Assembly (NCBI GenBank): GCA_050273025.1
Contig: CP158635.1
Coordinates: 6,510,001-6,574,000 of the forward strand
DNA: 64,000 bases
Source of the DNA: Cenococcum geophilum
Lineage: Eukaryota
Reading direction: 5' to 3'
Shown here: positions 1-64,000 of the stretch, piece after piece
How the letters are laid out: every line of letters begins with the position of its first letter
How positions within the stretch are numbered: position 1 is the stretch's first letter
Notes under the pieces: model-generated
The model's database searches: none
Seen by the model: only the letters and a program-made list of their open reading frames with translations
Told to the model about the DNA's origin: nothing
Program-made: the position numbers and the translations under genes

Positions 1-3000
1 CGTCTGCTTGTGCATTTTCTATACCCTTAGTATACTAAATCTTAAAATGGTATTCTATAAGTATCTCCGCCTATCTAACCTATCTGCGATTAAGTTCTTT
101 CGTTATTAGGAACCCTGCTAGGTTCTTATAATCCGTCTTAACTATAAATAGTTTTTCTATACCTTATAAGAATAATCTCTATTCCTTTAGTGCTGTAACT
201 ATTCCTAATAACTCCTTGTTATAGATATTATAGTTTAGTTCTAGTGGTGTTATCTTCTAACTATAATATGCCACTAGGTGCCATCTATCTTTATATTTCT
301 ATAGAAAGTACGCTTTTAGTGCATAGTCTAATATATCTATTTCGACTACTATCTCTAGCTATAGTTAATAGATTTTAAGAACTGGCTCCTAGGTAAACAA
401 CTATTTAATTTTCTTAAATAGTCCTTTTTATTTCTCTCCCTATACCTATAGTTCTTCCTTTTTTATTAGTCTTATAAGTGGCTTAATGTCCTTTAACTAT
501 TAAGCTATAAACCTTTTATAGTAATTGCAGAACCCTAGAAATGACCTTAACTATATTATATTTTCTAGTTCTTGCTAATTTACTATAGCCTTAATCTTTT
601 TTAGATCTATACTAAGTTAGCCTAGTTTAATAATAAATTTAATAAAATCTGTCTTCCTAGTAAAGAACTCGCATTTTTTAATTACTACTAGTATCTATTC
701 TTCTTATAGTCTTTTTAAGACCTATTTAACGTGTTTCCTATATTCTTCCTTACTTATTAAGTAGATAATAATATTATTAAGGTATACCATAACAAATTTA
801 TCTAAATATTCTCTTAATATATTGTTAATACGCTTCTAAAACGTTGCTAGTGCGTTTATAAGCCTAAATTGCATAACTAGTAGTTTATATAGTTTTTCCT
901 TTAACCTAAAGGCTGCCTTTTATTCATTACCTTCCTTAATTCTAATTTAATAGTACGCCTATCTTAGATCTATCTTTGTAAAGATTTATACGTTGCCGAT
1001 CCTATCTTAGATTTCGCTAATTAAGGGTAAAGGATACCTATCCTTCCTAGTAATGCTATTTAACTATTTATAGTTAATATATAGTCTTAGTTTTCTATTC
1101 TTCTTTAGTACAAATAGTACTAGATATCCCGCTAATAATTGCGATAGTTTGATGTATCCCTTTTATAGATTTTCCTAGATAAACTCTTTTAGTGCTCTCC
1201 CTTTTTCTTTAGTAAGCTTATAGATTAAAAAGAACCTTAGACTTATTTCTAGTTTTAATTCTATCTTATAGTCCTATACTATATAATTTAATAACTTTTT
1301 ACTTTCCGGTAACTATAATTTTTTACTATACTTATAGTATCTTTCTGGTATATAGCTTAGTTCTTTTTCTATTTCTTTATAGATCGCCCCTACTTAGTAC
1401 TATACTATCTTGGCTTATTATCGCATCTTACGGCGTTATATATTATTAATATTAACTTAACCTATAACCTAATTAATCTTTAGATTATATTTCTATAACT
1501 AAGGTATTCCTAATACTGCCTTATTATTCCCTAATGGTAATATATTAAAAGATATCTTAATTTATCTCCCTTTAATAGTTATCTAAACTGGTCCTGTTTT
1601 AAGATTAATAATGCCTCCTCTATAGGCTATTAGATCTCCTAAAATCGTTACTAGTAGGTAAGAGTGCTCCTTTTGCCTATATAGTAGCCCCATCCTTTTA
1701 ACTACTATTAGTGAGATATGGTTTCGTATTACTCTACTATCTACTAACGCTTTAAACTGTTAATCTTGCTATTTAACTTTTAGGTTTAGGTATTGTCCTT
1801 AAATTCCTTTAAGGGTCTAAGGCTCTACTACTAGCTCCCTCTGGTCCTATAGGCCTCTACTTTTCCTAACTATTAGCTACTTAATCCTGTTATACTTAGC
1901 TCTTTCTTTAGCTAATACCTAGTTTGCTTTTTGTCTTTAATATACTATAAATAGGTATTCTCTAAACATTCCTACTATTATTATCCATCTAAGCATTCTT
2001 CTATAAGAAATCTTCCTAATTAAAGTATTAACTTTCCTTCCTCTTAGACTTCTGCTAGATGCTAGCTGTATATATACTTAGCATTTCTATACTATTATTT
2101 ATTTGTTATCTAATATATCCTTATAAAGTATTTCTAATTCTTTTCCTTTGGATTCTTATATATCTTATATATATCGTCTATATATATAATCTATAATAGC
2201 GTATAGTGTGCTAGGTACTTTAGGTTAACTCTTAGCTTGTATTTATCCTTAAGTTTAAACCTTTATCGTGCTAATCTAAACGTTATAACCTTATTTATAG
2301 GTACTAAGATGCGCCTCTTACTTCTCTAGTCCTCTAATCGTTCCTCCAGATCTTTTAATATTATAATTAAGGCTCCCTTAATATAATTTATTACTTTTTC
2401 CGTAATTAGGTGGTCTTAGATAACTTTTTCGTCCAACTATATATAGAAATCTTCCCACTTATTATTATGTCGTTGCCTATACTACTTTTAGTATAGCTGC
2501 TAGAGTATGCACGGTTTATCCGTAAGGAAGTATCTTCTTATTACTACGTTATAATAGCCTTTTATATGTCGTTCCTTAAACCTAGTAGGGATCCCTAAAT
2601 CCTCTTTATTTTCCAGTTTAGTAAGCCACTTAGCTCTTAATATGCCTATTCTTAGCCTATTAGTAATTCTTTATATAGGTGCTCTGTCCCTTATATAACC
2701 TAGTATACTAAATCTTATATCTAGTTTCTTTTCTTATTATATAATAATTCTTGCTCTAAACTCGTCTATAGTTTTTTATTATTTACGTCTTATAATTAGA
2801 TCCTTAAAGTTCTCTTACTTCTTAATCGCTGTATTAACTTTTTAATCTTTAGGTTAAACACTATATTTACCTAGTAAGTCCTCTAGGTTTATATATCTAT
2901 CTCCTAGTCTAATTGCTGTTTATACTATAGATTCTCTAATCTATAAAGAAGCCCCTTGCCTCTTACTTATAGGTATCCTAATTTATACTCTAAATTCTTA

Positions 3001-5355
3001 ATCCCTTAGATTCTTTAATCCTAAGCTTACTTCTTTCTTAAGCTGCGCTCCAGCCTTAGTCTAACTAGGCTTTATTAGTGTCCTTATCTTATCTTAAGAG
3101 TTCTAGATCTTACTTATCTCGTTTTAAAAGTCTTATACCTTTAGGAAACTTCATCCTAAGCTTATTTATATATCGCTAAACTAAGCTATTGCTCTATCTT
3201 ATTGGTTTTTCGTCCATTATGGGCCCTTATGCGTGCCTTATCTTATCTTAAGAATCTTAGTTATCTCTTATCTTGTCTTAAGAATCTTAAGCCTTTAGCC
3301 TTTTGCCTTTATTAAGTGGTAAGCTAGTACTAGTAGTTGTTTACTTACTTAATTGTTTCTAGATATTACTCCTTCCGTCTTATAAAGCAATAGATACTAT
3401 ATCTAACGGTGTTATAATACCTATTACTAAACCTTGCTCTATAGCGGTTTTAGTCTCTACTTCTATTACGTTATTAAGGTTTAGATACCCCTAGTTAGTT
3501 TCTTTACTATCCTTATTGCTATTAATTAATAAGTACTCTAACTCCATTGTTATTATTACTAATTATTATCCGTATATTACTGTAATATCTTAATCTAGCT
3601 TATAGAGTTGATCTTATTCTTTATCTAACTCTTTAGTTTCTTTAAGTCCTTTTAACTCTAGCTCTTATAGCTAATAGCTTGCACTATACTTAGCGTCTTT
3701 ATAAATTTAGTATGCGTTATTATAATAAAACGTAAAACTTCTAATTAAATATTCTTTTATTCCTTATAGTATACTATTATCCCTTTATACGTGTATATTA
3801 TATACTATTAGTCTAGTTCCCTTTACTATATAATAACTCTAACTACTTCTATAATCTCTAGCGAAATAACTTTATTTTTTATAATTTATATAAGCTCTAT
3901 CTTTAAACTATTACTTTTGCTATAGAGTCCGCTTAAACGTCTTCCGCTATTAAGATCCTTAGTTTAGCCTATACTTCTTAGTCCTATAATTACTTAATCC
4001 TTAACTTCTAGGTTTCTATAGTTGCTTTCCCTATCTCTTATAGGTTTCTTTAGTACCGCTTAGGTCTATTAGCTCTACGCCATATTATAGTTTCTAATTT
4101 GGCTTTAGTTATTATATACTTTACGTCTTATATAACTATAGAACTCTATCCTAGCCCTTTTTAGCCTATTCCCTTTAGAAGATCCTATTATTAATTTTAA
4201 TCGCTTAATCTATTAATTCCCTAAGGGTGTCTATATCTTTTATTAGAATAATTACGTCCTAGACTTTAGCCTTAAGTCCCTATTTATACTATGCTATAAG
4301 CGCCTTATTATTCCATTTAACCTATATAGTAAGTATTTAAAACTATATTATATACTTAATTACTAAAGTTCGCTATATTAGGTCCTAAAGCTTTCTCTTT
4401 ACTATAGTTATTGCTTCCGGGTCCCTAAATATCTATATTAATTATTCCGCGAATCCTACCTAGCTAAAAAAACACAAATTGTACCTCTTAATTGGTAGTT
4501 ATTATTCTATTAGTCTGTATTTCTATTAAGTAGGGTTTAAACTATTTAAGTGCTTATCCTGTTAGGAATAGTCCTACGTAGGCTATTTAATCTATTATTG
4601 TGGCTAACTTGGCCCCTTTTTATATAACTTTAAAATATATTTACGTTAGAAATCCTTTAAGCTTTAATCTTTCTCCTAAGAATTGTTTAATTAATAGTAA
4701 CTTAACCTTTACTACTCTAATTCTATTAAGTCTTTCTTTAAGTATTTAGTTGTTCTTATTTAACCTATTAATAATTTCCTATAACTGCCCAACCGTAACT
4801 GTTTATAAGTTAGTATCTTATATACTTATATCTCTACTTAACCTTAAAGTAGTTACTACCGTTAACGGCGTTATAGTGGCTGCTTTTAGTGGTATGTTAT
4901 TTAACTTATTAAAACCATAACTATAGTAGTAATTATATAACGGAGCCTTGTAGTAGGAACTACGGTGGACTTATTAATAGGCTAGGTATATAGGTATTAT
5001 AAGTAAGTTAATAACGTAATAATAACTGGTGGAGTGGTTGCCTAATAGATTAACTCTAATTGTATTCTAAGAATTACTATAAGGAAGAAACTATCTAGGT
5101 AGGGACTAAGGGTCCTTAAATATATAACTGTACTCCTATAAATCCTCCTTATACGTAATGTACGTGTTGTACATAAGGTACATAAGTTCCTCTCGTTCCT
5201 CGCGTTCACTACGTAGCACGTCATGTGACCTTAGCTACTATTCCTCGTCGTATGGTTCCACGGGTTCCATCCTAGACCGTGCTTATATTAACTAACTAGC
5301 TTCTTCTAACTCTTCTCCAAGTAGTCGTAACATTGTACTTAAAGCGTTTGTAATA
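1..5355 (-). mobile_element. Ty3/Gypsy LTR retrotransposon, family A, copy A1 (RIP-degraded; 3' part outside window), inserted about 10 bp into the LTR of A'
   Basis: The minus strand reads RT 'VYL(D)(D)IIIY' at ~760-790 and a protease-like 'ALVDSR/GVIRNHIS' at ~1715-1755. The region is colinear with copy A2, and the 5' LTR lies at 4936-5355. Sequence after 5355 resumes the A' LTR lacking its first ~10 bp. Confidence 0.92.
4936..5355 (-). repeat. 5' LTR of A1
   Basis: Begins t(a/g)taacgg and ends tgtaa(t/c)a. Homologous to the LTRs at 6467, 13997, 41161 and 48691. Confidence 0.9.
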
Positions 5356-5748
5356 CTTATAGCAGGAACTACGGTAAACTTGTTAATAGGCTAGGTATAT
5401 AAATAAATAAGAAGTCAATAACGTAATAATAACTGGTGGAGTAGTTGCCTAATAGATTAACTCTAATTATATTCTAAGATTTACTATAAAGAAGAGAACT
5501 ATCTAAGTAGGGACTGTAGTCCTTTAAATATATAATACTGCGCTTAAGGAATACTTAAGTATATAAGGTATATAAGTAGACCTTATAGATCTTACAAATT
5601 AACAGATCTTCTTCTGTGATTTATTATATAACTTAGCTACCCCTTATCCTATAGCTTAACTAGTTCTAGCACCTCCTATACTTCCACTACTAGTCTATTT
5701 ATATCTCTTTTTAGTAGTGCTACTACTGCTAATATAAGGTCCGTAACA
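5356..5748 (-). repeat. 3' LTR of A' (truncated by the A1 insertion)
   Basis: Matches ~30836-31246 and ends ggtccgtaaca. Confidence 0.88.
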
Positions 5749-5781
5749 CTATCTCCTATCTCTAAGTCGTTTATTAGAGGT

Positions 5782-6466
5782 ATGGCATTCCCGTCTTTAA
5801 TTTAATAACCTTTATTATTACTTATTATACCTAAGGCAACTTCTTCCTCTTCTATAAATTGTTGTAACCGTATAGTGCTTAAAATCCTATCCCTTAGTAA
5901 AGTCATACCTTTATATTCCTGTTATGTGGAGAAGAAGTTAGTATATATTACGATTGCGGCTCTATCTAGTCGCTAACCTTCTTCCTGCGCTAAATGTACG
6001 AAGTTAAACATATGGTTATTCTGCAATATTTAGTCTGTGTCTAATGCTAAGTATATATATCTTATTAGTCTTTAAAGTCTCTAACTTTCTTATCTAATCT
6101 ATTATAGGGTCCTGTGTTTAATCTAAGGCTAAGAAGCTTAAGGCCTCTCTTATTACAGCTATAATAAACTCTATTATTCCTTTAAAGAGTTTACTCATCT
6201 CCTAAAAGCCTAGCGCTGTGCCTTTAAGCTTTATTAAACTGCGTTCGCTTAGTTAGTCCATCTTAAGAAGGTTTGCGAGAAGGTACGCTTTAAAGAGTAC
6301 CGCTTAGTTAAGTAAGGTCTTTATAAGCTTAAAGCTAAGGAGGCCAAAAAGGATTCTAATTAAGAAGAGGCGGAAACAGCTTATACGTCGGTAGTAAATC
6401 CCTTAGATAATTTGGCTTATCTATTACCTTTAACTAATCTCTTTATCTTTAGCTCCTTCTTAATAT
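5782..6466 (+). pseudogene. Antisense accessory ORF relic of A': Zn(II)2Cys6-like cluster plus putative coiled coil
   Basis: ATG at 5782. After reversing RIP changes the frame reads approximately MPSCSRCAEKKLVCIAIAAPSSRQPSSCAECTKSNMRSSCDV. The end coordinate is approximate. Confidence 0.55.
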
Positions 6467-6892
6467 TATAACGGAACCTTATAGCAAGAACTACAATAGG
6501 TTTGTCAATAGGCTAGGTATATAGGAAATGTAAGTACAAAAGTCAACAACGTAATAACAACTGGTGGAGTGGTTGCCCAACAAATTAACTCTAATTATAT
6601 TCTAAGAATTACTATAAGAAAGGAACTATCTAGGTAGGGATTAAGGGTCCTTAAATACACAACCGTACTCCTATAAAATCCTTCTTATATATAATATACG
6701 TCTTATCTATATTAAACGTGGCGTCCCTTACGTTTAACGCAGCTAATACGTTCAACTATTATATAACTCGCTTACTATTCCTCGTTATATAGTGCCACGG
6801 GTTTTATTCCAGCCCGTGCTTATATTAACTAACTAGCTTCTTTTAACTCCTCTCCTAGTAGTTATAATATTGTACTTAAAGCGTCCGTAACA
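6467..6892 (-). repeat. 3' LTR of A2
   Basis: Direct repeat of 13997-14422, followed by the PPT complement ctatctcccttct. Confidence 0.95.
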
Positions 6893-6958
6893 CTATCTCC
6901 CTTCTCTTTATCTTCGTCCTTAAAGATACCTAGTATCTCTAGGTCATTTACTAGAGGT

Positions 6959-7640
6959 ATAATATCTATCTAATTAATTTAGTTAACATTATTGCTTATT
7001 ATACCTAAAGTAATTTCTTCTCTTTTTTAGGTTAAGCGTCGCCTTTATACCATCTCCTTAATACTATTACTAGGTAAAGTAATAGCAATCCCTTACTCTT
7101 ATTATGCGAAAGAGGGGTTAAGTTATATTATAATTGTAAGTCCTTCCAGTTACTAACCTTCCTCTTGCTTTAAATACACTTATACTAATATACGTTTATT
7201 ATATAACGTTTATTTTACGTCTAATACTAAATATACGCAACTTATTACTCTTAATAGTCGTTTAGTTCCCTAATTAATTTGTCTTAGGGTCTTATATTTA
7301 ATCCACTGCTATAAAACTTAATAGTAAGCTGGCCTCTACACTGCTTACAGTTTAGCGTGCCTTAAAAGAGTCTATATATATCCTTAAAGCCTAACATCTA
7401 GCTTATACTCGTCTTTAGCGTTTAAAACGTGTCTATAAGAAAGTTTATTTAAAGGAGTGGAAACTTATTTAATAAGGTCTATAAGAACTAGGTAATAAAA
7501 GAACGGATTCTCTTCTAATAGAGAAGGAAATAAATCCAAGTAGTTTAGCAACTGCTCTTCTTAGGTCCCCCTTAGGTAACTTATTCTTTAGCAATTCCTC
7601 CTTATTAATGCTACCTAACCTAATCTCTTCTAATACTCCT
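6959..7640 (+). pseudogene. Antisense Zn2Cys6-like accessory ORF relic of A2
   Basis: Homologous to 5782-6466 and 41653-42330. De-RIPped consensus reads PCSRCAKEGLSCVVIASPSSRQPSSCSECTRANMRSSCDV. Ends are approximate. Confidence 0.5.
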
Positions 7641-10600
7641 ATACCTTTCCTATAGCGTTCTTTAAATTCTCTAGTAGCTCCTAGGTAGTCTTAGTATAGC
7701 CTATCTACTTAACCTTGTACTATATTTTATTGTTAATATCCTTATAATTAATAATCTTCGAAACTTACTATTTGTCTTCTTCTTATCCTTTATACATGTC
7801 TACTTTATAGACCGGTGGCTTAATATTTCTATATACTGGCTCTAGCATTACGATATACTGTATAGGGTAGATCTTTATTTTAGCTAGTAGGTTTAACTTA
7901 AATGTAACTAGTGAAATCCTTTATGTAATTTTAAAAGGTCCTAGTCTAACATAGTCCAATTTCTTGCTTAATTATTAATGCTTAAAATTTTTATATAGTA
8001 GCCATACTTTATCTCCCTCCTTAAGATCTAGTCCTTTAGATCTCTTAGTATTATAATACCTTTTTATTCTCTCTTATACTTTCTTTACTAATTCTATAAG
8101 GTCTATATAAAGATTTATTAATATCTTTATTCTCTCTTTAGCTATACTACTTATCTTCTTTACTTACTATAGTAACAGTAATATTCTCGGCTTATATCTA
8201 TAATTTGCCTTAAATAGTAATATGCCTATCCCTTTTTAGGGTATTGCATTATATGTAAACTATATAACTAGTAATAGCAATACCTAATTATTCTGTATAT
8301 AATTAACATAATACCTTAGGTACTACTCTAGCGTCTAATTTAACCTTTCCGTCTAACCGTCTATCTGTAGATAATATATAGTAAAAGTTGCTGCTTAAAC
8401 TCTTTACTCCGCTAAGAACACTTCCTAAAATACTGCTATAAATCTTAGATCTCTATCCGATATAATCTTGCTTAGTGCTCTATATTTTATAAATACTTCC
8501 TTAATATAGATTCTAGCGACATCTTCCACTGAGATTTCTTCTATGCATGCTATAAAGTATCCCTACTTTATAAGCTTATCTACTATTACTAAAATTACGT
8601 TATAATCTTATTCGGTAATAGGGTCTTTTAATTTTGATAACTTAATAATAAAGTCCTATAATATAACCTCCTATAGTCTCTTTAGTATTTTAACAGGTTA
8701 TAGCCCTCCGTATAGCTTATACCTTATTAGTTTATTCCTTTAGTAATTTAAACATTCCTTTATAACCTTTTTAGTTATCCTCTAAATTCCGTCAATAATA
8801 TACTCCTCCTAGAGTCTTAATACTAAGCCCGTAGCTCTATTATATCCTTAGGTTAGTCCCTTATAGAAGTCCTCTATAAACTACTCTGCTATACTTCTTA
8901 GGATATACTTTACTTCCCGATTTTTATATATATCCGTCTATAGATCTTCTAGCTGTACTTTTAGAATTCTTTATACCCAAAAGCTTTTTAGTATCTTGTA
9001 GACTTTCTCTAGTTTATCGTCTTCTTAAGTTGTTACAATTTTCGGATAATTATACCTAATTAATCCGTCTATATCTTTTCGCAATAAAGCCCCTAATAGC
9101 TTTTCCTTATTCTATAGTTTAGCTTTACGGCTTAGAGCATCTGCCCGCGTATTATCTATACCTTTAGTATACTAAATCTTAAAATAGTATTCCGTAAGTA
9201 TCTCTACCTATCTAACCTATCTTTAGTTAAGTTCCTTTGTTATTAGGAATCCTATTAGGTTTTTATAATCTATCTTAACTATAAATGGTTTCTCTATACC
9301 TTATAAGAATGCTCTCTATTTCTTTAATGCTGCAACTATACCTAATAACTCCTTATTATAGATGTTATAGTTTAACTCCGGTAGTGTTATCTTCCGACTA
9401 TAGTATACTACTAGGTGCTATCCATCTTAATGCCTTTATATAAAGCACGCCCCTAGTATATAGTCTAATGCATCTGTTTCTATAACCGTCTTTAGTCCTA
9501 ATTAATAGATCTTAAGAACTGGCTCCTAGGTAAATAACTCTTTAACTTTCTTAAAGAGTTCTCTTTACTCCTCTCCCTATGCCTATAGTTCTTCTTTCTT
9601 TATTAACCGCGTAAATGGCTTAATGTCCTTTAACTATTGCGCTATAAACCTTCTACAATAATTGCAAAACTCTAGAAACGATCTTAACTATATAACGTTC
9701 TCTAGTTCCTGCCAATTCACTATAGCCTTAATCTTCTTTAAATCTATACTAAGTTAGCCTAGTTTAATAATAAATCTAATAAAATCGGTTTTCCTAGTAA
9801 AGAACTTGTATTTCTTAATTGCTACTAGTATCTGTTCTTCTTATAGTCTCTTTAAAACCCATTTAACGTGTTCCCTATATTCTTCCTTAGTTATTAAGTA
9901 GATAATAATATTGTTAAGATATACTATAACAAATTCATCTAAGTATTCTCCTAATACATTGTTAATACGCTTTTAGAATATTACTAGTGCGTTTATAAGC
10001 CTAAATTATATAACTAATAGTTTATATAGTCCTTCCTTTAACCTAAAGGCTGCCTTCTATTTATTGCCTTCCTTAATCCTAATCTAATAGTATGCCTATC
10101 TTAGATCTATCTTTATAAAGATTTGCGCATTGCCTATCCTATCTTAGATTTCGCTAATTAAGGGTAAAGGATACCTATCCTTCCTAGTGATACTATTTAA
10201 CTGTCTATAGTTAATATATAGCCTTAGTTTACTATTCTTCTTTAGTACGAATAGTACTAGATAACCCGCTAATAACTGCGATAGTCTAATATATCCCTTT
10301 TATAGATTTTCCTAAATAAACTCTTTTAACGCTCTACCTTCTTCTTTAGTAAGCTTATAGATTGGAAAAAACCTTAGACTTATTCCTGGTTCTAATTCTA
10401 TTTTATAGTCCTATACTATATATTCTAATAGTTTTTTACTTTCCGGTGACCATAGTTTCTTACTATACTTATAGTATCTCTTTAGTATATAGCTTAGTCC
10501 TTTTTCTATTTCTTTATAGGTTGCTCCTACTTAGTACTATACCATTTTGGCTTATTATTGCATCTTATGGCGTTAAGTATCTCTAATATTGACCTAACCT

Positions 10601-13600
10601 ATAATCTAATTAATCCTTAGATTGTATTCCTATAACTAAGGCATGCCTAATACTGCCTTATCCCGTCCCAATGGTAGGATATTAAAAGATATCTTAATTT
10701 ATTTTCCTTTAATAGTTATCTAAATAGGTCCTGTTTTAAGATTAATAATCCCTCCTCTGTAAGTTATTGGATCTCCTAAAATTATAACTAATAGGTAAGG
10801 TTGCTCCTTTTATCTATAAGGTAGTCCCATTCTCTTAACTGCTGCTAGTAAGATATAGTTTCGCGTTACTCTACTATCTATTAGCGCTTTAAACTACTAA
10901 TCTTACTAATTAATTCGTAAATTTAGGTATTATCCTTAAATTCCTTTAAGGGTCTAAGGCTCTACTACTGGCTCCCTCTAGTCCTATAGGCCTCTACTTT
11001 TCCTAACTATTAGCTGCTTAATCCTAGTGTACTTAGCTCGCTCTTTAGCCAATGCCTAGTTTGCTTTTTATCTTTAATATACTATAAACACATATTTTCT
11101 AGGCATTCCCACTACTATTGTCTATCTAAGCATTCTTCTATAAGGAATCTTCCTAGTTAAAGTACTAAGCTTCCTTCCTCTTAGACCTTTATTAGATACC
11201 ATCTATGCATATATTTGGCATTCCTATACTATTACTTGTCCGTTATCCAGTATATCCTTATAGGGTATTTCCGATTCTTTTTTTTTAGATTCTTATGCAT
11301 TTTATATATATTGTCTACGCACGCAATCTATAATATTATATAGTGTACTAGGTGCTTTAGGTTAACTCTTAGCTTATCTTTATTCCTAAGTTTAAACCTT
11401 TATTATACTAATCTAAATATTATAACTTTATTTATAGGTACTAAGATGCGTCTCTCGCTTCTCTAGTCCTCTAAACATTCCTCTAAATCCTTTAATGTTA
11501 TAATTAAGGCTCCTTTAATATACGTTATAGCCTTCTCTATAATTAGGTGGTTCTAGATAACTTTTTTATCTAACTATATATAGAAATCTTCCTACTTATT
11601 ACTGTGTCGTTGTCTATACTACTTTTAGTATAGCTACTAAAGTATATATGGTCTATCCGTAAAGAAATATCTCTTTATTACTGCGTTATAATAGCCTTTA
11701 GTATATCATTCCTTAAACCTAGTAAGAATCCCTAAATCCTCTTCTTATTCCAGTTTAGTAAGCCACTTAGCTCTTAGTATGCCTACTCTCGGCCTATTAG
11801 TAATTCTTTATACTAGTACTCTATCCTTTATACATCCTAATATACTAGATCTTTTATCTAGTTTCTATTCTTACTATGCAATAATTCTTTACCTAAACTC
11901 TTTTATAGTTTCTTTTAGTTTACGCCTTACGCTCTAATCCTTAAAGTTATCTTGCTTCTTAATCTTAGTATTAACTTTTTAATCTTTAGGCTAAACGCTA
12001 TACTCCCCTGGTAAGTCTTCTGGGTTTATATACCTATCTCCTAGTCTAATTACTATTTATGCCGCAGATTCTCTAATCTATAAAAAAGCTTCTAGCCTCT
12101 TATTTATGGGTGTCCTAATTTATACCCCAAATTCTTAACCCCTTAGATTCTTTAATCCCAAGCTTGCTTCTAACTTAAGCTTAGCTCCTACCTTAGTTTA
12201 ACTAGGCTTAACTAGTGTCCTTATCTTATCTTAAGAGTCCTAGATCTTACTTATCTCGTCTTAAAAATCTTATACTGTTAGGAATTCTTATCCCAAGCTT
12301 ATTCGTATATCTTTAAACTAAGCTATTGCTCTACTCTATTAGTTTCTGTCTGTTATGGGTCCTTAAGCTTACCTTATCTTATCTTAAGAATCTTAGTCGT
12401 CTTTTATCTTATCTTAAGAATCTTAAGCCTTTGGCCTTTTGCCTTTATTAAGTACTAAAGTAGTTCGCTATCCTACTTCTCTTATATCTTGTAAAGCGAT
12501 AGACATCGTGTCTAGTGGGGTTTTAATCCCTACTAATGTTCCTTATTCTATAATAGAATTATCCTCTACCTCTAGTATAATATCTCTAAGGTCTACTCAC
12601 TCCTAGTAAGCGGCCCTTATTACCTTATTATTACAGAATATTTCGCCTAGGTTAAATTTATTATCCTTAATATCCGATCTGTAAACTAGTTTATTAGTTC
12701 CTCTATATCCTATAGGTGCTAGCTCTTATAGCTAATAGCTTACGCTATACTTAGCGTCCTTATAAATTTGGCATGCGTTATTATAATAAAACACAAAACT
12801 TCTAATTAAACATTCTTTTGTTCCTCGTAGTATATTATTATCCCTTTATACGTATATATCGTCTACTAGTCTTATACCCTTTACTATATAGTAACTCTAC
12901 CTACTTCTATAGTCTCTAATATAATAACCCTATTTTCCGTAATTTATATAAGCTCCTTCTTTAAACCATTTCTCTTATTATAGAGTCCGCCTAAATGTCT
13001 TCTACTATTAAGATCCCTAATTCGGCCTCTGCTCCTTAGACCTTTAATTACTTAATCCTTGTCCTTTAGGTTTCTATAGTTTACTCCCTTTCTTATAGGC
13101 TTCTTTAGTACCACTTAGGTCTATTAGCTCTGCGCTATACCATAGTTTCTAACTTAGCTTTTATTATTATGTACTCTACGCCTTATATAACTATGGAACT
13201 CTATTCTAGCCTCTCTTAGCCTATTCCCTTTAGTAGATTTAATTGTTAATCTTAATCGCCTAATCTATTAGATCCCTTAGGGTATCCGCATCTTCTATTA
13301 GGATAATTATGTCCTAGACTTTAGCCTTAAGTCCCTGTTTATACTATGCTATAAGCGCCCTATTATTCCACTCTACTTATATTACTAGTGTCTAGAACTA
13401 TATTATGTACTTAATTACTAAAGTTTATTATATAAGGTTCTGGAGTTTTTTTTCCGCTATAGTTATTTCTTCTAGGTCTCTAAATATCTATATAAGTTAT
13501 TCTACAAATCCTTCCTAACTTAAGAATATAAATCGCACGTCTTAGTTAGTGGTTATTATTTTATTTACCTATATCTCTATAAAGTAAGGTTTAAACTACT

Positions 13601-13953
13601 TAAGTGCTTTTCCTAATAAAAATAGTCCTGCGTAGGCTATCCGATCCACAGGTATAGGTAACTTTACTCCCTCCTATAAGACCTTAAAGTATATCTGCGT
13701 AAGGAATCCCTTAAGCTTTAACCTCTCTCCTATAAATCTCTTAATTAATAATAGCTTAATCTTTACTACTCCTATCCTATTAAGTCTTTCTTCTAATACT
13801 ATATTATTAGCTGTTAGCTAGTTAACTATTTCCTATAGCTATCCGACCGTTATAGGTTACTATAAGTTAGTATCCGCCATACTAGTATTACCTCCTATCC
13901 TTAAAGTAGTTACTGCCGTTAATAGCGTTATAGTAGCTGCTTTTAGTAGTATA
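7640..13953 (-). pseudogene. gag-pol relic of A2 (CCHC knuckle ~12910-12960, protease ~10860, RT ~9900, RNase H, integrase, chromodomain ~7640-7770)
   Basis: Motifs read through RIP stops: C-x2-C-x4-H-x4-C, ALIDSG, YL(D)(D)IIIY, and WYKVKW.GY...TWE..ENL. Confidence 0.85.
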
Positions 13954-13996
13954 TTATTCAACTTCTTATATTAATACTATAACTAGGTAGTAATTA

Positions 13997-14422
13997 TATA
14001 ACGGAACCTTATAGCAAGAACTACAATAGGTTTATTAATAGGCTAGGTGTATAGGAAATATAAGTATAAAAGTTAACAACGTAATAACAACTGGTGGAGT
14101 GGTTGCCTAATAGATTAACTCCAATTATATTCTAAGAATTACTACAAGGAAGGAACTATCTAGGTAGGGACTAAGGGTCCTTAAATACACAACCATACTC
14201 CTATAAAATCCTTCTTATACGTAATATACGTCTTATCTATATTAAACGTGGCGTCCCTTATATTTAACGTAGCCAATACGTTTAACTATTATGTGACTCG
14301 CTTACTATTTCTTGTCATATAGTGCCACGGGTTCCATCCTGGCCCGTGCTTATATTAACTAACTAGCTTCTTCCGACTCCTCTCCTAGTAGTTATAACAT
14401 CGTACTTAAAGCGTCTGTAACA
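13997..14422 (-). repeat. 5' LTR of A2
   Basis: Direct repeat of 6467-6892, ending tgtaaca followed by the TSD. Confidence 0.95.
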
Positions 14423-15042
14423 AATATTACCTAACCCGTTTTCTTTTAATACTTCTATACCTTTCCTATAGCGTTTTTTATATTTTATAGTAGTTCCTAA
14501 GTAGTCTTATTATGGCCTATCTACTTAACCTTGTATTATATTTTATTGTTAATATCCTTATAACTAATAATCTTTAAAACTTACTATTTTTTTCTTCTTA
14601 TCCTCTATACATATCTGCTTTATAAATTAGTGGCTTAATATTTCTATATACTGGCTCTAGTATTATAATATGCTATATAGGGTAGATCTTTATCTTAGCT
14701 AGTAGGTTTAACTTAAACGTAACCGGTAAAATTCTTTATATAATTTTAAAAGGTCCTAGTCTAATATAGTCTAATTTCTTACTTAGTCGTTAACTCTTAA
14801 AATTTCTGTATAGTAGCTATACTTTATCCCCCGTTTTAAGATCTAGTCCCTTAGATCTCTTAGCGTTATAATACCTTTTTATTCTTTTTTATACCTTTTT
14901 TTACTAATTCTATAAGGTCTATATAAAGATTTATTAACGTCTTTATCCTTTCTTTAGCTATACTACTTGTTTTCTTTACTTATTATAGTAATAATAATAT
15001 TCTTAGCTTATATCTATAATTTGCCTTAAATAGTAATATACC

Positions 15043-18000
15043 TGTCGGAATATATAGACAGGAATATATGGACAGAGGTTACGTGGTTACGTCTCTGATT
15101 AGTTATCCTTACGGTGACTAATCAGCCCCCTACTTAGGCACTGCGATCCTTATAATCCTCTGCTTTTGACACCTATTAGACAAGAATTAATTTATCAGTT
15201 AATAGGCCAATCAAGTACACTTGGGTAATACCGACATTGATTAATAGTCAACCTTACCGGTTAGCTATAGAGCAATAAGGTTTACTACCGCCCTAGCAGC
15301 TTCGTTTAATTATAAGCAGCACTTTAGTACCTAGTAGCAAAACTAATACCTAGCAGCTCTAGCAGCATCTAACCCCAGCTAGCTTAGAATATCGCGAGAC
15401 ATTCTACAGCACGTAAATTAACCCCCAGTACGACCTCTTTACTAAGCGCTGTACCCCTAGCTTAACAGCACCAAACGCCTAATAGCCCTTGGGCAGTACC
15501 TTAGCAGCTACCTCAGCAGCTACCCTAGTAGTACTATGGCAGCGCTCTAGCCGTATATAGTATACCAGCTTTTACAGCACCCAATATCCAACTACCTAAC
15601 TGCTTTACGCAGTACCCCAGTGTAGCTACGCAACTTAGTAGCAAACCACCCCCTAGTACGCGTCTTAGTATATAAATTAATATCTAATAGCCTTGTGCAG
15701 TACTCTAGCGTTATAGTAACCTAGTAGCGTTAGCAGTACCTAATACCTAATAACCTAGTAGCGTTAGTAGTAAACTATCCTATACCTACCTATAATCCCA
15801 ATACCGTTTGCTATTTTCCTTGCAGATCTACCACGTCGAAAATCACGTCAACAGCGCGCCTATAATGCTAGCGCGCTCCCTATCCTCTACCCTTTTAAAT
15901 CTGCTGGCGTCTACAGCGGCTATAACCCTTTAATAATGGCACTACCTTAACTTCTTAAAGGATACAAAAGCGGGAGCTATACGGCCACTGGGTGGCCTTG
16001 CTATATTAATATCTATAATAATAAAGCCTAATGGGAGTTTCCAACTACAACCGCTTATTAAACCCAGATTTAGGATATATAAAATATGGTTTAATAATAA
16101 GAGTAGACTTTTAAAATAAAATTATGCCAATAATAAGATATTCTAGACCTACGTTGATAATAGTACAAAAGAGTCTAGAAGGCATATTAAGAATAAAAGG
16201 AAGAGATCAAGGAGTTATAAAGTGTAGTTAAGCAATTATAGCAACAATAAGCTACTCTAGCGTAAGCTTTGTCCGCGTAAGCTCTGTTCGCGCAAGCTTC
16301 GTCCGTGACGATGGTACTGGAGGAGTCCTCCACATGCGTTTCCTGCTTACATAAGCAGACTCCCTTTCCCGTTCGGTATCCGCGGCAACCACTTCGGTAT
16401 CCGTAGTAGTCACCCCGAACCCCGTAGATATAGGCCTATATCAAGGCCTATATTCCTCATAGTTAGATTCAATAGCTTTATTTATTCATTCTTTTATCCT
16501 CAGATCCAGTTCATCAGTCCGTACAAGCTCCGTCCGCATAAGCTCCGCTAGTTTTACCCTCTTTATTAACTAAAGCCAAAGAGCCACGGTAGCTAAGCTC
16601 GTATAAACCGCCGCAACCTTAAACCTGCGAAAAGTGCTCTACTACGTTCCCTTTGGGTTAAGCGCTCTTTAAATACTTGCCAGATTGTTAACCGTTTTAA
16701 TGTACTAAGTGCGGATCTATATTCCCCTTAAATACTACTCTCTATAAGCATGTTTGGGGATGTCGTTGTCTAAAAGATGTAAACAGGAATTTAGATACGG
16801 ACCAAGCTCCGCTAGGATAGCTGTTTTACGCACAAGGAAAGAACTGCCAGTTTACGCCTGTAATCCATCTAACGCTAGTACTATACTGCCACATACCATT
16901 GATAAACTAATAGCGCCGCTATGCCTGCTATTACGATACTGATCGCGCTAATACGCCTGCGATCTACCGACTGAATGATCGTGCCTATACGCCTACGATT
17001 AACCGACCGACTGATAGACAAGCTCTATGCTTGACCACTATTACTACCGCCGCTAGTACCGTACTACTACCCAAACAGACTTTTGCTGCTTTTACCTACA
17101 GCTAAACTAATACCTTGCTGCCTTCCTGCAGCACCACAACTGACTTCTACTGCTCCACCTGCAGTAATACAATCGACAACTGCTGCTCCGCCTGTAGTAC
17201 CACTATTACCTCGTGCTGCCTTCCACTTCCAGCTAAACCGATACCTTACTGCCTTACTGCCTTCCTATAACGCCATAAGCATAAAGAAAGAACTGCCAGT
17301 GTTGGAATATATGGACAGGAATATATGGACAGAGGTTACGTGGTCACGTCTCTGATTAGTCATCCTTACGGTGACTAATCAGCCCCCTACTTAGGCACTG
17401 CGTTACCTCAGAAGCTCAGACTAAGAAATCGATTGCGCTGGCGCGCTAATCTCCTTCGGATATTTGATCGATTTCTTGGTCTGAGGCACTTTGGCGAGAT
17501 TTGTATGGAAACATAAGCATTTTTAGTAAGGAAAACTCACAAACCCCAACAAAATTAATCAACATCCCCACAACATATTTTAAGGTAAAAATTATATTAA
17601 ATTACTCAGGAGATTAAGCTCTATAGATTATGAGATTTTAGGCTTTTTATATTTTTATATGGGCCCGTACGGGCCTATACAAAAAGTGCTTATGCTTTTA
17701 ACAACAGGAATTTCAACTTTAACGAAATTAATCTCAGATTCGGGAGGGGATAATGCAATTTAAAGCCCTTTGATGTATAAAGTAGCGCCCTAAAATTTAT
17801 ATATTAACTTTTGGAGACTTTATTTTATTATGTCGTGGAGGAAATCCCCTTATAAAATTGCCAAAACTAAGATTTTTGCTTATGCTTTTAACAAAACTCG
17901 CCAAACGCTCTCAGACGTGATTTTGGTGGATGTTAGTCAACTTGTTAACGGGCCGAAGGAACATCCGCTCCAATCAAATTCACGTCTGAGCTCGCTGAGG

Positions 18001-18103
18001 TAAGGCACTGCGATCCTTACGATCCTCTGCTTTTGACACCTATTAGATAAGAATTAATTCATCAGTTAATAGGCCAATTAAGTGCACTTGGGTGATACCG
18101 ACA
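15043..18103 (+). mobile_element. Non-autonomous Copia-type LTR element (TRIM/LARD-like, ~2.45 kb net), no pol
   Basis: LTRs tgtcgg...ccgaca at 15043-15236 and 17300-18103 (the second split by a MITE). TSD ATACC (15038-15042 / 18104-18108). PPT ataaagaaagaactgccag precedes 17300. The internal region is low-complexity with no recognisable RT or INT. Confidence 0.88.
17403..18003. mobile_element. Mutator-like MITE (601 bp) in the 3' LTR of the non-autonomous element
   Basis: Termini ttacctcagaagctcagac / gtctgagctcgctgaggtaa, with imperfect inverted similarity extending ~120 bp. 9-bp TSD GGCACTGCG (17394-17402 / 18004-18012). The empty site is visible in the 5' LTR (ttaggcactgcgatcc). Confidence 0.88.
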
Positions 18104-18906
18104 ATACCTATTCCTTCTTATGGCGTTATATTATATATAAACTATATAATTGGTAATAATAATACCTAATTATTCTATACATAATTGATATAATATTTTA
18201 GATACTATTCTAGCGTCTAATTTAATCTTTTTATTTAACCGTCTGTCTGCGGATAATATATAGTAGAAGTTACTACTCTAACTCCTTATTCTGCTAAGAA
18301 TACCTCCTAAAATGCTGCTATAAATCTTAGATCTTTATCTAATATAATTTTACTTAGTACTCTATATTTTATAAACACTTCTTTAATATAGATTCTGGCG
18401 ACATCTTCTACTAAGATTTCTTCTGTACATGTTATAAAGTAGCCCTATTTAGTTAACTTATTTACTATTACTAAGATTATATTATACTCTTATTTGGTAA
18501 TAAGATCTCTTAACTTTAGTAACTTAACGATAAAGTTCTATAATATGACCTCCTATAGTCTCTCTAGTATTTTAATAGGTTGTAGCCCTCCATATAGCTT
18601 ATACCTTATTAGTTTATTCCTTTAGCAATCTAAATACTCCTTTATTACGTTTTTTTAGCTATACCTTAGATTCCGTTAATAATATATTCTTCCTAAAGTC
18701 TTAACACTAAGCCTATTGCTCCATTATATTCTTAAGTTATTCCCTTATAGAAATCTTTTACGAAATACTCTGCTATACTCTTTAGGATATACTTTACTTC
18801 TCGGTTCTTATATATATCCATCTATAGATCTTCTAGAATTCTTTATACCTAAAAGCTCTTTAGTGTCTTATAGACTCTTTTCTAGTTTATTATCCTCTTA
18901 AGTTAC

Positions 18907-21900
18907 TGTCGGGAATGAGGCAAGCGGTCGTCACGTGTCGTCACGTGTCGCCGCGGCACTAGCGTGGTGAGGAACCTTAGGTTCCTCACCCACCCCCTAA
19001 TTCTCAACAACAAGCTTTATTAACCAACATCACTATAACCCTACTTAAGTAGTCGTTATTAGTGAGTTACCCTATGTGACCAACACTAATCAGTGGTTAA
19101 ATATATAGTTAACTATAGAGTAACTAGGTTTTCGAATAGAAGAGACAGTCTTATATAGGGGTGCCATATGCGCTTATATAGAATAGATCCCGGCAATACT
19201 ATGCTACCTTAGACTTGCGGAAAACTAGTAATAGAAGTGTTACTAAGTACTAGGAGATACTAAGTTGCGTCTATTACGCAGAACAATCACATTTATAAAG
19301 ATTTGGTTAAGTACTTTAGGTTAGAAGTATTACTAAACCTAAGGTCCTAAGTTAACGTCCGAAACGCGTCAAACAACATTTTAAATTGCCCACCTTTGGA
19401 TAGTAAACCTATAAGATCCTATAAAACCGAAAATCCTACCTACCTTCGACGTATAACACCTTATCGATTCTACCTACTATAGTATTAACCTATCCGAAGA
19501 AGTACGAGAAAGATATTAACCCGGAGATATAGGACAGAGCCATAACTAACTTTATAACCGCTAAGCAACAGGACCTAAATGGATTTTTAGTATACCGTAT
19601 AAAACACTATAAAGATAGCGAATACGATAATACCGCGCTATAGTATTATATAAAGGAGGACTTTATTAAATAGATAAAGGAAATATGGGTTCCTATAAAT
19701 AAAGATATTATATAGGACTTCCGTAACTTCCTTTGGGAGTATAGAGTATTTATCCCTATAGATGGGGGTAGTATTAGGGACAATATTTAGGAACATATTA
19801 TTAATGTAAAGGAAGAGCATAAATAGACTCTATAAGAGATTAAGCACCAACTACGCACTATAAAGAAGCTTAAATCACAATGGAACCTAAGTAATATACC
19901 ACTAGAGACGCATTCTAACTCTATCGCTCTAGGCACGAGTTCTAACGTTCTATATCCATTGCCTCCACCTCTATCTTTAACTCCCCTATATTAACTAGCT
20001 TAACCCACAGCCTTAATTAACAACCCCCAACAAGCGTAAGATCCCCTTGCTTCGCGGTTTAATAACCTTTAAACTCCGCCAACTAAATCTATATTACTAT
20101 CGCAGCCTATAATATAATGCAGCTAAACACCAATTGGAGGTATCTTAAAAATGCTTATAGAGCTTATAAAGCTCTATTTAGAACAGGAGAAGAAGTTTAG
20201 CGGAGAACTATATAATATCCTTAATTTAAAGTTACGTATCTTCTACGACTGTTGCTAAAGGGTTGGACTAGAACCCAATTAATACCACATTGCTTATTTA
20301 GTTATGCTTAAGGGCCGAGCTAGTACCTTCTATTATAATTGTTTAGCAGGAAAAGGATATAATTTTAACTAAATAATATATAAAATAAGATACTACTTTA
20401 AAATAGAGGAGAATAAGCAGTAGTATATGTTGGAGTGGAGAGAGACTACCTTTCTAAGAATTATTGCTATAAACCTAGGTGCCTCTTAACTCGATTGTCT
20501 TTAAAAGCTCTTTAATTAACTCTAGATAATTTAGCGTAGTATATCCGAATTATATTAAGAGGACTTTAGCCTACATAATTAAGTTATTAGCGTATGCCGA
20601 GGTGTTAAAGAATATAACCTTGCTCTCTTTAACCCTATAAGTACTTACAAAGAAGTATATACTTAATTAAGATCCTCTATTAGTACCGCCCTACGCTTTT
20701 AAAAAGTACAGCAATTTAACGCCTAACTCTAACCTACTTTAATTAACCCAGCCAACTAATACGATTATAACTGGACTAATTAAATATATAGTGGTTATAG
20801 TAGGGGATACGGTAGAGGGTATAATTAATGTTAACTATAAAGTAATTATAGAGGTCCTTATAGAGGTTTATTTCGCAACAATTGGTAGAAGAAATACTAT
20901 ATTTATAAGAAGCCAAATTGCTAGTTAACTAAACACCCCCTTAATAGACAAAAAAAGGCATATAATAAGTTTCGCCAGAGCGCACAAAACGTTAAAAACT
21001 AAAAAGTTACTATAGCCTACTTCTAAAGCTTCCTGGTTTAATATAAAGGCGAAGAAGATCTTAAAGGTAAAATTAACGAGGCTAAACAGCTCCTTATAGA
21101 TATGGAAATTGAGGACTACTTTCCCAACTAATACTTCACTAAGTATAGTAAGGTAAATAGCATATAAACTGTTGCTGTCCTTAATAACTAATCTACGCTC
21201 TATTCTATTATAAGGTTAAATATCTTTAATAAGCTAAAGAAAAGTTCCGTATTCTCCTTTAATAACAGATACTTAGTAAATGTCTTTTATAGTATTATGC
21301 CAGATACTAAAGCCGCAGGAGTATTTATAGTAGGAGAACCTCAAGTCCGAGCTCTTTAGCAGCTTAATAGTTCTGTTTAGATTAACTAATTAACGGCAGG
21401 CTAATATATAATTCGCTTTAGCAAGGGTACTATAATCTCTCTCGGTATAATTAAGGTCCAAACCCTATTAGGATATATTACTTTCTACATTATTCCCGCG
21501 AATACCCCGTTCCTATTCTATATCTAAGATATAGATAAATTAGGCGTTAAGCTTAACAACCTTAAAAATATACTTGTTTAGGGAGATAATTAGGTACCTA
21601 TTATACGTAAGTAGGGTTACCCTTAGTTGCTCCTTTAATAGCTAGAAAGGAGCGTTGCTTAGAGTTACTTAACTAAGTTAGAGCTACGTTAACTACATCG
21701 TCGTTTTAGCTACCTATCCGTTTATTAACTACTTAAGGTTCTTTAATAAGCAGGTTATAAAGTTAAGGTTAAGGCGATTAAACATCTTATAAAGTACTGC
21801 TATTACTACTAAATAAACTAGAAGTCCCCTGGCCGATTTAAGTTTACCCTTAAAGACGACTACGACTTTAACTTCTATATTATTATAGATGTTATATATC

Positions 21901-24900
21901 TTAGCGGCAAGCTAGTACTCTAAGTTATTAACTTCTTAACCTCCTTCTAAGCCGTACGCTTTTTAAAAGATATATTAGCTAGGAACGTATAGGATACTCT
22001 TTAATTATACTAGATTAATATCTACCTAGGACCCCCTAATTAAATTATTTATAACGCAGGAAAGAACTCCTTATCTATAGAGTTTTAATAATAGGTAAAG
22101 GCAATAACAATTAAGGTTAAGGAAGTCCCCGTTAAGGCACATAATAGTATTAGAAAGGTAGAATAATACTATACGCCATTATACCGCGTATATAAAATTA
22201 TTTCTTCGGAACTAGAGGGTACTAGCAAAGAGCTTATCCTATAGATAGCTGTTAAGGCTATTAACAATACCACTGGCCCAGATGGGCTCGTACTTATGTT
22301 ACTAGTCTTTAGCGCCTACCCTTAAATAACTAACAATTCTCTACTATCTCCCTCTATTATATAATAAGCTAAGGCAATTTATAAGGTAATAAAGGAGGTG
22401 CAACGTCTTTACGCTACGCGCTAGGTTAATAACGCACTAGGAATAAGAAATAGCCTAAACACCTTAACTACGCTTAATCTGCTACTCTAATCTAAGGTAC
22501 GCGTATGGCGTAAAAAGGGAGGATAGTTAGGCCTATATAAACTTATTGTAATTAATAGTTAGACTTACACTCTTTAGATGCCCCATAGACCTACTTAATT
22601 CTGTTTAACTGTTATTAAGCCTTACTATAAAGATAATAGTTTTAAGCCTTTATAGGATACCCTAGAAGATACCCTAGGAGATACCCTAGAGGAGAACCAC
22701 GATTAACGTGCCCTAGAAGGCGACTACGACCCTAATATAACTGTAGTAGATACGCCACAACTATAACGCGGTAGAGGTTACCTAAAAGGATTATAAAACC
22801 GCTAACACCTTATTAATTTTAAAGAGCAACTTATTACCGCTATTAAGAATAGAGTTAAGCTATTAATGGCCTTTATAATAGCTAAAGAGAAGACTAACTT
22901 TAAGCTCGCAAAATAGCTCTAAAAGGAAGGCCATATTATAACTCTAGGAGCTCCTTTCCAAGCATTTAATAAGTAGGAGATTAACGGTCTTATTATAAGA
23001 GGAGTCTTTAAGTTTAAGAAGTATAACCCTACTAAGTTTAATAGGGTTTATATATTTAAGTTAAGGATAGTTAATAAGATTAAAGGTAAAGCTACTAATA
23101 CCCTATTTAAGAAGTTAAGGCTAGTTATTTAAGGTTATAACGATAACGGTAAGGAAGTAATTCTTATATAATCCCCTATAATTTAACAAGCTAGTTAGCG
23201 AGTTATTATTACGCTAGCTCCCTCCTTAATAAAGAATAGAATAGCAGTTTATTTATAAGATATCACCTAGGCCTATACCTAATTAGAGATACACCTTTAG
23301 CGCTTAATACTGGCATACCTTCTAAAGTAAATTTACCACCAATATCCCGAAGATACAATTATGGTTATGCTTAAGCTACTATATAGAATCGCAGAGGCAG
23401 GAACTTATTAGTGGGCTACTTACAGCAAGCACTATAAAGAGAAGCTTTTAATAACTACTTCTATATTTAATCCCTGCTTCCTTATTACAGCCACAAAAAC
23501 TCTATTTAGAATCGTCGGTATATAAATAGATAATATAATTATCTTAGGAGACAACTAATTCTTAGCTCTTAAAGAAGATAAGCTAGTAAAGGTAAATCTT
23601 ATAGTAAAGCCAAAGGAAAGACTTAATTTAATAATACTATTACTCTTTAATAGATGCATTATTTCCCTAAATAAGGATTCCATTGCCCTACGCTAGAAAG
23701 GTTAAGGCAAGAAAATCAACGTTATTAACGTTAATTCTCTAAAGTAAGGATATATGGAGTAACGCGCTCGCGAAGCTTATATAGCTTCTATCTGTTAACC
23801 TAAAGCTTCCTTTAATCTCTCTATTGCCGCTTAATACTAAGAACCAACTAAAGAGGACATCCTTGCCCTAAATAAGCGTTTTTTCTAGCAAAGGAGCCAT
23901 TTTAATTAAGGACTGCTCTACGTGCCTATTAACCTTCCTACCGCTAAGCTTTTTGTATTTATTAATAGATCGTTTATAAATAATAAAGATTTTAGCTCCT
24001 AGCTAGGATATAAGATTATTATCGCAAACAAATTTACCGGAGAGAGTAACTTTATGATTTACGGTAATCTTATCTATTAGAGCTTAACTAAGAGTAAATA
24101 TATTACTTAAAGCGTTCTAGCGTTAGAGATATATGGAATAGTTAGCGGAGTTAATATAGTAATTGCAATTAGAACTACCTTAAAGATAATTATAGATTAA
24201 CTTAAACTCCCTATTATCCCTACAATTGTATATACCGACTTATATTCCCTCTATAAGTGTTTAGTTAAGCTTAGTACTATAAAGAAGAAGCGCCTTATAA
24301 TTAATATTATAGCACTTTAGTAGTCCTATAAGCGTTAAGAGCTCTTTAAAATCTAATGAATTAATGGCTAAGATAACCCGGTAGATATAATAACAAAGGC
24401 AAACCTAAACAAGGCACTAGAGACGTTTGTTAATATAAATACTCTATATATGCGAGTTAAAGGTTAGGTTAAGAGGGAAATTTAAAGAAGTTAAGATCTT
24501 ACGGAACTTTAACCACCGGTTAAAGTTATTTAATTAGTAAGATTCTTGCTAAGAGCGCCACGCCTAATTAATTTAGGTGGCGGTATAGAGTTCTACTAAC
24601 GCTATTTGTTAAGCTAGCTAATTAGGATTTTCCATCCCCAGGATGGAAAATCGCTATTAGCTCGGCTAAGAGCGGTAAGCGGAATTGACATCTTCGCATG
24701 AACCCATATATCTACCTACGCTACCCCTTCCCCTTTATTTCTTCTTCTTCTTTTCCTTAGCTTTATATCTTTATATATTAGCAATCTATAAGTATATATA
24801 GATGGCAACTATAAAAGAAGAGTTGCTAGTATTAGGAATAAGGCAAGCGGTCGTTACGTATTGTTATATGTCGCCGCGGTACTAGCGTAGTAAGGAACCT

Positions 24901-25008
24901 TAGGTTCCTCACCCACCCCCTAATTCTCAACAACAAGCTTTATCAACCAACATCACTATAACCCTACTCAAGTAGTCGTTATTGGTAAGTCACCCTATGT
25001 GACCAACA
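18907..25008 (+). mobile_element. Complete Ty1/Copia LTR retrotransposon, probably GalEa clade (6102 bp, RIP-degraded)
   Basis: 179-bp LTRs at 18907-19085 and 24830-25008, TSD GTTAC (18902-18906 / 25009-25013). Order is INT then RT ('KSRLVIQGYND') then RNase H ('TKEKRL.IDI.AL', 'NP.D..TK'). CTAATCAGT plus a hairpin replaces a tRNA PBS. Confidence 0.94.
19250..24485 (+). pseudogene. Copia gag-pol relic
   Basis: Integrase zinc-binding region 'ELR.LHRRF.Y' at ~21680, RT at ~23000-23700, RNase H at ~23950-24470. Many RIP stop codons. Start is approximate. Confidence 0.82.
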
Positions 25009-28000
25009 GTTACTACTAGCTTAGGGTAATTATATCTAATTAATCTATCCTTATCTCTGCGTAGTATTGCTCCTAATAGTTTCTTATTATTCTATAATTT
25101 AGCCTTTCTACTTAGCGCGTTTGCTCTTATATTTTTAGTCCCTTTAGTATATTAAATCTTAAAATGGTATTCTATAAGCATCTTTACCTATTTAACCTAT
25201 CTCTAATTAAGTTCTTTTATTATTAGGAACCTTATTAGGTTTTAATAATCCGTTTTAACTATAAATAGTTTTTCTACGCCTTATAAGAATGCTCTTTATT
25301 CTTTAAGTGCTATAACTATACCTAATAACTCCTTGTTATAGATATTATAGTTTAACTTTAGTAGTATTATCTTCCGACTATAGTATACTACTAGATGCTA
25401 TGCATTTATATGCTTTTATAGTAAATATACTCCTAGTATAAAGTCTAATATATCTATTTTTATAACCGTATCTAGTCCTAGTTAATAGATCTTAAGGATT
25501 GGCTCCTAGGTAAATAACTCTTTAAGTTCCTTAAATAACTTCTTTTATTTATCTCGCTATGCCTATAGTTCCTCTTTCTTTATAAGCCTAGTAAATAGTT
25601 TAATATTCTTTAACCACTATGCTATAAACCTTCTATAGTAGTTGCAGGACCCTAAAAATAACCTTAACTACGTTATGTTTTCCGGTTCTTACCAACTTAC
25701 TATAGCTTTAATTTTCTTTAGGTCCATACTAATATGACCTAGGTTAATAATAAATCTAATAAAATTGGTCTTCCTTATAAAGAACTCGCATTTCTTAATT
25801 GCTACTAGTATTTATTTTTCTTATAGTCTCTTTAAGACCTATTTAACATATTCTCTGTATTCTCCCTTAGTTATTAAGTAGATAATAATATCGTTAAGGT
25901 ATACTATAATAAACTTATTAAGGTATTCTCCTAATATACTATTAATTTGCTTTTAGAATATTATTAGTATATTTATTAATCTAAATTATATAACTAATAG
26001 TTTATATAGTCCTTCCTTGAACCTAAAGACTGCCTTTTATTTATTACCTTCCTTAATTCTAATCTAATGGTACGCCTATCTTAGATTTATCTTTATAAAG
26101 ATTTACGCATTACCTATCCTATCCTAGATTTCGCTAATTAAGGGTAAAGGATACCTATCCTTTTAAGTAATGCTATTTAACTATCTATAGTTAATATATA
26201 GCCTAAATTTTCCATTCTTCTTTAGTACAAATAATACTAGATATCCTATTAATAACTATAATAGTCTAATGTATCCCTTTTATAAGTTCTCCTAGATAAA
26301 CTCTTTAAGTGCTTTTAACTCTTCTTAAGTAAGCTTATAGGTTAAAAAGAACCTTAGACTTATTCCTAGTTCTAACTCTATTTTATAGTCCTATACTATA
26401 TAATCTACTAGCTTTTTACTTTTTAGGCTCTATAGCTTTTTACTATATTTATAGTATTTCTTTAGTATATAACTTAAGCTTCGCTTAGTCTCTTTATATA
26501 TTACTCTAACTTAGTTTACTATTACATCTTACGTTATTAAGTATCCCTAATATTAACTTAACCTATAATTTAATTAATCTTTAGATTATATTCCTGTAAC
26601 TAAGGTATTTTTAATACTACCTTATCCTGTCCTAATGGTAGGATATTAAAAGATATCTTAATTTGTCTTCCTTTAATAGTTATCTAAATAGGTCCTATTT
26701 TAAGGTTAATAATACTTCCTCTATAGGCTATCGGATTTCCTAAAATTATAACTAATAGGCAAGGTTGCTCCTTCTATCTATAAGGTAATCCTATTCTTTT
26801 TACTACTACTAGTAAGATATAGTTCCGCGTTGCTCCACTATTTATTAGTGCTTTAAACTATTAATCTTACCAATTAATTTATAAATTTAGGTATTGTCCT
26901 TAAATTCCTTTAAGGGTCTAAGGCTCTACTACTAGCTTCCTCTAGTTTTATAGGCCTCTACTTTTCCTAACTATTAGCTACTAGATCCTTATATACTTAG
27001 CTCACTCTTTAGCTAATACCTAGTTTGCTTCTTATCCTTTATATACTATAAATACGTATTCTCTAGGCATTTCTACTACTATTATCCGTTTAAGTATTTT
27101 TCCGTAAGGAATCTTTTTAGTTAAAGTATTAACTTTCCTAATTCCTAAACTTCTACTAGATACTAGCTATATATATACTTAGCATTTTTATACTATTGCT
27201 TATCTAGCGCCTAATATATCCTTATAGGGTACTTCTAAATCTTTTTTTTTTTAAATTCTTATATATTTTTTATATATTATCTATATATATAATCTATAAT
27301 AGCGTATAGTGTGCTAGGTGCTTTAGGTTAACTCTTAACTTATTTTTATCTTTAAGTTTAAACCTTTACTATATTAATCTAAATATTGCGACTTTATTTA
27401 TAGGTATTAAGATATATCTCTTACTTCCCTAATCCTCTAATTATTCCTTTAAATCTCTTAATATTATAATTAAGGCTCCCTTAATATAACTTATTATCTT
27501 TTCTATAATAGTGTGGTCCTAAATAACTTTTTTATCCAACTATATATAGAAATCTTCCCACTTATTATTATGTCTTTATCTATACTACTTTTGGTATAGC
27601 TGCTAGAGTATATACGGCTTGTCCGTAAGGAAGTATCTTCTTATTACTATATTATAACAGCCTTTTATATGCTGTTTCTTAAACCTAATAGGAATCCCTA
27701 AATCCTCTTTATCTTCTAGTTTAGTAAGCTACTTAGCTCTTAGCATGCCTACCCTAGGCCTATTAATAATTCTTTATACTAGTACTCTGTCCCTTATATA
27801 ACCTAGTATACTAAATCTCTAGTCTAGTTTTTATTCTTATTATATAAGGATTCTCTATCTAAATTCCTCTATATTTTCTTTTGGTTTTTGCCTTATAAGT
27901 AAATTCTTAAAGTCTTCTTACTTCTTAATCTTTATTCGTTTAATAGTCCTTATTTATATCTAGAATTCTTAGTTTTATAGAATTCTTAATCCTAAGCTTG

Positions 28001-29249
28001 CTTCTTTCTTAAGCTTAGCTCCAGCCTTAGTTTAATTAGGCTTCTATAGTATTCTTATCTTATTTTAAAAGTTTTAAATTTTACTTATCTTATCTTAAGA
28101 GTCTTATACCTTTAGGAAACTTCGTCCTAAGCTTATTTATATATTACTAAACTAAGCCGTTACTCTGCTCTATTAGTTATCGTCTATTATAGGTTCTTAA
28201 GCGTATCTTATTCTGTTTTAGGAATCTTAAGCGTCTTTTATTTCTTCCTAAGAATCTTAAGCTTTTAGCCTTTTGCCTTTATTAAGTGCCAAAGTAGTTT
28301 ACTGTTTTACTTCTCTTATATCTTATAAAGCGATAGATATTATATCTAGTGGGGTCTTAATCCCTACTAACGTTCCCTATTTTATAGTGGAATTATCTTT
28401 TACCTCTTTTATAACATCTCTAAGGTCTATATACTTCTAGCAAGCTTCTTTTATTACCTTATTATTATTAAATACTTCGCCTATATTAAATTTATTATCC
28501 TTAATATCCAATCTACGAGATAGTTTATTAGTTCCTCTAAACTTTAATAATTTTAGCTCTTATAGCTAATAGCTTACACTATACTTAGCGTCCTTATAAA
28601 TTTAGTATACGTTATTATAACAAAACGCAAAACTTCTAATTAAACACTCTTTTGTTCCTTATAGTATACTATTATCCCTTTATATATATATATCTTCTAC
28701 TAGTCTCGTTTCTTTTACTATATAGTAACTCTAACTACTTCTATAGTTTTTAATGTAATAACCTTATTTTCCGTAATTTATATAAGCTCCTTTTTTAAAC
28801 CATTTTTCTTACTATAGAGTTCGCCTAAACGTCTTCTGCTACTAAGATCCCTAGTTTAGCCTCTACTTCTTAGACCTTTAATTACTTAATCCTTATCCTC
28901 TAGGTTTTTATAGTTGTTTATTTTATTTTTGTTTTCTTTAGTACTACTTAGGTCTATTAGCTCTACGCTATACTATAGTTTCTAACTTTAACTTTATTAT
29001 TATATGCCTTGCGCCTTATATAACTGTAGAACTCTATCCTAACTTTTCTTAGTCTGCTCTCTTTAGTAGATCCTACTATTAATCTTAATTACTTAATTAA
29101 TTAAATCCTAAGAGTATCCGTATCTTTTATTAGAATAATTATATCCTAGACTTTTACTTTAAGTCCTTGCTTATACTATACTATAAGCGCCTTATTATTC
29201 TATTTAACTTATATTACTAATATTTAAAACTATATTATGTATTTAATTA

Positions 29250-30236
29250 GTAGTAACTCTTTGATTAACGTCTGATACGGATACTACTGGCCCACGCGGA
29301 CACTCCACACAGGGGAAAACTTGTGTATTTACAGGAAGAAAACCCCTGCAGTTGGGGGAGGAAAAACCCCGATTTGCCATGTTTGCACGTAGCAGCGGCC
29401 CTACAGGCCTATAGCACGTCCTCCTCCTTAGATGTTTTGAACTCCTTGGGAACCACTGCTTCCTTCTCTTCAGCTTATCCAAAGCTGGGGTTCACTACGT
29501 CCCAACTAGGCCTTGCCGATTGATTGATTGCCGTGTGCTTATTGTCTCCTTTTTCTCCCATATCTTGACCGTCCCCTATATGCTATCTCTTGTTGACCAT
29601 TGCCATATACGCCTTGCCTCCCCCCCCCTAGAGCCATCGAAGGCGTAAGGGGGATTCATCCATTCTAACTACCGTAATACTGACAGCGGGATATATTGTA
29701 TTTGGGTATCTTTTATGCCTAGGCCCCAGCTAGGCCCTCTCTAAGGGTCACCACTCCGTCAAAAGGAGACAAGGAAAACCGTGGGTCGCAATCCAGGCTG
29801 CGGTAGTATTACGGCAGTAATAAAATGGCGAGTGACCGCATGCTCCGCGGGCGATCGCTCTGGGGGTTAAGAGGGGCCGTATATTTGCTCGCTACTCGTT
29901 TGTTCGCGCTCGTTCGTTCGTTAATGTAAGGTCGTCGATGCTTTCAATTAGGGGTCGGGGACGTTGGATTCTATCTTGTATCCGCGAGGATTACACAGGG
30001 TTGAATAGGAGCGTAGCAGTTGTCTACTATGAAGGGGGTAACCGTTAGTAGTGGTTTTCGAGATCTCACCATCCCATGTGAAAACTTTTCACTACCCCCC
30101 ACAACATTTCGACCACCACCACAACGACCTCCTACCCGCAGCTGTGCGACGTCTCTGCGTTGGCTCTGCTAAGTCCAAAGACCAGCAGGTTCGTAGGCCT
30201 CACCACGTACAGGTGCAGAGTCCGATTTCGAGGACC
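29250..30236 (-). mobile_element. Non-autonomous non-LTR retroposon (SINE/SIDE-like, 987 bp), copy 1, inserted in gag of A'
   Basis: 15-bp TSD TTATGTATTTAATTA (29235-29249 / 30237-30251) and a 3' tail ...gttactac on the minus strand. GC-richer than its flanks and homologous in opposite orientation to 62425-63435. Confidence 0.9.
30153..30236 (-). ncRNA. Predicted HDV-like self-cleaving ribozyme, copy 1
   Basis: Minus strand: P1 GGTCCTC/GAGGCCT (G1-U wobble, one mismatch), P2 CTCTGC/GCAGAG, P3 ACC/GGT with L3 TGTACGT, P1.1 GT/AC, P4 CTGCTGGTC/GACTTAGCAG, J4/2 AGCCAAC. Confidence 0.8.
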
Positions 30237-30824
30237 TTATGTATTTAATTACTAAGGTTCTTTATACTAGGTTTTAAAGTTTTTATTCTACTATAGTAGA
30301 TACCTCTAGGTCTCTAAATATCTGCGTTAAGCGTTCTATAAACCCGCTCTAACTTAAGAATATATATTATACCTCCTGGTTAGTAATTGGTATACTATAT
30401 TTCTATACCTCTATAAGATAAGGCTTAAACTACTTAAGCGCTCTTCCTATTAAGAATAATCTTATATAAGCGACTTAATCTATAGGCGTTTCTAGTTTAA
30501 CTCCTTTCTATATAACCTTAAAGTGCATTTATATAAGGAATCCTTTAAGTTTTAACTTCTCCCCTAAGAATCGCTTAATTAAGGGTAACTTAACCTTAGC
30601 TGCTCCGATTCTATTAATCCTCTCTTTAAATATCCTATTATTGTCTATTAATTAATTAACTATTTCCTGTAGCTGTCCAACGGTAACTAGCTAAGAGTTA
30701 GTATCTGTTATACTAGTGTCGTTACCTAATCCCGATATAGTCGCTACCATTAATACTATTATGGCTACTACTTTTAGTAGCATATTATTTAACTTTATTA
30801 ATACTATAACTTTAGTAGTAAATA

Positions 30825-31246
30825 TATAACGAAGCCTTATAGTAGGAACTACGGTAGACTTATTAACAGGCTAGGTATATAGGTAAATAAGAAGTTAATA
30901 ACGTAATAATAACTAGTGGAGTAGTTGCCTAATAAATTAACTCTAATTATATTCTGAGATTTACTACGAAGAAAAGAACTATCTAGGTAGGGACTGTAGT
31001 CTTTTAAATATATAATACTGCGCCTAAGAAATACTTAAGTATATAAGGTACGTAAGGTATATAAGGTATATAAGCAGACCTTATAAATCTTATAGATTAA
31101 TAGATCTCCTCCTATAATTTGTTATATAACTTAGCTACCCCTTATCCTATAGCTTAACTAGTTCTAGCACCTCCCACACTTCCACTACTAGTCTATTTAT
31201 ATCTCTTCCTAGTAGTGCTATTGCTGCCGATATAAGGTCCGTAATA
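30825..31246 (-). repeat. 5' LTR of A'
   Basis: tataacgaagcc...ggtccgtaata. Matches 5356-5748. Confidence 0.9.
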
Positions 31247-31659
31247 AGTAAACCATTAAATAAATTATTAACTTTAAATACTTTAGTAAAGGCAGAGGAT
31301 AATGGCTCTACTATAGAGCTATATATATAGGATTTGATATAAATTAGCTAGAATGGTAACTATAGAAAGACTTTAAAAATATAAAGGATTTAATTAGTGA
31401 CTTTTACTATACAAACCTATAGAAACTAGGCTTAAGTAGAGATTTTATACCTAATCCTTGTCACGGCACTAACCTAACGTATACTGTTTTATACTGTCTC
31501 GTACTGTCTTATACTGTTTCCTACTGTTAACTAGCCCACCACTAGCGCCTTGGCGGCTGGCCCTACTATTTATATACAATACCCCCTTTTACCTTCTTCT
31601 CCTCTTTATACTATAACGTAGTTATTTAGTCTACTTTATTGCAGCACCGTAATAGTTTA

Positions 31660-31964
31660 TCCCATGCGCTGTTGAGGTCGTTTAGGAAATGTGACCTGTG
31701 CGCGAACACCAAAATATTATAATCGTCGCAACCATAGTATCTAGATAGCTTTCTGCTTCAATTAAACTACCATAATGGGTCGTGAACGTTCTTCTAACGA
31801 TCCAGATATTGCCCAACCTGGCTGGTATATATATATACCAAATTCGAGTTTTATTATCGCGATATTGCGTTATAATTAATTAATCAAATCTAGAGCTTTA
31901 TTTTGTTAAGGCTGCGTCAAATCTAGTTCGCTTACCAAACGACCTTTCTCAATAGCGCATGGGA
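31660..31964. mobile_element. Putative 305-bp MITE with TA target duplication, at the primer-binding region of Gypsy D
   Basis: Inverted termini tcccatgcgctgttgag..gtcgttt / aaacgac...ctcaatagcgcatggga flanked by TA on both sides. The interior is less RIP-damaged than its flanks. Confidence 0.6.
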
Positions 31965-32087
31965 TAGTATCCCTAATTGCGCCCTATTATAACCTTTATT
32001 TTTTCCTAGTTTATTATTCCTGTTTTCCCAGTATAATTACGACCTAGCGCGACTGATAATACCATACTATAAGTCCCAGACAACCCC

Positions 32088-35000
32088 AGCACAGTTATAG
32101 ATAATCTTAGTACTATAGCCAGCCTTATAGACTTTAATTACCTTATATAGATCCCTTAAAATAGGCGACTATAGTATAGATAATACCCCGTTGGCGAATA
32201 TACGCAAAGCACTCGCCTACCTTTTTAATACCTCCTATACCCACATTGCCTAGGCAATTAGGAGTAGCCCGGAGTACCCTAAGGACCTTAACATAACAGG
32301 AACCTTCCAGCACCTCTTTATATATACAACTTTCCTAGCTAGCGTTAAGAGCGGTTTCTAAGCCGTCTATAATAAAGGCCGAACTATAAAGTCTTAACTT
32401 AAAGAAGCTTAGCATAGAATTAACTCCCTTAAAACGCTTAAACTATATATATAACAATACGAACAGTAAGCCTTTAGATTACTATACTTACCCAGACTAT
32501 TGCCGACAAAAATATTACTATTAGCTCTCCTTTTCTAACTAAGCCCTATAGAAAAAAGTATAAAATAAAAGATTTAACCCTATTTAATAGCAAGGGATCA
32601 CCGACTAAAAAGCAAGAAAAATTTAAAATATAGGAAATAAAGATTTAAGGCGTTTTCCGGAGGAATATAAAGTGCTTTAAGACCCTAATAGATAAAGTCC
32701 TCTATATATTAGACATACTAATAGATAAAGCTTATAACTATATTAAGCATAGCCTTAATATGCTATGCATACACCTAAATAACTTAAGTAAATAGACCTT
32801 CTCTAACTAAGAGTCTATGTTTGTGTATATAAGGAAGTACTATAAGACTATAGATACAACCTAAGCAGCTAAAAATAAGCTAGATACCTTAAGCTAAGGT
32901 AAGCGTAACTACTAGTCCTAGAAAGCAAAGCTTAATAAGTTAATAATTAAAGCAAATAAGACTAAGGAACAAAAAGTGGATCTACTTAAGAAGAATATTT
33001 CCTCTAAGATAAAGGACCTAGCTCTTACCCTTAGCTATAAAATTGGCGATACTAACTATAAAGGCTAAAGCGAGCAGATGGATATATTCGCTTATAACCT
33101 CTAGAACTATACCTACTATACTAAGCTAAATACCGCTAAGCTAAGTACCGCTAGCGGCTATTAACCTATATTACTATAGAATAACCTAATAGACCTTAAC
33201 GCCGTTAAGTTTAGCAGTAGTAGTAATAGTCTCCCTAATAACATCTAAAGATATTATACGGATAATAGACTTTATATAGCGTATAGTCAACCTAGTTACT
33301 AGAAAGATGCTTACGACCCCTAAAAGAACCTAAATCCCCTTTTAATGCTACCGCGCCAACTCCCTTCTAGCCGTGGCGGATTCTTTAATAGAGGGGATAG
33401 TAATTAAGGCGGTAACCGTGGATAAGGATATAGGTTCGGATATAAAGACCTACCCCTATAATTCCCTTCCCTAATATAGTTTTAGCCGATAGTCCTGTAC
33501 GCAAACTACGGATAAGTACTCTATACTATTACTAATTATAAAACCGGCCGTATTATTAGTAAAGTACCCTCTAGCATATATACACCGTTAGAGACCAACA
33601 CGTTAGGATATACTAGCTAAGACTACAGCTACTAGCTAAGCCCTACAATTTAGCTATTAAAAGGCTAACCCTTAGACTAAGTCGCCTTTAAGGGTCAAAA
33701 CCATACGGGGAGGAGGATAAAAGGATTAGATTTATACTACTAGATTAGTTAGACCTTATTTTAAGCTAGCTACTACTTAACCTTAGAATAGTAAATAGTA
33801 ATAGGAATGCTATTCTTATTTAGACCTACCTCTCCTTACTGCGTAACCTACTCCTATAAGTTCTTATTAAAACAATAAGCCTTATTAATACTAGTAGTAT
33901 AGTACTAGCGTTTGTAGATAAAGACTCGCTTATAAAAAAGTATAATATTATAATAAAAAGACTTCTAGTCCTAAAACCACTCCGCTTTACCAATAAACTC
34001 CCATCTAGGTTTATTACCTACTACTTTATAGCAATGATAACAATTAGCCACTATATAGAATCTATACTCTTTTATATTATAAAGTTATTACCCTCTATAC
34101 TAGTAATTCTTAGAATGCCCTAGCTTAAAAAGTATAACCTAAGGGCAGACTTCCCCGCCCTAGAGCTTAAGTTTAACTCTAATTACTATACCTATAACTA
34201 TTTCCTATAGTATATTCCTAACTATAACTAAGTAGTACTATATAGACGCATCGCATGACTAACGCTTAGATACTATTAGCTAATAGTAAAAGAGGTACCT
34301 AATACTAGTAAGCTAATATACGCAGTAAACTAAGCAGAGATTCTGGAAGACTAAACTACCGCTCTATCCCCTAAAAAATAAACACTGCTAGAACTATAAG
34401 TCCCCCGTATATACCCGCTTAACCTAAGTTAGCTAGTAAAATACCTAACCCTAAGTTATTTACCATATATATATGCGACCGCATATATAATAGCTAAGGG
34501 CGTTATAGCTAAGACCGAAACTAGAGCAATTAAGACCTCCCCCCTATAACGCCTAACCTTATACCCGTCTCCCGCGCGTACTATATAGGGCCGCCGCCTC
34601 ATTTCCGCCCCCCTAGGCCAACTAAGCTATACTAGCCTAGCTATAGCACCGGGGAACTGAATGCGCCCTAACCTGGACGATATTAGATACACTTATACTA
34701 TTAATTTTACCTAGTTCTATAAATAAAAAGACGTAAAGGTAATAAGGATCTATATAGCGGAGCTAGTAAAACTAGTTAAATAAAAAGAGCATTAATAGCT
34801 ATTTAAGGAGTTACCTATAGGCCTAATAGAAGTACCGAACCTATTAGAAAGGTTTTTCTACTAGCTAGTAGAAGGCAACTATATAATGGACAAAGCCCGC
34901 AAAGCGCTACCCCCTTCTTTTTATAACTTCCTTAAGACAAACTTAAAAATAAAGTCTAAGTCTCTACGCCAAAAGATAGTTAATACTAATATTAAGAAAT

Positions 35001-38000
35001 TTCTAAAAGGCAAACTAGAATTAACCCGTAAAGATATTTTATAACGCTTACTAAAAAAGTTTCGCGAATATATTAAACACTTCCTCCCTAAAAATATAGA
35101 TAAGCTGCCCCCTTACCGACCATAGGACTATAAAATTAAGATTATACCCGGAAAGTAGGCCCTATATTATAAAAATAGACTACTCTTACCTACTAAACTT
35201 AGTTGTGTAAAAAAGTGGATTAATAAGATATTAAATAAGGGTTTTATCCGCGAATCGACCTTACTAGCTACTATATTACTCCTCCTTACTATAAAACCTA
35301 GCGGCGGTATATAAATCTACTATAACTACCAAGGCCTAAATATAGTTACTATTAAGAATTAATATCCATTGCCACTAGTCTATAAGACACTTAATACACT
35401 CTATAGTACTAAGTACTTTACTAAGCTTAATATAATTACTACGTTTAACTAAATCCAGATTGCGGAAGGCTATAAGTAGCTTATAGCATTTATCACCCAG
35501 TTTAGGCTCTATAAAATATTAGTTATACTATTTAGTCTCTATAATGCACCCGCTATATTTTAAAACTATATTAACTATATTCTATATAACGCCCTTAACG
35601 ACTACTGCACTACGTATTTTAATAATATCCCTATCTTCTTAAAAACACGCGCTAAGTATACGAAATATATAAATAAAATTATCTAGAGACTTAGTAATAC
35701 TAGACTCCAGATTAATATTAATAAGTCTAAGTTTTATACTACTAAAACAAAATACCTTAGCTTAATTATCTTAACTAACGGCATAACTATAGACCCTAAG
35801 AAGGTACAGGCCTTATAGGAATAGAAGGACCCAACATTAGTTAAGGAACTACAGTAATTTCTTGGCTTCGCGAACTTCTACTAACGATTTATCTAAGGCT
35901 ACTCTAAGGTAGTTAAGCCCATAACTAGGCTACTAAAGAAGAGCATTAGCTAGTTATAGGGCCCTAACCAAATATAGGCGTTCTAGACCCTAAAAACAGC
36001 GTTGTCTATAGCACCGGTCCTAGCATATTATAACTATATAAAGAAGACTATAGTAGAAACAGACGCCTTGAACTAGGCTTTAGGTAAAGTACTTTATTAA
36101 GTCGATAAAAGTAATAAGCTTAAGCCAGTTATATTCTTCTTTGCTAAGCACTTAGCCCTTAAATATAACTATAAAATATATAATAAGGAGCTCCTAGTAA
36201 TTATTAAGACATTAGAAGAATAGCGCCCCAAACTATAAGGAACTAAGCAGCTATTTAAAATTATTATAGACTATAAAAACCTCCAGACCTTTATAATAAC
36301 GAAATAATTAAACTAGCGCTAAGTCCGCTAGGCTAAGTTCCTTTCCTAATTTAACTTTGTTATTACCTATAGGCCCAGCACTAAAGCTATAATCCTAGAC
36401 GCTCTTAGCCGCCTCCTAGGTGTTATACCTGCTAATGCTAATAATAAATGTCTATAATACCAAGACCGCGTTATCTTACCACTAAAGAAAGTTAACCCTA
36501 CTATCTTAGAAGAGCTACTAAGCAAATCCCAAGACTAGAACATTAAAGACTTTATTATAGTAATAGACCTAAAGCCTAAGAAAAAACCCCTTAAGGAGCT
36601 TATTAAGAATGCCTATATAGAGAATAAACTCGCTAAGAATATATTAGCTGCGCTATATAAATAGGAAGACTATAAAGCACGCCGTTAGCCTAAGCAGATT
36701 AGAAAGCTGCTCCGCTATAATAAATCTAAATATTTAATTATTAACGGCCTAATCTACTATAGGAATTAAGTATTTGTCCCTAATTTACCTAAACTCTAAC
36801 TAGAAGTTATATACTATATATATAGTTTAGGCCCTACGGGTTACTTAGGCCGCGTTAAGACACTAAACCTCCTTAATCGAATATATTAGTGGCTAGGTAT
36901 TTTATAGTTTATAGCTACCTTTATAAGAGACTACGCTCTCTACTTCTATATAAAAACCCTACGCTTAACACCACCTAGTTTCCTAAAACCACTAGAACTA
37001 CTAGTCTGCCTATAGACTAATATCTCTATTAACTACGTCGTTAATCTACCTAAGTGCCTTTGTAACGGCAAAATATATAAATATATCTTTGTTATTGTTA
37101 ACCGCCTAATAAAGATAAGATACTTTATTTCTATTACCAGCCTAAATACTAAGGAGCTTGTTAAAGCATTTATTTACACTATCTATAAGTTATACGGCGC
37201 TCTAAATACTATTATTTCTAATAGAGGCTCTTTATTCGTTCTAACTTCTAGCGTTACCTAAACTAGCGCCTAAAGGTAACCCTAAGCCCTAGCTTTATAT
37301 GGCACCCTAAAATAGATAGTTAAACCAAGATTATTAACGCAGTAATAAATAAGTACCTATGTATCTTTATAAGCTTTACCTAAGACAACTAAGTAGATTA
37401 GCTCCCCCTTACCAAGTTTACTATAAATAACTAGGTTAATAAGACCACGGGAATTTTACTGTTCTTTACTAACTATAGCTATAACCCACATCTAGGTATT
37501 AAACCAGTAGGCCCCTAGCTATTAGCCCTATCTATATATATAAAAAAGGAGTACCTATAAGCTAATACTATTATTAACCGCTTTAAGCGCATCCTAATCC
37601 AGCTTAAAGCCCTGGCTTATATCTCCTAGTAACGATATAAAGATAACGCTAATATAAAACGAGATAAGGGTATAATATTTAAAAAGGATAATATAGTTAT
37701 AGTTAGCCTTAAAAATATAAAGACTAACCGGCCTAAGAGAAAGTGGGATAATAACTAGGACGGACCTTAGCCCGTCCTAGCTGCCTATAAAGGAGTAGTT
37801 ATAGTTAACCTCTTAGACTATATCTGTGTTAATAAGTCTTTCTATACTTTAAAAGTCCGCCTTTAGTTCCCTAAAGAGATCTCTAGTTAAGTATATATTA
37901 ACAAAGAGGAACGTTATAATATTATAGGTAGGATAGCTAAAAGGGATAATGATGGCAATATTATAGACAAGTAAGAATTTAAAAAAATTCTTAATATATA

Positions 38001-38210
38001 TAATAAATAAATAGACGAGCACGGCTTAATATATTATATTAAGTGGAAGTATTATAATAAGGAAACCTAGAAACCTAAGAAATCCCTAAAAGGGTATAAG
38101 CGCGCACTACTAAAGTTTTATAAATAATACCCTAAGAAGCTAAAACCCCTAGACTGGGCATAAAATAAAAGAGAGTTATACTAAAACCGTGGCCGACCAC
38201 GAAGATAATT
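32088..38210 (+). pseudogene. gag-pol relic of Gypsy D
   Basis: Gag and pol relics: 'ILRMP.LK', RT 'LPPYRP.DYKI', RNase H 'ETDALN', 'YNKELL.I', integrase and chromodomain 'IKWK'. Ends are approximate. Confidence 0.82.
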
Positions 38211-38982
38211 TATAGTGGTTAAGATCTTATAGAACTTTAACCGCCGGTTAAAGTTATCTAATTAGTTAGTTTTTTGTTAAGAAGTGCTATGTAATAGCGG
38301 TATAGAGTTCTGCTAACTTTATTTATTAAACTAACTAATTAGGATTTTCTATACCCGGTATAGAAAATTGCTATTAGCTTAGTTAAAAGTGGTAAGTAGA
38401 AGTAATATCTTTACAGTAAAAATAAGTTACTTATTCGGTTTAGGGACCAACCCTTTTAGGGAGGGGAGTACTGTTACGGCACTAACCTAACGCATACTAT
38501 TTTATACTGTCTCGTACTATCTTATACTATTTCCTACTATTAGCTACCCCACTACTAGCGCCTTAGCGGCTGGCCCTACTATTTATATATAATACCCCCT
38601 TTTACCTTCTTCTCCTCTTTATACCACAACGTAGTTATTTAGTCTACTCTATCGCAGTACCGTAACAATCCTTTATAGGAGCCCTTATAGAGTTAAACCG
38701 TTATATATTACTATATAAGGGCAAATTGCCGTTAGATTACTGTTAGATTATAATAAAGTGCGATTCCGTAACTGGAATATTATTAAGATATCTAGGAACT
38801 TTAACTAGCGGTTAAAGTTATTAAATTAGTTAGATTTTTAGATGCCAAGCTTTATTATATAACGTTATTTTAAGCCTTTAGCAATACCCCCCTTTCTTCT
38901 TTTTTATACCTTAAATGTCCCTTTTATATATATATAGTAACCATAGCGTTGCTAGAGCTCCGCCTTTATAGAAGGGGGGTAG

Positions 38983-39175
38983 TATTATAAAACCTTACTA
39001 TAGGGGCCTCTATAGGAGAGCCCTATACTCTTATATATACTTTATATATAGCTTATATTAGCTACGCGTAGGTATATTACCTCCTTACGCCCTTAACCCT
39101 TATAATTAATCGCGTAACGTCTTATAGACTCCTTAAATATATACACTCTATAGCTACTACCTCTATGTTATAATA
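38983..39175 (+). repeat. 3' LTR of the plus-strand family C copy
   Basis: Heavily RIPped reverse complement of 52710-52902, preceded by a PPT. Confidence 0.85.
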
Positions 39176-41652
39176 TTTGCATTTTTAAAGTCTTCCTATA
39201 ATTACTATTCTGGCTAATTTATATTAAATCCTATATATATAGCTCTATAGTAGAGCTATTATCCTCTACCTTTACTAAAGTATTTAAAGTTAATAATTTG
39301 TTTAACGGTTTACTCCTTATAGTTCTCGTCTTTATTCTTATCTTAAATTAGTACTAGTAGGGTTTTAGGCTATATCTACCCTAGTAAAGGGTTAGGCTAA
39401 TAGAGGTATAGTAGCTATAGGTAAAATATAGGCTATATCCCGTAGGTAGCTAGGGTAAGTAAAAGTTTTAGCTTATATATAACTCCCCTATTAATAACTT
39501 GTTTAATTAAATAGGGGCTAAGGTTTTTATAATTAAGTAACTTTATAGGCCTTTTTATAGAGATATTGCGTATATTTAGCTATACTTAGTTGCTAACACA
39601 TATCTCTAGTAGTGGCATTCTATAATAGTTAGCAAAGTAGGCCTACTTTACTTAAGCCTAAGCTATTTCTCCCTTATAGTAGTTAAGTAGATTTTTTATA
39701 TAGTCTGTATACTAGTTAGTAAGTAGCATCTTAAGGTATTTTCTATATAGTATTTTCTTATTAATAGGTTCTAGTGGCTCTATACTAGATTAGGGGTAAT
39801 AATCCTTATTTGTAAAGAATAGGGTAAGTCCTATAGTAGTTAAGATATAGTTATTTACTATAAATTTACTTAGTAGGAGGTAATCTACCTAGTTATTTTA
39901 ACTATAGATAACTATCTATTATAGGTATACTTTTTTATTAGTATTAGCGTTTTCTAATTATTTAGTAGTTTTATAATAAAAGGATATAAATATCTTAATA
40001 AAGATGCTAAGGCGTTAACAGATTTTTCTCTATATATTAGAGTTAAATTATATACCTTAGTTAGACGTAATTAAGTTAGGTAACCTATATAGTTAGTAAA
40101 CTTTATAAAGAAAGGTATTAGTAATATTACTAACGGCTATACCTTTAATTAGAATATAGTAGCGCTCTTTTATAAATTGGTATATTATTATAAGGATGTT
40201 CTTATAGGTACGGCCGTATTATTTATAGGGTAGTGGGTTAATAATAAAATCTATAGTAATATCCGCCTATTATTATATAGGTACTAGTAGAGGGCATAGT
40301 AATCCTTAGTACTTTATATTAAAGGCCTTAGCGTACTTATAACTATAATAGGCGCCTATAAAGAGTTTAACTAAGTTTATTATTTTTAGCTAGAAGTAGT
40401 ATCGGCTAAGAAACTTATAGGTTCCATCTCTACTTAGGTAGCTGCTTAATTAGAGGTTATAGGCTATTTAGATTAGTTACTGTTATAGATTTTCTAAGTT
40501 AGGGATAAATAGGTGGCCTCTATAATAGAGCCTATTTTTTTTACTTTTAAGGCTATTATATTAATCTAGCTTAAGCTTTAGAGGTTAGTAGGTAGTATAT
40601 AGGCGCTAGCGGTCTTTATAGTAATAAGTTAATATAATAATAGATTAATAGAGGTGTTATATACCGTAGTAATAAGCTTATTAATTGTAAAAGGTAACTT
40701 TAGTCCTATAGTATAAAGCTAAGGTATAGTTAGCTTTATTATAGGTAGTATACCTAAAGCTAAATTTTATACTTTTAGGATTATTTATTATTAGAACTAA
40801 TTATAGGGGTTACCTTTAAACTAAGGAAGGTCTTATAAGCGGCGTATTAGGCTATTAGGTTTAGTACCTTATACTCCTAGCTTATATATAATTTTAAAGT
40901 TAAAACTAGAGAGGAACTCGTTCTAATATACTTAGTATTAGTTTAGCTACTTTATAGTTATAAAGTACTTAAGGTTATAATGGTCCATAAGGACTTTAGT
41001 TAGCTAGTTAGGCTTTACTAAGGGAAGTTCTAATTAGAATTCTTTAAACGCTTATATAATTATAAGGAGTTCTTTATTATAGATCTTATAGTTATACTTT
41101 TATAGTATAAGCTTAGACGAGTAAAATATAACTAGGTAAAGAAAACCGTTATTACCTATTTATAACGGAACCTTATAGCAAGAACTACGATAGGTTCATT
41201 AATGGGCTAGGTGTGTAGGAAATGCAAGTACAAAAGTCAACAACGTAATAACAACTGGTGGAGTGGTTGCCCAATAGATTAACTCTAATTATATTCTAAG
41301 AATTACTATAAGGAAGGAACTATCTAGGTAGGGACTAAGGGTCCTTAAATACACAACCGTACTCCTATAAAATCCTTCTTATATATAATATACGTCTTAT
41401 CTATATTAAACGTAATATCCCTTACATTTAACGCAGTTAATACGTTTAACTATTATGTAACTCGCTTACTATTTCTCATTATATAGTTCTACCGGCTCTA
41501 TTCTAGACCGTGCCTAAATTAACTAACTAGCTTCTTCTGTCTCTTCTCTAAGTAGTTATAATATTGTACTTAAAGCGTCCGTAACACTATCTCCCTCCTC
41601 TTTATCTTCGTCCTTAAAGATTTAAAACATCTCTAAGTTATTTACTAGAGGT

Positions 41653-42330
41653 ATAATATCCGTTTAATTAATTTGGTTAATATTGTTACTTATTATACCT
41701 AAAGCAATTTCTTCTCTTTTTTAGGTTAAGCGTCGCCTTCGTACCGTCTCCTTAATACTATTACTAGGTAAAGTAATAGCAATCCCTTACTCTTGTTGTG
41801 CGAAAGAGGGGTTAAGTTACGTTATAATCGCGAGTCCTTTTAGTTACTAACCTTCCTCTTATTCTAAATGCACTCGTGCTAATATACGTTTATTATATAA
41901 CGTTTATTTTATATTTAATACTAAATATGCGCGACCTATTACTCTTAATAGTCGTCTAGTTCCCTAATTAATTTATCTTAGGGTTTTATGTTTAATCTAC
42001 TGCTGCGAAACTTAATAGTAAGCTGGCCTCTATACTGCTTAAGGTTTAGTATACCTTAAAAGAGTCTATATATGTCCTTAAAGCTTAATATTTAGCTTAT
42101 ACTTATCTTTAGCGTTTAAAATATATCTATAAGAAAGTTTATTTAAAGAAGTAGAAACTTATTTAATAAGGCCTTTAAGAACTAGGTAATAAAAGAACGG
42201 ATTCTCTTCTAATAGAGAAGGAAATAGGTCTAAGTAGTTCGGCAACTACTCTTCTTAGGTCCCCCTTAGGTAACTTATTCTTTAGCAATCCTTTTTTATT
42301 AATACTACCTAACCTAATCTCTTTTAATAC
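41653..42330 (+). pseudogene. Antisense Zn2Cys6-like accessory ORF relic of A3
   Basis: tct tgt tgt gcg aaa gag ... tct aaa tgc act cgt gct. Homologous to the A2 and A' copies. Ends are approximate. Confidence 0.5.
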
Positions 42331-42334
42331 TCCT

Positions 42335-45300
42335 GTACCTTTCCTATAGCGTTTTTTAAATTTTCTAGTAGCTTCTAGGTAGTCTTAGTATAGCCTATCT
42401 ACTTAACCTCGTACTATATTTCGTTGTTAATATCCTTATAATTAACGATCTTTAAAACTTACTATTTGTCTTTTTCTTATCCTCTATATATATCTGCTTT
42501 ATAGACCGGTAGCTTAATATTCCTATATACTAGCTCTAGCATTATAATATACTATATAGGGTAGATCTTTATTTTAGCTAGTAGGTTTAACTTAAATGTA
42601 ACTAGTAAAATCCTCTATATAATTTTAAAAGGTCCTAGTCTAATATAGTCTAATTTCTTACTTAGTCGTTAACTCTTAAAAATTTTATATAGTAGCTATA
42701 CTTTATCTCCCTCCTTAAGATCTAGTCCCTTAGATCTCTTAGCATTATAGTATCTTTTTATTCTCTCTTATACTTTCTTTACTAATTCTATAAGGTCTAT
42801 ATAAAGATTTATTAATGTCTTTATTCTCTCTTTAGCTATACTACTTATTTTCTTTACTTACCGTAGTATTAGTAATATTCTCAGCTTATATTTATAATTT
42901 GCCTTAAATAGTAATATACCTATCCCTTCTTAAGGTGTTGCATTATATGCGAACTATATAACTGGTAATAGCAATACCCAATTATTCTATATATAATTAA
43001 CATAATGCCTTAGGTACTACTTTAGTGTCTAATTTAATCTTTCCGTCTAACTATCTGTCTACGGATAATATATAGTAGAAGTTGCTACTTAAACTCCTTA
43101 CTCCGCTAAGAACACTTCCTAGAATACTACTATAAATCTTAAATCTCTATCTAATATAATCTTACTTAGTGCTCTATATCTTATAAACACTTCCTTAATA
43201 TAGATTCTAGCGATATCTTCCGCTAAGATTTCTTCTATACATGCTATAAAGTATCCCCACTTTATAAGCTTATCTACTATTACTAAAATTACGTTATAAT
43301 CTTATCCGGTAATAGGGTCTTTTAATTTTAGTAACTTAATAATAAAGTCCCATAATATAACCTCCTATAGTCTCTCTGGTATTTTAATAGGTTATAGCCC
43401 TCCATATAGCTTATACCTCGTCAGTTTATTCCTTTAGTAATCTAAACATTCTTTTATAACCTTTCTAGCTATCCTCTAAATTTTATTAATAATATACTCC
43501 TCCTAGAATCTTAACACTAAGCCCATAGCTCCATTATATCCTTAGGTTAGTCCCTTATAGAAGTCCTCCATAAACTACTCTGCTATGCTTCTTAAAATAT
43601 ACTTTACTTCCCGATTTTTGTATATATCCGTCTATAGATCTTCTAGCTATACTTCTAGAATTCTTTATACCTAAAATCTTTCTAGTATCTTATAGACTTT
43701 CTCTAGTTCTTTATTTTCTTAAATTGCTGCAATTTTCGGATAATTATACCTAATTAATCCGTCTATATCTTTTTGCAATAAAGCCCCTAATAGCTTTTCC
43801 TTATTTTATAGTTCAGCTTTACGGCTTAGAGCATCTGCCCGCGTATTATCTATACCTTTAGTATACTAAATCTCAAAATAGTATTCCGTAAGCATCTCTA
43901 CCTATCTAACCTGTCTTTAGTTGAGTTCCTTTATTATTAGGAATCCTATTAGGTTCTTATAATCCGTCTTAACTATAAATAGTTTCTTTATACCTTGCAA
44001 GAATACTTTCTATTTCTTTAATACTGCAACTATACCTAATAACTCCTTATTATAGATGTTATAGTTTAACTCCGGTAGTATTATCTTCCGACTATAGTAT
44101 GCTACTGGGTGCTATCTATCTTAATGCCTTTATATAAAGCATACCCCTAGTATATAGTCTAATACATTTGTTTTTACAACCGTCTCTAGTCCTAGTTAAT
44201 AAATCTTAAGAACTAGCTCCTAGGTAAACAACTTTTTAACCTTTTTAAAAAGTTCTCTTTGCTCCTCCCCCTATATCTATAGTTCTTCTTTCTTTATTAA
44301 CCGCGTAAATAGCTTAATATCCTTTAACTATTACGCTATAAACCTTTTGCAGTAATTGCAAAACCCTAAAAATAATCTTAACTATATAACGTTCTCTAGT
44401 TCCTGCTAATTCACTATAGCCTTAATCTTCTTTAGATCTATACTAAGTTAGCCTAGTTTAATAATAAATCTAATAAAATCGGTCTTCCTAGTAAAGAACT
44501 CGTATTTCTTAATTACTACTAGTATCTATTCTTCTTATAGTTTCTTTAAGACCCATTTAACGTGTTCTCCGTGTTCTTCCTTAGTTATTAAGTAGATAAT
44601 AATATCGTTAAGATATACCATAATAAATTCATCTAAGTATTCTCCTAACACATTATTAATACGCTTTTAGAATGTTACTAGTGCGTTTATAAGTCCGAAT
44701 TATATAACTAATAGTTTATATAGTCCTTCCTTTAACCTAAAGGCTACCTTCTATTTGTCGCCTTCCTTAATCCTAATCTAATAGTACGCCTATCTCAGAT
44801 CTATCTTTGTAAAGATTTGCGCATTACCTATCCTATCTTAAATTTCGCTAATTAAGGGTAAAGGATACCTATCCTTCCTAGTAATGCTATTTAGCTATCT
44901 ATAGTTAATACATAGCCTTAGTTTACCATTCTTCTTTGGTATAAATAGTACTAGATAACCCGCTAATGACTGCGATAGTCTAATATATCTCTTTTATAGA
45001 TTTTCCTGGATAAACTCTTTTAACACTCTACCTTCTTCTTTAGTAAGCTTATAGATTAGAAAGAATCTTAGACTTATTCCTAGTTCTAATTCTATTTTAT
45101 AGTCCTATGCTATATATTCTAACAGCTTTTTACTTTCCGGTAACTATAGTTTCTTACCATATTTATAGTATCTTTTTAGTATATAGCTTAGTCCTTTTTC
45201 TGTTTCTTTATAGGTTGCTCCCACTTAGTACTATACTATCTTAGCTTATTATTATATCTTATAGCATTAAGTATTTCTAATATTAACCTAACCTGTAATC

Positions 45301-48300
45301 CAATTAATCCTTAGATTGTATTCCTATAACTAAGGCATACCTAATACTACCTCGTCCTGTCCTAATAGTAGGATATTAAAAGACATCTTGATTTATCTTC
45401 CTTTAATAGTTATCTAAATAGGTCCTGTTTTAAGATTAATAATCCCTCCTCTATAGGTTATTAGATCTCCTAAAATTATAACTAATAGGTAAGGTTGCTC
45501 CCTTTATCTATAAGGTAGTCCCATTTTCTTAACTACTGCTAGTAAGATATGGTTTCGCATTACTCCACTATCTATTAGCGCTTTAAACTGCTAATCTTAC
45601 CAATTAATTTATAAATTTAGGTATCGTCCTTAAATTTCTTTAAGGGTCTAAGGCTCTACTACTAGCTCCCTCTAGTCCCATGGGCCTCTACTTTTCCTAA
45701 CTATTAGCTGCTTAATCCTAGTACACTTAGCTCGTTCTTTAGCTAATGCCTAGTTCGCTTTTTATCTTTAATATACTATAGACACGTATTTTCTAGGCAT
45801 TCCCACTACTATTGTCCATTTAAGCATTCTTCCGTAAGGAATCTTTCTAGTTAAAGTACTAAACTTCCTTTCTCTTAGACCTCTATTAGATGCCATCTAT
45901 ATATATATTTGGCATTCCTATACTATTACTTGTCCATTATCCAGTATATCCTTATAGGGTATTTCCGATTCTTTTCTTTTAGATTCTTATATATTTCGCA
46001 TATATCGTCTACATACGCAATCTATAATATTATATAGTATACTAGGTACTTTAGGTTAACTCTTAACTCGTCTTTATCCCTAAGTTTAAACCTTTATTAT
46101 ACTAATCTAAACGTTATAACTTTATTTGCAGGTACTAAGATGCGTCTCTTACTTCTCTAGTCCTCTAAACATTCCTCTAGATCCTTTAACGTTATAATTA
46201 AGGCTCCTTTAATATACATTATAGCCTTCTCTATAATTAGGTGGTCCTAGATAACTTTTTTATTTAACTATATATAGAAATCTTCCCACTCATTACTGTA
46301 TCGTTGTTTATACTACTTTTAGTACAGCTGCTGGAGTGTATACGGTCTGTCTATAAGGAAGTATCTCTTTATTACTACGTTATAACAGCCTTTAGTATAT
46401 CGTTCCTCAAACCTAGTAGGAATCCCTAGATCCTCTTCTTATTTTAGTTTGGTAAGCTACTTAGCTCTTAGTATACCTGCTCTCAGCCTATTAGTAATTC
46501 TTTGTACTAGTGCTCTGTCCTTTATATATCCCAATATACTAGATCTTTTATCTAGTTTCTGTTCTTGCTATGCAATAATTCTTTGTCTAAACTCTTTTAT
46601 AATTTCTTTTAGTTTACGCCTTACGCTCTAATCCTTAAAGTTATCTTACTTCTTAATCTTAGTATTAACTCTTTAATCTTTAGGCTAAACGCTATACTCC
46701 CTTAGTAAGTCTTCTAGGTCCATGTATCTGTTTCCCAGTCTGTTTACTATTTATACTATAGATTCTCTAATCTATAAAGAAGCTCCTAGCCTCTTATCTA
46801 TAGGTGTCCTAATTTATACCCCGAATTCTTAACCCCTTAGATTCTTTAATCCTAAGCTTACTTCTAACTTAAGCTTAGCCCCTACCTTAGTCTAACTAGG
46901 CTTAACTAGTGTCCTTATCTCGTCTTAAGAGTCCTAGATCTTACTCATCTTATCTTAAAAATCTTATACTATTAGGAATTCTTATCCCAAGCTCATTCGT
47001 ATATCTTTAAACTAAGCTACTACTCTACTCTATCGGTTTCTATCCGTTATAGGTCCTTAAGCTTACCTTATCTTATCTTAAGAATCTTAGTTATCTCTTA
47101 TCTCATCTTAAGAATCTTAAGCCTTTGGCCTTTTGCCTTTATCGAGTGCCGAAGTAGTTTACTATCCTACTTCTCTTACATCTCGCGAAGCGATAAACAT
47201 TGCGTCTAGTGGGGTTTCAATCCCTACTAATATTCCTTATTCTATAATAGAATTATCCTCTACCTCTAGTATAACATCTCTAAGGTCTACTCGCTCCTAG
47301 TAAGCGGCCCTTATTGCCTTATTATTACGAAACGTTTCGCCTAGGTTAAATTCATTATTCTTAATATCTAATCTGCGAACTAGTTTATTAGTTCCTCTAT
47401 ATCCTATAGATACTAGCTCTTATAGCTAATAGCTTACGCTATACTTAGCGTCCTTATAAATTCGGTATGCGTTATTATAATAAAACGTAAAACTTTTAAT
47501 TAAACATTCTTTTGTTCCTTATAGCACATTATTATCCCTTTATATATATATATTGTCTGCTAGTCTTATACTCTTTACTATATAGTAACTCTACCCACTT
47601 CTATAGTCTCTAACGTAATAACCCTATTTTCTATAATTTATATAAGCTCCTTTTTTAAACTATTTCTCTTATTATAGAGTCCGCCTAAATATCTTCTACT
47701 ATTAAGATCCCTGATTCGGCCTCTGCTCCTTAGACCTTTAATTACTTAATTCTTATCCTCTAGGTTTCTATAGTTTGCTCCATCTCTTATAGGCTTCTTT
47801 AGTACCACTTAGGTCTATTAGCTCTGCGCTATACTATAGTTTTTAACTTAGCTTTTATCGTTGCGTACTCTACGCCTTATATAACTATAGAACTCTATCC
47901 TAGCCTTTCTTAGCCTGTTCCCTTTAGTAGATCTAATTATTAATCTTAATTAACTAATCTATTAGTTCCCTTAGGGTATCCGTATCTTCTATTAGGATAA
48001 TTACGTCCTAGACTTTAGCCTTAAGTCCCTATTTATACTGTGCTATAAGCGCCCTATTATTCTACTCTACTTATATTGCTAGTGTCTAGAACTGTATTAT
48101 ATACTTAATTACTAAAGTTTATTACATAAGGTTCTAGAGTTTTCTTTCCGCTATAGTTATTTCTTCCAGGTTTCCAAATATCTATATTAGTTATTCTATA
48201 AATCCTTCCTAACTTAAGAACATAAATCGCACGTCTTAGTTAGTGGTCGTTATTTTATTTGCCTATATCTCCGTAAGGTAAGATTTAAACCACTTAAATG

Positions 48301-48646
48301 CTTTTCCTAATAAGAATAGTCCTATGTAGGCTATCCAATCCACAGGTATAGGTAACTTTACTCCTTCCTATAAGACCTTAAAGTGCATTTATATAAGGAA
48401 TCCTTTAAGCTTTAACCTCTCTCCTATAAATCTCTTAATTAATAGTAGCTTAATTTTTACTGCTCCTATCCCATTAAGTCTTTCTTCTAACACTATATTA
48501 TTAGCTATTAGCTAGTTAACTATTTCCTATAGCTATCTAACCGTCATAGGTTGCTATAAGTCAGTATTCACTATACTGGTATCACCTCCTGTCCTTAAAG
48601 TAGTTGCTGCCGTTAATGGCGTTATAGTGGCTGCTTTTAGTGGCAT
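42335..48646 (-). pseudogene. gag-pol relic of A3
   Basis: ATG (cat) at ~48644-48646 and RT YLND/YLDD relic at ~44595-44620. Colinear with A2. Confidence 0.85.
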
Positions 48647-51600
48647 GTTGTTTAACTTTTTATATTAATACTATAACTAGGTAGTAATTGTGTAACGGAA
48701 CCTTATAGCAAGAACTATAATGGGTTCGTTAATAGGCTAGGTGTATAGAAAATGTAAGTATAAAAGTTAACAACGTAATAATAACTAGTGGAGTGGTTGC
48801 TTAACAGATTAACTCTAATTATATTCTAAAAATCACTATAAGGAAGAAACTATCTAGGTAGGGACTAAGGGTCCTTAAATACACAACCGTACTCCTATGA
48901 AATCCTTCTTATACGTAATGTACGTCTTATCTGTATTAAACGTAACGTCCCTTATGTTTAACGCAGCCAATACGTTTAACCATTATGTGACTCGCTTATT
49001 ATTCCTCGTTATATGGTTCTACCGGCTCCATTCTGGACTGTGCCTAAATTAACTAACTAGCTTCTTCCGTCTCTTCTCCAAGTAGTTATAACATTGTACT
49101 TAAAGCGTCCGTAACACTATTTAGGAAAAATACCTATATTAGCGTAGTCTAAGGAGTTAGTTTTAAGATAGAGTTATTATCCTAGTATAAAGTAAGCTAG
49201 AATAGGTGCTTTAGTAAAGGCATTTTTAAGGTCTTAGAACGCCTTCTTATATTTAAACGTCTAGGTAAAGCATAGGTGCGTTTTTTTCCTTTTATAAAAA
49301 GGCCATTTATTTATATTATTACTATAACTAATACTACTACGTCTAAGAAGTTATATATAAATTTCTAATAGAAGTTAGTAAAACTAAGAAAGGCTTATAC
49401 ATCCTTAATACAGTTAGGGGCTTACTATTTAGTAATTATATATACCTTTTTAGGGTCTATATAGATACCCTTAGTAGTAATAATTAGTTTAAGGTATTTT
49501 ACTTCTATAACTAAAATTATATATATATTTTTTAAATTAATATAAAGTCCTACGTTCTTAAGGCGTTATAGGACCTTTTAAATATATTTAGTATACTTAA
49601 AAGGGTTATTACTATAAATAAGTATATTATCTAGATACGTAGAGCAGAAATTATTAAGGTAGTCCTATAAGGCGTTATTAATATAGTATTAGAAGGTGCC
49701 TAGGCCGTTATATACACTAAAGGGTATAATAGTATATTTAAATTGGCTAAAGCGTAATATAAATACAGTTTTCTATTTATTACCTTTTTATATTTAGAGG
49801 TAGTTAAAGGCGGCGATAATATTAAGCTTAGTATAGATTTTGGCTTAACTAAGCCGCTTAAGGGTCTTACGTATAAGCGGTACTAGGTATTAGTTTTTAA
49901 TTATAATAGCGTTAAGTCCTCTATAGTTAATATAGAATTAAATACCTCCTTTTAGCTTCTTAATAAGAAGAATAGGGGTAGCTACTAGTAATATACTGGG
50001 ACAAATAAATCCTTTATTAAGGTGCTTGTTAATATACTTTTTTATAACTAAAAGTTTATTTTTTAATATTAGGTAGAGTCTTTTATAAAGTAGCATTTTT
50101 CCTTATTTAATATTAATAGTATAGTTATTAGGTTAATATAGGGGGAGTATATCTACGCCCTTTTATAAGTATATATTAGTAAAGTTATAATACCTCTTAG
50201 GGAGAAGCTTATGGAGTTTTTTATTAGTAAGTCCTTTTTTAAACTTTATAACCTTTTTAAAGTCTAAAGGTAAAAGTCTATAAAGTTCCGTAAAGGCATT
50301 ATTTTTTAAAAGGTTAATTATATTTATTCTATTATTATAAAGGACGTAGTTTTATTCTTTATTAAGCTTATATAATTATAATTAGGAAGCTATAATAACG
50401 GTCTAGCCTTTCTTATATACTATATAGTAGAAGGCTAGAGCACTTATATAGTAGTAGTTAGTTATAGGTAGGGTAATAAGGGGTTTCTTAGGTTAATATC
50501 CTAGGGAGTAAATAAAGGCGGTTAGGCTATATCCTAGGTAAGTCTTTTTATAGTATTTAAAATTAAAGGTTACTTTTCTCTTCTTCTAGTTAATAGTAAG
50601 GTTATATTATAAGGATAATAAAGTAGTTAGTAAGTAGTATAATATAGGCCTAAAGTTCTTTCTAGTGCCTGTTTATATTTAGGTAGAGTTATACTATATA
50701 GGTAATCTTCTATATAGTATAACTGCTATTAGCAAGTTATTAGGCGCGGGCTTTAGTAAGGGGCAAGGTAAGTAGGCTATAAGTATATATAAATTAGGTA
50801 TCTATAAATTTATTAATAGCTCTATAATTAATTATAAAACGGCTTTTATATTATTTTTTAGTAGTAGTTCCTATTATAGGTAAAACTATTTATTTCTATT
50901 TATTTATTTTTACTAAGTTATCTATTAAGTAAGCTAATATATAAATCCCTCTATTATTAGGGTGTCTTAACCTATAACTTAGAGCTAGAACTTAGCGTTT
51001 TCCGCTTTTATATTTAACTCTACCGCTATTACTGCGTCTTTATTTTATATAGTAGTAGTATATAATAATATATTTAGTATTTAGGGTATTAAGTTAGGTA
51101 TTAGGCAGCAGCTACTAAACCTAGCTATTAAGTAGTTTAGGCTATTATAATAGCAGCCTTTTTAATAGCATTTATAGCAGCATCCTAGTTTTTAAAGTAG
51201 CTCGCGCTCTCTATTTAGGAGTTTTTACAGAAAGGTTAGTATAAAGAGGTTAATATTAGCTCTAGTGGTATTTAAGGTAGTAGGCGTTAGTGGCTTAGTA
51301 TATATAGGTTTAGTAGGTCTAAAGGGCTTCTATAGGGAGATATTTAGGTAAAAGTTAGTAATAGCAATCTAATTTAGTTATTATTTAATCTTTTATAGGG
51401 CTACTACTATATTATAAATATTATTATAGTTATAGCTAGCGGCTGCATAACTAAGGTAATAAGTAACTTTTTTAAGGAGATTTTCCTAGTCTTTAGTATT
51501 ATCTTTAGGTAAGGGCTCTAGTATATTTTTAAAATTTAATATAAAACTTATTAAATAATTTAATAGGGCTTATCTTTAGGGTATATAATTTAGCTTAGTT

Positions 51601-52709
51601 AGTGGCTAGTAGGTTATAGTTACGGTATATTAGGTTAAGATTATTTAGGACTTCTTAGTAGGACTATTACTTTTAGGGGCTACTAGTCTCCTATTAGACA
51701 AAGAGTCTATTAAATAGTATACCCTTTATTTGCCTAATAATATAGCTAATTTTAGTGTCTTTTATAGGAAAAATGTAGGTATTCTAAGTTAGTTTCTCGC
51801 AGATTTATATTTTTTAGTAGCTATATTTCTTACGGTCTCCCTAAAAAACTAGGGGATTAAAATAGCGTATATTAAACCCTATAGTGGCAGCTTAGGTCTA
51901 ATTATTATAGCTTTTATTATCGCTACTTTAGTAGAGGTTCTTATTAGGTAAAGCTGCTTAGCGCTAACCCTTTATTAAGCGTTAAGTAGGTAAAGTTACT
52001 AGGGGCGTAAAGACTTAGGTGGCGTTATATATAGTAAAGAGGTATCTAGCGTTATTATAAATATGCTTATTAAGCTAAGATTATAAGTATTTAATTATAC
52101 CTTTTTTTGGTAACTATAGTAATTAGTATAATCTTAGCCTTCTTTAACTATTAGACGTCGCGTTTAGACATATAGAGGTTATCTTTAGTTTCTTAATATG
52201 TATTATTAGCGAGCGCTTTATAAGCCTATAGGTCTTAGATAATATCGCGATCTTAAGCAGTATATATTTTAGCTTATGTAAGCTTTAGGTAGTAGTTCTA
52301 TAAAAGGCAATAGTATTTATTAGGTTTTTATACTACTATTTTTATAAATATCTTAGCGTTTTATATTTTAATTTTAATAAATAATAGCTTTTCTATTTAC
52401 TTATCCGTAGTTATATAGTTAATAAAAGATAAGATATTATTAGTGTCTATCTCTTTAGGGGTTAAGGCTAGGGCTAATAAATTGGATTCTCCTAGGATTA
52501 ATTAGCGTTGTAAGTTAAGTATAGGTATTAGATTATTCTTTAGGTTTAATATAGTAGCTAGTAAGGAATATTGTCTTACTATTATAGGTTCCTTAGAAGT
52601 ATAAAGTAAGGTAATTTATAGATATGCTGCTTTTAGCAGCGCCTATAGTATTATAGAGACGTAAAATTAGTTATAGGCTAAGTGTTAGTAGTAAAAAGGC
52701 GTAATGTAA

Positions 52710-52902
52710 TGTTATAAGATGGGGGCAGTGGCTATAAAGCGTATGTATTTGAGGAGTCTATAAGACATTGCGCGATCGATCGTAAGGGTTAAGGGCGTAA
52801 GGAGGTAATATACCTACGCGTAGCTAATATAAGCTGTACGTAAGGTATATGCGAGAGCACGGGGCTCTCCTATAGAGGCCCCTGCGGTAGGGTTCCGTAA
52901 CA
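52710..52902 (-). repeat. 5' LTR of the minus-strand family C copy
   Basis: tgttataag...ccgtaaca, 193 bp. Confidence 0.88.
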
Positions 52903-54080
52903 TTTATATTCTACTAGTAGATAAAGGTATTAAATATCTACTTTAGTTGTTGTTAATAATAAAGGCTAGGTAGTATGCTATAGTTTAGTATTACTACTAC
53001 TAGAATAACTAATAAACTTAATCTATATATAATAAGTATATATTGCGCATATGCCGGCTATATACGTACTCTATATTAAAAAAACATTGTTAATCTGCTT
53101 TTACTATATATACGTTTTTATATACTAGGGTAGATATACTACTACTATAATTATAGAATACTGTAGTAGTAACTGTATATTATAAGTATATATTTAAGAT
53201 ATATAAACAATACTTACTTCTTTATACTTTACTTAAGCTTTTTATTAATCTCTACAGCCTAGTATAGATAACTACTACGCTTTTAGAGGTTATTAATTAA
53301 TGTAAACTTAACCCTATTATATATGGGGTATATATAAAGGATGTCCTTATAGGCCTACTCGTAATGTCTAATACCGCTATATTTAAATGCTTAATAAAAT
53401 GCTTTTTTACTCTCCCGATTATTTTCTCTAAGAAGCTATAGTTATATAATTTTAGGGTTACCAGTTTTATAGAATAAAAATTAAATCTACTAGAGGTATA
53501 AGTATAGTATATGCCTGGTATATATATCGCTTACCTTTAATATATACTGCTTAATAACCTTATATACTATTTCCTTATCTACATCTATAGATAATAAAGG
53601 TGTTGCTTTATAGATAAAGTATATAATTCCTTTTTTCCTAGTTTCTGGATATTCTGGTATTATAATATAGTCTATTACCTCTTAGATAATAATTTAATGC
53701 TTACTATAGAAGCTAATAAGTGCTCTATAGTCTTAAGGTGTGCTCTAGCTATATTAAGCATATATATAGCCTATATATAGCCTATATATAATATCGCGCA
53801 GAGTCTTACCTTAGAGAGACCTATATAAAATAGAAGCCGCTATTATATACTATCTTAACCCTTAATCTTCTTATCCTCCTTATCTTTATTATCTTTAATA
53901 CTCTCTCTACTTATTATATTATCTTTAGAACTATTGTCTTTATATTTAATATTAGGTGTAATATAGGCTATCTATGTATACTTAGCATATGCGTAGCATA
54001 TAGTTATAGACATTAACCAGCAGGCCGTTTAACTACCTTGCTATACTCTTGTTCGCTTTAGTATAGTTTTTACTTATTAA
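52903..54080 (-). pseudogene. Unidentified RIP-degraded coding relic, possibly from a DNA transposon
   Basis: The minus strand shows an acidic stretch at ~53860-53950 and a readable 'IDYIIIPEYPET' at ~53640-53680. It is RIPped, so probably repeat-derived. Family not recognised. Confidence 0.35.
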
Positions 54081-54234
54081 CCTGAGGTACGAGTGGTCTA
54101 TATATTCGGGTCCTAGAATTCAAACCCCCGCCAAGCCAGCTTTTAATTGGTTGGAAAATAGCTTCTAATTGGTTAGAAAAAAACTTACGCGCGGTAAGTT
54201 ATGGCAGAATCTACGTGATAAACTTTAAAACATT

Positions 54235-56120
54235 AAGCTCTTAAACGCTCTACATAAAAGTTCCGTACGAAGCTCTGCGAAAGCTCTACTAAAAGCTCTA
54301 CTAAAGGCCTTGCAGCACCTTTGCCTACCTAGTGTACTAGCCATACAGTAAATAAAGCACGCTATGCGCAGGGGTCTAAGGGGGTCTCCCCTTTAAAGCT
54401 CTGCTTAAAGCTTTATTTAAAGCCCTATACGAAGCTCTAAAGCTCTACTAACACGCAGCACTAATATACTAGGAAGGTTCTGCAATCGGCCGTATAACCA
54501 CCCATATAGTTAATCGCCGTACAACTATCTCTATAAACGGCTCTACGAACGGCTCTATGAACGGCTCTATAAATGTCTACACGATCGCCCGTATAAACGT
54601 TTATATAATTAATTAATTAAACGTCTATATAATCGATTAATTAAACACCTATATAATTAATCAGACGCCCGTATAAACGTCTCTATAAGCGTCTAAAAAC
54701 GTCTATAAATGTCTTTATAAATGTCTATAATCGCCTATACAATCGTCTATACGAATGTCTATATAATTATCTCTATAAACGTCTATATAAACGCCTACAT
54801 AAACGCCTATACAAAGCTCTACTTAAAGCTCTACTAAAAGCTACTAAGGCCTCTATTAAAGCCTCTGCAAGAGCTCTGCCTACGTAGTAAATAGAGTATA
54901 TAGTGCGCAAGGGGGGTCTAAGGGAGTCTCCCCCTTAAGTTTAAAGCTCTACTCAAAGCTCTACTTAAAGCTTAATACGGCGCTCTAAAGCTCTACTAAC
55001 ACGCAGCACTAATATACTAGGAAGGCTCTATAATCGTCTATATAAACGGCTCTATAAACGGCTCTATGAACGTCTATATAATCGCCCGTATAAACGCCTA
55101 TACAATTAATTAATTAATTAAACGCCTATATAAATAACCAATTAAATGTCCATGTAATTACCTATATAATTATCTCTATAAACGTCTCTGCAGTTAATCG
55201 CCTGTGTAAACACTTGCATATAGCTCTATATAAGGCTCTATATAAAGCTCTACCGAAGCTCTATACAAGGCTCTACATAAAGCTTTACTAAAGCTCTATA
55301 CGAAGCTTTATACGAAGCTCTATATAAAGCTCTACTAAAGCTCTATACGAAGCTCTACTAAAGCTCTATATAAAGCTCTACTAAAGCTCTATATAAAGCT
55401 CTACTAAAGCTCTATATAAAGCTCTACCGAAGCTCTATATAGAGCTCTATATAAAGCTCTATATAAAGCTCTATAAAAGCTCTACTAAACGCTTTACTAA
55501 AGCCTTTATAAGAACTCTGCCTATACGGTAAATAGAGCATATAGTGCGTAGGGGGGGTCTAAGGGGGTCTCCCCCTTAAGCTTAAAGCTTTACTTAAAAC
55601 TCTACTTAAAGCTTAATATAGAGCTCTAAAGCTCTACTAATATACAGCACTAATATACTAGAAAGGCTCTATAATCGTCTATATAAGCAGCTCTATAAAC
55701 GGCTCTATAACCGTCTGCACGATCGCCCATACAAACGCCTATATAATTAATTAATTAATTAATTAACTAAACGCCTATACAAACGTCTCTATAAACAGCT
55801 CTATAAACGGCTCTATATATAGCTTTACGCACAGCTCTACAAACGTCTATATAATTAATTAAACGCCTATACAATTGCCTATACGATTATCTCTATAAAT
55901 ATCTTTATAATTAATCGCCAGAATAAACGGTTGCACGTTTATACATCTATACATAGCTCTGCGTAAGGCTCTGCACGAAGCTCCGCATAAGGCTCTATTA
56001 AAGCTCTATACGAGGCTCTATTAAAGCTCTGTATAAGGCTCTACTAAAGCTCTATATAAGGCTCTACTAAAGCTCTATACGAGGCTCTACTAAAGCTCTA
56101 TATAAAGCTCTACTAAAAGC
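54235..56120. repeat. Hierarchical minisatellite: 11-12-bp units (aagctctacta / aagctctatata; aaacgtctatat) within ~3 higher-order units of ~550-640 bp
   Basis: The anchor 'agctctaaagctctactaa..cagcactaatatactag' recurs at ~54433, ~54983 and ~55622. The motif 'gggggtctaaggg.gtctccccctt' recurs at ~54370, ~54911 and ~55551. Confidence 0.9.
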
Positions 56121-56370
56121 TTACCCCCTACTGCAAAGCATAATAGAGGTATAGGATTTATAAAACAAATCTATACCTACTAGTATATGTTAATTAAGCT
56201 TTATATAATAAGGCTCTAAATTAAAGCCTTGGGTTAATTAACCGGCTTATTAATTATAAACTTGGGTTAAAATTTTCGTTAGGGGGTACTAACGATCCGC
56301 ATATTTATTAGTATAGTAAGGGACGTATAAATATGTATATATATATATATTTATATATATATAGTTATTT

Positions 56371-59300
56371 TGTTACGTGGGAAACTATATTAGGAAATAG
56401 AGGCTTCCTTTACGGGCAAGGCGCCCTTACTTATTAACCCCGGCCAAGCCAAGACTGCCCCTTAACCTCAACCATAAAAGGCCATTTCTCTCGCTGCTTT
56501 TCCTCTCATCCTCTATCTTTCCTTTCTCCTAACGCTGCGCCTCCTCCTCTTCTTACTGCTAGTCCCTAGCATAGTTACATTAAGGCATTTCTGCCGTCCC
56601 TTTAGCGCTAATACGTATGCAAGTTTAGCCCGCTTATTACTTTATTCCCCTATATCTTAGACTAATAATTAATATAGTTAACTACGGCCTTTTCAATAGG
56701 CGAGTCTCTATTTTACGGTAATATATAAATAGTCTTAGCCTTCTCTTCTAATTCCCGCCTCTGGAGCTAATAGCTTTAATTTTTATTAAGCTCTTTTAGC
56801 GCCGCCTCTATCCGCTAAGCGCGTCCATATCCTTACAATTCTATTCTCTCTTTTATATACACCCTCTCTCCTTTTACCTTTTAGATAGCGCTAGTCCGCA
56901 ACCGTCCCATAGAAAGGGGGTTAGGGAAATTCCGCAGTTACTAGCCGCGTTAGCACTATTATCTTATTTAACTCTACTATATATCTCCTTCTAAGATAGG
57001 GAGGGATAGGCGTGCTATATCTGCCCCCTTAAGGGCTTAAGCAAGCTTACGTCGCACTTATTTTAGCTAACCTACGCGCTATTTTCTTACCTAGGATATA
57101 CTATTAGTTAGACGGCCCGCTTTAGCGTTTACTAATAGCTAAAGCCACCTATATTACGGCTGGTATACCTACTAGGCTACCTAGCAGAAAAGTAGCTAGA
57201 CGTTATTAATTTAAGCAACTACCCTATACGGGGCTGTGTTAGGTATTATTTAAACGGATATTACACGGAGTGTCGCCTAGGTGGCTATATATGCCTACCT
57301 AGCGGTATAGTTATATTGCCACGGATGTTTTAGAAACACCGTTTAATCTACTAGTTTAGGGCTAAAGGGCTATTAGCTCTACCTAACTGCTTAACAGTAA
57401 AGTGGTAAAGGATTAACAATCCAGCCTTCTAAGCTATAGGGCTATAGTAGGAACCACCTAGATTAAAATTAGAAGGTTATAGCTTTTGGGCGTATAATAG
57501 ATCTACGGCACTGCGGCATAACTATAAAGGAATCTCTAATACTAGCTAGCTATATTAGAAGGGTTAGTATTATATAGCACCTTATATAGTACTCTATATA
57601 GTCCTTTACCTAGCGCATTTATATATCTATATATAATTACCGTACAAGTAGCAAGTATATCCGTTACTAGGCGGCTAGTATTAGAAAACCCTACCCGCTA
57701 CTAATAATAACACTACCTCCTTCCGTTATAGATAGCTTGTAACGTATACGTATAAGTAGGGCTTTATATCCTATTAATATAAGCGGCGTAGAAGATTAGC
57801 TAGATTAGCATTATTAGGAAGTAAATAGATATATTAGCACTGCCCTTTACTAAGGAATAAGGGTGGAGAATTTAAGCCACTAACCTCCTAATAAGGGGCT
57901 AGATGCGATAGCTATGTTAGAGCTAAATATACTAGCTTAGACGGGCAGATATAGTTTAATCGCAATTTACTAAGGGTGTTAATTAGGTGCTAGGAATTTA
58001 AGCCCTTATAAACCTTTATACCCTATAAACGGCAATTAACCCTAGTTTATGCCGGAGGCGCACGTATTAAATACTTTAATTTAATAAGAAACTTAGGCGA
58101 GGGGTAAAGGGTAAGGGGCAATAGGCGAGTGCTAGTGGCGAAGAGAGGACTAACGCGCACTTAAAAAGACCTTTAATTCCCCCTTAAAGCTTTTAAAAGC
58201 TATAAAATAATAGCAACTCTAATAATAATAACGTTAGTACTACCTTAGTCTTTATTTCGTATTCCTTTTAAAATTTCGCTTAATAAGAACAATTTCTACA
58301 CTAGTCCCCCTAGAAAATTAATAGCTTCGTCTTAGCACTATGCAATTACAGCCCCTAAAAAAAGCGCGAGTAGTAAACCTAAAAGGAGGAGCAGGGGAGT
58401 ACCTCTTTTCCCCCTAAAAAGTTAAGAAGTATTATAAGCTTAAGTACTTAACGGCATGTTATTCCACCTAGGGCCTTAATTTAGATATTCCGTCTAATAA
58501 AGCGCCTATAGACCCTATTTATAATTACAAAAAAGCTAATAATAAGTATTATAAGGATGATAAGGATAACGAGGATAACAAGGAAGATTTCTATAGGGAT
58601 AGAAATAACAGTTAAGTCTCTAGAGGAAGTAATTAAGGTAATTATCCTAGTAATTACCCTACTACTCTCCCTCTTTCCCTAGCAGTTTTAAATATGTAGT
58701 TTTAACGACTAGTAGTAAATCTAATAGTTATTAAAGACGATATAGCTAATCTAGACTCGGAAACTAAGGGCGATAAAGCTAGTAATACTAATAATAAAGC
58801 TAACGAAGCCGATAATTAACTAATACCTTGTAGATTAGGTATATGCTTCCCCTTTTAATTTATAATAGTATTATTTAACAATTAGTAGATAACGGGAATA
58901 ACGGCAGTAGTAAGGGTAATAAAAATAATAAAGAGCTACCTTCGTTAGAAGCGCTAGAAGAGGAGGTACGCGTACCTACGCATGATTATACTATACCCTT
59001 AACGCTAGACGGCAATTAAACAGATAATTTAACTAAAGGGCGTTGTATTAAAACTGCTCCGCAGTTTAGGCAAAAGCTTAGGACATTAGTGGCTGCTAGT
59101 TAAGAGTCTTTAGGAGCTAAAAAGTTAAAGAAGCGGAGGTCTAATCAGCTTAATTAACTAGGTAGCATTAATTATATCTCTAATACTTCTATTAGTAAGA
59201 GTAGCAAGAGCGTATAACCTAGGAAGTAATAAAGGTTACCTACTTTTTAGAGGACTACGCCTTCTAGCTTTCTTACCCTTAGCCTTAATAACGGTAATAG

Positions 59301-59933
59301 TATTAAGGAGCGAGCGGTCTCTACTACGCGGCCTACTAGCCCCTCCCCCTGGCACTATATATCTCCTTATAATACTAAACCACCAGAATATAGGGCTAAT
59401 AATAGTCGTAATTATATTCTAGATAATCTTATAAATGGCTTAACTAAAGAAAGTAATAATAAGGATAATAAGAACGTTACGGATAAAGGCAAGGCCGGGA
59501 ACTACGGTAACGGAAGTAATGACGGTAATAATATAGATAATGACAACTCTAGGGACGGTAATAGTAGTAGTAGCAATGAGGATAATAAGGCCTATAGGTG
59601 TATAGGGCAATAAGGATTACTAACCCCTATTACTAGTTAATTAAAGGTAAAGCGTGCTGCAAAGTATTATTTTTAACGGTCTTACTATTCCCCTTTAATT
59701 TTATCCACATATGCGTCTAACTAAAGCACTACGCTTACTAGTAATTATTGTAAGTAGATTATATCCCCTATATATAATCGCCTCCGTACCAAAAAACTGC
59801 TACTAAGCGCCGCCTCTAGCTCTAACTCTAATAAAGCAATACTAGGAGCCGCCTTAAATACTAATTTAGAAGAAATTTTAATCTAAACAGCTTTTAGGCG
59901 CTAGAAAGACGGGTTATATATTATTAGCGACTC
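56371..59933 (+). mobile_element. Possible LTR element or large TE relic with unidentified Cys-rich and acidic ORF remnants
   Basis: LTR-like segment 56371-56579 (tgttac...gttaca, TATA-like cataaaa, pyrimidine tract). Downstream RIPped coding-like sequence has a Cys cluster at ~57235-57290 and D/E-rich tracts at ~58550 and ~59450-59590. No second LTR in the window. Confidence 0.4.
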
Positions 59934-62424
59934 TGTTAATTGAGATATAAGTACGGTAAAAGGGTCGCGCAAGCCTGGACGATTAGATTGTCTATAAACG
60001 AGAATCTAAAGCTAGGGAAAGGAAAGGAGAAGAAGAGCAGCGCCGTTCGATGTTTTATAAGATCTTCGCGTCACGTGACCGTAATATGCGGCAATCTGTG
60101 GCAACTTGCCGGTGCGTAGTTCTGCTAAGTTCTGCTAGTGCCGTAACATTACCCCCCCCTCCAAAAAAGCCTGCCCTTAGGCTTTGCCGCTAAAAGTCTT
60201 AGTAAGAGAATCTAACTAATTAAATAACTTTAACCGCCGGTTAAAGTTCCTAGATATCTTAACACCTTATATAACTAAGAAATTTCTAGGGCATTTTTAT
60301 CCTTATATTCTTCTAGTAGCTTATTATCTTTATTATACTAGCACTCTATCTACTTATCTAGGTACTTTAGCGGTCCGGGTTTATTAGGGTAACGGCTATA
60401 AAACTCTTAAAGCTTATAGGGGCTACCTATAAAGTTCTATATAGGGTACTAAGTGGGGTCTAGGTTATATCCTTTCTAACTAATATAATACTTTAACGTT
60501 CCCTTTACAAGTTTACAAGCCAGTATTTCTTTAATTTCCCATTTATTATTGTCGTTAACTTAAATTAGCAAGGGAGGTTCATTCTTTTATCTAGGTAGTA
60601 GGTTATTTATAGCTTTCTATAGCTTATCCAGTAAGAAGATAAAGTGAACTTTAATTAAGTCTGGGAGCTTAACCTTGTACGAGTTACCTACTTTATTAAG
60701 AATCTTATATAGTCCTGCCATCTTATAGTCTAGCTTACGGCTAGGCCGTTCTATCTTCTAGTTCTTTATTGTAACCTAGACTATATCGCCTATAGTAAAG
60801 TTAGGCTCGCGCCTATACTTATTCACCTGCTATTCCATTAATTTTTAAGCCTTTTTTAGGTTTATATGGGCTACTTTCTAGGCTTCTTCTAAGCGCTTAG
60901 CGTACTGCTAGGCTTCCTTATAAGATAGTTTTTCGCGTACAGTCTAGGGCCCTTCTAGTCTATCCCAGTTAAAGCTTATATAGGGTAGGTAACCCATTTC
61001 TAGTTAAATAGGGGCAAATCCGGTAGAGTCGTGGGGTAGGGTAGCTTAGGCGTAGTCTATTAAGGGCAATAGTTTAGCCTAATTATCCTAGAAGTAGTTA
61101 ATAAAAGGCCAGAGTCTCTAGTCTAAGTATTAATTTATAATCTCTATTTAACTATTTATCTGGGGGTAATATACTATAGAAAGCTTTAGCTTAATACCTA
61201 GGATCCGGGTGAACTTATTCTAAAAGGCTAATATAAACTGCGGCCTGTAGTCGGATATAATAGTATCTAATAGTCCGTAAATTTGGTAGACGTAGTGGAT
61301 ATACAGTCGGGCTGCCTCTTTAGTATTAATATTCTTATAATAGGGAATTAAGAACGGGCGCTTGCCGAAGCGGTTAACTAGGATTATAACTATATTATAT
61401 CCGTTATGGTCTAGAGGTAGCTTATAAAAGTCTATAGAGATATATTACCAGGGGCGGTCGGGTATTAAAAGGGGTTTTAATAATCCTAGGGTTTTATCTT
61501 ATAGAATTATAGACCTACAGCAGTTATTATAGTTCTGTATATAGCAATTAATATCTATAATTATTTCGGGCTAGTAATAGCGGTTGCTAATAATCCTACG
61601 GGTCTTATTTTTTCTAGGGTGGGCCGTAGAGACCTGGGTATGTGCTTTGGTAATAAGCCGAGTCTATAAGTTCTGTTCCTCTACTACCACTAGCCGTTTA
61701 CGGTGCTTAAGTAGTCCACTTTTAAGGGACTATAGGCTAGAAACGTTCTTTGCCTTTTCGCGGTACTCCTGTAGAGAAGGGGCCGTACGGTTTGCCTGCA
61801 GTAGTTTATTAATAAGGTCTAGTTCTATAGAGTTAATAGGGCATATCTCGGCATCTAAAGAGTCTATATTTAGTTCTGCCCGTATCTAGGAGTTAAGGTG
61901 CTTTAGTTGTAGTAGCGTCTAGGTCCATAATGAGATCTTTATAGCCGTATAGTTACCTAGGTCTTATTTACGTCTAGTAAGAGCATCCGCATAGTTTATA
62001 GCGCCTAGTCTATATATAATTAAGAAGTTAAACTAAGATAGGATATCCGCCTAGCGTGCCTGCCGGGCCGTAAGGGCCTTAGTTATTATAAAGTATTTTA
62101 GGGCCTTATAATCTAACACTACCTTAATAGGTTTAGGGGTCCCCTCTAGCTGTACACGCCAGTGCTAAAAGCTAGAGATAGTAGCCAGTATTTCTTTGTT
62201 ATAGATATAGTAGTTTAGTTTAGCATCTATTATAGTCTTTAAATAGTATATAATAGGGTGCCATTCTCCATCCAGTTGCTTTTAGGAAAAAATACCGGCT
62301 ATTGCGCCGTTTAAGGCATTAGTTTCTAGTATTAAGGGCCGTTCTGGGTTAAAGTGGGTAAGTAAGGGGGCTGACACTAGCCGTTTTTTAAGCTTATTAA
62401 AGGCCTGTATATATATGGCGTTAA

Positions 62425-62510
62425 GGCCGTCGAAATCGGACTCTGCACCTATATGTAGTGACGGCTACGAACCTAGGTCTTCGAAGTTCAGACTTAGAGC
62501 CAACGCAGAG
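62425..62510 (+). ncRNA. Predicted HDV-like self-cleaving ribozyme, copy 2
   Basis: P1 GGCCGTC/GACGGCT (7 bp with G1-U), P2 CTCTGC/GCAGAG, P3/L3 ACC-TATATGT-AGT (RIP variant of ACC-TGTACGT-GGT), P4 CTAGGTCT/AGACTTAG, J4/2 AGCCAAC. Confidence 0.8.
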
Positions 62511-63435
62511 ACGTTGTACAGCGCGTTCTGGTGGGCCTGGTGGTGGTTATATACGTCGTGGGGCGTAGTAAAAAGTTTTTACATGGGATGGTGAGATCTC
62601 GAAAACCACTATAGACGGTACCCCTTTATAATATAGCTATTACTATTCCCCTACTAAGCACCTATACGATCTAACATAGATGTATAGCATTTAATAGCAT
62701 CTCCTAACCCCTAATAGAAAGTATTAATAACCTTTTATATTAACGAATAAGCGAATATAAACAAGTAATAAGTAAATATACGGCCCTTCCTAACCCCTAG
62801 GGTGATCGCCCGCAGAGCATACGATCACTTACTATTAACTATTAAATACTACCTAGCAGCCTGGATAACACCGTGCGGTTTTCCTATCTCCTCTTAAGGA
62901 GTGGTAACCCTTAGCGAGGGCCTAGCAACTAGGGCCTAGGTGTAAAAGATACCTAGGTATATATATATGTCCCGCTCGCCTTTTAGTATAGTAGTAGTTT
63001 ATAGATAAATCCCCCTTACGCCTTTAATAGGCCCTAGGGGGGGGAAGGCATGGCGTATATAGTAATGGTTAAACAAGAGATAGTATATAGGGGATGGCTA
63101 AGATATAGGAAATAACAGTATAGTAATTAATTGGCAAGGCCTAGCTGGGACGTAGTAAACCCTAGCTAGAATAAGCTAGAGAAGGAAGTAGTGGTTCCTA
63201 AGGAGTTCAAATATCTAAGGAGGACAGAATATAGCCGTAGGCTTATAGGGCCGCTGCTATGGACAAACATGGCAAACTGGGGTTTTTTATCCTACTAAGG
63301 TGGCTTATAGGGTTTTTCCTCCCCCAACTATAGGGTTTTTCTTCCTGTAAATTATAAGTTTTTCCCCTATAACGGAGTAGTCTACGTGGGCCGCGTAGGA
63401 TCCGTATTAGATGTTAAGTAATGAAATATTATTAT
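62425..63435 (+). mobile_element. Non-autonomous non-LTR retroposon (SINE/SIDE-like, 1011 bp), copy 2, inserted in pol of Gypsy E
   Basis: 15-bp TSD TATATATGGCGTTAA (62410-62424 / 63436-63450) and a (TAT)n tail, probably RIPped (TAC)n. Homologous to 29250-30236. Confidence 0.9.
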
Positions 63436-64000
63436 TATATATGGCGTTAAAGTAGAAGGGCTAGTCTTTCCTAGTAAGGCGGTTAAGAGGCTAGGCGATT
63501 CTGCTATAGTTCTTAATAAAGTGTTAGTAGAAGCTACAGAAACCTAAAAATAATTATACCCCCTTTATAGTCCGTGGGGGCGTCTACTGGTTAATTGCGG
63601 CCGTTTTCTTTGGGTTGGCCTTAATTCTGTTTATGCTAATAATAAAACCTAAGTACTTTATATGCTTAATACTAAATTCTAACTTCTTAATATTGGCCTG
63701 GAGGCTAGCTTCGCGGAGCCGTTATAGGACTTTATAGACGTGCTCCTCGTATTCTAGTTTGTTCTCTAAGTATATTATAATATTATCTAGATAGGCCGTA
63801 TAGAAGTCGTTAAGGTAGTTAAAGAGTATATCGTTTAATTACCGCTAGTACGTAGCTGGTCCGTTAGTTAGTCTAAAAGGAAGTACCTTATATTTATACG
63901 TTCTGTAATAGGTCTAAAATATAGTAAAATCCTTAGACCTGGGGTTTATCCTAATTTGGTAAAAGGCCTGGCGGATATTAAGCTTAGTAAAAACCTTAGC

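What the first reader, a model, noticed from the sequence alone, without database searches (positions are those of the whole stretch)
62425..62510. HDV-like ribozyme forms the exact 5' end of a ~1 kb non-coding fungal retroposon (copy 2)
Seen: the first base after the 15-bp TSD is G1 of a nested double pseudoknot: P1 GGCCGTC/GACGGCT with G-U at the cleavage site, P2 CTCTGC/GCAGAG, 3-bp P3 with a 7-nt L3, P4 hairpin, and J4/2 GCCAAC carrying a candidate catalytic C. Compared with copy 1, P1 position 5 is compensatory (G-C vs C-G) and P4 differs in sequence but still pairs. Established: HDV-like ribozymes process the 5' ends of R2 and other non-LTR retrotransposons and of R2-derived SIDE elements. 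Inference: this is a ribozyme-headed non-autonomous family that self-cleaves out of read-through transcripts instead of using a Pol III tRNA head. In this copy RIP-type changes have broken P3 and P1.1.
Basis: partly seen in the sequence, partly recalled or inferred. Interest (0 to 1): 0.88.

Follow-up and report, generated by a model that had tools for sequence, protein, structure and literature searches.

The report
HDV-like ribozyme heads fungal retroposon
A roughly 1 kb non-coding jumping element in a mutation-riddled fungal genome region begins, at its very first base, with an RNA fold of the hepatitis-delta-virus self-cutting type, a trick known from animal and trypanosome elements but which I did not find reported for fungi.

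Summary
Window 62425-63435 (+) is a 1011-bp ORF-less element between exact 15-bp target-site duplications. Its first 86 nt can be drawn as P1, P2, P3/L3, P1.1, P4 and J4/2 of an HDV-like double pseudoknot.

- **This copy is damaged.** RIP-type G>A and C>T changes break P3 and P1.1. A second copy at 29250-30236 (-) is barely RIPed.
- **Family evidence.** One metagenome scan returned 122 more copies and a genome scan one divergent relative (L123). Similarity to the flank stops exactly at G1 (G in 119 of 123). 96.7% of pair cells pair, against 30-46% when partners are slid.
- **Covariation.** P1 position 5 flips G-C to C-G. L123 changes P1, P1.1 and all of P4 while keeping the pairing. P4 length runs from 14 to 30 nt.
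- **Specificity.** A strict descriptor hit 56 of 125 heads and nothing else in 613 kb.
- **Rfam.** HDV-family models give full-length matches starting at G1, all below threshold (best 30.6 bits against a cut-off of 50).
- **Expression.** RNA libraries show strong, strand-biased signal confined to the element.

Cleavage itself is untested. No partner LINE was found. Read-through versus an own promoter is unresolved. Verdict: a probable new fungal member of a known kind.

The parts
62410..62424 (.). Left target-site duplication of copy 2 (TATATATGGCGTTAA)
   Evidence: Exact 15-bp repeat of 63436-63450.
62425..63435 (+). Copy 2 of the ~1 kb non-coding retroposon (1011 bp, RIP-mutated, GC 42%)
   Evidence: It lies between TSDs. 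It is 72.7% identical to copy 1 over its full length. The window holds only 1 stop-to-stop ORF of 110 aa or more, at 59251-59613, outside the element.
62425..62431 (+). P1 5' strand GGCCGTC; G1 is the inferred cleavage product's first base
   Evidence: It pairs with 62460-62466. G1.U is present in 118 of 122 distinct family sequences.
62432..62440 (+). J1/2 GAAATCGGA
   Evidence: The subfamily variant is GAAAACGGA.
62441..62446 (+). P2 5' strand CTCTGC
   Evidence: It pairs with 62505-62510. It is invariant in the family because the search pattern fixed it, so there is no covariation test.
62447..62449 (+). P3 5' strand ACC
62450..62456 (+). L3 TATATGT (family consensus TGTACGT). The G>A at 62451 breaks P1.1. 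There is also a C>T at 62454.
   Evidence: P1.1 pair G-C occurs in 90 sequences and is not paired in 26 of 122 distinct sequences.
62457..62459 (+). P3 3' strand AGT (consensus GGT). The G>A at 62457 breaks the C-G pair.
   Evidence: The pair is C-G in 113 of 122 and broken in 9, this copy included.
62460..62466 (+). P1 3' strand GACGGCT
62467..62472 (+). J1/4 ACGAAC; the AC is the P1.1 partner of L3 positions 2-3
   Evidence: L123 has GG here and CC in L3.
62473..62497 (+). P4 hairpin CTAGGTCT-TCGAAGTTC-AGACTTAG
   Evidence: 8 bp, -6.5 kcal/mol. The family has 77 distinct P4 variants of 14-30 nt, and almost all fold as hairpins.
62498..62504 (+). J4/2 AG-CCAAC; candidate catalytic C at 62500
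   Evidence: In L123, cmscan aligns GCCAA to the GCUAA (C75 region) of RF00094. The motif was fixed by the search pattern.
62505..62510 (+). P2 3' strand GCAGAG
63402..63425 (+). Conserved 3' motif (RIPed form of CCGTATCAGACGTTAA...), the presumed recognition site for a partner reverse transcriptase
   Evidence: It is conserved in the family and shared with the otherwise different 829-bp L030 element. The function is inferred.
63426..63435 (+). 3' tail ATATTATTAT, the RIPed form of the family's (TAC)n tail
   Evidence: One search shows tails of 2-5 TAC units in un-RIPed copies. One search shows copy 1 ending in TTACTAC.
63436..63450 (.). Right target-site duplication of copy 2
29250..30236 (-). 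Copy 1 of the retroposon (987 bp, GC 51%, little RIP)
   Evidence: No stop-to-stop ORF exceeds 84 aa.
30153..30236 (-). Ribozyme-like head of copy 1 (P1 GGTCCTC/GAGGCCT with a T.C mismatch at position 3)
   Evidence: RF02682 gives 10.5 bits at E 8.3 over exactly 30153-30236. CM R1 gives 101 bits.
30237..30251 (.). TSD of copy 1 (5' side), TAATTAAATACATAA on the minus strand
29235..29249 (.). TSD of copy 1 (3' side)

Best explanation
The element belongs to a large family of ~1 kb non-coding non-LTR retroposons of a RIP-active filamentous fungus. Its first ~86 nt encode an HDV-like self-cleaving ribozyme.

Inferred cycle:
1. A transcript that starts upstream, or at an element promoter, folds into the nested double pseudoknot.
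2. The C at the start of J4/2 catalyses cleavage 5' of G1. The RNA then begins exactly at G1, whatever the flank.
3. A partner LINE's reverse transcriptase recognises the conserved 3' motif plus the (TAC)n tail.
4. It copies the RNA by target-primed reverse transcription at TA-rich sites, giving 14-15-bp TSDs and regenerating the ribozyme at the new 5' end.

The copy named in the finding is a dead copy. RIP has broken P3 and P1.1 and changed L3.

What is shown: the fold and its conservation, the exact 5' boundary, the TSDs and tail, and transcription of the family.

What is inferred: catalysis, the partner enzyme, and how transcription starts.
For: In 47 of 63 full-length loci an exact TSD abuts G1. 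These are mostly 14-15 bp, with two of 9 bp that may be chance.
2. **Fold.** 96.7% of 2196 pair cells are standard pairs, against 30-46% with partners slid by 1-3 columns. G1.U occurs in 118 of 122.
3. **Covariation.** P1 position 5 is G-C in 94 and C-G in 17, by transversions that RIP cannot make. In L123, P1 is GGGCGAU/GUCGCCU, P1.1 is CC/GG instead of GU/AC, and P4 is an unrelated sequence that still pairs. P4 occurs as 77 distinct variants of 14-30 nt closing with CUG/CAG. All but five, carried by 9 of the 123 sequences, fold.
4. **Specificity.** The strict descriptor hit 56 of 125 heads and 0 other sites in 306,616 nt on both strands.
5. **Independent models.** RF00094 aligns full-length (1-89) to the L123 head at 30.6 bits, E 0.0036 in 131 nt, with the same helices and GCCAA on the C75 motif. 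On L017, RF02682 (13.8 bits) and RF01787 (13.7 bits) are the top 2 of 3 weak hits. Both are full-length and start at G1.
6. **Modularity.** The 829-bp L030 element has the same head and a 43-nt similar tail, with little else in common.
7. **No Pol III head.** There are no tRNA, 5S or 7SL matches. Each copy has 5-8 runs of T4-T6 in the sense strand.
8. **Expression.** Raw stranded RNA reads (X24) cover only the element, with a 10- to 60-fold strand bias in most bins. Metatranscriptome contigs show element depth of 4e3-5e5 against flanks of 3-32, while the DNA run shows no such excess.
Against: - No cleavage assay exists, and no nucleotide-resolved RNA 5' end was obtained. The read pile-ups at 30224 and 30231 coincide with mismatches between copy 1 and other subfamilies, so they may be alignment clipping.
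- All Rfam HDV-family hits are below gathering score: 30.6 against 50, 13.8 against 44, 13.7 against 37 and 10.5 against 44. Copy 2 gave no hit at E up to 10.
- P2 and J4/2 were fixed by my search pattern, so they are untested by covariation.
- Most covariation traces to few events: one subfamily and one divergent sequence.
- The GGTCCTC subfamily (17 sequences, window copy 1 included) carries an unexplained T.C mismatch in P1, yet it amplified with exact 5' ends.
- P1.1 is G-C plus U-A rather than the two G-C pairs of HDV.
- The strong strand bias of the RNA is not what random read-through predicts.
- No autonomous partner with the same head or tail was found in the 306 kb held.
Confidence: 0.8

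Rival explanations
1. The exact 5' end is set by transcription initiation at G1 from an internal (downstream) Pol II promoter, as in many LINEs. On this reading the conserved head is a structured leader that does not cleave, serving for example as a protein-binding, stability or IRES-like element.
For: RNA is abundant and strongly strand-biased, and depth is confined to the element. That fits an own promoter. All Rfam HDV hits are below threshold. A subfamily with a P1 mismatch still amplified with exact ends. In L1Tc the same 77 nt are reported to be both promoter and ribozyme (abstract start of PMC3383444), so a promoter and a ribozyme need not exclude each other.
Against: The head has every junction of the HDV fold in the right order, including the G1.U pair, the 3-bp P3, a 7-8-nt L3, P1.1 placed at L3 positions 2-3, GAAC in J1/4 and C-N-A-A in J4/2. 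P1, P1.1 and P4 keep pairing through sequence change in L123. A mere leader need not place its first helix at +1.
Confidence: 0.12
2. The HDV-like drawing is a chance resemblance within a conserved 5' region of an ordinary retroposon.
For: Neither window copy passed my first, looser descriptor, and by inspection each fails the strict one. MFE z-scores of the two heads are unremarkable at -0.18 and -0.80. Family members are closely related, so high pairing percentages are partly inherited.
Against: There were 0 descriptor hits in 613 kb of background against 56 of 125 heads. The slid controls gave 30-46% pairing against 96.7%. L123 and the P4 length variants keep pairing with different sequence. 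HDV-family models rank top among 4227 Rfam families and start at G1.
Confidence: 0.04
3. The element is another class of repeat, such as a Pol III SINE with a small-RNA-derived head, a solo LTR or a MITE.
For: It is short, non-coding, abundant and flanked by direct repeats.
Against: There is no tRNA and no Rfam small-RNA match. Each copy has 5-8 T4-T6 runs in the sense strand. TSDs are mostly 10-18 bp, with modes at 14-15, not the fixed short TSDs of LTR or DNA elements. The 3' end is a (TAC)n tail, and the termini read are not inverted repeats.
Confidence: 0.02

Closest known systems
R2 elements and R2-derived SIDEs of Drosophila (HDV-like ribozyme at the 5' end; PMC3414825, abstract read; review passages in PMC6765202)
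   Same: The ribozyme is the first sequence of the element and defines the 5' end. A SIDE is a 5' ribozyme joined to a 3' end that the partner's reverse transcriptase recognises, with no ORF. Here too the head and tail are shared between different internal sequences (L030 against the main family).
   Different: R2 and its SIDEs insert site-specifically in 28S rDNA and are co-transcribed with rRNA. This family is dispersed in AT-rich, RIPed DNA at TA-rich targets, with 14-15-bp TSDs and a (TAC)n tail. The host is a fungus. No parent element was found, so derivation by internal deletion is not shown.
L1Tc and its non-autonomous NARTc in Trypanosoma cruzi (L1TcRz within Pr77; PMC3185411 and PMC3383444, seen as search listings and abstract starts)
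   Same: An HDV-like ribozyme occupies the first ~77-86 nt of dispersed autonomous and non-autonomous non-LTR elements. A head that is also a promoter would explain the abundant, strand-biased RNA seen here.
   Different: The host is a trypanosomatid with polycistronic transcription. No sequence relationship was tested. Promoter activity of the fungal head is unknown.
HDV ribozyme (Rfam RF00094), HDV-F-prausnitzii (RF02682) and drz-agam-1 (RF01787)
   Same: The helix order and junctions are the same. L3 and P3 are strikingly alike: ACC-UCCACGUC-GGU in L123 against gCC-UCCuCGcU-GGc in the model. J1/4 is GGGAAC against GGGCAAC, and J4/2 is GCCAA against GCuAA.
   Different: Scores are below every gathering threshold. 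In the main family P1.1 is G-C plus U-A rather than two G-C pairs. J1/2 is 9 nt long.
Fungal SINEs with tRNA- or 5S-derived heads (for example the AfuSINEs of PMC5063351, abstract start seen)
   Same: They are short, non-coding, TSD-flanked retroposons of fungi, presumably mobilised by LINEs.
   Different: Those have Pol III heads derived from small RNAs. This family has none. It is about 1 kb long with internal T runs.

Membership tests
HDV-like self-cleaving ribozymes | Nested double pseudoknot in the order P1-P2-P3-L3-P3'-P1'-J1/4-P4-J4/2-P2', with a 7-bp P1 and a 3-bp P3 | tested here: met
   96.7% of cells are paired, against 30-46% in slid controls. The cmscan alignment to RF00094 gives the same helices. 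P2 is invariant, so it has pairing but no covariation.
HDV-like self-cleaving ribozymes | Cleavage-site G1 forming a G.U wobble that closes P1, with no upstream sequence requirement | tested here: met
   G.U occurs in 118 of 122, A-U in 3 and other in 1. Upstream columns have no consensus. This is met at the sequence level only.
HDV-like self-cleaving ribozymes | P1.1 of two pairs between L3 positions 2-3 and the first two bases of J1/4 | tested here: met
   The pairs are GU/AC in the main family (G-C in 90, U-A in 121 of 122) and CC/GG in L123, which changes on both sides. The pair is broken in 26 sequences by G>A, copy 2 included.
HDV-like self-cleaving ribozymes | Catalytic cytosine at the start of J4/2, followed by N-A-A | tested here: inconclusive
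   CCAAC is present in both window copies and aligned to the GCuAA of RF00094. In the collected copies the motif was fixed by the search pattern. Catalysis cannot be tested here.
HDV-like self-cleaving ribozymes | Score at or above the gathering threshold of an Rfam HDV-family model | tested here: not met
   RF00094 gave 30.6 against 50 (L123). RF02682 gave 13.8 against 44 and RF01787 gave 13.7 against 37 (L017). RF02682 gave 10.5 against 44 (copy 1). Copy 2 gave no hit. These models are built on narrow seed sets, so this lowers the claim of membership in those Rfam families, not the claim about the fold.
HDV-like self-cleaving ribozymes | Mg2+-dependent self-cleavage yielding a 5'-OH at G1 | not testable with these tools
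   This needs a co-transcriptional cleavage assay and 5'-OH-specific end mapping.
Non-LTR (target-primed) retroposon | Variable-length target-site duplications directly flanking the unit | tested here: met
   Both window copies have 15-bp TSDs. Exact TSDs of 9-18 bp were found in 47 of 63 full-length loci, with modes of 15 (17 loci) and 14 (16 loci). In the other 16 loci no exact repeat of 7 nt or more was found.
Non-LTR (target-primed) retroposon | A simple-repeat or A-rich 3' tail and a conserved 3' end | tested here: met
   The (TAC)2-5 tail follows CCGTATCAGACGTTAATCAAAGA.
Non-LTR (target-primed) retroposon | An autonomous partner LINE sharing the 3' end (and here perhaps the head) | tested here: not met
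   No other element with this tail or head was found in the window or in 123 loci. The search space was only 306 kb, and the records behind the loci could not be searched.
SINE in the strict sense (Pol III head) | A 5' head derived from tRNA, 5S or 7SL with an internal Pol III promoter | tested here: not met
   There is no tRNA and no Rfam match at gathering or at E up to 10. T4-T6 runs occur within the unit.

The most novel reading that the evidence does not exclude
This is the first fungal lineage of ribozyme-terminated retroposons. It would be an abundant, highly transcribed, modular family with an HDV-like head, a swappable body and a conserved tail plus (TAC)n. Its ribozyme uses an unusual G-C/U-A P1.1 and tolerates a P1 mismatch. 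Like Pr77 of L1Tc, its head may double as a promoter or stability element. That would extend HDV-like 5' processing of retroelements from animals and trypanosomatids to fungi, with a related head (L123) in a second, unidentified organism.
Probability: 0.5. Interest if true: 0.7.

Novelty: new member of a known kind. Interest (0 to 1): 0.6.

Why it matters
HDV-like ribozymes at the 5' ends of non-LTR elements are documented in the papers I saw for metazoans and trypanosomatids (review passages in PMC6765202; abstract of PMC3414825; abstract starts).

Four full-text searches of the held library found no paper describing one in a fungal retroelement. The searches were 'HDV-like + ribozyme + fungi + retrotransposon', 'HDV-like ribozyme + non-autonomous + retrotransposon', 'self-cleaving + ribozyme + Tad1' and 'HDV-like + fungal + non-LTR'. 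Subscription papers, including Webb et al. 2009, were not readable, so priority cannot be excluded.

If it is active, the family would do three things:
- Explain how a promoter-poor, non-coding fungal retroposon gets an exact 5' end.
- Add a natural sequence variant (G-C/U-A P1.1, mismatched P1) for ribozyme biochemistry.
- Give fungal repeat annotators a diagnostic head for a class now likely filed as 'unknown' repeats.

RIP also provides a natural series of point-mutated dead copies.

Tried and rejected
- **Rfam on the window.** Gathering thresholds over the whole window gave 0 hits, and E up to 10 around copy 2 gave 0 hits. This copy is too RIPed for the narrow models.
- **First descriptor.** My first loose HDV descriptor was uselessly permissive (38 hits) and missed both copies. 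The strict one replaced it.
- **Window's own genome.** It is not held.
- **Records behind the metagenome loci.** They could not be searched for a partner LINE.
- **Earlier-findings look-ups.** All three (place, sequence, words) returned nothing.
- **Viral contig scan.** A relaxed pattern gave 0 hits.
- **MFE folding.** Nested MFE folding of the two heads gave z-scores of -0.18 and -0.80. This is uninformative for a pseudoknot, although P2 and P4 appear in both.
- **Further heads or tails.** The tail search with up to 3 mismatches found only copy 1's own tail (copy 2's is too RIPed). The P2-region search, BLAST of the element against all held DNA, and CM R1 over the window and 80 loci found only the known heads.
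- **RNA 5' end mapping.** Pile-ups at 30224 and 30231 sit at subfamily mismatches and may be clipping. Reads were laid on copy 1, whose flanks differ from the expressed copies, so junction-spanning reads could not be counted.
- **X2 contig across G1.** One X2 contig (477 nt, depth 17, 21 differences) aligns up to 30231, 5 nt short of G1, and has about 125 further letters beyond it. It is therefore probably a molecule of another copy that runs across G1. Its depth is low, and it could be DNA carry-over.
- **Literature on (TAC)n-tailed fungal LINEs.** Searches gave nothing useful. One search was a syntax error.
- **L123 element bounds.** No TSD or element end could be found for L123 within the DNA held.
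Full report
**1. The observation**

Reading 62200-64000 confirms the anatomy.
- The 15-mer TATATATGGCGTTAA lies at 62410-62424 and again at 63436-63450.
- The 1011 bp between them start with GGCCGTC.
- P1 is GGCCGTC (62425-31) with GACGGCT (62460-66), with G.U as the first pair.
- P2 is CTCTGC (62441-46) with GCAGAG (62505-10).
- P3 is ACC with AGT (62447-49 and 62457-59), around the 7-nt L3 TATATGT.
- P4 is CTAGGTCT/AGACTTAG (62473-97).
- J4/2 is AG-CCAAC (62498-504).

BLAST of the element against the window finds one other copy, on the minus strand, at 72.7% identity. It runs from G1 at 30236 to 29250 between two copies of TAATTAAATACATAA.

Copy 1 has 51% GC and copy 2 has 42%. From copy 1 to copy 2 there are 59 C>T and 55 G>A changes, against 17 T>C and 18 A>G. 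That is the RIP signature.

Copy 1 has no stop-to-stop ORF above 84 aa. The whole 64-kb window has one ORF of 110 aa or more and no tRNA. It is a RIP-degraded repeat desert of 27-41% GC.

**2. More copies**

The window's genome is not held, and earlier-findings look-ups were empty.

One scan of metagenome contigs used part of the P2-P3 strand, a 30-60-nt gap, and J4/2 plus the P2 3' strand. The same pattern found one locus (L123) in the prokaryote genome collection.

L123 sits on a contig labelled as a bacterial MAG. The contig looks eukaryotic: it has a gene end, a T-rich stretch, and then 1.6 kb with no ORF above 111 aa.

The pattern fixes P2 and J4/2, so those two parts carry no independent evidence in what follows.

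**3. The 5' boundary**

The listing and alignment A1 cover 123 sequences. Two truncated loci were left out of A1.
- The five columns upstream of the element have no consensus and an A/T-rich flank composition.
- Position +1 is G in 119 of 123, A in 3 and T in 1.

TSDs were sought in 63 loci with at least 900 nt downstream.
- In 47 of them, the sequence ending exactly at -1 recurs about 1 kb downstream, right after the tail. The modes are 15 bp (17 loci) and 14 bp (16 loci), and the range is 9-18 bp. The two 9-bp cases may be chance, and one of them (L069) follows no tail.
- In the other 16, no exact repeat of 7 nt or more was found.

Tails are (TAC)2-5 after a conserved CCGTATCAGACGTTAATCAAAGA. 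Copy 2's ATATTATTAT is the RIPed form.

So full-length copies do not start upstream of G1.

Three copies (L098, L109, L122) with an insertion in the P1 3' strand all have an extra G at -1, and that G would extend P1. I could not check their TSDs.

**4. The fold across the family**

Pair counts on A1 for P1, P2, P3 and P1.1 (122 distinct rows):
- 96.7% of 2196 cells are standard pairs, against 30-46% when the 3' partners are slid by 1-3 columns.
- G1.U occurs in 118, A-U in 3 (G>A) and other in 1.
- P1 position 5 is G-C in 94, C-G in 17 and G.U in 5. The G-C to C-G change needs transversions on both sides, which RIP cannot make. It is probably one event, in the GGTCCTC/GAGGCCT subfamily.
- P1 position 3 is unpaired in 21. 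That is the same subfamily's T.C, plus the three insertion-variant copies and L123, which is out of register in the alignment.
- P3 is A-U in 122 and C-G in 122. The third pair is C-G in 113 and broken in 9 by G>A, copy 2 included.
- In P1.1, G-C occurs in 90 and is broken in 26 (mostly A.C after G>A, copy 2 included), and U-A occurs in 121.

The shuffle control is exceeded (0 of 500 shuffles). The tool warns that related sequences can do that without any structure.

P4 was examined per sequence.
- There are 77 distinct variants in length classes from 14 to 30 nt.
- All but five of them (9 sequences, RIPed in the stem) fold as a hairpin closed by CUG/CAG.

**5. The divergent relative L123**

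Its head differs from the main family in J1/2, P1, L3, J1/4 and all of P4, yet it keeps the structure.
- P1 is GGGCGAU/GUCGCCU. Relative to the main family, two pairs change on both sides and one becomes U.G.
- L3 is UCCACGUC, whose CC faces GG in J1/4. The main family has GU facing AC, so both P1.1 pairs change.
- P4 is an unrelated 30-nt hairpin at -16 kcal/mol.

This is the strongest covariation evidence, but it is one sequence.

**6. Independent models and specificity**

*Rfam.*
- The HDV_ribozyme model (RF00094) aligns over its full length (1-89) to L123 1485-1584 at 30.6 bits. E is 0.25 in 9160 nt and 0.0036 in 131 nt.
- That alignment has the same P1, P3 and P4. GGGAAC falls on GGGCAAC, and GCCAA falls on the GCuAA that holds the catalytic C.
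- On a main-family copy (L017), the top two of three weak hits among 4227 families are HDV-F-prausnitzii (13.8 bits, E 1.4) and drz-agam-1 (13.7 bits, E 1.5). Both are full-length and both start at G1.
- Copy 1 gives RF02682 at 10.5 bits, E 8.3, over exactly 30153-30236.
- All of these are below gathering thresholds. Copy 2 gives nothing.

*Descriptor.* My strict descriptor required:
- a 7-bp P1 with G.U;
- a 6-bp P2 and a 3-bp P3;
- an L3 of 6-9 nt;
- a 2-bp P1.1;
- a P4 of at least 4 bp;
- C-N-A-A-N before the P2 3' strand.

It hit 56 of 125 heads and nothing else in 306,616 nt on both strands. With one P1 mismatch allowed it hit 73 heads, plus 4 further hits that all lie within 20 nt upstream of G1 in their loci.

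*Covariance model.* A model built from A1 (R1) finds only the two heads in the window (113 and 101 bits; the next best is 11.8) and one head per locus in 80 loci.

**7. What kind of element**

Most loci with enough DNA hold the same unit of about 1 kb (981-1050 bp in the TSD-delimited cases). A few are interrupted by other insertions.

L030 is an 829-bp TSD-flanked unit. It has the same head (84% identity over the first ~130 nt), a 43-nt similar tail ending in ATCAGACGTTAATCAA followed by (TAA)n, and little else in common. That is a head-plus-tail modular design, like the SIDEs of R2 (abstract of PMC3414825).

Against a Pol III SINE:
- There is no small-RNA-derived head.
- There are 5-8 T4-T6 runs per unit.

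No element with the same tail or head but a coding body was found in the 306 kb held. The partner is therefore unknown.

Across 46 full-length copies the most conserved 50-nt bins are the head and an internal block at element positions 351-400. The head scores 0.95, partly by selection from the search pattern. The internal block scores 0.95, with purine/pyrimidine class identity of 1.00.

**8. RNA**

One run search and one lay on 29100-30400 at 85% likeness gave the following.
- In raw stranded RNA reads of X24, depth is zero in both flanks and up to about 3100 inside the element.
- First mates lie on the + strand roughly 10- to 60-fold more often than on the - strand in most bins. The ratio falls to about 1.4-4 at the 3' end.
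- With the usual library chemistry this means RNA of the element's sense strand. That is probable, not certain.
- Only 122 of 12,449 reads are 99% or more alike, so the RNA comes mainly from other copies.
- In two metatranscriptome contig sets (X2, X7), element depth is 4e3-5e5 against 3-32 in the flanks. The DNA run X1 shows no such excess.

The family is therefore strongly transcribed.

The exact RNA 5' end could not be read. Pile-ups at 30224 (367 of 1013 molecules) and 30231 sit at the first mismatches between copy 1 and other subfamilies and may be clipping. The strong strand bias is not what random read-through predicts. It points to an own promoter or to selective stability of the processed sense RNA.

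**9. Comparison and novelty**

The closest known systems are these:
- R2 and its SIDEs.
- L1Tc/NARTc, whose first 77 nt are reported to be both promoter and HDV-like ribozyme (abstract starts).
- The RTE, Baggins and other metazoan elements summarised in PMC6765202 (passages).

That review places such LINEs and SINEs 'in a diverse variety of metazoans'.

The four searches found no fungal case. I read passages of two of the papers they listed.
- The 2026 preprint on ribozyme screening mentions two fungi, but the passages I read say nothing about HDV-like retroposon heads.
- PMC13725137 (passages) concerns RNA viruses.

Webb et al. 2009 could not be read. What I say about its descriptor and about the HDV crystal-structure numbering is recalled.

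I file this as a new member of a known kind.

**10. Verdict**

- The finding is real, and its interpretation is well supported computationally.
- The particular copy at 62425-62510 is a RIP-inactivated relic.
- Probability that the family's head is a functional HDV-like self-cleaving ribozyme: about 0.8.
- Open points: catalysis, the tolerated P1 mismatch in one subfamily, the mode of transcription, and the partner LINE.

Noticed in passing
window 29837-29886 (-), element positions 351-400 of copy 1: A second block is as conserved as the head across 46 full-length copies. Mean identity is 0.95 and purine/pyrimidine class identity is 1.00, with no gaps. The search pattern did not select for it. 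It may be an internal promoter or a protein-binding site.
   Followed up: no
L030:498-1326: An 829-bp TSD-flanked sister element has the same ribozyme-like head and a 43-nt similar 3' end, but a largely different body and a (TAA)n-like tail. This suggests that head and tail are exchangeable modules.
   Followed up: partly
L123:1487-1584 and flanks: A divergent HDV-like head gives the best Rfam RF00094 match (30.6 bits). It lies just downstream of what looks like a gene's 3' end and a T-rich stretch, on a 3.6-kb contig labelled as a bacterial MAG. The 1.6 kb after it has no ORF above 111 aa and ends in CAA/GAC-rich simple repeats, so eukaryotic contamination of the bin is likely.
   Followed up: partly
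L098, L109, L122 (heads): A small subfamily has a TT or CT insertion in the P1 3' strand (GAC-TT-GGCCT). All 3 of 3 have an extra G at -1 that would extend P1 to 8 bp with a 2-nt bulge. Their TSDs could not be checked because the loci are too short.
   Followed up: no
window 30230-30236 / 30195-30201 (-) and 16 related loci: The GGTCCTC/GAGGCCT subfamily keeps a T.C mismatch at P1 position 3 in all 17 members. An alternative register with a bulged U and a G1-C pair is possible. RIP does not explain it.
   Followed up: partly
TSDs of both window copies and most TSD-delimited loci: By eye, most TSDs in the list begin with TA (TATAT, TAAT, TAAAT), directly after a tail ending in TAC or TA. This suggests a TA-rich nick-site preference or microhomology between the (TAC)n tail and the target. 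I did not count them.
   Followed up: no
window 1-64000: The whole window is 27-41% GC, with a single stop-to-stop ORF of 110 aa or more (59251-59613) and no tRNA gene. It is a RIP-degraded repeat compartment.
   Followed up: no
L064 oriented positions ~500-1180 downstream of G1: This copy is interrupted about 130 nt in by foreign sequence. Part of that sequence is long arrays of degenerate ~12-20-nt tandem units, of the AAACGCCTACA and AAGCTCTGC types.
   Followed up: no
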